Below are positions 1 to 64,000 of a DNA stretch of 64,000 bases, piece after piece. Every line of letters begins with the position of its first letter. Positions within the stretch are counted from its first letter, which is position 1. Source of the stretch: Calcarisporiella thermophila CBS 279.70 (lineage: Eukaryota; Fungi; Calcarisporiellomycota); assembly GCF_041956535.1 (NCBI RefSeq), contig NW_027192204.1, forward strand, positions 133,069 to 197,068, read 5' to 3'. Both the position numbers and the translations under genes were made by a program. Under the pieces are notes generated by a model. The model made no database searches. It was not told the DNA's origin and worked only from the letters and a program-made list of their open reading frames with translations.

Positions 1-260
1 TATAAAGGTTGGGTGGATTTTATTACTCATCGGGAGGCTTTGCTGTGTAAAACTTTGACCAAAAATGCGCTCACAATTTAAGTCATGGATCCATTGAAGC
101 GAAATTTATTGATAATAATCGAAGAGTAAAAGGCCTTTCGGAATCATATATACACTAATACTCCTTCTCTGAATAACAAGACATGAAAAACTGCTTTTTT
201 CGTTTTCAAATAACTTGGTATATGGGACAAAAAAAAACTCATTCGTTAAAAATGTCTTAT

Positions 261-1528
261 CTACGGGGTCAACATCCCGTCTGGTATTTTGTTTTCATCG
301 TTTGCGTCCAGAAATTCTGGCAAAAGAACCCTTCGTTGTGGCGGCATAACATCCAAGTGCATAATGCGGCCCTCGCTTGGCGGGGTAGGCAAGCAATGCT
401 TTTGAGCGTATAGCTCGGAGTGTGTGGAGGAAATCGGTGAGAGCGTTAAAGTATTGCCCGCATCTGCCCACGCTTTAACGCGGATGCTTGCTTTATATCT
501 GGCCTCACACGCGTATTTGTCGTGTACGACACGCGACACACTCTGCAAGCAAAGCTCGTCCATTAGCTGTGCACATTGAAGGCAGGGATCTGCTGCTCTT
601 CTTGTCTACAAATGAAATATACCAACGTATCAAAGAGAGTCATCCTCCCGAGCTCAAGGAAAACGGGGTTTACCGGCTGGGATAGGTTCAGTATCCTCTT
701 TGCAAAATATAAAGCCGCTTCGGCAATAATGGCCGGCCCATACTCGATGAATCTCTCATGAAAAAGTGTCAGCTCCATCAGGAACCTCGCTATCCACTCC
801 GCCCCATCACGAGCGCACTCTTTTCTTTTAATAATAATTCGGAGAAACTCCTCCGCGGTGGGATGTCCGATTCGCCATCCCAGAGTTTTTAGTAAATGTC
901 TCTCCATCTGTGCAAAATTGTTTGCATCATACTGTCTTGAGCACAAATCGGATAGTTTCTGCGGCGGAATGTGGGCAGAATCTGTATACTTTGCTGCCAC
1001 CCACAATGCAGTTAAGCCTAGCAGCTGGTAATATTGTAATTTAACAGTAACTTGTGACATATATCTGTCAACAAGGTTGAGCGCAAGATACAGGGTCTCT
1101 GGAGCCAAAGAGAGATGATTGTGCACTTGAATGAGATAATCGACCAAGAATGGACGCCTTTCCCACCGAACCTCTAACATTGAAATCAGAAAATACATTC
1201 ACATTTACCCCCATATTCACGAAGATAATAAGCAGTAATAGTATACCCGGCTGCATCTCCAACTTCAGGATGCTGGGAAGTGTCGATTTCTATACACAAA
1301 AAACGATTAATTTTCCATCTCTTTCGATGCATTTACAATTAAACAAAATTGAACGGAATTTTTGTTCCCCTAATTTACCTCCTGGTGCTTCATTGCCTCC
1401 CACATCTCAATTAATTCTTCATCATTTTCTTGAGAGGGAACTAAGGTAAGGGTTCGTAGAACACGTTTGAGATTTTTGATTTTGAAAGGAAGGGTCTTGG
1501 AGCGCTTAAAACCTGGACGCGTGCTCAT
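261..1528 (-). CDS. Cyclin (G1/Puc1-CLN-like), 4 exons
   Basis: Cyclin box RPFLVDYLIQVH..LAPETLYLALNLVDRY..LWVAAKY. ORFs 563-1198 and 261-563 join through a GTAAAC..TAG intron. Two upstream exons start at ATG 1528 (MSTRPGF..; KSTLPSILKLEMQP). Confidence 0.85.
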
Positions 1529-2661
1529 GATGTACTCCCTTCTAGGGGTAATTTGGGCACAGAATTAATGAATGTGCTTGTAAGCAGAGTAAAAAGACAC
1601 TAATAAATTGAATAACCTATACACCAATTAAATGTTCTTAATATATATAGCAAACTTATATAAATGTTATCATATAATTTATATTAAAAAGAAAGAAAAT
1701 GAAAAAAATAAAGAAAAAAAAAAATAGAGACAAGGGGAAACACAACACCCGTTTGCCAACTCGGCCAATTTATTATGAGAAAAAAAAAAATATACAATTA
1801 CTAGGGCTCAGCCGCAATCTATTCCGTGTTTTCAATAAAAAGAAAATGGAAGGGGGATGACGCATCCGTTACAGTATAATTAAAGTATAGTCAATAGATG
1901 TGTTCAGTGTCCACGACAATCTTGTGTATTCATTTTTGCTTTTAAAACGACGAAAATTTTTTTGGCTAACCTTTTTTTTTGTAATGAAGGAATACCGAAT
2001 TCAACCTCTATATACATTAATGTCAAAATTTGTTAATGAGATCAAAAATACGTGCAAAACGCGTAATAATCCTGGCTTAGATAAAATATCTAAGCACTCC
2101 TTGTTCCAGAATATATCAGACTATACATACACAGTACAATTTAGCAGCTAAAGTTCATCTTTTGTTTACATCCACGCAGGTATCCTATTGGATCTTCGTG
2201 GGTGTTTAGATAGAATCTATGTAACATGACATATCCATAGTCTTTTTTTTATTGACTATTATAAATGTATATTGGGCGTAAATAACATTCCTTTTCCGAT
2301 GTGGACTGCTCTCGTTATACATGTTAATTTCTATGCTTAATAGAATATTTCAGAAAATGACCACCTACCATATATAATATATTGAATTTATGCCATATAT
2401 GGTAATCACAATATAACTTGACCAATCAATTAGTGTCTAGGTTCTAGTCGAGAATTACAAAGATAACACAACTAAAGGATGGGTAAAGAATTAAACAATA
2501 GCTATTACAACACACTCGCGTGTGAAGATGATGCACTGGTCACATTAACATTATCATGAAATGAAGACGGGACTATGTAAGGAAGAGCTTGCACATGAAA
2601 TTTCGTAAGATTGACGATAGAGTCTTCTTGACTAAGAGCTTTACTATTAACCGCTCTAGCC

Positions 2662-3712
2662 TTATTCTTTGCCCATTTCACATATTAATTCGAATTCTTC
2701 TTGTCTAACCGGCTGCACGGAGAGTCTGCCTCGCTTCACCAATGCCATTTCCCGCAGTTCCTCGCATTTCTGCAATTCTTTGAGTGGAATGAATCGCTGG
2801 AACTTGCTTTTAAATTTCACGTCGACAGTGTACCAGCGAGGAGAAGCGGGATCTGATTTGGGATCATAATAGGGGTGATTTGGATCAAAGGCTGACTCTA
2901 TATCAGAGGTGGTGAGAAAAGAAGTCTTAGTATCTTGGTGAACAAACGATATGTTCTTAAGTAATAACCATCTGGATAGGACCCCTTGACGACCTAAAAT
3001 GAAGCGAATCTCTTTTAATGGCTCCGATTTAGACTTATTCCTCAACTAACTATCTGCTACCTCAGCCAATCCTGCTACCCCGGGTGTTTTACAGTTTGAA
3101 TGGTAGAACAGCACCTTGTCTCCAACCTTCATCTGATCCCGCATAATATTTCTAGCCTCGTAGTTCCGGACACCATCCCAAGTTGATGTTCTAGTTCAAT
3201 ATGATATAATCTGTTAATAGCCGTAGAATGAAATGTCTAGTACATTAATGTTTTGAACATGCATCTTACCCATCAGGCATATTTGCAAGATCATCTATGC
3301 TAAAATTTAGAGATATTTCAAATGAGAAAAGAAATATTTCATATAAGAAATGAATATAGAATCAGACTAACTACCTGAATTTAACATCTTTTCCCTTAAC
3401 AATTCTGCTCTCCGGCTCAGCTTTCATCAACCAGAACCTCACATCAGTTCTCTCCTAGAAAAGAGTTAGTAACTGCTGATTATATTTGTTCGGAGGAGAT
3501 AGAACACCTCTCTATTTGCCATAACTTTAGACTTTTTGAGCTTATTGAGTGACGCGTTTTTATTGGAGGCAGCATCTTCAGTATCGGTCGATTTCCGTTT
3601 CTGATGTGAATGGGAAGAAAATTTAAATGTGAGAAAACAAAAAGAATGAACGCCGAAAAAACACCTTCGATTGTGGTGCATTCCGTGGAATCGAACGTGT
3701 CCGGGGAGCCAT
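2662..3712 (-). CDS. EVE-domain protein (THYN1-like), multi-exon
   Basis: Exons encode [44 protein letters not shown] and RGRLSVQPV. Confidence 0.9.
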
Positions 3713-4016
3713 TTCCCAGGCTAAAACGCGTAAGTGGATTTGTTAAGGCGAAAAGTCAAAACACAGTAAATGATGGCAATTTCCGTGATGTAACTCTTAC
3801 GTATCGGTTATAATTAGTGCGCATGAAAATTTAAAAGAGTGACGTAAAGTTTCTGAAACCTATTCTGGCTTGGATTAATTCCGTTTTTAGTCGATTTCTC
3901 CAATATTAAAACCCTGTATTCCAACTTATTTTTTCTCATACATTTTTTCAGATTTCACATTTTCACATATTCACACGTATTCTCAGAATTTTAATGATTC
4001 TTGAGAAAAAATTAAA

Positions 4017-5150
4017 ATGTCAATTGCATTCGAACAGCTGCAACGAGAGCAGCGCCAACCGTCACAGCAGCCACTATCCTTGGTGGACCCGCTGCTCTCC
4101 GCCATTTGGGTCAACGAATTCCAACCGTCGAAAATGAAGCACAAGATTTCGCTCGAAAAGTTGACAGGAAACCTTCTCGCCTCCGCGGCGAATTCTCTGT
4201 CTTGTCACCTCGACATTCCTTTTGTCGATTCCGGTCCGCTCGAAAATGCTGGGGAGTCTACAGAAATGCTATTGAACCTTGTGCCTGATTTTGACGTGTC
4301 CTTTGTGTCGTCGTTATCGTCCTCTCCATTGAGTGAGGTAAATAATGACGTGTCGAGTCCCTCATCACCAATTATGCATATGGGGGGTGGAGAAAGATGG
4401 AATCTCGGTTATGAAGGCGTCACTATTGATCCAGCATTGATCGACCCCACTGGAATTACAATGGGTGATGTACTCGAGGGAGATCAGTTAAAAGAGGATA
4501 CGGGTCAACCTATGCCTTGCGAGGATGATTCGAAATTGAAGACTCAGTCACAGAAAAAGCGGCAGCAATCCGCGGAGGCTTTCAAGTTCGTGTTTTATCA
4601 TCCGAGCTCTCCTCACTCGGAGCAAGAGGAAGACGTTGAGATACAACGATCACGGCGAGAAAGTATTTGCTCGGAGCCGGCATTTACCCTTACTTCCCCT
4701 TCCATAGACTCCTCCTCTCCAACTGTGGAGAGCCCTGAGGATAAGTGTTCCCGTACTGGTGGCGCTCGCCGCCGTTCGGCACCTTCATCGTGTGGGAGGA
4801 TGTCTGACGAACCCATGCCGTGTCCGCACGAAGGGTGTGGGAAATCGTTCACCCGATATAATAGCTTGAAAGCGCACTTGCGTCTACATGCATCCTCACG
4901 TCCATTTGAATGCCCCATGTGTAAACGTTCGTTTGCACGAAAACATGACCTCCACAGACATATCCGCGTCCATACCGGTGCAAAGCCATACGAATGTCTT
5001 GCGTGCAAGAAGGGATTTGCACGGAGCGATGCTCTTCGCAGACATTGGAGAGTAGACTCGAGTTGCGGGAATCATCCAGCGGTGGCCAGCATCAAGGGAC
5101 GCCGTCGTCACTCAGTCCTCTCCAATAAAACTGCATCCTCCTCGGCCTAA
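4017..5150 (+). CDS. C2H2 zinc-finger transcription factor (3 fingers)
   Basis: CPHEGC..HLRLH, CPMC..HIRVH, TGAKPY linker, CLAC..HW. Confidence 0.9.
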   Translation: MSIAFEQLQREQRQPSQQPLSLVDPLLSAIWVNEFQPSKMKHKISLEKLTGNLLASAANSLSCHLDIPFVDSGPLENAGESTEMLLNLVPDFDVSFVSSLSSSPLSEVNNDVSSPSSPIMHMGGGERWNLGYEGVTIDPALIDPTGITMGDVLEGDQLKEDTGQPMPCEDDSKLKTQSQKKRQQSAEAFKFVFYHPSSPHSEQEEDVEIQRSRRESICSEPAFTLTSPSIDSSSPTVESPEDKCSRTGGARRRSAPSSCGRMSDEPMPCPHEGCGKSFTRYNSLKAHLRLHASSRPFECPMCKRSFARKHDLHRHIRVHTGAKPYECLACKKGFARSDALRRHWRVDSSCGNHPAVASIKGRRRHSVLSNKTASSSA

Positions 5151-5441
5151 AATTATCCCAGGAAACAAAAATGCTTGTAAAATTTTTAATACTCTCTTCT
5201 GTATATACTCGCTCAAAATTTCTTTCACATCCTTTCTCTCTATATATTTTTATATGATTTATTCAATGTAAATGGGCTTGAACTCGAAATCTTTTATTTT
5301 TTTTTATTTGTTTTGCAAAATGTCAACATTTTTATTCTTTCTATTTTTTTTCAGTTTATTTTACAGTTTTCCCTTTCCTAATTGATATGTAAATTAGCAC
5401 ACTAGGAAGTTAAGTGTGAAAAGTCAATAAAATCGATCGGA

Positions 5442-6354
5442 TCAGAAAATTTTTTCCTCGACGATCTCTCTTCTCTCATTCTGCACTAATCGCAGATGTC
5501 TCCCCCTGCTCTCGGTCTCGCTAAAGAAACCTCTCCTGAGCTGCGGAAGATACACTTCACAGACAACTAAAAATCGCCCGACAAACTCTCTCACTTGCTC
5601 CTCACTAAGCCCCGCACCTTTTTCACTCCACAGTGCATCCTCTTGTTGTTGCCTCCAGACGAAAGCATAAGCAATCTCAACTGGATCCATGTGTACAAAT
5701 GCATCAATCTCATGATACCACTGGGTATATGAAGCCAGGTTATCGTTTATCTCTTGTATACAGGCAAGGGAATATTTTAGGGCAAATGAGCTTGGAGGAA
5801 GAGAAGCAAGGCGAGAGGATAAAGACTCTTCGTCTAGGGAGCGGAATCCAAGCATCCAACCTTCAAATAGCACTACATCTACATTTGCAACACTATCCCT
5901 CCAACCAACCCGATCTCCCTTCCCGTCATGCACCGATTTGTCGTAGATTGGTACTTTTGCTATTTCTCCACTGCGAAGGGTTTGAAGTGTTCTAGTGCAA
6001 AGCTCGATATCATGAGTGCCTGGGAGTCCACGTTGTTGAAGCAAAGGATTTTTAGATGGATGGGTTACGAAATGAGAGTGTGGAAGATAGAAGTCATCGA
6101 TCGAGAGAGCTTCCACTCTTATGTCTTGTTCAGAGAGTGCAACGACGAGATTGCGTGTCAATGTAGTTTTTCCTATTGCAAGTGGTTAAGTACTTTTAGA
6201 AAGCAAAGCCTTTACAGAATTAAACTGTACCTGATCCTTGAACACCGCTAATTCCTACCACAATAGTTCCTAAATTTTCCCGTTTGCTGCGATTCAATTG
6301 TTCAAGGACAAATTCCAGTACGCGATCTTTCATTTTGACTCCACTGTTGGTCAT
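5442..6354 (-). CDS. P-loop kinase, Tda10/D-glycerate kinase-like
   Basis: GVQGSGKTT is split by an intron; SIDDFYL, RGLPGTHD, YDKS..GKGDR and FEGWMLGF motifs follow. Confidence 0.85.
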
Positions 6355-7072
6355 AATCAAAGCGGGTGCTTAAAGTTAGAGGGAAATTTACGCGCCACTC
6401 AATTTTTTATATAAATGGAGAGATGTAATTGTAATGTACTGTCATGCGAGTACAATGCTCTAAATACTAAGCCGAGATCAGACATCTGCACCTTAATGCT
6501 TCAATGACATTGGATGTATGCTTTCAAGCACATCTATCTTCTGTGCCACATTGTAGGGATATATACGTATGGCGCTGAGGCAGATTATATAACCAAGTGG
6601 CAGCTGTGCTATAATTCTTGCGTACGTCGCTCTTATCGATTGCAACTATGTGTTAGTACTTTATTTCTAGTGCCCATCGGGGATAGAGTGTAAATGCAGT
6701 TGGATAACTAATATAGCCAATTTCAATAAAGTATCTGATTCTCTTAATCTTGAAATAATCGTGCGGGCAACGATATTCAATGCTGTATAGGATGAGCATT
6801 AAGCATTAGGCAGTTTGAGCAATAATAATGATCAGTACTCAACATCCAATTATTAGAGATGTAAGATCAATGGCACTGATTAAAACCTAGGGCGGAATTC
6901 TGAATTGAACTCTTGGAAACTCTATTCATGCTTCTATTCATGGAGAGTAAAATCTAAGCCACCAATCTATCATATACGTGGCAGGACGCGAACACATGTC
7001 AAGATTGAAAATTGCGAGGTAGGACCCCAATTTTTCCGGTTCTTCTATCAACGATAATCTCAATATAAAATC

Positions 7073-7864
7073 ATGTCGGCTGAAACGGCAACTGTACATG
7101 CGGCTAAACCAATAATCCAACTTCCTGGCTTCCTACGCGATCCTGCCGTCGCTCTCATTACTGAGCCCTGCTATGTTTCATTAGTTGAGCGCTTAAATCT
7201 GCAAGATACCCCATGTCTCAAACTTGCAATCTCGAAAGGCCTTTCTGTCGGCATGGTGCTCGGAGGCGCTATTGTGAAAATTCCTCAGATAATAACCATC
7301 CTCCGGCATCGATCGGCTCAAGGTCTCTCTTTGCCAGCATACTATTTGGAAACGCTTGCGTGTGCTATCACCCTCTTCTATAATCTAAACGCTCGCCACC
7401 CTTTCACAACATTCGGAGAGGTGGCTTTCCTGACCGTGCAAAATGCCATTATCACGTTGATGATCCTATACTATTCCCAGAGGCGGGGACTCATTGCAGC
7501 AACTGTAGTGGGAATGTTAGCCATCGTGCAGGGCCTTAGAACAATGCCTTCTGCAGGACTTGCCTCATTCCAAGCGGCAACTATCCCTTTGAATCTCATG
7601 TCCCGAGTGCCGCAAATATATGCAAACTACCAGAATGGAAGCACTGGACACTTATCCGCCTTTGCTGTGTTCAACTATTTCTGTGGTAGCGTCGCGAGAG
7701 TGTTTACCACCGCCACCGAGCTGGATGATCCTCTACTCTTATTAGGTAATGCGCTTGCGGCGGTGTTTAATGGCATCATCGCCCTACAGATGATCTATTA
7801 CTGGAATACGCCAGTAAAGAAGGAGGAAGTCAGGGAGAAATTACAGAGGAAAAGAAGAGACTGA
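7073..7864 (+). CDS. MPDU1: Mannose-P-dolichol utilization defect 1 (PQ-loop) protein
   Basis: CLKLAISKGL..VKIPQI..SAQGLS; second PQ loop SRVPQI..NGSTGHLSAF. Confidence 0.9.
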   Translation: MSAETATVHAAKPIIQLPGFLRDPAVALITEPCYVSLVERLNLQDTPCLKLAISKGLSVGMVLGGAIVKIPQIITILRHRSAQGLSLPAYYLETLACAITLFYNLNARHPFTTFGEVAFLTVQNAIITLMILYYSQRRGLIAATVVGMLAIVQGLRTMPSAGLASFQAATIPLNLMSRVPQIYANYQNGSTGHLSAFAVFNYFCGSVARVFTTATELDDPLLLLGNALAAVFNGIIALQMIYYWNTPVKKEEVREKLQRKRRD

Positions 7865-8298
7865 GACTGTTAATGCTATCTTTTTTTTACGTTGCTTAAA
7901 AAAGCTCTTTTAATCATGAATAAAGCATTCTTTATAGATATACCTCCTAATTAGTTGAGGAAATTTGCATGTATTTCAAGTAGTGGTAAACGGTTGAACT
8001 CTAATCTATCAAACATGATAGATATTATGCCCGTTATCACAATAACCTCTTCTTTAATGTTATTCATATAATTTAAAATCCAAAATTATGATTTTTGGAT
8101 AGTAGTTTAAATATACACGCTCATCGGATACTATCTGAATGAATGATTTTTTCTTTACAACGAAGTTTGTGGCAAATAATTTGATAATAAATGAAAAATA
8201 AAATTCAAATGAAAGTAAAATAATTAATGTTCATAAACTCTGCGTATTTTCGTTTAGAGTACTCACGAAAATTAGATTATTCTCTGTATAAAGTCTCC

Positions 8299-8886
8299 TT
8301 ATCGTTTTGCAGCCACTTGTGAATTAGCAAGCTTGGCCTTACTATCAGCAGCGCCAGGTGCATCGGAGTTCTCTTCTCTTTTATTTTTCTGCGCAGCCAT
8401 GCGTGGTCGAATTCTCACCCATATGCAACTTGCGAATCCGGTTGCGTTCTGAACCCGAATCAAACAACTCCCACCGGGACCACTACACTGAACGTTAGGT
8501 GTAATAAGGCTCATTCTGTAGAACCCTCTTGCTCCGAGCCCTATAATTCCAGGGACTCCAGTTTGGATCCGCACTGGGTTCTGAGTAAAATATTGGCCTG
8601 TTCCCGTTGGGTCGACATAAGCTTGCATAGGGCCAGCTCCGTCTACGTTGGCGACCCGCCAGACGACATTCAAACCCTCGCCGACCATATAAATAGGGGG
8701 ATTTTGAGGATATGGAATTTTAACGCCCATGCCGCACGGTTGTCTAGTTGTGTATCGCCTGCAGTCCACCGTGCTCACGTAGTCTTTAATCTGAAAACCA
8801 ACCGGACTCGTGAGCTTTCCATGGCCTAGTGCCAGGCCAACGCTGGCAGCAAATAAGACGAGTTTAGAGAACGTGGTAAGGAGCAT
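8299..8886 (-). CDS. Secreted Egh16/GAS1-like (DUF3129, LPMO-like) protein
   Basis: Signal peptide followed by HGKLTSP; NVDGAGP..VDPTGTG; C-SG..G-CLIRVQN..F..C pattern. Confidence 0.7.
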   Translation of the reverse strand: MLLTTFSKLVLFAASVGLALGHGKLTSPVGFQIKDYVSTVDCRRYTTRQPCGMGVKIPYPQNPPIYMVGEGLNVVWRVANVDGAGPMQAYVDPTGTGQYFTQNPVRIQTGVPGIIGLGARGFYRMSLITPNVQCSGPGGSCLIRVQNATGFASCIWVRIRPRMAAQKNKREENSDAPGAADSKAKLANSQVAAKR

Positions 8887-9486
8887 TATTAGACTGATTT
8901 GATATAGAATAAAAATCAAGGAATAAAATTCAATTATGAGAACCCGCTATACTTGAGTGAGAAAAAGATGAAATATTGCCATCGGGGTCCGCACCCTTAG
9001 ATGAGACCATATTAGTGTGTGTAGTTACTGGCGATCCATCCCAAATTGACAACCTATTTAGTCATATTAGCATCAAAATTTGGGATTGGACATGGGTATA
9101 TCTCGTATAAAAAACTATAACGAGTATTTGTCTACTACCTGGGCGCAAGCTTTTTACTAACTTTAGGCCAACACGAGAAAAAAAAGTCAAAGTCTAGGTG
9201 TATTTAGGCGACTGGCTAACATAGATGTCAAGTCTACTATCGAACGATGGTTTAAGTTATTCGAATTGTACTTCCGTCACATCTCTTTGAAATTTAATTT
9301 GACAACTAGCTTTATTATTTGGAAGAGGAAATAAATCTCTTTAGAAGAATTGAATAAAAAAAATGCTATAAATACATTACAAGCTAATGGTTTTCCCTCA
9401 ATAGACTTTTAGAATAAAAACAGGTCAACATTTTCCATAATGTTAAAAAGTATATCTGCTTCTACATTGAAAAAAGGGGTCATCAA

Positions 9487-11801
9487 CTAATCATCTTCGT
9501 CGTCAATATCGTCAGCGCTTAACGCATCGTCGTCAGCAACTTTGCGCTCTAGCAAGGGTTTGATAAGCTTGTTGAAATAGGGATGCTCGCTATGAGGATT
9601 CTGCCGCTTCACGTGTGCAAAGTAGGCCTCATATATGTTGCCATCGTAGCGTCCGAGGGGCGAGTTGATTACATAGTCGGTATAGTTGAATGCATCGATC
9701 AAAGGAATGGCTTGGTCACGGACTGCTTGGCATTCAGTGGAGATCAGCTTGCGAATGTAGTCCATCTGTTCTGGGGTGAAGTACTGGTACTGCAGGAAGG
9801 CACCGGCATTCTCGTCAATGGCGTATAGGCCATAGAGTCTGCACAGATGCCCAAGAGCAGGTGCAAGTTCTGCGGGTGCATTGCGGATCCCATCACGGAA
9901 TTGCTTGAAGAGGTAGCCTTGAGTATGGATACGGGCAGCATAAAGACGTGCCTGGGAGCAATGCTCGTATGCTTCGTCCGAGGTCATATTCTGTTTAAGG
10001 GCCTCCTCAAAATCTTCTCCAGCTTTACGCACAACCTGTGCAGTAACAGTATCCCATGCATCTGCAATAATATCGAAGTTGGCCAAGTCCTCGTTCCGCT
10101 TAGCGGGGCAGCGCTTGCCGATCAGGGAGGAGAGATTGTTGAGATAGCCCACTGCAGTGGAGAATTTGTTGCCCTTGATGGCCTCTCGATAGCAGTTGAT
10201 AAGGAAGCGACCGAGCTGCAGGGTTAGAATGGTGTTGTCTCCTTCCCAAGTGCACTGAACGGCAAAGTCTTGGTACATGCTTGCAAACCCGGTGTAGGCC
10301 GAGTATCCATGGCCACCACATGCCTGACGGCATTGCTCAATCAGCGAGAGACAACTCCATGTGCAGAAAGCCTTAAGGCCGGCTGAGGCAGCGTGTGTTT
10401 CCTTTAGAAGCTTAATTGCGTCGTGCATCTGCGGGTCGTTCGGGTCGGATGTCTCCAGAATGTCGACCATCGAGTTGAACAGTTTAGTTAGCTCACGACC
10501 CGTGAAATGCATGGCATAAGTCAATGCCAATAGAGGCATCAAGCGGCGCTGGTGAATTGGGTAGTCAAGAAGACATGTTTCCAGTTCTCCCGGCTTGGAT
10601 GCAAATTGCCGACGAATCGCAGCATATCGAATAGCAATGGTCAGTGCTTTTTTCGACATGTTGCCACTGTCATTCACCATAGCAGTGCGTCCTTGCAAGA
10701 GCGCACCGTAAGCAAGCTGAGCAAGCGGCGGCTCAGTAACTTCGCCACCTCGAGACACTTTAGTATGTCTCATAAGCATGTTTGAACGCGGGATTCGCAC
10801 ATGCGTGAATTGGATCCATCCATTGTCAATGCCATCACGGCCCATCTTCTTGCCGATGTCACCGATATTAATTCCAGGTAAAAGCTGATAGGTCTTGGGG
10901 TCACGAAGCGGAACCACGAAGGATTTGGTACCATAGCGTTTGCCTTTCACGATAAGTTGTGCAAATACCACACTATAGAAGAGGGCAGATAAAGACAGAA
11001 GAATTAATGGGACACAATGAAAGAAACTGACAGAATCAAGGCCGGGATACATACGCATGAGTGGCACTGTGAGCAGCACCTCCAATCCACCATTTTGTGG
11101 CTGTGATGGTTGGGGTATGGATGATGAACTGATCCGATGCCTCATCGAATGTTGCCGTTGTTTCCAAGCCAGCCACATTGGAACCATGGCCAAGCTCAGT
11201 CATTGCAAAGCAACCAATCATCCCATTGAGCGCCATAGCACCCTTGGATATCCAGTGTGAAAACTGTGCGGGCGAAGCCGAGCCCCTCAGAGCACCGAAA
11301 AATAGACCGTAGTGGACCCCGAAACGTGTCCAGAAACCGGGGTCAATCACACTTACTAGTTCCATACGATGCTGGAAATTTTCGACACTTTCAATTGAAA
11401 GATAGTTCACCATGTTTCGGAATTTCTCCATAGTGCGCTCACGGATTTGATCCTTTGTGAGATCATACACATCATAGAGCCGGAAAATGGGATCACGCTC
11501 GAACTCGAGCATCATGCGCTCACGCATCTCAGTCATCTTCTTCCCTCCATCTAGGTAATATGTTAATTCACGAACGGGGAAGGATGCTTTTTGACGCTCT
11601 TTGGCCATCATCTCCATAGGGCTAGTCAGATAAAAACCACGATTTTGAAAAATACTCGTTTTAGCGAGAAAAAGTAAACAGGATAATAGACGTAGCATTC
11701 AATACATACTGGGGAGGTTTCGGCGGATCTGAGCTTAATGCATTGCACGGTTGTGCAGAAAGCTGATTCGAGATCAATTCTAGACGTTGCTGCGAAGACA
11801 T
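9487..11801 (-). CDS. POX1: Peroxisomal acyl-CoA oxidase, 3 exons
   Basis: GCFAMTELGHGSNV, KWWIGG, GIDNGWIQF, RQACGGHGY and TWEGDN. The first exon starts at ATG 11801. Confidence 0.95.
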
Positions 11802-12516
11802 GAGTCAGATAAGTTAGAGGGATGCGGGTCTATATCACGTCTATTGAAATGGAAACAACAAAAAGGGGAACCAAAGAAAGGAAATGGTAATTCGAGAGCT
11901 GGAAGAGCTAGAAGCGAACAGGAAAAGCGGCGAGGTTGGAGTGAAACCGCTTCGTTTATTTATTCGACTTGGGGGTGTGGTTGGAGTTTTTTCATATGCA
12001 AATGACCAATTTGCAATCACGTGTTATCGCGGGGGGATTCCAATGAGTTCATTTGATATTCTGCTGAAGCGACATCCCCATCTTTTGCTCAAAGTTAGCT
12101 ACTGTCAATTAAGCTAATTTAAATCTGACACATCGGATATTTGCACGTGAGAGTATTGCGGAAAACGGGTCAATCCAGACTTTTCGTTCTGCACCTTCGC
12201 ACGGCCAGACCGGCTGGTCCAGTGTTTGGGGTCAAGGTGCAAATCCCCGATCGACTTTAGGGTTAGGCATGGTGGAACAGCTAGTCTCTATTTTCATAAA
12301 TAAAATTAACAAAGACGAATGTCGGATGTGAATCGGAATTTGATCAGTGCAGTGGAACAAAAACAGAAAGCAAACTCTTGGTTAGAAAAAAGCTATATGA
12401 AGTATACACATGAAAATAGAACAGGACGATCGAAACAGAAGAATCCATCACCGAGGAAAAGCAATATAAATAAGGTATTCCGATGAGTAAAAAATTTGAG
12501 GGAAATGAAAGATAAC

Positions 12517-15500
12517 CTAATGCTTCACTCCGCGTTTTGCCAGAGCCGCTTGAAGTTGTTGCTGGAAAGTCTGTGCTTGAATTGGCTGTAGTGTTGGCAA
12601 AGGCCGAGTTGGTTTGGGTGGGATAGCTGAAGCATTGCTTGACAAGTTTTGAGCCTGGTCTTTGGATTCCGAGCTGGCCTGAGGTTGGGTCTCGCACGAG
12701 GGGGACGGAGAGCAGGACTCATTAGAAGGCAGCGGTGTCTTGGGTTTCGAAGTTTGAGGAAGAGATGCAGGCTTTGTGCTTTGCGGATGAGAAGGAGAGG
12801 AGTCGTCGTTCGCGAGCTGAGGAGTGGGGGAAGGGGTAGGCAAAGATGAGGAATATACTGGACCAGGAGCCTCTTCACTTTCCGGGACGACTTGGTTTGG
12901 AGATGGGGTGGGCGAGTAATCTTCAGGAAATGAGTGAGGCTTCTCCACTGTTGCCTCTAAATCAGGCTCGTCCGGCTTTAGTACTTCGGTCGAGGAAGTG
13001 TAGAGCTCTATTTCGTCAGTATCCGGCTTAAGTGCCTCGTGAGCTAGCACACTATGTGTTTCAGCAGTTTCAGATGGTTGAGCAGGAGGCATAAACGAAG
13101 TGCCGGGAGAGGCGAAGACCGGCGAAGATGGAGGATAGGGAGCTGAAGATACTGCGACCGTTGGGGGTATAGAGCTCACAGGTCCATTGGGGGGGTAGCC
13201 CTCAGCTACGTAATTTATTGGAGCAGTAGCCTGGGATGTATTGGTGTGTATCGAGGGAGGCGATGGGGATGCTGAAGGGGTGTGATGGTGGGGCTGAGGG
13301 AAGGATGGGTAATACGAGTTCGACGAAAAATTATATCCCGTCGCTACTGTGGGGAATGATCCGTGCGCTAGAGATGGTGTCGGTGTTGACGGTATCATTA
13401 GCGGAGTCGAAGGTATCATCGGAGTGGCAGGGGGGAGCACAGGGGTGGGAAATGCGATATGCTGAGGCTGCGGAGGGCTGTGGATGGACTCATATCCTTG
13501 GGGAGGGTAGAAATCCACCGGCTTTTCGATAGCACTGTGGCGACGATGTAAGGTGGTGGAAGATGATGAACTGTGACTATATTTAGCTATGGACGCTTCC
13601 ATCACACGGTCGTAAAGGGATATAATGTAAGAAAGCCGTTCGTTGAGCCAGAGCAATTCGTCTGAATATTAGGGAAAATAAAATAAGAGAATAAAGCCAA
13701 AGCAGAGTATAAAAAAGAAGTTACCTTGCTTTCGTTCATATATATCAACTTCTTTGCTGATTTCTGAATTACTTGCGAGTGCGCGCCTAAATAAAGTCTG
13801 CCAAAGTATATCAACATTAAGATATTCAACAATTGCGAAGTATTAGAGTGGCCATGAATACCTGCAATGCCTCATCGTTAGAGAATTTATCAGGGTTCAA
13901 ATCGATTCCTTTCATCATTTCTACGAAATCATTCACCACGTGAATTTCTCGAAGAACCCGCGACTCTCGCTCTGCCTCCTTTCTCATTTCTTCGTCCGAC
14001 TGATTTTCAATTATCTTCTAGTGAAAGAGAGTAGAGTATATTTGAATCCTTTACCTAATATTCAATTAAAAGCCATCTTTGCTTACCACGTAGTTGACTG
14101 GAAAAAGCCCTTGCTTTCTGTTTAAGACTCCATACCACCACTCTTTATATTTTTTTTCGATCAACAATATGACATCGTCCTTCTTAAAAGTCAGCTGATC
14201 TTCGTCCGTGTTAGTAGGCTCATAATCAAAAAGCGCTCTCACACGAACTACAGGCTGTGCATTTGAGGGTTTCTTGCTTGACAGCGATGTTTCAGTTGCA
14301 CTATTGGATGCTGTGATGATAGGCTCAGTAGATTTGGATCGTTTGGATTCTGTAACCCGTTCATCTAATGAATTGGCGTAGAGTTGTGGCCCAGAGGCGG
14401 GTTTTTTTGTACATGTTGCAGGGCCAGGTCTGCTCATGGATCCTACAGGTGCACTTATAGAAGTACCGGAGGTGGGTGAGGAACTACTGGGCTTAGGCAA
14501 GTTTTGTGTTTTAGTAGGAAAGGGCGATGGCCCACTTGTGGCTGGTTTAGTGGAAGTTTTCGGGAAGAGAGGCGGCTTTGCCTGAGAAGTAGTGCTAGGT
14601 AAATTGGAGGGCGTCGCTTTCCCAGCTATTGAATTTGAGTTCAGAGAATCTATCCGCTTTCCCTAGGGTAACGAGTGCTCATGGGTCAGCTTAAGTAATA
14701 TAATATATATAGGAATTGGATAGCCTACAGGTAAATGATACTGTGCTTGCTCGATCTTTTGTGGAAAAGTGTCATATTGATTTTCAGAAAGTGAGAGCGC
14801 AAGAGCAAGTTGTAATTCCTCCTCTTCCTTTTTCGCTAAATGTGCCTAAATAGTACATCCAGGTTACTCGTTCGCTGTTGCCCGATAAAAATGCTCTAAA
14901 TAGGTTTACCTGGTTAGACATTATATTAGGAATCGGACGTATAGGAAATCGAAATCCTACAAGGAAAATCATCAGTTAAATGCAGTAGGCAATATGAGAA
15001 ATGTGAAGGTTTACCTTGAGTCTTCAGTTTCTCATATTTCTCTTGTATCACGTAGAGATATGGGTCCGAATAAAAGTCTATGGCCCATTGCTGAATTAGA
15101 TCTAATATTTTTTCCTTCACTTTTACATCAGTGTTCTGGCGAAATATATGAATAGTGTAGAAGAAAGTAGCAGAATAGTAGAGTAATTAATAGTTTGATT
15201 TAATATAGACACTTAGAAATATAGATACCTTTTCTCTCAACAGTGTGGTCATAGATTTAACGAATGGTCTTGATGCAACCTCGCGACGGATCTCAGGACT
15301 TCCATTCTTTACAAGCGCTTCAATTACCTATTAACGAATATATTTCAAGTGAAGAATTCAGCACCCCTGAATCAAAAGTAATGGAGTGAAAACATTTCGT
15401 AGCTACAGTTAGAGTGAGGAGTTGGACAGCACAATTGCGGTGTTTTAATCGCTTCATTACGGCAGATGCACATTTCTCAGCACTATCAACAAAAAACATG

Positions 15501-15752
15501 TATGATGCCATAATTCTAGCATCGCGCGTTTTATTTCAAGATTTAAAGCATTATACACATACTCTTCAGCATTTTGGACTCCATCGCACACATCTAAAAT
15601 TAACTGCCAATTCTCTGGAGCATTTTCTGCAGTGGCTTTACCTATATGGAGCGGTAATTCGTTCAATCTCCGTGTCAGGATTGCGTCAATGTTACAATGA
15701 TCAACTTACGGACTCGTTCATCAAATGGATTCGGTGGTGTTGAACGAAACAT
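12517..15752 (-). CDS. HSE1: ESCRT-0 subunit STAM/Hse1 (VHS-UIM-SH3-GAT, Pro-rich tail), multi-exon
   Basis: VHS ([17 protein letters not shown]), UIM ([12 protein letters not shown]) and SH3 ([19 protein letters not shown]). Confidence 0.85.
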
Positions 15753-16055
15753 TTCTCTAGGAGTCTGAGAGAAGCTTGAGAAATCAAACGTGCGCTAAAA
15801 TGAAGTTGATCAAATCATAGCGGTCACACTGGAACATTCGTTGAAATTGTTCGTTTTTCTTTTAAGATTCAATGCATACTTGGCATTGAAGGAAATCGAG
15901 TAAAGCGCGCGAGAGAACGAATAAAAATAGATTATGGGAAAATAACATGGATGTATTCATTTACAAAAGAAAAAGAAAAACAAAAATAAACCAAACTATT
16001 AAAAATGTTCTAAAAAGTAGCGCGTATCCCCCCCCAAAAAAGTGCACAACGGTAT

Positions 16056-16502
16056 TTATGGCACTACTTGAATGCCGGCCGTCCGTGCCGTTCCAATGAT
16101 ACTTCCACAAATTTTGTCTAGGCTCAAATGTCGCATATGCTCATCTTGCTGCTTGATTTTCGCAATCTCATACACATGCTTTAGACTTACTTTCCCCGCA
16201 ATCTCCTTCCCAGGCTTGCCGGCACCTTTCTCAATGCCTGCAGCTCTTTTCAATAAAAACATCGTAGGTGGAGTTTTGGTGACAAATGTAAATGTGCGAT
16301 CGGGATTGACGGTGATAACGGTAGGGATGGGTGTACCTGGAGCAAGTGAGGAAGTGCGATCATTAAACTGTTTGCAGAAATCCATGGATTTAATTCCGCG
16401 TTGTCCCAATGCAGGACCCACAGGAGGAGAGGGAGTGGCCTTGCCAGCCGGTACAAGGAGTCGAAGAAGTGCTGAAGATCCCTGGATCGCTTGCTTCGAC
16501 AT
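16056..16502 (-). CDS. MRPL19: Mitochondrial ribosomal protein uL11m
   Basis: PAGKATPSPPVGPALGQRG..MDFCKQFN; intronless; ATG at 16502. Confidence 0.92.
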   Translation of the reverse strand: MSKQAIQGSSALLRLLVPAGKATPSPPVGPALGQRGIKSMDFCKQFNDRTSSLAPGTPIPTVITVNPDRTFTFVTKTPPTMFLLKRAAGIEKGAGKPGKEIAGKVSLKHVYEIAKIKQQDEHMRHLSLDKICGSIIGTARTAGIQVVP

Positions 16503-17247
16503 CGTATTCTCGTGCAAAGTGTATTTTTGAGAGAATTGCAATTCTGATTGTTGACAAGTATGAGTGTGGCTTAGTAGTAATTTGTTACGGGGGGATAGTT
16601 TGAGATAGTGAGTAGACTTAACTCCGATAAACAGACATGATATTTATAAAAAATACAAAAAATCTAAATGAATTTAACACTGTGCCTAGTATATGCAACG
16701 GGTCTGTATAAACGGAATCTTAGGCAAACTAAGTCTTATTTTGTATCTTTAACCTATTTTGAACTTTGCCTGGCTTCAGGGTCGGTTTGGATTTTCTAAC
16801 GGAATTGTCTCGGATTACTGCAAACAGAGTTCTAAAATGAAAGAACCGTTCTCGAAGAAACACTACTCTTGTTAGGTCAATGACCTGCTTTCCCAAGGTG
16901 AAATGAAGGAGTGCTTTGACTTCTTCTTGGACTCAAGAGGATACTTTATGCGACGTTAATCAGTGTGATATGTACCACAGGATCATACCTCGCAAGGAGG
17001 GAGGATGTACATATTATTTATTCGACAATGAAAGGCAAAGGAAAAAAAGGCCGAAAAAGGTAAAGATAAATTAATATATAGCTAAATTCAGCAATTGAAT
17101 TGATCTGTTTTTATGCCCCGGAATTTTCGAGATTTAATTACATATATCACCCCACAATCAAACGCTTTCGCGTCTTCTGCCCTAGCTTGGCAATGTCTGT
17201 ATTTCTTTACCACACGCTGCTTGGTTTTTGTTTATGGTGTTGAAGTG

Positions 17248-17912
17248 ATGAAACTTTTCAACATTGCCACCGTCATTTGCTCCTTTGCAGAAATCGCACA
17301 GGCGCTGACCACATACGGACTTATGCCGCGGAAAGGTGCTGACGATTCTTATGCCATTGCAAGTATCAAACAAAGTGAGTTAACTTTACGCAACTATATC
17401 CCTCTTGAGGTCCAAATGCAAAATTGATCATTGACTCTTTTATTCTGTTTTATCTTACAATCGCAGATGGTATCATCGCGACCTTTGGATTTAAACAGGA
17501 ACCGGGGGATCAGATGAGAGTACGTGTCATTGTCGAGCAAGGGCTCAATGAGACAATCCATCCCTATCACGTACATTTGTATCCAGTCCCTCCTAATAAC
17601 GACTGCTACAGGACTGGCAGACATCTCGATCCCATGCGTGTCCGAGGATCTGATCGCTGCAATAGTAAGAATGGGTATCAGTGCGAAGTGGGTGACTTGA
17701 GTGGGAAGCATGGGCCGCTCAAGGGTTCAGAGGAGAACTTCCAACTTATCGATATCCAATACGACGACGCGGATCTTACATTTACGGGTAACAACTCTAT
17801 CGTTGAACGAAGTGTTGTGATACACCGCTACGACAACTCTAGACTTGCCTGTGCTAATATTACCGTAGTGGATGAAAGCGTCTTTAACAGTTACCTGCCT
17901 TCGGAAAATTGA
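17248..17912 (+). CDS. Secreted Cu-only (Sod5-like) superoxide dismutase; C-terminus possibly frameshifted
   Basis: Signal peptide and one intron (~17374-17466). YHVH, TGRHLDP, CEVGDLSGKHG and SVVIH..RLACANI are present; the Zn-ligand His residues and electrostatic loop are absent. Confidence 0.85.
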
Positions 17913-19163
17913 TGACGATAAAATTGGCTCGAATGATGATGGCAACGACGGTGGCAATGACGAGAATGAAGACGAGGATCAGTTGTCTGAAAACTCAACT
18001 CAATTTAGGACACACATCTGCCTTTGTTTAACTTTTTCTCTTTTTTAATTTTTCTGCACCTGGCTTTCTATTTGATGACTTTATTTGTAATACGCCATGC
18101 TTCATTTCCTTTATTCCACTTTGGTTATCTGTCTAGCTTTAGGCAATGGAAAGAAAAATCTATACATAACATTCTCCCCTCCCTCCCCCCTTAATTGCCC
18201 TGTATATATACTCTTCCTGTTTTAATAAGAAGCGAAATTAACTTTTGGTGACGAGTATAAATATTGGTGTCAATTCCTCGTTCTAAATTTGCGCCGACTA
18301 GTAGGAATTCAGTCCGAGCATTGAAAGACGTATCATGCAAAATTTTGGCGATATTATTATCCGAGAAAAACCCTAGAATTTCCAAAAAAGGTGTTCAAAG
18401 TAGGTCAGGCCGAGCTAAATGTAAATTGATTATCTGATTTCCATGCAATACCTTGGATCATGGATTGTATATTCTTTTTCGCCAAAAGCGTTGCTGGGGA
18501 TGGTATTAGAAAAACTGAACTCCAAATGTGTAATTCCATGGGGGAACCAAGTTAGATGGCATCTGAACCTTTGCAGCTAAATTTGAGCCTTATTTATTGT
18601 AAAAAATAATAGAATATCAATAAAAATATAGCAAGTATAATATTGATCAATGTTTCCCGAATTGCAGTTTTGGGAGGAACTATAGAATGCAATTATAAAA
18701 AAACTATTTATAGATAAGTTCTGCTCTCTTCGTTCCCCCGTTTTGAAAAGCCTTACGAATCTGTGATGTATTCGAAGAGTGTGTTGGATGAACATCAACT
18801 CCCAGTGTCAATCAAGTCGTTCCCCAGTGCACCTATCTCATGATATCACTACAAATAAAAGAAAGTTTTAGGGGGAAAAAGTAAATGTATAAATTTGGTA
18901 TCTACTACTTATTCTTATCTTCAGCTTTAAGGAATTTCTCGAATACGTGCTTCTTATTTGCATGTGTGTGGCGGGTGGGTATCCAGCTTCATCTCCCGTG
19001 AACTCTCATCTATAGGGTATTGATTGAACTTGTAAAGGTTATATCAACTTAGATAGCCGATCATATGGGTACAAGCCGTATTTGTGTTAATAATTTATAT
19101 AGGTGATGGTCAAATATACATGGAAACACTTATTTAAGATTTTCGTTGAAAACGCTCCTATTA

Positions 19164-19595
19164 ATGACGCCTCAATTACTATTCTTTATATTTGCCACGA
19201 TTGGCTTTGCTTTCTGTAACCAGACTGTAACCCCAGTAGGGCCAGGTCTTAGTTTTTCACTAGCCGAAATTTCAGCAAAAGTGGGTGAACGAGTAAAATT
19301 CAAATGGAACGGTCCACTTCCTCACGATGTGGTGAGATCCTCTGGTAGTGGAAGTTGCTCTTCTATGCAAGTTGCTCCTCTCGGGATTAGTCCTGCTAAC
19401 TTGTTTAGTTCAGGAATCAAGTTCGGTTTCGCAGATACAGCACGTATTAGCATATGAACAGATATATCGCAAAAACGCTGAATTACTCTAGGTGGGAGTT
19501 TTACGAAGATGTTCCGAACCCCAGGTGATGTCTTCTAATACTGCACTCCACATTGCTTGTTAGGAATGAAGGAGGTTATTCATGTTGTAGAATAA
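19164..19595 (+). pseudogene. Secreted cupredoxin/plastocyanin-like gene with in-frame TAA
   Basis: Signal peptide, VGERVKFKW..PHDVV, intron 19444-19491, then PGDVF*YCTPHCLLGM (type-1 Cu ligands). The stop is at 19536-19538. Confidence 0.75.
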
Positions 19596-20622
19596 TGCGC
19601 GAGAGCCAGATATTGATTTCCTTATAGCCAAAGAGAGAACAAGATAATTTATTGTATATTTTCTGTTACTATAATATTGCTCAAAAGTTTATGGGAGAAA
19701 GTAAGATTGTTTCCCGACCTTCAGCGATAATGATTTATTTGTATAAAAAATCACACTAATTAAAGTCGGTTTTCATGAATACAAGATGTCTCAAAGAAGG
19801 TGTCTCTTCGGACGTTTTGAGCTGAGTACTACCGTTTAAAACAGATCCTCCTCCAGGAATATTGGGCATCGAGCCAGGAAGCAGTTCTGAGAGGGTGCTG
19901 CATGACGAACTATTCCCGAAAATTCCCATCCGTGAGAAATACGCGTGGAAGTTCTCTCCCGCTGGAGCAGTTGGGGCTTATCGAGCACAGGTGACCACAC
20001 ACAACCCCAGATAGACTTGCCCTAAGAGGTAAGACAGGAGATTTGGGACGAAAGCTCTCCTTGCAGAAGCGTAGAATAAGTAGAGCCCACGAAGAACCCG
20101 GCGTAACTCTCCCACATGAATTGGGGGGCAAAGATGATTAATGCGAGCGGAGTAAGGAGCGTGCTTCCCGGTTCAATGGCTAAAGACAAGTCTTCTGCAG
20201 GTTGAGCCTCGCATACCAGTCGGAGGATGTTACTCATTCAAAAACGCATGGAGCAGCAAATTTTCATCAATATTGGGCCTTATATAAAATAATAAAAGTA
20301 TATAGAGGTAATCATTTGGTAAAGAATTGGTGCATTATTGCGGTAGGTTAGCAAACTCGAAAAACAACTGGAGAAAGGAAAGGAAAAAAGTTTGAACGTG
20401 ATTATTGAATAGCAACTATAGACTATGGTGAAAAGATTGCACAAGTGAGAGCATTAGATATTCGTAGAGTTATTAGCTCTCTAAGATTTACTCTAATTAT
20501 ATGTAAGAGTTTTGACCAATCAAACTTTCTAGTTCTTCAATAATACAGCCTGATACATTGTGGAATCTCACATATAAAGAAGTTCTTTTGAAGTATAAAA
20601 AAGGTATCAATAATAAGTTGTG

Positions 20623-22044
20623 TTAATGGGCTTTTAAACCTTGCTTTGCGTTATGTTTTGCACATTCTTCCATAAGCTGGATCTGATCTGCAACCTCCTT
20701 CAAAACGCCTAATACAATGCCGTTTCCTTTTGTGAATGAGTGAATATGGTAGGTCAAGCCGAGCTCATTACAGAATTTGCGTACGAATGGTTGACATGCT
20801 CTCAAGTTGTGACGAGGTACACGCGGGAGCAAATGGTGCACTGTCTGAAATTGCAATCCTCCATGGAACCAATCAAGCCATTCAGGGCAATCAACATCCA
20901 TTGATGTCCGTAGCATATGGCTTGCGAATGCTTCTCTTTCTCCTGCGCCCACCGCCGGCATTCCAAAATGGGACAAGGTAATCTGCACATGTAGCAGAAC
21001 AGTGGTGACATGAGAAATATATATCCAGAGTAGACGCTGCGGCCAACTTGGAAGGTATGACAGAAGAGTGGAAAGCCAAATGATAAAAAATAGAATGCCC
21101 ATGAGCTCGACCCAGCGGAATCGGACACGCGGTTCTTTAAGTAGAAATCCAATCGATAAGGCGTACAAATTGAATCGGCCAAAGCTCAAAATAATGTAGT
21201 AGAGATAGTGTTGCCTCTTAATGAAAAATCTTGCGAAAGCGTCAAAATGCAGGGTGATTCCGTAATAACTACTTTGGAGGTTCTCGGCAAATTTTGCTGT
21301 AATAGCGAAGAAGGGCAAGTGTTGAATGTCAGGATCGTCTTCAGGAGAATTCGTCACTACATGGTGCACATAGTGGTTCTTCTTCCACCATCCTTCGGAT
21401 AAGCCGCCACAAAAAGCAGCGATAAAGATGCCAATAAGATGATCTATTGTCCGTATATGGGTAATTCCATTATGGCCGGCATCGTGAGCAGTGAATGCGA
21501 GCTGCTGCCAGAACATCCCCATACAGACTGCACTTAATAGATAGTGCCATGTGCTACGACCGTATAAGATAAGGAGGATGGATGTCGTGAGGAATAGGAT
21601 ATAACGTACACTCTCGCGGGCATAATTCCAATAGTTGCAATCGTAGAGGCCCCTCCGTTTTACTTCCTCTTCTAATTCCAAGTATTTTGCCGAAATTAGG
21701 TCACGCATTTCTTCTTCCTTTTGCTCGTTCTTCTTTGGTATTTCCCACTCTATATCTGTAGCTGGGCGCAATTCATCAACGTATTTACCCACGTAGAAAT
21801 AATTGATAAGCTTGTTCGTAACCGATTCAGGATGAAAGCAAATCATCTGATCCGTCGCATCACGTCCATTCAGATGGCGGATGACGAGATCGCCACCAGG
21901 ATGTTTAGAAAGCCAGTGGTTAAGTCGATAAACATTGCCGCGATATATGATTAGAACATCCCCCTTTTGAACAAGTTCCTGAATCCGAGTCTTGGTGAAG
22001 AGACGCACTTCAGGTTGAACCACTTCGGCTTCCGGCGGCGCCAT
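20623..22044 (-). CDS. SLD1: Cytochrome b5-fused delta-8 sphingolipid desaturase
   Basis: HPGG, HDAGH, HYVHH and QTVHH histidine boxes; DPDIQHLP. Confidence 0.88.
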   Translation of the reverse strand: MAPPEAEVVQPEVRLFTKTRIQELVQKGDVLIIYRGNVYRLNHWLSKHPGGDLVIRHLNGRDATDQMICFHPESVTNKLINYFYVGKYVDELRPATDIEWEIPKKNEQKEEEMRDLISAKYLELEEEVKRRGLYDCNYWNYARESVRYILFLTTSILLILYGRSTWHYLLSAVCMGMFWQQLAFTAHDAGHNGITHIRTIDHLIGIFIAAFCGGLSEGWWKKNHYVHHVVTNSPEDDPDIQHLPFFAITAKFAENLQSSYYGITLHFDAFARFFIKRQHYLYYIILSFGRFNLYALSIGFLLKEPRVRFRWVELMGILFFIIWLSTLLSYLPSWPQRLLWIYISHVTTVLLHVQITLSHFGMPAVGAGEREAFASHMLRTSMDVDCPEWLDWFHGGLQFQTVHHLLPRVPRHNLRACQPFVRKFCNELGLTYHIHSFTKGNGIVLGVLKEVADQIQLMEECAKHNAKQGLKAH

Positions 22045-22308
22045 GTCGCAAAGTATCTGGTTTGATAAAATAGAGTGTTGAAGGAAAGAGTTGGCGCGGA
22101 TTTGGGAAAGGAGCAATGAACTAACGCAAGATCAATCTACATTCGAAAGTATTATTTTAATTCTCGTAGTGGGAAGTCGAATTTAAGCTCAATTGGGATT
22201 CATTCATTGGCCTATCTCAAAAACTTGCGGCTAAGAGTAATCCAAGGAAAATAAGTCTTGAGCGCGTTAGAAAAAAGACAGCATTATTCAAAAAAGAAAA
22301 ATGGTGTC

Positions 22309-24283
22309 ATGCCCGTCATTCGTTATCAATTATCTCATTTATATTCTAAAAGATCGTTTGCAACCCTTTTAAAAAAAAACTCTTCACCTCCCAGTTGGTT
22401 TACTGCCACACCATTACCCAAGAGACATCCGGCAAAAAAGCGATTGAAGGTATCTCAATCAAAACCCGGTGAAAGTACCGTAGTAGCAAAGAAGAAAAAG
22501 GAAAAAGATGCAGCAACACTAGTAAGAAAAGCGAGGGAGAAGGCGCAGATAGATCAGGTAATAATATCGTTGCGTTAATTGAATCTCACATTATTAATTC
22601 GAGCTTTTTGAGTAGGCATTTTATATTCTGAAGTCATTATGGTCTGACCTTTCAAATGCAGCTTCTCCTTCTCAACAAAATGAGATAGTTCAAAGGGCAT
22701 ACAATGAGCTCTCTAATTATTCTAATCTTGCGTGGTATCCTCGCATTTTTTCCAAATTGCTCCAATCCACAGCTTATACCCACCGCTCTACCCTTGCAAA
22801 ATCTCTCTTCGCAAATTACAGCTTGCAACTTGCACACACTTCCTCTACCGCCTATATTCAAGACGCAAAAATTTGGAACGGTTTTTTGGAGGCTTGTGCT
22901 TCAGGGGAGGAATTGAGAGAATGTATTGATGTCATAAATGGAATGAGGGCCGCAGGAGTAGATATGACAAAAGCGACAGTCCTGCATTTTATTAGGGGTT
23001 GTATTCGACATAGAGAATTGCAGACGGCAATTGAGTTTCTCAAAAGCCAGAATACACAGCTGATCACTCCCCACTTGGTGCACGAACTCTTGAATGCCTG
23101 TTTCATCTCTGGTCAAAAGAATTTAATTGCCGATGTAACAGCTTTGCTTCCCCGAATTAATGGACAAACCCTAACGATTCTCGCAAGGCACAGCACTAGT
23201 TGGGAAGATTTGAATGAGGTGATGAGCGTAGGGATGTTGGATAACTGGCAAGTACAAATTGAGTTGATGCGAGCATGCACTCGCATCGCCGATACTGGGC
23301 CGATCGGGATGTCAAAATGTTTTGATCTATATCATAGATTAATTCGTACGAACGGATCCAAGGGCATAAACCCTGGAGTGTTGAGGATATTGGTGGAAGC
23401 TTGCGTGCAACGAGGAAACATCATTGGTGCCCTTAATCTTATTTATAATAATCCAACTGTGAAATTATTCGCATCTCAGCGTATATTGCACATGGTACTA
23501 AGTTGTATCGGCTCGCATCGCGCTCTTACCTATGCAAAACGAGAGGCAGGGCATTTAGGCTGGAAACCGAGTAATGCGCTCCATATGCAACATATGTTCT
23601 ATTTCTCTTTTATTCGTGAGCAATGTCAAAGAACGTTGAGCGGTATTCTGAGCATGAAGCTGCAGAGAGGGATAGTATTAGCTATGGGACGACTTGGAGA
23701 CCAAGATGGTATTGAACAATGGGTCGTGAAATATTGCCACTTACCGGTTCATGGACACAAAACTGATACAGAACAATCAACATACGATCATGGCATAACC
23801 CTCGCTGTGAGAGCTCTGGCCACACGATCTCCTTTTCACATACCTTCGCCTTCCACCTGTCTTCACTTTTCTGCACGGATTCTTTCTCCGTCGCCTAGCT
23901 TGATCCGATTTCTTTTTTCCTCTCTCCACACACGAAACGACATCGCCATCTCTACCCCCCTTATATCTAACTTTGTAATTAGAAAGCAAGTTCAACTTAG
24001 CTCACACCAACTTGAAGAGTGGATTACTGCTAGTGTACGACGGGTAAATGAGCATGATGCACAGCGTATAGGCTCGAGGGATGGGGCGCTGGCATTCTGT
24101 AGCGCTGAAGCGCTAGAACAAGCAGGAGTTTTAAATCGAAACAAAGAAGGATGGTGGCGAGAGCTATATGAAATACGTAGAGCCATTATTGGGGCATTTG
24201 CAAAAGGGATAGTGCGAGAAACTAAGAGAGTTAAGGAAGAAATGGATGTAGAAGATTGCTTGCAAATGATTGAACACCTGTAG
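22309..24283 (+). CDS. Putative mitochondrial PPR-like helical-repeat protein, 2 exons
   Basis: Basic presequence-like N-terminus. An intron at ~22558-22615 joins it in frame to the 508-aa ORF, which has a PPR-like segment WNGFLEACA..MRAAGV. Confidence 0.55.
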
Positions 24284-24412
24284 AAAACCAATTTTGATTC
24301 CACATTTCTATTCCTTTTTTATTATTATTTATGTTGTCGTTTTTGTAAAAATATATATTGTCTTTAATAATAAACAAGCATGAGGATTTTCGAAGAAACC
24401 AGGCTTTTGACT

Positions 24413-25490
24413 CTACACTTCCGTTTGTGTCTCCTTATTGTTAATCAGATTATGCAATGCAATCACGGCTCGAATAAGTGAGCTCACATACACGACTAAC
24501 AGTTGATCATTTGTCTTTACGGAGAAAGCACGAATCATATCCGGAGTGTTCAAATTCGGTAGCAGGTTGAAAATATCTTGGAGGTTGTAAATAATCTGGT
24601 GGTTAATAGGCAGCTTACCAGCGACAACTCGCAAAAGATAGGCGTGAATGTTTTCGAGTCGTTGCTGCAGACCTTTTAGTGAATGGAGTTGGTTGGTGAC
24701 TCGTGTAGAGAGAGTCCCCACACCCGAATCCTTAATATCGCGGAGTAGATGCTCCACTCCTATCTCCTCTGCCTCTTCTGCCTGAATCTCGGAGGGAACG
24801 TGCATAAATGTCTTCTTTGTCTCCGTTCCATCCTATGGAAATAAATTTTTTGAAATTAAATTATAGCATCATAGAGAAATATAGTGACACCTAAAAATCT
24901 TACATCCGACACTTCTTCAATTGCAAAGTATGCATCTGTAGGAATTCCGATATCATCGGACTTTACATCAACGATCACAAGTACGGGATTGGGTGTATAT
25001 CTCTTGAAGAGTTCATTGATTTCTAGGTCGCTTGAACGTAGTTTGGGACCGCTGTGGTACCAGCCAATCAATTTCTCCTTGGCTATTTAAAAACAAAATG
25101 AAATCTATAACTAGATTGAGTATCCAGTAGTAGAGTATAATGTTACCATTCACTTTTTTAAACATGTCGTTCATCGATTCTACGTAATTATGATCAAGGA
25201 ACCAGACCGACGGATCTTTTTCATCTTCTTCAAATGGTACTAAAAAAGAACAGCGATTAAGTGCACACATGAGCATAAAATACAGTGAAATTCTAAGGAG
25301 AAAATTCAATATGTATACCTGCAAAGCTGTTCGCCACATTCACTGTTTTCCCCTTTGCTTGTCCTAATAACACTCCCACCACACGTTTCTTGGTATTTCT
25401 CGCGACACGATTATAGTGATCTACAACCGAAAGCAGAACGAGTGGATGCACTATAACCGTAGTAGCCTGAATTGCTTCCTTTGCTGGCAT
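24413..25490 (-). CDS. RPN8: 26S proteasome lid subunit Rpn8
   Basis: [32 protein letters not shown] and [15 protein letters not shown]. Confidence 0.96.
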
Positions 25491-26071
25491 TATTCGTTAC
25501 TTAAACTTGTAATTCCTTGTGGTAATTTTATAAGATCGCGCCTTGGTCACTTTAGAATGAAGACGCGCAATCGATATAAGCCCCCCAAACGTCATATTGT
25601 AAATCAGCCACTCTGTGACTTATTTAATTTTAGTCACTTTTTCAGGAAGAATTGTCTTACTCTTCACTTCTACCTAGCATCATTTTATTTTTTCCTCACG
25701 CCATTATTGATCATTCAACACAATAATAGGTGAGTTATTCAGTATGATTCCTACCAAATTATTGAACTAGCGTGCCGAGATCAAGTGCCAAATTACGGTC
25801 TCTTTTGTGATTTTCTATATTTGTTTCTCATTATTTTTATTTGGTGGCAACTATTTTTAAAACTACGTTTCATTCTTGGCATCGAGCATTCTTTTTATTC
25901 TTAGATAATATTTTCTGTCATTGATAGGTCACTACACTAATTCTCGATTCACACATACTCCTTTTCACTGTTGAAGATTTGATTTTCATTATCTTCTATT
26001 GATTTTATTTTAGTTTTTATTTTTAGCTTAATTCAATCGAGCATTTAACCTTATTAAGCGAGTCGTAGGAT

Positions 26072-27861
26072 ATGGCCCCACATCATCGCAAGGCGATTAC
26101 TACACAAAAAAAAAGGTAACTATTGAAGAAAATTTACTTAGGATTAAGCAAGATCAACCAGAATACAAATACCCTTTATACGCTTAAGAAAAAATAAGGA
26201 ACTTGAGAACTCGAAACGGCAGAAAAACAACGAGAATACGTCCTTGGATATCTGCAAGAAGTCTAATATTGCTGATTTAAAAACCTCTCCAATCGTGAGT
26301 TCAAACCACTGCTCCAATCACGAGCAGCAATACGATGTGGATCCTCTTCAATACACCTCCACTATTCCAAAGAATCACCTTGGCATCTCAACAGAATTGA
26401 ATTCTATTGCGACAAGCACAGCCCCTTTGGCAAATAGTATGTCAAGCGAGCCTCCAAAGAAACCAAGACGTATTCGCTCACCTGGGAATTCACTTAACGA
26501 CTCAGTCAAAGGGAACGAAATCAGCGTAGAGTGTCACCGTTCATATAAAGGCATGAGTGGCAATATGGAGGAGATTGCAAGTCGAGCAAGGAAGCAGAGT
26601 AGCGGAAGAGCACGTAGAAAACCCGAACTCTACCGTACAGAGATGTGTCGATCACTTGAAGAAAATGGCTATTGTCCGTAAGTAACATCGACAGTTTTCA
26701 ATGTATATTGAATTAAGCCTCCCCATTAATCTGCTTATATCAAGATACGGGAATCGCTGTGAATATGCGCACAATAAATCCGAACTTCGACCTGTATTCA
26801 GGCACTGGAATTTTAAGACAAAATTGTGTCGTACTTTTCACGAGTATGGCCATTGTCCCTATGGGAAGCGCTGTCATTATCTGCACAACGGTGGAGAAGA
26901 TGAAATCCCAGAAAATGTCGTCATAGAATCACCACCTCCTCACCGGTTCAACGAAGTTGGAAATAGGCCCCACCATGAGCTAGAAACGGATAGCTCTGAC
27001 CCATTTCCTATTTCTTCAAGCTATAATCAAAGCAAAAAGCTTGAAATTTGTCAAGGCGTGTCTAATGGAGTCTCTCTCGGGAATTATGCAAAGGACTCAC
27101 TGCTTTCCACAACTTCAGTAACAAATGGGCGTAAAATATCCTCAGAGGCCATCGCTGAAGCTGAGGCAGCGTTCGATGCATTGGATCTGGGGGACGACAA
27201 AATATCTCCCACTTTGAGATTGCCGCATATATCCGAGGGACTAGTCAGCGGACATCAGCGAAGGCTAAGTGACCCAACAGTAGAAAGGACGATACGTGAA
27301 AATCACAATCGATTATCATTGCCAGTATCTGAGAATTCATTAAACTGGAATGAGCAAGAGATGCCGGTGACAGATTTTTCAACTTCAATTAGGCCATCAG
27401 AGACGTCGAGTTTGCAATTTGTACCCTCTTTTGATCAAAATGCGAGGCCATTTACTACCCAGAATTATTTTACTGAGTCGGGACGACGACAGTCCACACC
27501 AGATACTTCAAATTGTGCAACAGAGCATCTCTTCTATTCAAGCTTTCCTTTCAGTACTGGCTCCCATATAAATACAGGCAAAAGTTTCGCCTTTGGCAAG
27601 TCGATGGGATTTGCTCCTCATACTGATTTCGACGACATAACACCACCCACCCTCCCAGATACTCAGGTTCTTCCTCTTGAGCTAATAGAGGAGATCAACG
27701 CGGTTGGATCGACAACTTTTTTAGATGATGGAGCTCCTAAAGAGAATAGGCAAGCACGAGGAAGTAATGCATTGGAGGTAACTAAGCTACAAGTGCAGAA
27801 TATACAGCATGACCACGAAGAAAATAAGCAAGTCTCATCATTTCAATATTTAAATTACTAA
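26072..27861 (+). CDS. Tandem CCCH zinc-finger mRNA-decay protein (TTP/Cth family)
   Basis: YRTEMC-x8-C-x5-C-x3-H (split by an intron at ~26678-26744) and FKTKLC..CPYGKRCHYLH. The 5' start is uncertain because of the A-run at 26106-26114. Confidence 0.85.
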
Positions 27862-28243
27862 CTATCGTGAATTCGAGTGAAGGTAGATCACATTTTCCAT
27901 ATAACTATTTATTTGGTTTGATAAAATATATTTGATATATCTTTTTTTTTTTACGTATATACGGTTATTATTTGTTAACTTTATTATTTGCTTGCTTTTA
28001 TGGAATTTTTTGGAGTGTATGCGATTGTGAAGGATACTGTATAATTTCTTTTATCTCTTTGTCTATATATCGTATATTGACTTTGTAATAAGATTGAGGT
28101 CTTCTATTTTGTATGATCCGCGAAATTACAATAACTGAACTGTGAATAAACCAAGCCACATACCCCCTTGTTAAAAAATTTATAAACAAATTTTATCTCA
28201 CTTCGAGTAATCTAGTTTCTAACAAATCAAAATCAAAGAAACC

Positions 28244-28423
28244 ATGGCAATCGCACCTATTACTGGCAAACTCCGTAAGCGTCTCATTCTCGATCTTTCA
28301 ATCTCCATTGGTCTCGGCGTCGTCGCTGGCTACGGTTACTGGCACGGAATCCACATGCCCATCGTCAATAAGCGTGATGCCTTTTATGCACGTTTGCGGG
28401 CATCAAAATCTCAGGAAGAATAA
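28244..28423 (+). CDS. COX9: Cytochrome c oxidase subunit VIIa (59 aa; not in ORF track)
   Basis: My translation: MAIAPITGKLRKRLILDLSISIGLGVVAGYGYWHGIHMPIVNKRDAFYARLRASKSQEE*. Confidence 0.92.
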   Translation: MAIAPITGKLRKRLILDLSISIGLGVVAGYGYWHGIHMPIVNKRDAFYARLRASKSQEE

Positions 28424-28866
28424 AGATCTGGTGAGTCTTCAAATTTCATTTTTACTCGACATATTTGAATACTATTATTATAAAACAACTTTTATGGAGA
28501 GTTCTATTCTCTGGACTCTTGTTTTATTCTAACAAGTGTTCTTGCTTTTGCTATCATCATTTCAATTATTTATATTGAATGCTCACCCAATATTCTACCT
28601 TCAAATAGCCATCATCACCGTTTGTACTAGTCGTTTGCGAATAAAATACTGCCTTAGATTTGTCTTTAATATTTTAAATAGTTTTTTAAACTTAATTGAT
28701 GTACACTGAATCTACCATGTATTAAGCATTATCAAAGACTACAATGACATATGGTTGAAATGTTAGGTTAGATTCTAACCTAAAAATTGACGTAGTAATT
28801 CCATCCTCTCGCGTTCTAACTTCATTGCTCGAGAGATCTTCGCCCCATTATCTGCTTGACCCTACG

Positions 28867-30363
28867 ATGCGTGGTTATAATAAACCGCAGCAACAGCAAA
28901 ACCATGGATACCAATTTCAGCAACGCGCTGCTCCATCCAACCAGCCTCAGCCTCAGCCTCAGCCTGCTGTTGGTGGAGGAAGTGGGCAATATAACTCAGG
29001 ACAGTATTATTATGCACAACACAATCCCGTTCATAATCAAGAGACTCATTCGGTGATATTGGTGACCGCAGGCTATGATCACACAATACGATTTTGGGAA
29101 GCACTGAGTGGAATATGCTCGCGGACAATTCAGCATCCTGATTCGGTAGGCGATGTTTGAAAAAATAACTTCTATGGGTATAGAGCGAATAATTGGATAT
29201 AATAATTAGCAAGTGAATAAACTCGCTATTTCGCCAGATAGAAGATACCTTGCTGCTGCGGGTAAGCACTTCTTTATATTTGTTAATTCCTTTATATTTA
29301 TACAATAATCATCTTAACAGGAAATCCTCATGTGCGACTCTACGATATTAATAGCAATAACCCGAACCCTGTAGGCATATGCATTTTATATAAAGGATGT
29401 GTAGTCACGGCATACGATAAACATATAACTTTTTTTTTCTACTGAAGGTAGCATCATTTGATGGGCACACAAGTAATATTACCGCTGTTAGTTTCCATAG
29501 CGAAGGAAAGTGGATGGTGACAGGCAGCGAGGATGGCACAGTGAAAATATGGGATCTACGGTGGGTATTCTCTATTTTTTTTTCGCTTTATAATTTAATC
29601 GGTTTATTGTTTGGATCTGGCTTTAGATCTGCAACTGTACAGCGCAACTTCGACCATAAGGCCCCAGTCAATGATGTGATAATTCATCCAAATCAAGGGG
29701 AGCTTATTTCTTGCGATCAATCCGGAAGTATTCGAATATGGGATCTTGCAAAAAACTGCTGTAGTTTTGAATTGGTAAATCCTACTTTATAACAGTATTT
29801 TAGCCCGAGAACTCAAAAAGTAACTTTTGGCAAAGGTACCTGAAGATGATGTGCCCATGAGGTCCCTTACGGCTGGATCAGATGGCACTCTGCTAATTGC
29901 TGGGAATAATAAAGTATGTTTGCAGATATTATGATTATACATGAATCCTTTTGCTCAACTGCATTCTTAATTATAGGGAACAGTGTTTGTGTGGCGCATG
30001 TCAGGTGGGAAAGATGCGACACAGCTTCAGCCCATCAAATCGTTCAGCGCGCATACACGTTATTTAACAAAGTGTTTGCTTTCTCCTGATGTCAAACACT
30101 TAGCTACCTGTAGCGCAGATACCACGGTCAAGATTTGGGATGCGCGTGATAATAGTTTTGAACTAGAGCGGACTCTTATGGGTCATCAGCGATGGGTCTG
30201 GGATTGCTCGTTTTCGGCAGATTCTGCGTATCTGGTTACTGCATCGTCAGACCATACTGCTAGATTGCTCGACTTAAGTCAAGGAGAGTTAATAAGGCAA
30301 TATAATGGACACAACAAGGCGGCAGTATGTGTTGCATTGAATGACCAGTCACGATTTGAATGA
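28867..30363 (+). CDS. LST8: TOR complex subunit LST8 (WD40), multi-exon
   Basis: [35 protein letters not shown]; [24 protein letters not shown]. Confidence 0.96.
28942..28967 (+). repeat. (CAGCCT)4 coding hexamer repeat
   Basis: Encodes QPQPQPQP in the LST8 N-terminal extension. Confidence 0.8.
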
Positions 30364-30665
30364 TCACTTTGCCATCTTTCTTTTTCAACATTCCTTTCCT
30401 TTGCTTGTATTTTAATCTATAAGAAAATTATTTCGATCGCATTCAGGTTGAAAAGAACCTAGAAAACATCTATTTGATATATATGTGGCATGAAAAGTAA
30501 ATTGCTAATATTTCCTACTCTTACGTGCCATATATCATTTATGTGCACTCAAAAAACATTTCATATTTCTATCAAACATATTACCACGAATATAGAATAC
30601 ACACGATAAAGCAGTCACAAACTAAAATATCTTGGACGCTAATGTCAATACGTTTCTAATCAGAC

Positions 30666-33600
30666 ATGAATCCGCATTTTCGACAACGTGCCGATCCGAG
30701 AGAAACTGAAGATGATTTATTGCAACTTCAGAAAGAATTTCTTTCTTCCCCTAATGTTAATCCTGCTGCCACCCTTATTCGAAGTTCACAAAACCAGCGT
30801 GATGTAGTATCAATTGATTCTAGTTTGACTGGTGGTGCTGAACCGGTACGCGAGCAAACGTCAAAAAAGAAAAAATCTATATTTGCGATGCGAAGGGATA
30901 AAGCAAATGTTAGTGGATCGGAAAAGATCGTAGACATGGAAGCTGTTGGAGGCGGCGTTATTGGCCAAGTGAGGGAGCGTAAATGCAGCGATTCAAATTT
31001 TAATAGAGTGGTGCCTGCAACTGGATTCCCTGAACCCGTACATCGCAGCCAATTTCCTCGCGGTAACTCTCGCCCCTCAGAGAATACTAATTTCGATCAA
31101 GCGATTGCTGAAAATAATCGAGCAGATTCAAACCGTTCATTGTACTCCGAGATCCACGAGGAAAACATGAAACGCATTGAAGGAATGACTGTGGATGAAA
31201 TTATTGAAGCCCAGCGCGTTCTACGTGAAACTTATGGAAAGGAGATAGTAGAAGCCCTACTTCGTCGCAAACCGGTATCAGAAAGGCCTGACCCTGAAGC
31301 ACCAATTCCTAAGAAAAAAGGCGAAAAATCTGGAACTGTGCGGTTTAAAGAGGATGCAGAAATTATTGTTCTGAAAGATGTAGAAGAACAAATTCCAGAA
31401 GAGGAGCACAAAGCACAGAAAAGCGAAAGTAGAGTAGAAGACGAAGAAGCAATGGATACCCCACAAGCGTTGAAGGAAAAATATTTCAAGGACGTTCCTG
31501 AAGAACCTGAAAAGCTTGAGTGGATGGGCTACGGGCATTCGTCTACCTCTAAGAATCACTCTCAGGATATAAATGAAAGTGATACGCCAATTGTTCGCGT
31601 TCGTTTCGGGTTTCACGGTGAAGTGATCGATCCTTCCATACCTCTCCCAGTTTTTCAAGGCCTTCACCATCATGGGGAGGATCCCGATCAGCCTGGCTAT
31701 ACTCTTTCGGAGCTACTGCATTTATCTCGGAGCCAGGTACCTAGTCAACGCGTAATCCCGCTAAATATTATCACTCGCATTGTGCTGCGTGCAAAAAGAG
31801 GCGAATATTCTCCTCCAAAGCTTTCTGATGAAATCCTCTCATACTTGATTCACCTAAAGGCTCCGACACTCGTGCGAATATGTCTCGATCACCGACATGA
31901 TTCAGTTGTGGGTGCAGCAATTCAATGCATGTGGGCTTGGATGTGCGCTGGGGATGTGACCGAGGAGCTTATGGATCGCCTAGGAATGATGGAGCGTGGA
32001 TATGAAGGAGTCGCACTTGGTTCCCCCAGCGGAGTGAGATTGAAATCCCGGATGGAATATGGAATAGAGATTAATAAATCAGAAGATGGTACCGATGAGA
32101 GAGATATGGGGGCAGAGGTTGATATGACGATTGATTCTCATGCAGGGATAGCTGCGCGCGATCTCGTGGCAGGATGGTTGAAAATGAATCTTCTCCCTCG
32201 ACTCCGTTATCTTCTTGATCGATGCAAGCTTCCCGATATCTGTAATCATCAGATATTAGAGATTTTACTTCGTATAGCACGCCATTCACCCTCCAGCGCA
32301 GATATGATCGCACAAGTTCCAAAGCTGCTAGGAGCATTGCACCAACAGTTTATCGATCTTACATGGCCTGCTCTTGAAGTTTCATCGGCACCAAAGGTGA
32401 TGGCGCTCAGAGTCTTGAGAGTGGTTTGCATGGGAAACAGGGCAGCAGCTGAAAAAATAGCCGGCGTAACCTCAGATGACGATGATGGCGAACCAGAAGT
32501 CAATAATCAAGTGGACTCACTATTGAAATTTATTTTCATACCGCCCGAAGCTGTCCATAACCCATTGCTCGCATACGAGTTACAAGTAGAATCCCTTCGT
32601 TTGTTTGAAGTGCTGGCTGCCTACGGACTGAGGTGCGATCTCTTTGAACAGTGTTTCCCACAATTTTCATCATGGATACAAGAGCTGCATTCGTTGGTGA
32701 GTGAAAATCCCATTAAAAATAATGGAAACAAACAACATGAATGGAAGTGGATTCGAGTTATTACCCTGCTGCGCCTGCTTATATCTCTTACACATGTCGC
32801 ATCTGATACTACCCGCTCAACTCCTGCCCACTCCATCTGCTGGACACAGCCAACAGCATTCATATCTCTTGCGGTTGATATGTTAACTGAAAGAGACTTG
32901 ATGCAGGAAACAGATAACTTCAAAAAATATCGGGAACAATTAAGAGGCGCTTTGGTGGGCTATGTAGCTGCGTGGTGTCAGTACTTGGATCGGAATCCTC
33001 CTACTGATGCAAACATGATCAAAGGCGTGTGGACTAAACTGGATCAGTTGAGACATGCTTGTTTTGCCGAGCCTCTTGGAAAAGTATTGCAAGATTTTCG
33101 AGATGGATGGAGTAGGAGTCGTGGAGATTCAGAAATTAGCGTTCAAGTCGAGAATTTAGCTGGAGTATATCGCCCTCTAGCAGCAGCATTCTGTCAGAAC
33201 CTAGTTGCAAGCGGAGAGATTATTAATGCTTGGCTGCAACATGTTAAATTGGCATTCAACATTTCACGACTAGGAGAGAAGTCTGCGCTCAACAAGTTAA
33301 TTTCCCCCGAAACCCTTAATATAGTTCGTGTTTTACGCGAGGTTTCCGCAGAAATTATGAGATACACTAATTTCGGGTGGGCAAAATATTTTTCGCGGCA
33401 CGTGGGATTATCTTTGTGTACTTGGGTGCGGGCTATTCACCTGCTATTCTATGCTGACAAAGAAGCATGTGATAGGAGACTAACAGCTGTAAAAGAGGAG
33501 GAGGGAAAGAGCATCTTCCATGCGTACTACGGGAGCGCATTAATGGCACTGAGGGTATGTGATGATGAATGGTGGGCATCTTTTCTGCTTGTTGAAGTCG

Positions 33601-34607
33601 TGTTACATCCACCAAATCTCGATAATCTCTTGGCACAAGACTCTCAGGAGAATGCTTCTGAAGTTGTCGATGCGCTACTTCCACTCTTCAGTGAGAGATG
33701 GAGCGAATATATCACCCACTCTCGTGCGCTATGTACTCAAAACGCAAAGGGGATCAAAAGCTTAGTCACAACACTGGATCCTTCTTACTGTTGGTGGAGA
33801 GAATGGGCGCTGATCCCTGTAGATACAATTTGGAAGAAAAAATCCACTTTTCCCATTGAATCTGCTGCTCTAGCGGTTCTCAGAGTCGCGAACGAGGTGA
33901 CCGGACAATATTGGGCTTCAGGAATTGTATCGATCATGAAGTTAATCCTGCTCTCCGATACAATCATACGCAATGATTTTATTCGCACCTCGATTGCTTA
34001 TTTCCTCTCTTCCCAGCCGCCCCCTAATGCAGTGGATGGGGATTTGGAATTGTGTTTTGAGTCAACCTCGAACGGATTGCCCTTTCACCGTCTATTTTCT
34101 GATTTTGCTGCTCAATATGCTGCCATCTCATTCGGTGACACGCTTTTCGCACGCCTTCTCGTGCTCCCACTATCCATGCATTTCGCTTCTGATTATCGTC
34201 TTTGCGTGTGGGAGGAGCAATCAGATGCTCTTTCTTCGATTTCACTGAGATTGAATGATATTGTCAGGAGTGCAGACTATTTTGAGTCGGCGGAAAGGGA
34301 TGATATTGTGTTGAGGGCATATATGAAGGCTGTGGCTCGCGGTCTAATCACAAAGGCAAGAAATGAATTCCTGTACGCAGTAGCTTTACACCATTTGCGT
34401 CGATTTTGCTTCGATTTTGGGGAAAATGGGGAAGATTCGAATGCGAAGAAGTTGAGACAGGAGTTAGCGATGGGATTGGTGAATAATGCAGAGGACGAGG
34501 TACTTTTGGATTGGATTGGCACGAATAACGAGGCCAGCAGGAGTTTTGAGTTAGTTGAGAGTTTGGTTGGAGTACGTGGAATGCAACGTGTAAAAGAATT
34601 GATCTAA
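30666..34607 (+). CDS. RBA50: RNA polymerase II-associated protein RPAP1/Rba50
   Basis: GFPEP, IHEENMKRI..M...EI, RFGFHG, GLHHHGEDP..PGYTL.EL..LSRS.VPSQR and SFGD..F. Confidence 0.9.
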   Translation: MNPHFRQRADPRETEDDLLQLQKEFLSSPNVNPAATLIRSSQNQRDVVSIDSSLTGGAEPVREQTSKKKKSIFAMRRDKANVSGSEKIVDMEAVGGGVIGQVRERKCSDSNFNRVVPATGFPEPVHRSQFPRGNSRPSENTNFDQAIAENNRADSNRSLYSEIHEENMKRIEGMTVDEIIEAQRVLRETYGKEIVEALLRRKPVSERPDPEAPIPKKKGEKSGTVRFKEDAEIIVLKDVEEQIPEEEHKAQKSESRVEDEEAMDTPQALKEKYFKDVPEEPEKLEWMGYGHSSTSKNHSQDINESDTPIVRVRFGFHGEVIDPSIPLPVFQGLHHHGEDPDQPGYTLSELLHLSRSQVPSQRVIPLNIITRIVLRAKRGEYSPPKLSDEILSYLIHLKAPTLVRICLDHRHDSVVGAAIQCMWAWMCAGDVTEELMDRLGMMERGYEGVALGSPSGVRLKSRMEYGIEINKSEDGTDERDMGAEVDMTIDSHAGIAARDLVAGWLKMNLLPRLRYLLDRCKLPDICNHQILEILLRIARHSPSSADMIAQVPKLLGALHQQFIDLTWPALEVSSAPKVMALRVLRVVCMGNRAAAEKIAGVTSDDDDGEPEVNNQVDSLLKFIFIPPEAVHNPLLAYELQVESLRLFEVLAAYGLRCDLFEQCFPQFSSWIQELHSLVSENPIKNNGNKQHEWKWIRVITLLRLLISLTHVASDTTRSTPAHSICWTQPTAFISLAVDMLTERDLMQETDNFKKYREQLRGALVGYVAAWCQYLDRNPPTDANMIKGVWTKLDQLRHACFAEPLGKVLQDFRDGWSRSRGDSEISVQVENLAGVYRPLAAAFCQNLVASGEIINAWLQHVKLAFNISRLGEKSALNKLISPETLNIVRVLREVSAEIMRYTNFGWAKYFSRHVGLSLCTWVRAIHLLFYADKEACDRRLTAVKEEEGKSIFHAYYGSALMALRVCDDEWWASFLLVEVVLHPPNLDNLLAQDSQENASEVVDALLPLFSERWSEYITHSRALCTQNAKGIKSLVTTLDPSYCWWREWALIPVDTIWKKKSTFPIESAALAVLRVANEVTGQYWASGIVSIMKLILLSDTIIRNDFIRTSIAYFLSSQPPPNAVDGDLELCFESTSNGLPFHRLFSDFAAQYAAISFGDTLFARLLVLPLSMHFASDYRLCVWEEQSDALSSISLRLNDIVRSADYFESAERDDIVLRAYMKAVARGLITKARNEFLYAVALHHLRRFCFDFGENGEDSNAKKLRQELAMGLVNNAEDEVLLDWIGTNNEASRSFELVESLVGVRGMQRVKELI

Positions 34608-34979
34608 TATGGCTTTTATATGATTATTTTTTGTTTGTTTACTTCATATTAGAATTTTATTTACATGCTATTCACTATTAAATTTTATATATTTTGGCTG
34701 AATTGGGTTTATGAATTTATTTATTGTCTGCTATCACATTGAATTTTTTTTTCCTCTTGGATAATTCAAATGTTCTAGCTGGTTAAAAGTAAATGCTACG
34801 CTAAGAAATTTTGAGGTTTATCCTTAGATATGATTACTTGCGGCAAACATAAAATGTACTTTGCTCATCCTTGAGTTTGTTGGCTAGTAAATGCTTAATT
34901 TTATATTTAGTCCATTATTCCTTAAAATGGTTAAAAAATTGGATGTAAAACAAAATAAAGGATAGGACGAAAAATAGAC

Positions 34980-37518
34980 CTAATCAATTCTAGTTTTCTC
35001 TCTCTCCAACTTGGTTAAAATCTCGCCAGCCTTAGCGGTAAGAGTAGTGGAACGCACAGCAGGTGACTTGATACCTGGTGCCGCCGCAGCTGCCGCCTCC
35101 AGAAAATCTAAGGGCACAAGCTTAGGCCAATTAACGAATTGTACACCATTATCGAACATGAAGCGATAAGCTGTCACCACCACGGCAAGCCAGAAAAACG
35201 TGAAAACGGTGAAAAGGCTGAATCCAGAAGTGACACGCAGAATTGTGCCAAAAACAAGCATCAAAATTCCAAGAGCAAAAATATAAGGTACGATACGGAA
35301 TCTAAGTGCTTGCTCTCTAACAAAGGGAGAGCCAGTGTATTCCTCAGCAGTGGGAGGTACAAAATTTCCCAATGCAAGATCATATGCATCTTGTCGTGCC
35401 CCATCCAAATAATTGTTTTTGACGTAGCGCACGATTGAATTCACGAGATCCTGCAGCGCCCCAGCTTTAGTGCGATTCCCCGTGCGAGTAAAATCAGTCT
35501 TCAATGCGCCCGTACCGGAGTACGCAATGCTCACTGCATCAGCATTATCAGCCCACACGTTACGGAATAGGAAGTAAAAAGTCTCAAACGCAACAATGTC
35601 TTCATCCTGGCCAAGAACCCCAACTTCGCGAAGCTGGCGATTGAGAGCATGGCGCGCAAGCATGGATTGGACCACGTTGGTACGATCGAGGCAATCCATA
35701 CAGTTGGTGCGGCAAACAGACTGCTGAAGTCGGCGAACTTTTTCTCCAGGGGCGGTTTCATCCACATAACAATAGCTTGAAACGAAATTTTAACCAAGTT
35801 TGCAAGTAAATACAAAGCAACTGAATATATATGCATACCCTTGCTGCAACAAATCGCTTTCAATTTGGTTGATAAGCAGTTGAATACGATCCCATCGCAT
35901 CCGCTTGCACTCCTTATGGAAGTCAAAATGCAAGTAACGCACTCTCTCATCCTTAAGTCGATTGACTTGTTTCTCAAAAGCATTGGCAACGTCCATCTCG
36001 TGTCCTTTGGTGTTCACGAGGTTAATCATGATAGTTGGTCCGTACGAGTCGAGGACTTTGTCGACATGACGCTTAAATGCAGAAGGCTATTTTCAGTTAA
36101 ATATAAGTATCAAAATAAATCTTATGGCCAATAGAAAACACTATAAAACAATTCGGAGTTTACTTACTGTTTGAACTTTATCTTGAATAAGCATTTTTGG
36201 TACATATTTCATATTAACCATTTGCGCCCAAAATATAGGAATGGAGCCTCGTATCTGGACATACGACATCTTGATCTTTCCGGTGATGGTTGCTCCTCCA
36301 GCTGAAGGACCGTCAAGCAGAACTAGCTGCTCAGTTTCAACAAAGTTGGACACGTTCCCTTCAAGATCAACACCACGAGAGAAATAGCGCGTGCCGGCGC
36401 GGTAGCGGCTGCGGCGCGAAATTAAGGCAAAGATGAAACTCTTACCCTTAATCGAGGTTTGAACTGCTTCTGCAACTATAATTTATCATGAGTAACTGCA
36501 CAATACGAAGTGTATCAAAATAACTTACACCCATGCATGACTGGCAAGATAAACGCATCAAACTAAAGGTAAATAATTGTTAATATAATGAGTCAGTATT
36601 GAATAATACGGTTGGATTACATTATATTGTCCATTTTCGGTCTCTTCAATCAATTTCGTCTGCATATATCGATTCCAGAAAAATCTTTCATCTGCCTAAT
36701 AAGAACAGCAATCGCTCAGAAAAATTCCTCAGCAAGCTCCAAAGTGCTAACTTACACGTTTCCACAAAGGCAAGCCAACTTGGCTAGTCAGTTGCAACTG
36801 CCTTTGCAAAGTTTGAGTCAAGTCGTAAGTGTATGAAAAATGAAATGCGTGCCCTTGCAAATGATTTTCCAATAACTGTAGATATGCTTTCTCGTCCTCC
36901 ATCTTCAAGCGCATAAAATTCATATATCAGTCTCAAACAATCGAAATTGATAACAAGCAAAACATACTTGTGAAGTGGATAATTGCTGTTCTTTCTCAGG
37001 AGTTGTAACAGGTATAATTTTAACGGCAGTAGCGCGGTAGATATCATGCTCTCCGAGGCGTCCTACACGTTGGCGCTGTGTGATAACGACCATGCGCTCT
37101 CCTAGTATCAATATGTTTAATAATAAGCGACAAAATACAATTCCGAATTGAAAAACACACCAGATATTAGGCGAATAAACCCAAATACACCATACACTGT
37201 CAGGGCATGTTTTTTTTCAGATGGGACAAGTGCATTGCCATTCTCAAGTACTAACGGTTAATACGATTAGTCTCGGTTCAATATTCTGTATACGAGATGA
37301 TGTATTACCATCCAGTCGCACTTTCCCCGTAATTCTATCTATTACTAAGAGTTCAGGTTTGGATGATGGATCTTGGTAATAAGGTTCCAAAATGAGAGTC
37401 CCGTTGCTTATATAACTAATATGGTTATAAAAGATATTAGGAATATTACATATGATAATTTCAAGTCTAGACAATAATCTTACAGTCGCAGGGTTTCATG
37501 TAAACGTATGGGAGACAT
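34980..37518 (-). CDS. SAC1: Phosphoinositide phosphatase Sac1, multi-exon
   Basis: [15 protein letters not shown], catalytic [22 protein letters not shown], and two C-terminal TM helices. Confidence 0.95.
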
Positions 37519-37766
37519 AGTCAAAACACTCGAATACTTTGAACGTTAAAGAAAAGATACTTGGAAAAATAAAGAAAAATCCCCCACTTTCTTTCTTATT
37601 TTGCCGTTATATATTTCTTGAGAGATGGGGCAAAAAAGTTCCCCTTTAACGTACACGAGATCCCCCACCCAAGCAATGTTGGAACCCAGGTTCTAAATAA
37701 GAAATCCAAGCCACAGGACTGTTATCCTCATTTCAATGTATTCTTCTAACGTTGGAAACAACTAGA

Positions 37767-38786
37767 ATGCAAAAGCAACAGCAAAACATAAAACCTAGCT
37801 CGGGGAGCTCTCAAGTGGCAAAAACAGTGAATGTTAAATCGGGGAACAGTGTTCGAGAAGGCGATAAAAAACGCAGGACCGTCTTTAAAAATGTCTTAGA
37901 TTCTCCACTAGTCGTCACATGGTAAAATATAATCAATGATTTATATTCATTTCTCTATATTGACACATATGCCCATTATCAGGCCTAATATTGGTGTGCA
38001 GGAACAAAATGCTATACTAGATGAACTTTGCAGGTACTTCAAATTTTGGATATTTATCTATCTTTATCTTACCCATTTGTAATTCCAAGCTTGTTGATTC
38101 CAATTGGAGAATACCGCCGGGAAATGATCAAATTTCGGGACGCTAAGCGCAAGCAAATACTCGAATCAAGAAAACGCAAACGCCAAGCAGATACGAGTAT
38201 TGAAAAAATCCAGAGCAAAACTTTGGATGACACTCTTTCTGCACCTACCACCAAACCCCCCCAGCTAAACGCGTGTATCTTTGGTATCAACGCCATTACA
38301 AAAGCTCTCGAGAAACAAGTTCAAATAAATGCTATGTCCCAGGATTGTTCAGGAGAAACACGAGAACAAGACATGCCGATGGTGGAGGCGGTATTTGTTT
38401 GTCGCGCGGATGTGCAACCACAGCTTCTTCACGCTCATTTACCGATGCTTGCTTGTTTTGCATCAAATGTCTGGCTATGCTCATTGCCCCGAGGTGCAGA
38501 GAGAAGACTCGGAGATCTCCTTGGAATGAAACGGGTGGGTGCAATTGCACTTCGCAAACCCGAGAATTTGGGTTGCAGTTCGCACTTTGAGCCCCTAAGA
38601 TCTTTGCTTGCCAAGTCAATGCAACCGGTAACTGCACCAGGACCTTGGGTAGTATATGATAAAACAGGAATGGATGCCAACCAACTATTGTATCTACCGA
38701 CCAATATTAAACAGTTGAAGACGAGCACCCCGATTAAGAGGCCGAGCAATAAATCTAATAAAGCTATAGACGAAGAAGGAAAATAA
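37767..38786 (+). CDS. POP3: RNase P/MRP subunit Pop3-like (L7Ae fold), multi-exon
   Basis: VFKNVLDSP..W; GINAITKALE; VFVCRAD..L..HLPML; LPRGAE..L..LLG. Confidence 0.7.
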
Positions 38787-39240
38787 AGTTGTTTATGAGA
38801 TATAGTAGATCCTTGGTAACTTAACGCTCAAGGCATCTGTTCGTAAAAGTCCATTAGGCGGAGATAAGCTGCACAAATCCGTCAAAAGTGTGTCCCCTCA
38901 TTGTAAACCAAAGTAATTTTTCATAAATTGGGCGAATACATATAACATTGTCCTAAAATTTAATGTATTCACCTGTTAAGCGACTAGTTAAAGCGAAGTG
39001 AATTTGGAGTTGAATATCTATACGGTGAACAATACCAACTTTTCATGAATTATCGTTTTATATTTAGAATGTACATTATTATTTGGTTATCAAAACGAAA
39101 GATGAACTAGAGAAAGCATTACGGTTGATACTTGAAAAATTCGATGCAAAATTAAATATATACTTTTTATATTAATATCAACAACATTTTCAATATATCG
39201 CAGTATTCTCTAAACCACTACGACCGATTCGCACTGTATA

Positions 39241-41007
39241 TCAGCAGTCAGACGTCCGTTTGTGATGGTGTTTTCCCTTGCAGTGCCCGCCATGTTTTCC
39301 GTGGTAGTTGCGGTTTTCAACGATATAAGTATCGGAGTTGATATTAGTGTTTAGAAGGCCGAAGTCGTTTGCCACATCAACATTCCCTACAGAATCGTCG
39401 ATATATTGACGTTTGGCGGAATGATGGTGGTGATGGTGGCCATGTGAATTATAGTTTCGGTTTTGCACATCAGTCGTGTCCGAGTTGATGTTTGTGTTCA
39501 GAATTGAAAACTCATTGGCGACGTCGACATTGCTCACAGAATCATCAATGAAGCCACGCTTATCTTTCCAATGAACAATACTGTTGTCATAATCACCATG
39601 AGCATGAGTGTTGGCATTGCGGTTCTCAGAAATACTGACATCTGAATTTTGAGTGGAATCAAATAGAGATATATGGCTAAGAATGTCGGCATTGTTGAGA
39701 GAACCGTCAAGAAGACCGCGTTTGTGATGTCCGTGTGATTTACTGTTCATATTGCGATTGTGCACTTTGGTCGAGTCGGAGTTGATGTTTGAGTTCAGGA
39801 TTGAGAACTCATTCGCTACGTCCACGTTACTGATAGAATCGTCAACAAAACCACGTTTGTCTGTCGCACGATGATGGTGATGGTGGTGCCCATGCTTAGT
39901 GTTGAAGTTGCGGTTTTGCACATCAGTTGTGTCCGAATTAATATTAGTATTCAGCAAGGATAGCTCGTTGGCAACGTCGACATTGCTAACCGAATCATCA
40001 ATAAAGCCGCGCTTATCTCTCCAATGGATTATGGTGTTATCGTAATCACCACGGGCGCGAGTATTAGCGTTGCGATTTTCAAACGACTCTATTTCAGAGT
40101 TAAAGTTGGTGTTAAAGAAAGAAAGGTGGTCGAAAATGTCAGCATTATTGCCTGAGTTGCTGAACCACCCACGCTTGTTGGCCGCTGAGTGATGGTGATG
40201 ATGGCCGTGAGATTTGCCGTTGATGTTTCGATTCTCCACATTTGTCGTATCCGAATTGATATTCGTATTCAAAGCCGATATTTCGTTAGCAATATCGACA
40301 TTGCTAACCGAATCATCGATAAAGCCTCGTTTGGTGGCCGCTAAGTGATGGTGGTGCCCGTGCGGTTTAGAGTTGAAGTTGCGGTTTCGTACATCGGTGG
40401 TGTCCGAATTAATGTTTGTATTTAGAACATCGATATCGTTGAGAACGTCGACATTGTCAATAGAGTCGTCATAATACCCCCGTTTGTTGGCTGCAGAGTG
40501 ATGGTGATGTCCATGGGATTTAGAGTTAGAGTTGCGGTTTCGAACCTCCGTAGTGTCTGAATTGATGTTCGTGTCTAGGACATCGATATCGTTGAGAACG
40601 TCGACATTGTCGATAGAACCATCGTAATACCCTCTCTTGTTGGCTGCAGAGTGATGATGATGCCCGTGCGATTTAGAGTTGTAGTTTCGATTTCGCACGT
40701 CGGTTGTGTCCGAGTTGATGTTCGTGTTTAGAACATCAATATCGTTGAGGACGTCGACATTGTCAATAGAGTCGTCATAATATCCCCGTTTATTGGCTGG
40801 CGAATGATGGTGATGTCCGTGTGATTTGTAGTTGCGGTTTCGAATGTCAGTTGTGTCAGAATTTATGTTTGTATCCAAGACGTCGATATCATTGAGAACA
40901 TCGACATTGTCGATAGAATCATCGTAATAGCCTCGCTTGGAGGGTGCCGCCTGCGCTATACTGGCCAGAGCAATAACTACTGATAGAGAGATTATGTATG
41001 GCTTCAT
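39241..41007 (-). CDS. Secreted Kex2-processed repeat protein: 11 ~50-aa Asn/Asp-rich peptides, 9 His-tailed
   Basis: Intronless 588 aa; signal peptide MKPYIISLSVVIALASIAQA; 12 KR sites delimit 11 homologous units. Confidence 0.9.
   Translation of the reverse strand: MKPYIISLSVVIALASIAQAAPSKRGYYDDSIDNVDVLNDIDVLDTNINSDTTDIRNRNYKSHGHHHHSPANKRGYYDDSIDNVDVLNDIDVLNTNINSDTTDVRNRNYNSKSHGHHHHSAANKRGYYDGSIDNVDVLNDIDVLDTNINSDTTEVRNRNSNSKSHGHHHHSAANKRGYYDDSIDNVDVLNDIDVLNTNINSDTTDVRNRNFNSKPHGHHHHLAATKRGFIDDSVSNVDIANEISALNTNINSDTTNVENRNINGKSHGHHHHHSAANKRGWFSNSGNNADIFDHLSFFNTNFNSEIESFENRNANTRARGDYDNTIIHWRDKRGFIDDSVSNVDVANELSLLNTNINSDTTDVQNRNFNTKHGHHHHHHRATDKRGFVDDSISNVDVANEFSILNSNINSDSTKVHNRNMNSKSHGHHKRGLLDGSLNNADILSHISLFDSTQNSDVSISENRNANTHAHGDYDNSIVHWKDKRGFIDDSVSNVDVANEFSILNTNINSDTTDVQNRNYNSHGHHHHHHSAKRQYIDDSVGNVDVANDFGLLNTNINSDTYIVENRNYHGKHGGHCKGKHHHKRTSDC
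39256..40932 (-). repeat. Coding tandem repeat, 11 units of 135-162 bp
   Basis: Unit consensus GxxDDSxxNVDxxNxxxxLNTNINSDTTxVxNRN..HGHHHH..KR. Confidence 0.95.
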
Positions 41008-41115
41008 TTTTAAAATTGTCTCAAGTGATAAAAAAATTTGAAAAAATGCTTTAATGGATCAGGTGTATATATATTGAAATCTTATAACCATGGGTCTGGA
41101 AAATGGCAAGGGGAT

Positions 41116-41322
41116 TTCTAGGGACAGTTATTTTGCGAAAAAAACAAATAATTCCGGGGAGTACCCACCTTGCGATAAACAAACAAGTTGTTTCCTGGGA
41201 GGATCTTCCTTGCAAACACAGTTTCAATTTTCCAGGGAGGATTCCCAATGTTAAAAAAACAAATATATTTTCCCTTGGATGTTTGTCAGTCTTGTCATAT
41301 TTGGTGATCGTGTTCCTCGGGG
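41116..41322. promoter_or_regulatory. Degenerate ~36-43 bp periodic motif array upstream of the repeat-protein gene
   Basis: TTCYnGGGR at 41116, 41152, 41192 and 41230, with weaker copies at 41270 and 41313. The units share TTGC and AAACA elements. Confidence 0.5.
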
Positions 41323-41614
41323 TATTTTCGACCTTCCCATTTATATCACTGCTCCCCCTTGCCCTTTTGTGATCTTAAATTTTTTTCATTAATAGTGATC
41401 TCAGGGTTGTTATCTGTCACCTTTTTTGGGCAATCGAATATCTTGTGAAATTGAAGGAGAAAAATACGACAAAATATATTCTGATGACGGATGATAAATA
41501 TATGGTAATGTAGAATTTATTTTTTTTTTTCCACTTGCGAGGAAAAGGGTGTATCTAGCATTCCACAAAGAAAAGAGAGGGAGAAAGTCCTAGTGGTAGA
41601 GTATCGCGTATAAA

Positions 41615-42320
<706 letters not shown>

Positions 42321-42468
42321 GGCTATTACAAGGAAATGGTTCAGACAAAAGACGTTTCAATAATATAGTTTAAAATAAAATTCGGTAAACAGTCGGATTT
42401 TAGAATGGAGGTTGTTGCTTTTTGTCGTTTAAATTACAATCGATCCATCGATAATATTGATGAATCAC

Positions 42469-42509
42469 CATCCATTCATCCATTCATCCGTTCATCCATT
42501 CATCTATTA
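42469..42509 (+). repeat. Short 8-bp-period repeat (CATCCATT-like)
   Basis: catccattcatccattcatccgttcatccattcatctatt in the EGD2/ROT2 divergent intergenic region. Confidence 0.6.
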
Positions 42510-42827
42510 TTCATCCAACACTTACTCGGCTTCCTTCTGCACAAGCGTCAAAAATATAAAAAAGTAATTGAGAGCGGAAGAGGGGGAACAATTTTCTTGC
42601 TCGTGGTCGCGCTCATAGTGTCCAAACTTCCCTTCGCCTCGAATCAATGACGTCAACAATTTGGAAGCGACTGTGAATTTATAGCCGAGAAAAAATGAAA
42701 TCTAGGAATCGGCCGTAGAAATTACTTCTCTAGTATCTCTTTTTAGTTTATATTGTTCCAAAGAAAACGCGTCGCATCCGGCTCTCTCATTTAAGTTGTT
42801 CATCTAGTCGTATTTCGATTACGATCC

Positions 42828-45800
42828 ATGAGCATGCTACACTCTTGGATTTTTGCCCTGTTTCTTTTCTTAACTTTTGTTACAGCGGTGAAACGTGAAG
42901 ATTTCAAAACTTGTGAGCAGTCGTCTTTCTGCCGGCGAAATCGTGCATACGCAGACTTGGCCGCTGAGCGCGAATCTCCTTATGTCGTTGACCCAAAATC
43001 CTTATCGCTGACTGATGGGATTCTTCGTGGAGATGTACGTAATACTCAAACGGATATTCTACTGGAATTCGAGTTACACCTTTTACAAGATCGAACAGCT
43101 CGATTGCGTGTTCAAGAAAAGCAACCACTCAAACCACGCTTTGATGGACTCAAAGATTTCGTACTCGTAAAGCAGCCTTCTCATGCTACCCAAACTCGTC
43201 TGGTGAAGAAGGGAGATAACACAGAGGTTTTATTTGGGGAATCCTTAAAAGTCGTTATTGAAAATGCACCATTCCGGATGCTTTTCTTGGATAAAGATGA
43301 ACCGATTATTAGTTTCAATGATCGTGGGTTCTTTAACTATGAGCATCTACGACACAAAAAGGAAGCACCACCACTAGTGATGCAGCAGGAAGGTGCTGCA
43401 GACACAAATACTGAAAAGGCAGAAGATGATGGCTCGTGGGAAGAAACTTGGAAAGGTAGCACTGATACCAAACCCAATGGTAAGTAATAAAATATATCTG
43501 TTGTCCTATGCGAATATGCAAAACTTTTATTTTCTTAACAGGCCCCTCATCATTTGGTCTGGATATTTCCTTCCTTGGATTTTCGCATGTTTATGGTATA
43601 CCTGAACATGCGACTGGACTTTCACTTAAAGAGACACGGTAAAACTTTGAAATCAAAATTATGCTTTCAATAGACCATGGTTTATATTATTTATTTTAAT
43701 TTTTTTTCATTAGTGGTGGGGAGAATGCATACACTGATCCTTATCGCCTCTGGAATCTCGACGTTTTTGAATATGAAATAGATAATCCTATGGCACTCTA
43801 TGGATCCATCCCCTTCATGATTGCGCACAACAAAGAACGCACAGTTGGACTGTTTTGGATGAATGCAGCAGAAACCTGGATTGATGTAGTTAAATTAAAT
43901 GGAGAGGTATGACTGTGATAAGTTTTCGTGCTCAAATTGCTTTGTTATTTAATATATTTACTTTAGAACTTGCTCTCCAAGCTGCCGTTCCTCTCCAAAA
44001 ATCAAAAATCTGCTACTCAAACCCACTGGATTTCTGAATCCGGTGTGCTGGATGCATTCGTTTTTCTGGGGCCAAATCCTCAGGACATCTTCCGTCAATA
44101 CACTTCACTTACCGGAACAACCATAATGCCACAGCTCTTCTCAATTGCTTATCACCAATGTCGCTGGAATTACATCAATCAGGACGACGTGCTTGAAGTT
44201 GATGCTGGCTTTGATAAGCATGATATTCCTTATGATGTTATCTGGCTAGATATTGAACATACTGATGGAAAGCGCTATTTTACCTGGGATGCCGCTAAAT
44301 TCCCAGACCCCGTAGCTATGCAGAATCATCTCGGAGGCAAAGGCCGTAAGGTGATTAAAATCTGTTTGTTATTTTGGTATTCCACACTTTATTTATTTTG
44401 GATTTCCTTATTTAGCTGGTGACAATTGTGGATCCACATATCAAAAAAGATGAAAACTATTTTATCTCAAAGGAGGCAGCTGAGCTAAATTTGTTCGTGA
44501 AAGAGGCCGATGGAAAGAAGGATTTCGAGGGGTGGTGTTGGCCCGGCCAATCACAATGGGTCGATTACTCCAACCCTAAGGCGAGAGAATGGTGGAGCTC
44601 GAAGTTCAAGTTCGACCAATACAAGGTATGTTATGGGATCGGGAGGTAGTTGAAGGCTTTATTTTTTACACCATTTACCTGGTTTCTAGGGAACAACTGA
44701 ATATTGCTTCATCTGGAATGATATGAATGAGCCGTCAGTTTTCAATGGCCCGGAGATTTCTATGCCTAAGAATTTGATTCATCACAACGGATGGGAGCAT
44801 CGTGATTTACACAACGTTTTTGGCACTTTCTATGTATACATCCAATTCTCAAAAAGCCAAATATTCGCTCGATAGCTTTTTAACATCTACTTATCAATAG
44901 CATGCAGCGACTGCCGATGGATTGATGAATAGAACATCCGTGCCCAAGCGCCCATTTGTTCTTTCACGAGCCTTCTTTGCGGGATCGCAACGCTTTGGTG
45001 CTATCTGGACGGGCGATAACATGGCAACCTGGGAACATCTTAAAGCTTCAACACCGATGATCCTTACCAATGGAATTACCGGTCTTCCTTTCTCCGGCGC
45101 AGATGTAGGAGGCTTTTTCGGCAATCCCGAGTCTGAGCTGCTCGTCCGCTGGTACCAAGCTGGCGCTTTCCAACCATTCTTCCGTGCACATGCTCACATT
45201 GATACGAAACGGCGCGAGCCCTGGCTTATTGGTGATCCTTACACTGGATATATTCGTGACGTGGTGAGAGAGCGATATGCTCTACTCCCATTCTGGTACA
45301 CTCTGTTCCGCAGAGCCAACACGCATGGAACCCCTGTGGTGAAGCCTATGTTTGTAGTCTTCCCGCAAGATGAGCCTGGGTTTGCAATAGACGACCAGTA
45401 TATGGTCGGCGACGCAATTCTGGTAAAACCAGTGACGGACCCTGGAAAAGAGGATGTGAAAGTTTACTTCCCCGCTGGCGAAGAGGTAAGTTGGTCGAGC
45501 TTGTGAACGCATCAGAAGAGTGATTAAAAACATATCCAATTTGTTAGCGGTGGTACAATTACTACACCCACGAAAAATTCGAAGGACATGGAGAGCATAC
45601 TGTATCTGCACCTCTGCACCAAATCCCCGTCTTCTACCGTGGTGGACATATCGTCCCTCGTAGAGAACGTCACCGGCGGTCCTCAACTGCAATGCGTCTT
45701 GACCCGTTCACTTTAGTGGTTGCACTTGATGCACATGGAAAAGCGTCCGGTTCTCTCTACCTTGATGATGGCGAGACCTTTGACTTTGAACGTGGCGACT

Positions 45801-46081
45801 TCTTGGATCGAGAATTCGTCTTCATCAACAACAAACTCTCAGCACGAGCTTCCCCCAAGGAAGTGCTATCGAAGAGTCAGAGTGCAAGTGTGGATGCTCT
45901 GAAGAAAGTTCGGGTAGAGCGTGTAGTGGTTTTAGGCATGGAAAAGGTCCCAGTGCGTATAGTTCTCAAGGAGAAAGGCGCAGAGCGGGTAGTGGCCTTT
46001 GAAAATGCTGCTGGACGGCTTATATTGCGGGATCCAGGGTGCTTGATTGGAAATGACTGGGATTTAGAGTTCGTATTTTAA
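42828..46081 (+). CDS. ROT2: ER glucosidase II alpha subunit (GH31), multi-exon
   Basis: Signal peptide; [14 protein letters not shown]; YHQCRWNY; WLDIEH; [14 protein letters not shown] nucleophile; WTGDN. Confidence 0.95.
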
Positions 46082-47339
46082 AGGATAAAGTCTATTAGTA
46101 AAAAATGAATTTAATTTGACATTAAACCTTGTTTATTTCGAAAATACACCCACTTTTCACATCTATACCTCTGGAGTGAACTCTTAATATGATTGGAGAT
46201 AAAAGGGGCTAACACATAAAGGAGTATTCGACCTTGGTATAACCCTATGATTATCGATACAATCACAGTCCTTCGATGGATTGTCGCTCAATAAGAACTT
46301 CACAAATTATAATTAAGCCCATAGAAATTCTAACCATTCAACAACTGTATTCAAAAAGATTCAACTCCTCTACCTGGACATGTATTATTAGACCAAAGCT
46401 TTGCAATTGGTAGTAAATAAGAAAATTACACAATTGTTAATCCTATGCCATATTCCATGTAACAACAGCTCCCTTCTCTTTCCAATTGAGACGTTTTGCC
46501 CATTGGAAAAGTTCACCTTCGCGTAGACGCTGAAATGTCTATAATTATCTAAACTGAAAATTACAACTCAAAATACGCAAGGATCGTTTCTGAATAATGC
46601 TATAAAAGGAGCAACGAGTAAGAAATATGATATAAGTAATACGAAAATAGACTTAGCCGCCACCTACACTCTTCTCTCACTCTATAATTCCTCACCAATA
46701 TTGAAAAATCAGATTATGACTAACAAGGTTTTTGGATTTCAAGTTTACTATTCATCCCAACCTGATATATAATGGATAACTATCAATAGGGGAGCTGATT
46801 AACGACACAGATTGAATTTTGTACAGTTTCATGTACTAATATCTGTCGTTTGACATTGAAAGTCTAATTAAAAGCTAAAATATTAGCTTCATTATATTTT
46901 TGAGAATAGATGGAGTTACAAGATTCTTTAGGATTTCCCTTCGATGCCTATAATTTTCATGCGCATTATCTATTTTCAATAAGAAGAGCCCACAGTTTTA
47001 GCGAAGGGATCATTAGCTAATAGTTTCCATAAATTTACTTTTCTTGCTCATAAACATTTAGATTTCGCAATGCACTAGAACTTGATCATCTTATTTGTAT
47101 GCGTGAATACTACAATCTTAGAACGACAGGCAACGTTATTTTGCATGATAAGGTCACTTTGGAACCTAATATCGGGAGCCGCAATTATTTATATTAATCG
47201 AAGGCTCAGCTTTTAAGCAAAACGCCATTTATGGAATTTTTTAAACTCCTCTTGTTAGGTGTCAAAATGAATAAATGTCTGCCTAAGCAAGAACATTTGC
47301 AATAGAACCATCTCTTTCCGTGTATACCTCATCAATTAG

Positions 47340-48265
47340 ATGGCCACCTCACGCGCTTTTGTCAATCTTGCAGACGTTAATAAAATCGGCTTTGCTATCG
47401 GTAAAAATATGACGTTCACACTGCTTTCTACATCACAAGCTGACATGGCTTTCTTCCACTAGCCAAAGTCATATCAGTTTGTCCCAACCAGAAAGCACGT
47501 GTACCATCTTATCTCCTACATCTTCTTCTATCTCCCGCCTTTCATGCCGAGAGCGCCGCCACCAACCCTAAATCTAAACCTCATCTCGTCAGTTCCGCCC
47601 AATTATGCACGAATCACACTATCGACGATCTTCTTGGTCATCACATTCTTAGTGTGATTAATTTTCCTCGGAAGCAGATCGGAAGGATAATGTCAGATTG
47701 CCTTACCACTGGTGTACAGGATGTCGACGCCGAGCCCGAGATGAAAAGGAACACAACGGTATTTGTTGAACTCTCGCGGAGTAACAACAGTGAAAGCAGT
47801 GGTTATAATACTAAAGTTAGAGAGGATTTAAATGGAATATCTGTTGGAATCCTTGGTCACAAAAAGATTGTAGGTGTGATGGATCGAGACCTGACTTGGG
47901 ATGAGTTTGCTGCCGTGGACATTCGAGTTGGGACTGTGATCAGCCCCGAAGCTGTTAGCATGAATTCCTCAAACAATGAAGATATGGATCAAGACCCATA
48001 CACACGGGTGCTACGCTACCGAGTAGATTTCGGATCCAATTTAGGTACATTGAATACAGGAATAGTTTGGCGAGGGGAGATGAGAGAAGGTGAGGGGGAT
48101 GCGGCCGGGATAGTTGGTAAGCAAGTTTTGGCAGTGGTAAATTTGAACGTGGGTGAGCTGGAAAGTATATTCGGACATGGGGCGAGAGCTGCTATTCTTA
48201 CTGCCGGTGGATTAGATACCGTGCAGCCTGCATTGGCTGTTAAAAATGGATATATTCTTTGTTAG
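47340..48265 (+). CDS. Tandem CsaA/Trbp111-like tRNA-binding OB-fold protein, 2 exons
   Basis: ATG 47340 and intron 47401-47462 join the ORF in frame. Domain 1: SSAQL..DLLG..VINFPRKQIG..SDCLTTG. Domain 2: TWDEFAAVDIRVGTVI..VDFG..IVGKQVLAVVN..QP..VKNG. Confidence 0.75.
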
Positions 48266-48920
48266 AGTTGTAAGAGAAGAGCATATCAGAGTGATTGCTG
48301 ATATCTGAAAGACTATTTAATTTTTATCCCGACATGTACTCCATATTTTTATAAACTAGAATTGAGTCGTCATGTCTTAGGAGACCCTAATTTGTTTTTC
48401 AACTTAAGCACAAGCGCTTAACCGAGACTTTCATTCGCCCAAAAACGCTTTCAGCTTACGCAAAGGCTCACCGGTACGAAATTTAGCGGAGACTAGATTC
48501 AGCGATCATTTATATATTATGGGCAATATGAAAGATGGTTCTTGCGTTGCTTTTAAAAGTTTTCCTGCGCAGACTGCCAAGAGACGCAAAAGATGATGTA
48601 TCATTGGCAGTATGCATAATCCACCACCGTAAAACAAACGCGAGCTCTCAGTGTAATGATTGGCAAACGAATTTATTATTAGAATCCAATCCGGTACCGC
48701 AAAATTTGGTAAGGAGAATTTTCATATAGGTCGATTTGCAAGCTGGTCAATTTCCCAGGTATCCACTTTTTTTATATTTTTAGTTTTCTTCGTTATTATT
48801 TAAGTGTTTTGTGGTGAGTTCTGGAAACCACTCACAGATAATACCAGCTTTTTGTTGGAAGTATTTATTATCGACACGATTAAAAGTGCCTGGCTCACTC
48901 TCGTTTTCGTTTTCTTAACT

Positions 48921-50087
48921 ATGTCACCTCGATTACTTCGGCGTAAGAATGCCGCCATCCAATTCAATGTTATGGTGTGCGGGTTCGAGGGCGTTGGAAA
49001 AACCTCCTTTATACGTACATTCTGTCAAGCACTCAACTTGTCAAGCGACAATTCAGGTGCATCTCGGGAGCAAATCGTCCCACAAGCTAATGAGATGGAT
49101 CCTAATTATATTAGTATGGAGATGGGAAGCGATAATGGAGATGAGGAAAAGAGAGGAAGAGATGGAGAGGAGCATTCTGAGAAAATGGATAAAATAGGCG
49201 GGCTTTCGGAAATTATTCGCGGAATGATGGTGGAGGACTATCCTGAGCCTACCAAGACATTCCAAGTGAACGAATTTGACGTGAATGAAGAGGGAGAGCG
49301 GATACATTTGCGGTTTATAGACACGCCTGGGCTCGTGAACGATTATCGCCTGGACCACCAAATATTGGAACTGGTTCGCTATGTTGAGTCCCAGTTCGAT
49401 ACAACACTAGCTGAGGTAAGCTTTCTAGTATACATACTCCGAGAGTAACACAGGATGATTTAAATATCCGTTATATGAAATCACTAGGAAACGAAAATCC
49501 GCCGTAATCCTAAAGCATTCGATGCGCAGGTGCATGTGTGCCTCTTTCTTATCAATCCACAGAACCGTGGCATTTCTGAGTCCGAAGCTCGCGCCATCAA
49601 TAAACTTGGAAAGCGTGTGAATATTCTCCCCGTAGTTGCCAAGGCTGACACACTTACAATCGCCCAGAGCAACCTCATAAAAAGTTGTATTCGAGAGCAG
49701 GTGTATGAGCTTCCTGTTTTCCGATTCGAGACCAACGCATCTGATGAGGAAGACATAGCGACTGATGAATGGGCCGACCCCGAATTAGAGGAGGAAAATA
49801 GAGAACTGCTGCAACTCTACCCTTTCTCTATAATTTCGGCAGAGAGTGCAACAAACATGGGACGACGCTACGCGTGGGGCTTCGTAAACTGCCTGGATCC
49901 ATCCCACTGTGATTTCACAGTTGTTCGTGCTGTATTGCTTGTTTCTCACCGACAGCTTCTGCGAGATATGACGTATCGAGTCTACTATGAAAGATATAGG
50001 ACCGAAAAACTCCTGGCGCGAAAGGCATCTTTGGAGATGTCAGAGGAGCAGAAGCAAAGGCTTTTAGAAAATCTAAACTCGCTGTAG
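48921..50087 (+). CDS. Septin (divergent, Cdc11/Spn3-like), 2 exons
   Basis: GFEGVGKTS, DTPG, AKAD, GRRYAWG, HCDF and YERYRTEKL. Confidence 0.88.
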
Positions 50088-50704
50088 ACAACGAATCTAT
50101 TCGGTTCAACCATACTTGTTCGTTTTTATTTCAACTATTTCATGACTAATTTATTTTATATACAGTTAGCACAAATTTTCTATCATTAACATTTATTGCT
50201 GTACGACTACTTTTCTTTTTTAAAGTTTGTACATCAATATCTATTATTTAGTGGCGCAGTCTCTTAATGAACACCCTCTTTTTTATTATCTTCTTTTTCC
50301 TCTTCTAGTGATCAGTTTTTCCCCTGACCTCACCAGTTACACTACCATCCGAACCCTCGATCTTGTTAGTATATAATGTGAAAAAAGGGTAAATCAGTTC
50401 TTCTTGTGCACTGTTGACTTTCACTCAATATATGTACAAGATATTAATAATATAAAAATGTCATTTATTCCTGAAGGTCATGACAATTTTAAACTAATCT
50501 CGTGACATTTAAGTACTCTAATCGACACGGTATAGTGTGAATCCTAATACATCATTATCGAAGATTTCTTGGTGATAAAAAGTAAGGGAAGATGAACATG
50601 TCCTCATTTACGTAAGAGCTTATAGTGTCACTGATTTTGTTAGTATCGAATTTTATATCTTCGATCTACATCACTACCTTTTATCACTGGTGATTCAAGC
50701 CGGA

Positions 50705-53700
50705 ATGGCGAGCGACGCCAGGGCTCAACAACAGCGCACTGATGCGGTTGCTAAATTGGTGAGAGCGAAATCGCTCCGGGAGTTGCGTAATATGCCAACG
50801 CGAACTCGTGTCCAGAGGGACGATGAGATTCCGCCAGAGGATCTTGTCTTTGAGGACAAGGAGCGGCAAGCAGCATATGAAGCCTTATTACGACGTGCTC
50901 CACCCGAAAGCGAACCTCCGAAGCCTGCTCTGCGACGCAACCCAACCATCTCCACTTCTAACCCTACTGTGAGACTGCCATTTTTACCCCCAGTACCTTT
51001 TTCGAATGCGGAGCTTGCAGCACAACCTCGCTATGAGGCTGAGTATGATTTGAGTAGTAGATCCCTGGGAGAAGATGGGGGTGAGAATGTTGATGTGCAT
51101 GGGTATAGTGTGAGTGAAGACTATGGGATGCATTGGGATCCTCGCACTGCCAAACAGTTACGAGAATCTCACATCAAAGCAGAGGCAGAAGAGTTCTTTA
51201 ACAATAGAGGACAGCGTGGCAAAAGTTCGGTTGATATCAGCTACGAGGCTCGGCCAAATTATGATGGAAGAGAAAAACTGCCTCCTTGGCATCGTGCCCC
51301 AGTTCTACGAAGATCTTTAAGTATGGGGGAAATACGACAAGTTTCGGACGATGTGATAGAAGGAGTGCGTAGTTATTTACTTGTGTCCCAGCCACCTCCT
51401 CAGTCAATTGCTGAGCTTGGTGCGGAGAGAGGTGGAGATGCAATTTCTCAGCGCGTAATTCGAGAGGCCGATGATCGCTACACGTATGATCTTCCTTCTA
51501 TATCGCCTCTTTCTGAATCTCCTCCTGCAATTCCTGCAATTCCCCCACGCTCTCCCCAACGACCAGCTTATGCCACATCTCCTTCGTTTGATGCATATAG
51601 CCGCGAGTATGATAGTACGTCAAACGTATCTTCGCGTGCACACTCCCCCACATCCGAATATGCTTCACAAGGGCCAATTTCGACGGGCATTGCGCTTCAC
51701 CATCCACTACCAAACAGGCAGGGGCTTGGGGCAAATTTTGTTGCCTCTAGAACTACTGAATCTGATCAAACTCGGAGACTCCCTCCACTCTCCCCATCTT
51801 CTTTCACCGACAATCAATTACATACACACCACTTGATTGAAAATAAGAATGAACTACATCCGAACATGATCCCATTATCCCCGCTATATTCTACATCCTC
51901 ATGCACCCGGGAGCATAATCAGACACCTAATGAGTTGTTGGATCGAGTGGCTCCTACTATCCTACCCGGAAGGCCAGAGCCCGATTTGCGCGCAACGCCT
52001 TGGATACAACAGGATCAGCCACTACATGATCGTTTACAAATGCGGCGACAACAAAGCCTGAAACAGAGCGCTGTCTCTCGGACCCCACACGAAGGAACCC
52101 CATCGGGCACACATTCCAATCATTTGCAAATTAGACGCTCTCGCTCTCTGTCAAACCTGCGTGACCAATTGAAAAAAGTTACGTTTGATGACGAGAAGGA
52201 CCCCGAGGCGGTTACCAAATGGTTGCAATTATCTCAACAAAAGTTGCATATTCCTGATCAGTCGAACAGAAATGCTAATGTTGCAAATAAATCGCCCACA
52301 CCCAAGACCCCGACGCAGCTTTCGTTACCTCTATCACCAGCTCAACCTCTGTATTCAACAACTACACCACCACCCTCATCACCGTTGCCACCTCTCTCCC
52401 CTCTACCCGCAATCCCAACATCTTCTGATCCTCCTCATACTTTTCCAACTCGACTATTTCCTATGCTTGATGAAAAGCCTCGCCAGTGCATGTGTGAAGG
52501 TCCCGTACTACAAGTAATCAACCGGGATTTTGTAAAAGACCGCTATCTCTTTCTGTTGAATGATGTTTTACTCATCGTGAAGCCTCAAGTACGCAGTTTA
52601 AAGAAGCAGGCCTCACGTATGGATGAACCCTTTGAGCTGAAAAAAACTGTTAAACTGTCGAATATCACTCTTATTCCAACTCGAGACTCTGAAGAGGAAC
52701 ATTCTGTGCCGACGCGCTGGCCGCCTGCACTTGCTGCCGCGATACGGCGTTTCTCCACAAATGCGAAAGCTGGCATCGACTATCTCATTTCAAAAGGGGC
52801 CTTGCCTAGAAGTCCTGCAGGTATAGCCAGATTTCTCCTGAAAACTGCAGACCTTAATCGTACTCAGCTGGGGTTATACTTATCGATGCGTGAAAATCAC
52901 GAAATTCTTCAAGCTTTCTTTGAGTGCTTCCAGCTTACTGGCTTGAGATTGGATGAAGCGTGGCGTCTTATTCTCCTAACTGTACGGCTGCCGCAGGATC
53001 GGGCGGCAGCGGATTACTTTATGGAGGCTTTCTGCGCTCGATGGCATTCCGCAAATCCAGATATTGCGCGGTTTAATATTGGTATGACTTTAAAGGTACT
53101 CCATTCGATGATGTGGCTGAATGCGCGGGTTTACGAGGGAGATGCAAGTGTTCCTGGCATCCCAGCAGGGTATGTCATGGATGAGCCGACAGATAGTGAA
53201 CCGGAAGGTAAAAGGCTATTTTCTCTGTTAATATAGAAGATTTAGTAGAAATTTTTCATTTAAACTCTTGCCAATTTTTAGGCGATACTGAGGATGCTGA
53301 AGAGGATTTTGAAGGAGAGCTTGGTTCACCCTCCCCTCATCGGTATCTTCGCAGGCACTGGTCTTTTGAAATATTTGTAAGGCGTTTCCGCAGATGGGAG
53401 GACCCGTATGCCGCCGTCCCGCGCGAATTTCTTGCACATGTCTACTCCTCCGTACGACACCAGAGAATGGAGACGGCCTGGGATGATGCAGAGGTTGATG
53501 CAGAAGATGCATTGGCCGGTCATGGTGGTGTGGGCGAAATTTATGCGATCACCATGTTTCCTCCCAAATTGCCCACAAGACTTGTCGTCCGCCGTGCTAC
53601 GGAGCACATCACTTTGAGCATTCCTCGCCCCGATGCTGGCCTTTGGATTCGGCTACACGGGCAAGGACTCTATTGCAAGCCATCCGTTCTCGATTTTTCG

Positions 53701-54543
53701 CAATCGTCCTCACAGTCGTTCACTATCACTGGAATATCTCCAGGACGCACTTCCCTGCTCATTCTGAAAGCTGGGAGAAATGCTCACAGATATGCCCTCT
53801 TTCCGGCACCGCTTATGAAGACGCTTGTGGTAGAGCGGGCCTTCATGCAGCATACTTTCCAAATTGAATTTTCAATGAGCGAGCATGAGGCTCCACGTCG
53901 TTACATGTTCAGCGTGGACTCCGCAGAAGTGAGGGATCGATGGCTGAAGAGATTTGGTGAAGCCTTGGCAAACTCCTCTAAAAGCAAGCGGGAAGACAAT
54001 AATGAAGGAGCTGGTTTTCTTGATGCTCCGATGCGCTCACCTCGTCAGGCCTCAAGAAATGGGACATCACCTACCTTGCATCCTCGTCCTCCCTCTGCTA
54101 CGGAGCTATTAAGTCAACCACTCCCTGCTCCACCTTCTCCATCCACCCCTACAGCACTTGAAGATCAAAACACCCCCGTGGCCCCTTGGAGACAGCAGCA
54201 GCAGCAGCAACAGCAACAACAAAATCGCCAGGAAATGTCACAGCGTATTGGTTTACGCTTTATGCCAGAGCCACTTGAGCACCTCGAGATTACGCGAGCT
54301 CGTGCAAATTCTAGTGGGGAAGCAAATAGTGCCCATTCAAATCACTTATTACCCCCGAACTCTGCTACCGCAAATAGCTCATTGGCTGCTGCACTTGCCG
54401 TGACTCAGCGGGCAAGACAGCGTGCCCGTTCGCCTTTGGGTGATCAAGCCATGACTACGGCCTCTGCGCTTCATAGTTTGGGACTGGTGGGCAGTGGTGG
54501 TTACACAGCCCGTCCTCCCTTCGGAGGACAAAACAATTCATAG
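50705..54543 (+). CDS. Sec7-domain/PH-domain protein (Arf-GEF-like), 2 exons
   Basis: Sec7-like GIDYLI..IARFL..LNRTQLGLYL..LRLDEA.R..RLP. Intron 53208-53281 joins ORFs 50690 and 53467 in frame. Confidence 0.8.
54193..54222 (+). repeat. CAG/CAA poly-Q microsatellite
   Basis: cagcagcagcagcagcaacagcaacaacaa (Q10). Confidence 0.85.
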
Positions 54544-55352
54544 GATCTTTATACTTCATATATATTCATTTTTTAATATATACTAAACTATTTTAATAGA
54601 TATTGGCTTTCCTTTGTAAGAAAATATATAACAATATGAAGGATATTGGAAGAAAGACTTTTTTTGCATGTTTTCTTTGTTTGAAAAATACCCTTAATAT
54701 ATTTTATCACAACTTTTGACACTTCAATGTTTTCTTAAGGACTTTAATTTATTATTATTTTGCTTTCAAGGTATTTTGAGCCGCATATTGACTTTGATTT
54801 TGTTTAGATCAGAATATAGAATTTGGGCAGTATCCGATCTGGTTTATTTAAAGGACGCATCTTTTTTCTTTCAAATAAACCACTAATTATCCAGGGCACT
54901 CTGCCACCATGTTTTTAACCGAACTTATTTATGGGAGCTTTAAATTCTTCCCTACTCGACTGGCACTGATTTTCGTTTTCCGGCCAAGAGCCGTTAAATA
55001 CGACTTTTTAAGCTTTTATGTTGAGAAGAGCTGATACTAAGCTTGGTAGTTTAATCTTTTATAATACCGGCAAGCTGAATAAGTTAGCATGATTCCGTTG
55101 GATATACTATCTAATTACAATATCTCTGCATACAGTAATACTGTAATTTTTCATGGGTCAATTTCTGAATATACCCCAATCTCATTTTTAAATATGGCGG
55201 AATATTTCTTCGGTGGCTTAGGTTCAATTCCTTCACATGCCTCCATAGACTAACATTTTTAAGACGGTCTTGAAATTCTCACCTTTCCATTGCAATAATT
55301 TTTCACTCGTAACGTTCATCAGTAGCACACTCTTTACTTTTAGCAAATCGTG

Positions 55353-56219
55353 ATGTCTCAAGCACTCGTAGAGCATTTTCTCCGATACACAGCAACTACA
55401 GTCGGTCGTGACAAAGTGTATCGGGCCATCCAATATTGGGCACGATTTTATGCGTGGTATTCGCTGCGCAAAGGCGGCTCGAAAGAGCAGGTCGAAAGAT
55501 GGAATAACTTGAAGAATGCGATTGGCCTTACGCGTAAACGTAAGCATTCTCGGACTCTTATTTCCCACTTATATTACATTTGGTCGTTAATTACTTTTGT
55601 GTTTCCGGGCAGTGATGCGGGTGGCTAAACCCGTAGAACATCTCAATCTTGCGGTGAAATCTCTTTCACTCGAAGACGACATCCTGCGAATCTGTACCAT
55701 AGGGCGTCAGCTCGGTTATGCGGGATTCCTCTTCTTTGATATGCTCCTCTGGATACATGGTGCCAAGGTTTATAATTTCAAAAACGTCAAGCGTTACTCC
55801 GATTTCTCCAACCGCTTCTGGCTTGCCGGTTTGATCTTCTCAGCAATTGGAAGCGCACACAAATACCGCATAACCTCGATGCATCTGCAGGTGGTGGAGC
55901 GTCGACACCGTGCGGCCGTTTCGCTTGAGAAGGTCGATGCAGACTACAGCGTTCAGCGCCAGACTCTCACTAGAGATCGCAATGCGGCCTCGAAGCAGTT
56001 CGTGCAAGATGCACTGGATATGCTGATTCCAGCATTTAACTTGGAATTGGTGAACTTGGATGATGGGATAGTTGGTTTAGCTGGGTAAAATGAATATCCG
56101 ATTTTAATCTTTTATTCTTGTATTGTATGCGCGAAGCTAACGACCTCTATCCTAATAGAACGGTTACTTCCATCATGGGTATCAAAGACCAATGGGCCAA
56201 AGTCAGTATTCGCAAGTGA
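55353..56219 (+). CDS. PEX11: Peroxisomal biogenesis factor 11, 3 exons
   Basis: TTVGRDKVYRAIQYWARF, RK.MRVAKPVEHL and DDGIVGLAG..TS..G...QW. Confidence 0.93.
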
Positions 56220-56696
56220 AGAACAGAGGAGAACTAGTGATTTTTTTTTTATGTGTTTATAAAATATATGAAATATACGATAGCAATTTCAACCGTAATA
56301 TATTGATTAATTCAAAACTCTTTGACCCGATATTCAATTATTATATTTACATACGATGTTATTCATTTTGAAAGTATCCAAAGAGGAAAAAAAAAAATGG
56401 AAAACACGGTTTCTCAAAAGGTAAGCAAGAAATAATAAAAAAAATAGAAAGTGACAGTCAAAAAAAGATAAATCCTTAGCTTCCTCTATTTTCATCTCAG
56501 TTTTCTAGCCCAGCACAACTGGATGATTAGCCGGAAAAATAAGGTAGACACAAAGACATTCTATCTCCGGCCAATGCATTAAAGGATCTAAAAAATTTAG
56601 AGTTGATTGGGGAACAGAGATAAAAGGAAAAGATATCACAAAAATATATATATAAGGTTAAAAAAAACTATAAGGATAAACACCGATTTATATTCT

Positions 56697-57596
56697 TTAG
56701 CAATCTCCGGATAACACCCTAACGGCAAGCGCTCGATGAGCTAGTTCTAGCTGCTCCTCGAGTTTGCGGACTCTATCCTCGCGTTCCACCTCGCGAGCTT
56801 CCATCGCTTGGCGTTCACTCTCCATGACGGCAATGCGAAGTAGGAGCTGAGACTTTTCATCCTCAAGCTCACCCACACGACGTTCGAGCGTCTCCATTTT
56901 CATTAGCTTGCGCAACCGAGAGCGTCGTGCAGCTTCGGTGTTCTTTTGGCGCTTGCGGGCGAGCTCATCTTCAGGTGACAAGGGAAGCTCATGCTTCTTG
57001 CTGACTTCCGTAGCCGCAACTGAGGTAGGACTTTGGGTAGAGCAACGCCCCGAAACCGTGGACGATCCAGTAAGTGGGGGGGTGGGTAAGCGGGTCTCCT
57101 TTCGACTTCTGGTAGTCGAAGCCATCAATAGGGATTTAGTCTCTCTCTCATTCTTGGGATTCAACCGTGAGGCAAGTCCCCATGGAGGGGTGGGGAGAGG
57201 AGATACCGCGGCTTGCTGCGCTAGTTGTGGTGAGTCCCAGGGAATGGTCATAGATCCTCCGGAAAACCCTTCACTCTCGTTATCGTGTTTCTCTTCGCTC
57301 GATTCTCTAACCTCTTCAACTATGGGTACATCATCAAAGAGTGGCCGCGACATCCAGTCCTCCTCAAGAGTAGGCAGCGCGGGAGAATGCAAAGAGGATG
57401 AGGTAGACGATCTAGGCGAAGGTGTGTAGGAATGTGAGGTGGCAGAGGGGGGTGTTGATTGGGATGCCGAGGAAGGGGAGGAAAAAAGCGAGAGCTTGGG
57501 TGAGACGCAGGTGGCTAGCAGTTTCTCCAGCATGACAGCAACGTTTGGCTCCTCTTGAGAAGAGTAGGCAGTAATGGTGTTGGCGGTTGATGTCAT
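56697..57596 (-). CDS. bZIP transcription factor, Gcn4/CpcA-like
   Basis: KRQKNTEAARRSRLRK followed by a leucine zipper; W..PLF activation-like motif; uORFs in the leader. Confidence 0.8.
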   Translation of the reverse strand: MTSTANTITAYSSQEEPNVAVMLEKLLATCVSPKLSLFSSPSSASQSTPPSATSHSYTPSPRSSTSSSLHSPALPTLEEDWMSRPLFDDVPIVEEVRESSEEKHDNESEGFSGGSMTIPWDSPQLAQQAAVSPLPTPPWGLASRLNPKNERETKSLLMASTTRSRKETRLPTPPLTGSSTVSGRCSTQSPTSVAATEVSKKHELPLSPEDELARKRQKNTEAARRSRLRKLMKMETLERRVGELEDEKSQLLLRIAVMESERQAMEAREVEREDRVRKLEEQLELAHRALAVRVLSGDC

Positions 57597-57626
57597 TTTG
57601 CAATAGTTAATAAAATAGTTAATTAA

Positions 57627-57828
57627 TTAAGACAGCTTTGGTGGGATTCGTAATGGAAGTAAAGCAGGCTGACTGGGGTGTTGAAGGTGTGCAACTTTAG
57701 CAGTTGGTAAAGGTGTAGAAAATAGGTGCATGATAGGCATTGAAAAAATAGATAGTATCGCGCTCGAGGGAGTTAACGTACAGTCGTCTGTACCATTAAG
57801 CTCTGAAAATAGTTATCATAGGGACCAT
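57627..57828 (-). promoter_or_regulatory. Three upstream ORFs in the bZIP 5' leader
   Basis: 57828-57796 MVPMITIFRA*; 57796-57773 MVQTTVR*; 57740-57627 37-aa Pro-rich uORF. Confidence 0.65.
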
Positions 57829-58549
57829 GCAACAGAAAAACAGGCGTACAAGATCAAGATAGAGTTGAGCAATAGGAGATGGAATAGGAAATTAGTAATA
57901 ATTAATTAAATTGGGCAGAGTTTCAGAGTAGAATTTAAGAGGAGGGAAGAGAGCAGAAGAAAAAGTGAATGGAGAGAGAAGGAGGTCCAGCGCACGCCAA
58001 CACTTTTATTCATTTTGAAAAATGTTAAAAAGTTAATAAAAAAATTTATTACTTTGGGTGGTCCAACCAAAGTTTGTATTCATACAAGGCTTAGAGGTTT
58101 TTTAACAGTTCGCCGAAAATCGGAGGATGAGTAAATTTTCTTATTTTGTGAGTAATCTTGTTCTATTCATTCCCAATGCCAAGCGGATAATTTTTCTCTA
58201 TAGGCCGTAGGAATAAAATCAATACATTAAGAAACAGGTCGGGGACTGCATCTAAAACGTATCATATTCGAATATTTCTTATATGTATTTATTTGAAACG
58301 AAACAAAATGCAGCACTACAGAGTATTTCATATGTTGGCACTGATTGTCGTCACCATTGTCCGGATAAATAGATTAAGCACGGAAAGGGTCGCGTGCCCC
58401 GAGCCAGTGGTTATTAGAAAATTCTCCCCGCAAAAGCGGGAATTTAAGAATGGAAGCAAAGACGTCATACAAGGTTAAGCGAGAGGTAATTATCCACCGA
58501 AATTTTATTATATAAGAGATAATAGGCTATTATAAACAATACATATATT

Positions 58550-60093
<1,544 letters not shown>

Positions 60094-60459
60094 TCAAATA
60101 ATGTAACAAATACTCTTTCTACAGAAAAACGAAACCAAACTATTTTCTTCAAGCAAAGCTCTAGTGACGAATCTATAGTTGAGAAATTCGAGAATGGATC
60201 TTGTATAAACCGAGAGATTCCTTGCGGGACTTGAAAGCAAAGCGAAGCTCCAATTTGTGGCTTAGTGTAAACAAAATATAAGACAAAGTGGTAATTATTA
60301 AAAATCACATTGTTTCACTAGAATATAATGTATAATCCAAAGGCTAAGAGGAAGAGTCGAACATAGAATTATAAGACGTTGAATTATACTCTCATAAACT
60401 TAATGGGAAAAAAATGCGTGTATGTAACAAAACAGCAAATATATCATGCACATTACAAA

Positions 60460-63400
60460 TCAGTTGGCCTTGAACTCCAACCGAACGCGAATCTTGCCTT
60501 CTCCTCCATTCTTCAAAGGTATCCAGGTGTCGGCAACTGGCCGCGCGGGTCCAACGAGTTCGAAGACCTTGAGCTCGCATTCCCCAATCGGCTCATCAGA
60601 TCCAAGAGTATTGTGATCTTTCAAGTGGAAGTCGAGAATGCTATTTGCCGAGTTGATGTTGACTTTGAAGTCTTCATTCCACCGAGGCACAAGGGTTTTC
60701 TTGATATGTTTAGACTTATACACGGGCTTCTTGTCGAGCGAAACCTTTACATATGGATCACTAAAGCCATTTCGGTCTGCTCCAATCAGATCTGCAGAAT
60801 AGTGTTTGTAAAAATATACTCAGTCAAATAACGGTTAAGATGAAATATCTTTGAGAAACACTTGCCTTTTGCCTCGACGAGCGTCACAGTCAACACACCA
60901 GAAGAAGCGGCAATGGCAGTTTCCTTAGAGGGATAAGGAGGTGGAAGCTGCGAGGAATTTGCCGATGGATACTGAGAGAGGTTGGGGGCGATATTGGGAG
61001 GAGCGGCATGGAGGGGAACAACATCGGGCTCAGCGTATGGTTTGGAATCAGATGGTGGTGGCGGCGGTGGGATATCCTGTGGGGTGACATGTTCAGGGGA
61101 CGTTGATTCTTTGACTGGAATTGGTGGAGCTGGGGCAGTTCTTGCCGGAACCATCTCGGCCATTGGATCTCGTTGCTTGTCCCTACGTATAAGGCCGATT
61201 CCGGATCCTACTAGATTCTTTGCACCAGATAAAGCCATTGTCGGCGCACTGGTTAAAGCCCGTGTAGCGGTAGCAGAGAAAGTTGCAGTAGGCTCTCCGC
61301 GGTATACTAGACGCTCAGGAGTAAAGAGCAAGCGGATGCGCACAGTTCCCTGGGTAGAAAGCGCGTAGTCTTTGGTATGGCTCGAAAAAGGCTCCAGAGA
61401 GCCCAGCTCAATGCTGGCAGTGCCAAGGGATTTCGGTTGTCCGACACGATTCCAATCGAACACTTCGGCAACAAAGTTGGCCCGCATGCGTGAGGGCTAA
61501 TATTGAGAAGAGAAAATGATTAGCTTGTGTTATATTTGTAATGGAAGATTCTGTAATAAGGGTTCGCACCACTTCAATTGTAAAGGACGTCTTTGCAAAA
61601 TCCGGATCCAGCGTTTTTTTCATGGGCTCCGACTTAAACACTCGCTCTCCGTTTAGTGTGAAAGTGACAAATGGATCGCTTGTGCCGGACCGATCCGCAG
61701 CCAACAGCCCTCTACAGTTAATCAGCGTCACCTGCAATTGCCCTTGGTTTTCCATACGCTCCTCAGGCTCCAGCACTACATCGGGCACCGGGAGATACTT
61801 GACCGTGACCAATAAGTTTGCGTCCGATTGCTTAAATGGCACCCATACCCCCTCTTCGTCCTTGAGCGTGCGTACCGCATCCAGGACCTTTGTCTCCCAC
61901 ACTGCAAACGTGTTATCCCGTTTCTGCTCCTCGTCAGCATGTTGACGTAACCGTAATCGAATGGTTGCAAAATCTAACTCCTTCACAAAAACCGCACCAG
62001 TTTGGCGGAATCTAAGGACTTGACCCTTGAGCTTCTGAGTCGAAAACTGAGGGAACAGCGAGTCGGCAGTAAGGTCGCAGTGTGCATGCACTCGGTTTAC
62101 CGTTTTCACCTCGTGAATCGTAACCAATAACAGTCCGGATTGGTGTTTGAGTGCCTCCTCTACGTTATCTCCATCCTGCTCACTCTCCTTTGGCGTGAGC
62201 GCCGGGAAAAAGCTTGCTTCATAATGTATCTCACCCTTCACGGATCCACTTCGTAGCGATGACAATCCTGCCCATTTATCAACCGTCTTCCCTTGCTTGT
62301 AAACCAACTGCTTTTTATTTTCCCCCTCAGTTTCTTCGCCATTCCCTACTGGCTTTACCTCCTCCACCACAATCAACTCTCTTAAATCAACATCCGTCAC
62401 ACCCAAGCTGCGATCTTTCGACATTCTCTGATAATCCATCACCTCAATGCGTAACCCTTCACGAGCACTATACACGGGGACATATAGTATCTCATGCCAC
62501 TCTGGGTTCAATTCGTCGTCAATATGCTTCGTACGAGCACGGATTGCTTTCCCTGAAACAATTCTCGCATATGGATCGGATTTGCCCCCGGAAGCTGCCT
62601 CAACGTTTCTCAGCTCTCGGGCACTTAGTATCTTGAATCGCACCACTCCAATCGGAGGCCCCAGGGTGCCTCCCGTATTCATCGCCATTTCAGGATTCAG
62701 ACTTACAGGCCTCCACGTCGCGCTCACGCGTACCTCCCCTCCGTTATCTTCCAGTCGCATCCAGCCCCCTCCACTCTCAATCAATTTCATAAGCCCTTCA
62801 TTCCATTGCCCAATGACAGGATCCTCCGCAAATCCTCGATCATCCTTCAGTATTAAGCTGAGATGCGTATTCCTGCGGTCCAACACTAACATCTCAAAAG
62901 AGTGCTCCCAAGTGGGGTCGTTGGTACGCTTGCGAATCTTAGTGCGGCACTTCTCCATCCCATTCACGCGTACCACTGCATATGGACTCCACTTGCCAAC
63001 CATGGAACGCGATGCATCAAGATGTTTCGCCTGATGAAGCGTGAAACGCAACACACCCGTATTAGAGGGAGGCGGCTGCTCCAAAGTTCCGTCATCGAGT
63101 TTGCGAGGAGTAAACACGGGATAATATATTAGATCCGCCTTTAATTCACCAGCTGGCTTTCCTTCATGATTCACGCAGAGAGTTAGATTTTCTTGGATAG
63201 GTGAATCTTCAAGGGTTGTGAGATCGAATTGGGCGGTCCCCATATGATAATCTTTGAAGTTGGGATTATAGTCCATCACCTCGAAATTAAGAGGTGCGTC
63301 CACTGCGCTTAACAAGAAGAAATGTGTTTCATCCCAACGTGGGCTCGTCGTGTCTTCCTTGTGTGCTGTACGGCCCAGCTCCTTGGTACCAATGAAGAAA

Positions 63401-64000
63401 CGCACATAGGGGTCAGATTTACCAAATAACTCCGAGTTGCGAAGACGCTAGAAAAAAAGGGGAGAAGGGGGATATTCGAGTTAACTGAAAAAATAAAGCG
63501 GCTCCTTTAAATTGGCACTCACCTGAGCACTGTACAATGTGACTTGGAGAACGCCGTGAGCGCTGTCAGCTGGCATTGCCGGATTGAACAAAGATTCCAG
63601 ATCGACCGTAAACACATTGGGAGCGTACATCATTGGGCCTAATGTGGCATGCAGCTGTTGGTCAATAAAAGTTGCTAACCCGGGCATGTTTGCGATGTCG
63701 AAACCAAAGGTCTCGCCTCCAATCGGCTTGAGCTTGAAGTCAATCACAGGAGGTGCCTCAAAGCTCAAACCAAATGACTTGATATGAGGAAAATTTTCGG
63801 AGAAGCGTAGTGTTACTTTTGCATTGCCGGAAAATGACATGTTCTCTACCAGAATGGGCATTCCAGCTCCAACCATTCCTTTGCCCACACGGACGGTCAA
63901 AACGATCTTGGGGTCAATGCGGTTTGCGTGGCCTTTTGATGAAGCTTTAGATTGGTGGGGTGAGAAGCTGATTTTCCAATCCATCACCGCCTCCTCAGCA
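60460..64000 (-). CDS. Tricalbin (SMP + multiple C2 domains), 5' end outside window
   Basis: SMP-like segment (PKIVLTVRVGKG..FPHIK..MMYAPN) followed by several C2 domains with SDPY/F motifs. Confidence 0.92.

Follow-up and report, generated by a model that had tools for sequence, protein, structure and literature searches.

A predicted Kex2-type polyprotein of Calcarisporiella thermophila carries His-tailed members of a seemingly undescribed peptide family found in bacteria, fungi and plants

Is a fungal protein divided by KR sites into eleven similar units a precursor of secreted peptides and, if so, what might the peptides do? The question is raised by an intron-free ORF of the soil fungus Calcarisporiella thermophila at positions 39241..41007 (minus strand, as for all features of the gene given below) of the window, by which we mean the whole 64,000-nucleotide stretch analyzed. 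The ORF encodes a predicted 588-aa prepro-polyprotein, and a public protein collection contains an identical entry. The initial annotation described a signal peptide, APSKR, eleven units of 45-54 aa each ending in KR, and a terminal TSDC. Splitting the protein at KR gives this layout: a 25-residue leader ending in APSKR (40933..41007), in which a signal peptide (approximately residues 1-20, with an AQA cleavage site) can be recognized by eye from its n/h/c pattern; units that are, from 1 to 11, 49, 51, 51, 51, 52, 54, 52, 45, 54, 49 and 51 aa long; and TSDC. The Kex2 site scan that the annotation had proposed finds 12 KR sites and no other dibasic pair, as against 1.3 KR expected from shuffled sequences (maximum 6 in 5000). 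Cutting by kexin after each KR, followed by Kex1-type trimming, would very probably yield eleven peptides of 43-52 aa and 4.7-6.1 kDa, ten of them starting with Gly.

The units are of three subtypes, in the order A1 four times, A2-B-A2, A2-B-A2, A2. Units 1-4 (40327..40932) are A1, with a GYYD start, an acidic character and a four-His tail. The A2 units are unit 5 (40171..40326), with a five-His tail; units 7 and 8 (39718..40008), with a six-His tail and a short HGHH tail, respectively; and units 10 and 11 (39256..39555). Units 6 (40009..40170) and 9 (39556..39717) are B, which the family profile and tree place as canonical members of the family described below; unit 6 retains the canonical C-terminal strand, and unit 9, nearest the family consensus, is 63% identical to bacterial peptides. 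Neither B unit has a His tract, and the other nine units have the His-rich tails noted in the initial annotation, the longest His run per tail being 2 to 6. The NRN triplet, which had been called invariant, does occupy core positions 32-34 in all 11 units, but the family-wide pattern is N-x-N-x-N and the Arg position is variable.

To judge by their codons, the repeats are old and maintained by purifying selection on the protein, because silent sites are near saturation while non-synonymous sites have hardly moved. The A1 cores have 91-100% protein identity, yet among units 1-4 synonymous sites are 53-98% diverged and non-synonymous sites 0-4% (pooled pN/pS 0.04); the pooled ratio for A2 units is 0.16. 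The only two Cys residues are Cys576 in unit 11 and Cys588 in the terminal TSDC (39241..39255, stop codon included), with the last KR between them. In 15 of 17 cases in the family (copies that are not independent), a Cys after Gly41 is followed by another in a short spacer farther downstream, and on this pattern, seen in the paralogs, Cys588 is probably the disulfide partner of Cys576. The 90 Asn residues include no N-glycosylation sequon, as against 14 expected; selection against N-glycosylation was dropped as evidence, fungal and bacterial units showing no overall difference (p 0.55).

Is the unit peculiar to this gene? A family profile was built on the 46-residue unit core and searched against genome contigs and protein collections. 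In the C. thermophila genome it detects about 20 genes, spread over ten contigs and with about 90 units in all, the counts being lower bounds because of gaps in the repeats. The two best homologs of the 588-aa protein are C. thermophila proteins identical to ORFs of the same assembly. Every paralog has a predicted signal peptide (again a pattern judged by eye) and units that start directly after KR or RR. One paralog (L024:3-2439) also has a second, truncated repeat type with long His/Asp/Trp tails, apparently an independent invention of the His tail. Contamination was rejected as an explanation: the 588-aa ORF has as neighbors fungal housekeeping genes with introns (for RNase P Pop3, NAC alpha and glucosidase II), the paralogs are spread over ten contigs, and the Orbilia and Papaver members have introns. 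The window also encodes an Egh16-like secreted protein (8302-8946) and a Cu/Zn-SOD-like protein (17409-17909).

Outside C. thermophila the family consists of small single-unit proteins. The core profile matched 56 proteins among 1.84 billion representatives, and 105 in a second search. Actinobacterial members occur in Streptomyces, Kitasatospora, Kribbella, Catenulispora, Phytomonospora and Actinokineospora, and three members with double-Gly leaders lie in cyanobacteria-like contexts, the taxon being judged from gene neighbors. Other fungal members are from Orbilia oligospora, Dactylella cylindrospora and Crucibulum laeve (a partial unit), and plant members from Papaver nudicaule and Stipagrostis hirtigluma. 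The Orbilia, Papaver and grass copies are taken to be host genes since the first two have introns and the Stipagrostis gene lies within an 8-Mb plant contig. The family is present in 7 of 401 Streptomyces genomes (approximately 2%) and absent from 400 other genomes sampled from the same class. Sequence searches of Pfam, NCBIfam and PDB gave no match to the 46-residue family, and a literature search with its motif strings found nothing relevant. A match to an already characterized family, which would have told against the initial annotation, was accordingly not obtained; the HMM search led instead to an unnamed family that is, by these searches, undescribed and cross-kingdom.

The bacterial genes always stand alone, without conserved modifying, immunity, receptor or two-component genes in their neighborhoods, which suggests that the peptide acts without partners. 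A signal peptide is missing from some actinobacterial members; one such leaderless member (L096:5616-6165) begins 4 bases after an ArsR/SmtB metalloregulator gene and is divergent from a FecCD-type ABC importer. In another case (L094:8001-8477) the family member is fused to an unnamed C-terminal domain of 80-100 aa and lies between two tandem DUF2397-2399/SbcC-like operons. An actinobacterial-looking precursor on a Logan contig (P0027) has two KR-joined units and may be a bacterial mini-polyprotein.

The strongest argument about processing comes from what precedes the unit in different hosts. Gly is the first residue in 117 of 127 units. Directly before the unit, 97 cases have an AxA signal-peptidase site; in 6 more the unit follows a lone Met, in 3 a double Gly, in another 3 a dibasic site and in 2 RxxL. 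The plant copies combine a plant signal peptide with the RxxL site, and a double-Gly member (P0020) is flanked by an NHLP-type HlyD and a C39-peptidase ABC exporter, the context of an exported peptide with a double-glycine leader. Five processing signatures before the same Gly argue for use of the KR sites and for the unit as the functional molecule. The proposal of a secreted Kex2-type polyprotein holds up, and we infer that the 588-aa precursor is secreted and cleaved. The genome has six kexin P-domain matches (on contigs C5, C7 [two inverted pairs], C17 and C19), an expanded set in keeping with the abundance of KR-repeat precursors in C. thermophila.

How did bacteria, fungi and plants come to share the peptide? 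In one paralog, identity of the units to a peptide of Streptomyces sp. NBC_00775 reaches 90% over 51 residues, and about half to two thirds of the codons for identical residues differ between the fungus and Streptomyces genes compared. High identity with divergent codons speaks for strong constraint and against a very recent transfer. In trees from 46-51 columns most branches lack resolution. A rapid AU test, on few columns of uneven composition, rejects monophyly of the fungal units (p 0.0001) and of the two plant units (p 0.02). Parsimony would favor a bacterial origin with repeated transfer.

The near-invariant positions of the family are Asp4, Ser25, Asn32, Asn34, Asn36 and Gly41, followed by Gly1, Asn8, Asn9 and Asn24. 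Residues 7-23 have a six-residue hydrophobic repeat pattern and residues 25-47 a strict alternation; a 12-residue internal periodicity seen by eye failed to reach significance across 38 lags and was discarded. The hydrophobic moment has its maximum at 110-130 degrees, not 100. AlphaFold modeled a five-unit paralog as parallel beta strands in a repeating stack (pLDDT 38) and, from a deeper alignment, a three-unit paralog as a helix at residues 10-23 with coil in the remainder (pLDDT 44). Foldseek searches with these models returned only weak beta-helix rows.

Among the known systems closest to the precursor are fungal KEPs, defined as having at least three repeats of 8-100 aa between dibasic sites (PMC7329392). 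With KEPs (PMC7329392, PMC6339444) it shares a predicted signal peptide and KR-separated repeats within that size range, of which it has 11; it differs in that its repeat has single-copy bacterial and plant homologs, and the family motifs do not occur in those parts of the supplements to the two surveys that were available. The gene is best described, from its sequence, as a known kind of precursor with KEP layout that carries an undescribed peptide in a derived, His-tailed subtype. Dikaritin (ustiloxin-type) precursors likewise have a signal peptide and KR-flanked repeats. The initial annotation argued against a dikaritin RiPP and we concur: the cores are 43-52 aa, the bacterial homologs are without modifying enzymes, no UstYa/DUF3328 match was found in the genome (nor by the control search), and no tyrosinase match was found in the window, the nearest lying about 515 kb away on the contig.

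The best functional model is Rep1 of Ustilago maydis, a prepro-protein cut by KEX2 into 11 products, ten of them 34-53 aa, that form a wall amyloid (PMC3133707). The two proteins have in common the KEX2-site layout, the number of products, and amphipathic, predicted secreted peptides; Rep1 lacks His tails, and amyloid formation is established for Rep1 and hypothetical for the present family. No Ustilago protein is among the HMMER matches in the 1.84 billion representatives or in the 90% collection. Rep1 is not known to have a bacterial counterpart.

Could the bacterial members belong with known surface amyloids? An Atlas language-model search, which gives leads only, placed rodlin (0.80) and chaplin (0.78) as the nearest named clusters; the same search with units 1-4 gave no usable match. 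Rodlins (PF25848) and chaplins (PF03777) resemble the family in being small Sec-secreted actinobacterial proteins with a similar Asn/Gly/Ser/aliphatic make-up (the core has 19% Asn, close to rodlin), and an 11-residue rodlin-like motif in the family beats 60 of 60 shuffles. Homology was nevertheless not supported. For rodlins the hhalign probability is 2.3-2.6% over 11 columns, no family member has PF25848 and there is no conserved Cys pair; for chaplins it is 0.1% and no PF03777 domain is present. Moreover, family genes are not clustered with chp/rdl genes, and chaplins are in all four genomes checked whereas the family is in about 2% of Streptomyces. Bacterial functional amyloids are typified by conserved Asn and by hydrophobic residues at regular intervals, and the curlin repeat has two N-x-h-x-h-x-Q motifs joined by x-G-x-x (PMC12822426). 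Like curli CsgA and Pseudomonas FapC, the family combines, in its C-terminal half, conserved Asn with small residues in alternation and an x-G-x-x-N turn; unlike them, it has no secretion or nucleator operon and one module per chain after cleavage. It is not a curlin repeat, since the turn and Asn match but the first Gln is Ala and the second is off register. Ice nucleation also found no support, the host being thermophilic and no Fusarium or Mortierella being among the named matches.

The His tails are the feature that sets this gene apart. Runs of at least three His follow 17 of 60 C. thermophila units versus 1 of 130 others, and His tracts arose in several paralogs. The A units form a long, fully supported tree branch; their starts are more acidic and more aromatic, and their His tract replaces everything past Gly41. 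By this comparison the His tail is a fungal addition that replaces the family's last strand, which makes metal binding unlikely as the ancestral function. The poly-His metal display originally proposed consequently survives in part: the tails are real but derived in this fungus, and are not the purpose of a family whose bacterial single units are tail-less. The calculated net charge of A units goes from -2 to -6 at pH 7.2 to -2 to +3 at pH 5.5, whereas B units remain negative. Upstream of the ATG there are a TATA-like element at about 60 bases (41066..41074) and an array of four TCCCnRGAA motifs at 36-40 bp spacing (41116..41238), resembling STAT/CSL-type sites. The array is absent from the upstream regions of the paralogs and unique to the His-tailed gene; the paired motif has five matches in the 28-Mb genome, three of them in this promoter. 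TTGTTT-type motifs are interleaved with the array.

What, then, might the freed peptides do? We favor, tentatively and at somewhat below an even chance, a self-assembling, Asn-ladder, beta-rich surface or matrix polymer that works like Ustilago Rep1 and has a pH- or metal-responsive fringe; the beta-rich coat of the initial annotation stands as the best single reading, with the two AlphaFold runs, both below pLDDT 45, divided between one all-beta and one partly helical model. The unit would be an unmodified, conserved 46-residue module, probably of bacterial origin, with a hydrophobic and acidic first half in a six-residue pattern and then an Asn-alternating strand ending in a Gly turn. Most likely, freed modules assemble by stacking into a cross-beta polymer that Asn ladders stabilize, and the polymer would serve as a coat of wall, spore or matrix in the manner of the Rep1 repellents. 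His tracts on nine units would fringe the polymer with Zn/Cu/Ni ligands, and the A units, with a charge of about -4 at pH 7, would come close to zero at pH 5.5-6, a change that could plausibly act as a switch for assembly late in the secretory pathway or in acid medium. The two canonical B units may nucleate or co-assemble.

The coat is favored by purifying selection with near-saturated silent sites, the five processing signatures at one Gly, the exporter context of the double-Gly member, the stand-alone bacterial genes, the conserved Asn, the C-terminal alternation, the rodlin-like composition and short motif, the rodlin and chaplin leads, the tandem beta-stack model (of low confidence), the Rep1 precedent, and members with an extra domain behind the module, as fits a display or polymerizing unit. 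AbaA/Tec1-type sites also count for it. The binding site is CATTCY (PMC3769392), and such sites are enriched upstream of one subfamily, the paralogs whose units end in GPGDNS or GPGNNS (14 versus 3.1 in shuffles, a post hoc comparison), as ACATTCY clusters (L022, L023, L026, L027, L028, L030, L031, L033). The genome has one TEA gene, and the sites hint at developmental expression of that subfamily. Against the coat stand the absence of AbaA-type sites upstream of the His-tailed gene, the pLDDT of 38 and 44, the helix and coil from the deeper alignment, the lack of rodlin or chaplin homology, and the missing curlin Gln pair. Signal-less actinobacterial members suit a coat less well, and a core spore-coat protein would not be expected to be limited to about 2% of Streptomyces, as the family is. 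Three class I hydrophobin (PF01185) matches above cut-off also occur in the C. thermophila genome (C25:89122-89352, C18:373349-373579 and C18:374809-375051; best E 3.7e-21). Hydrophobins are regarded as largely confined to Dikarya, and C. thermophila belongs to Mucoromycota. With these matches a substitute coat is not needed, which weakens the idea of a coat instead of hydrophobins.

Some of the same evidence can be read otherwise. Soluble metal-binding peptides for scavenging, storage or detoxification, a possible but rather unlikely alternative, would bind metal through the free N-terminal amine, Asp4 and Asp/His at 11, 14 and 15, with His tails multiplying capacity. Free Gly1 and Asp4 are indeed the most conserved features, several paralogs gained His tracts, the His-tailed gene has its own four-site promoter array, and one leaderless member sits behind ArsR/SmtB, opposite the importer; but that context is one lineage among about 20 contexts, 129 of the 130 non-Calcarisporiella units lack a His tract, and conservation of 46 residues at up to 90% across kingdoms is more than a chelator would require. 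An antagonist acting on competitor membranes or walls, bacteriocin-like or anti-grazer and diversified in the fungus into a cocktail as with Ece1, is unlikely. It would account for the patchy, accessory distribution (7 of 401 versus 0 of 400), repeated capture by eukaryotes, the double-Gly leader with a bacteriocin exporter, the leaderless forms, and the Gly-hydrophobic start and predicted helix at 10-23, yet the peptides are anionic and Asn-rich, their hydrophobic moment does not peak at 100 degrees, and no conserved immunity gene lies beside the bacterial copies.

A role as a diffusible signal or inter-kingdom effector, perceived by a receptor as with pheromone-type KEPs, is improbable: the exact N-terminus, strong conservation and plant copies with their own signal peptide and RxxL site would fit, whereas the length is great for a pheromone, no receptor or two-component genes adjoin bacterial copies, and about 90 divergent copies occur in one genome. 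Least probable of all is a mostly uncut precursor acting as a repeat (beta-solenoid) wall protein. The regular period of 49-54 residues, the stacking of units in the tandem AlphaFold model and the Cys pairs that bridge KR sites are set against units that every time start exactly after KR, homologs that occur as single units and are released by other proteases, and the six kexin P-domain matches.

Returning to the self-assembling polymer, a broader scenario is possible, though clearly more doubtful than the coat itself: the module would have moved repeatedly among actinobacteria, cyanobacteria, fungi and plants, each host's protease freeing the same Gly, and Calcarisporiella would have made of it a combinatorial polyprotein library, in which a His-fringed, pH- and metal-switchable amyloid coat evolved in this gene. 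Few fungal KEPs have an assigned function or origin. In the present case a KEP repeat leads back to a bacterial peptide that stands on its own, and this opens the family to direct tests. Cross-kingdom conservation of up to 90% and an exactly kept N-terminus point to a strong, partner-independent activity. If that activity is amyloid formation, the family would add a functional amyloid that crosses kingdoms and has, in the His-tailed form, a natural variant for metal display.
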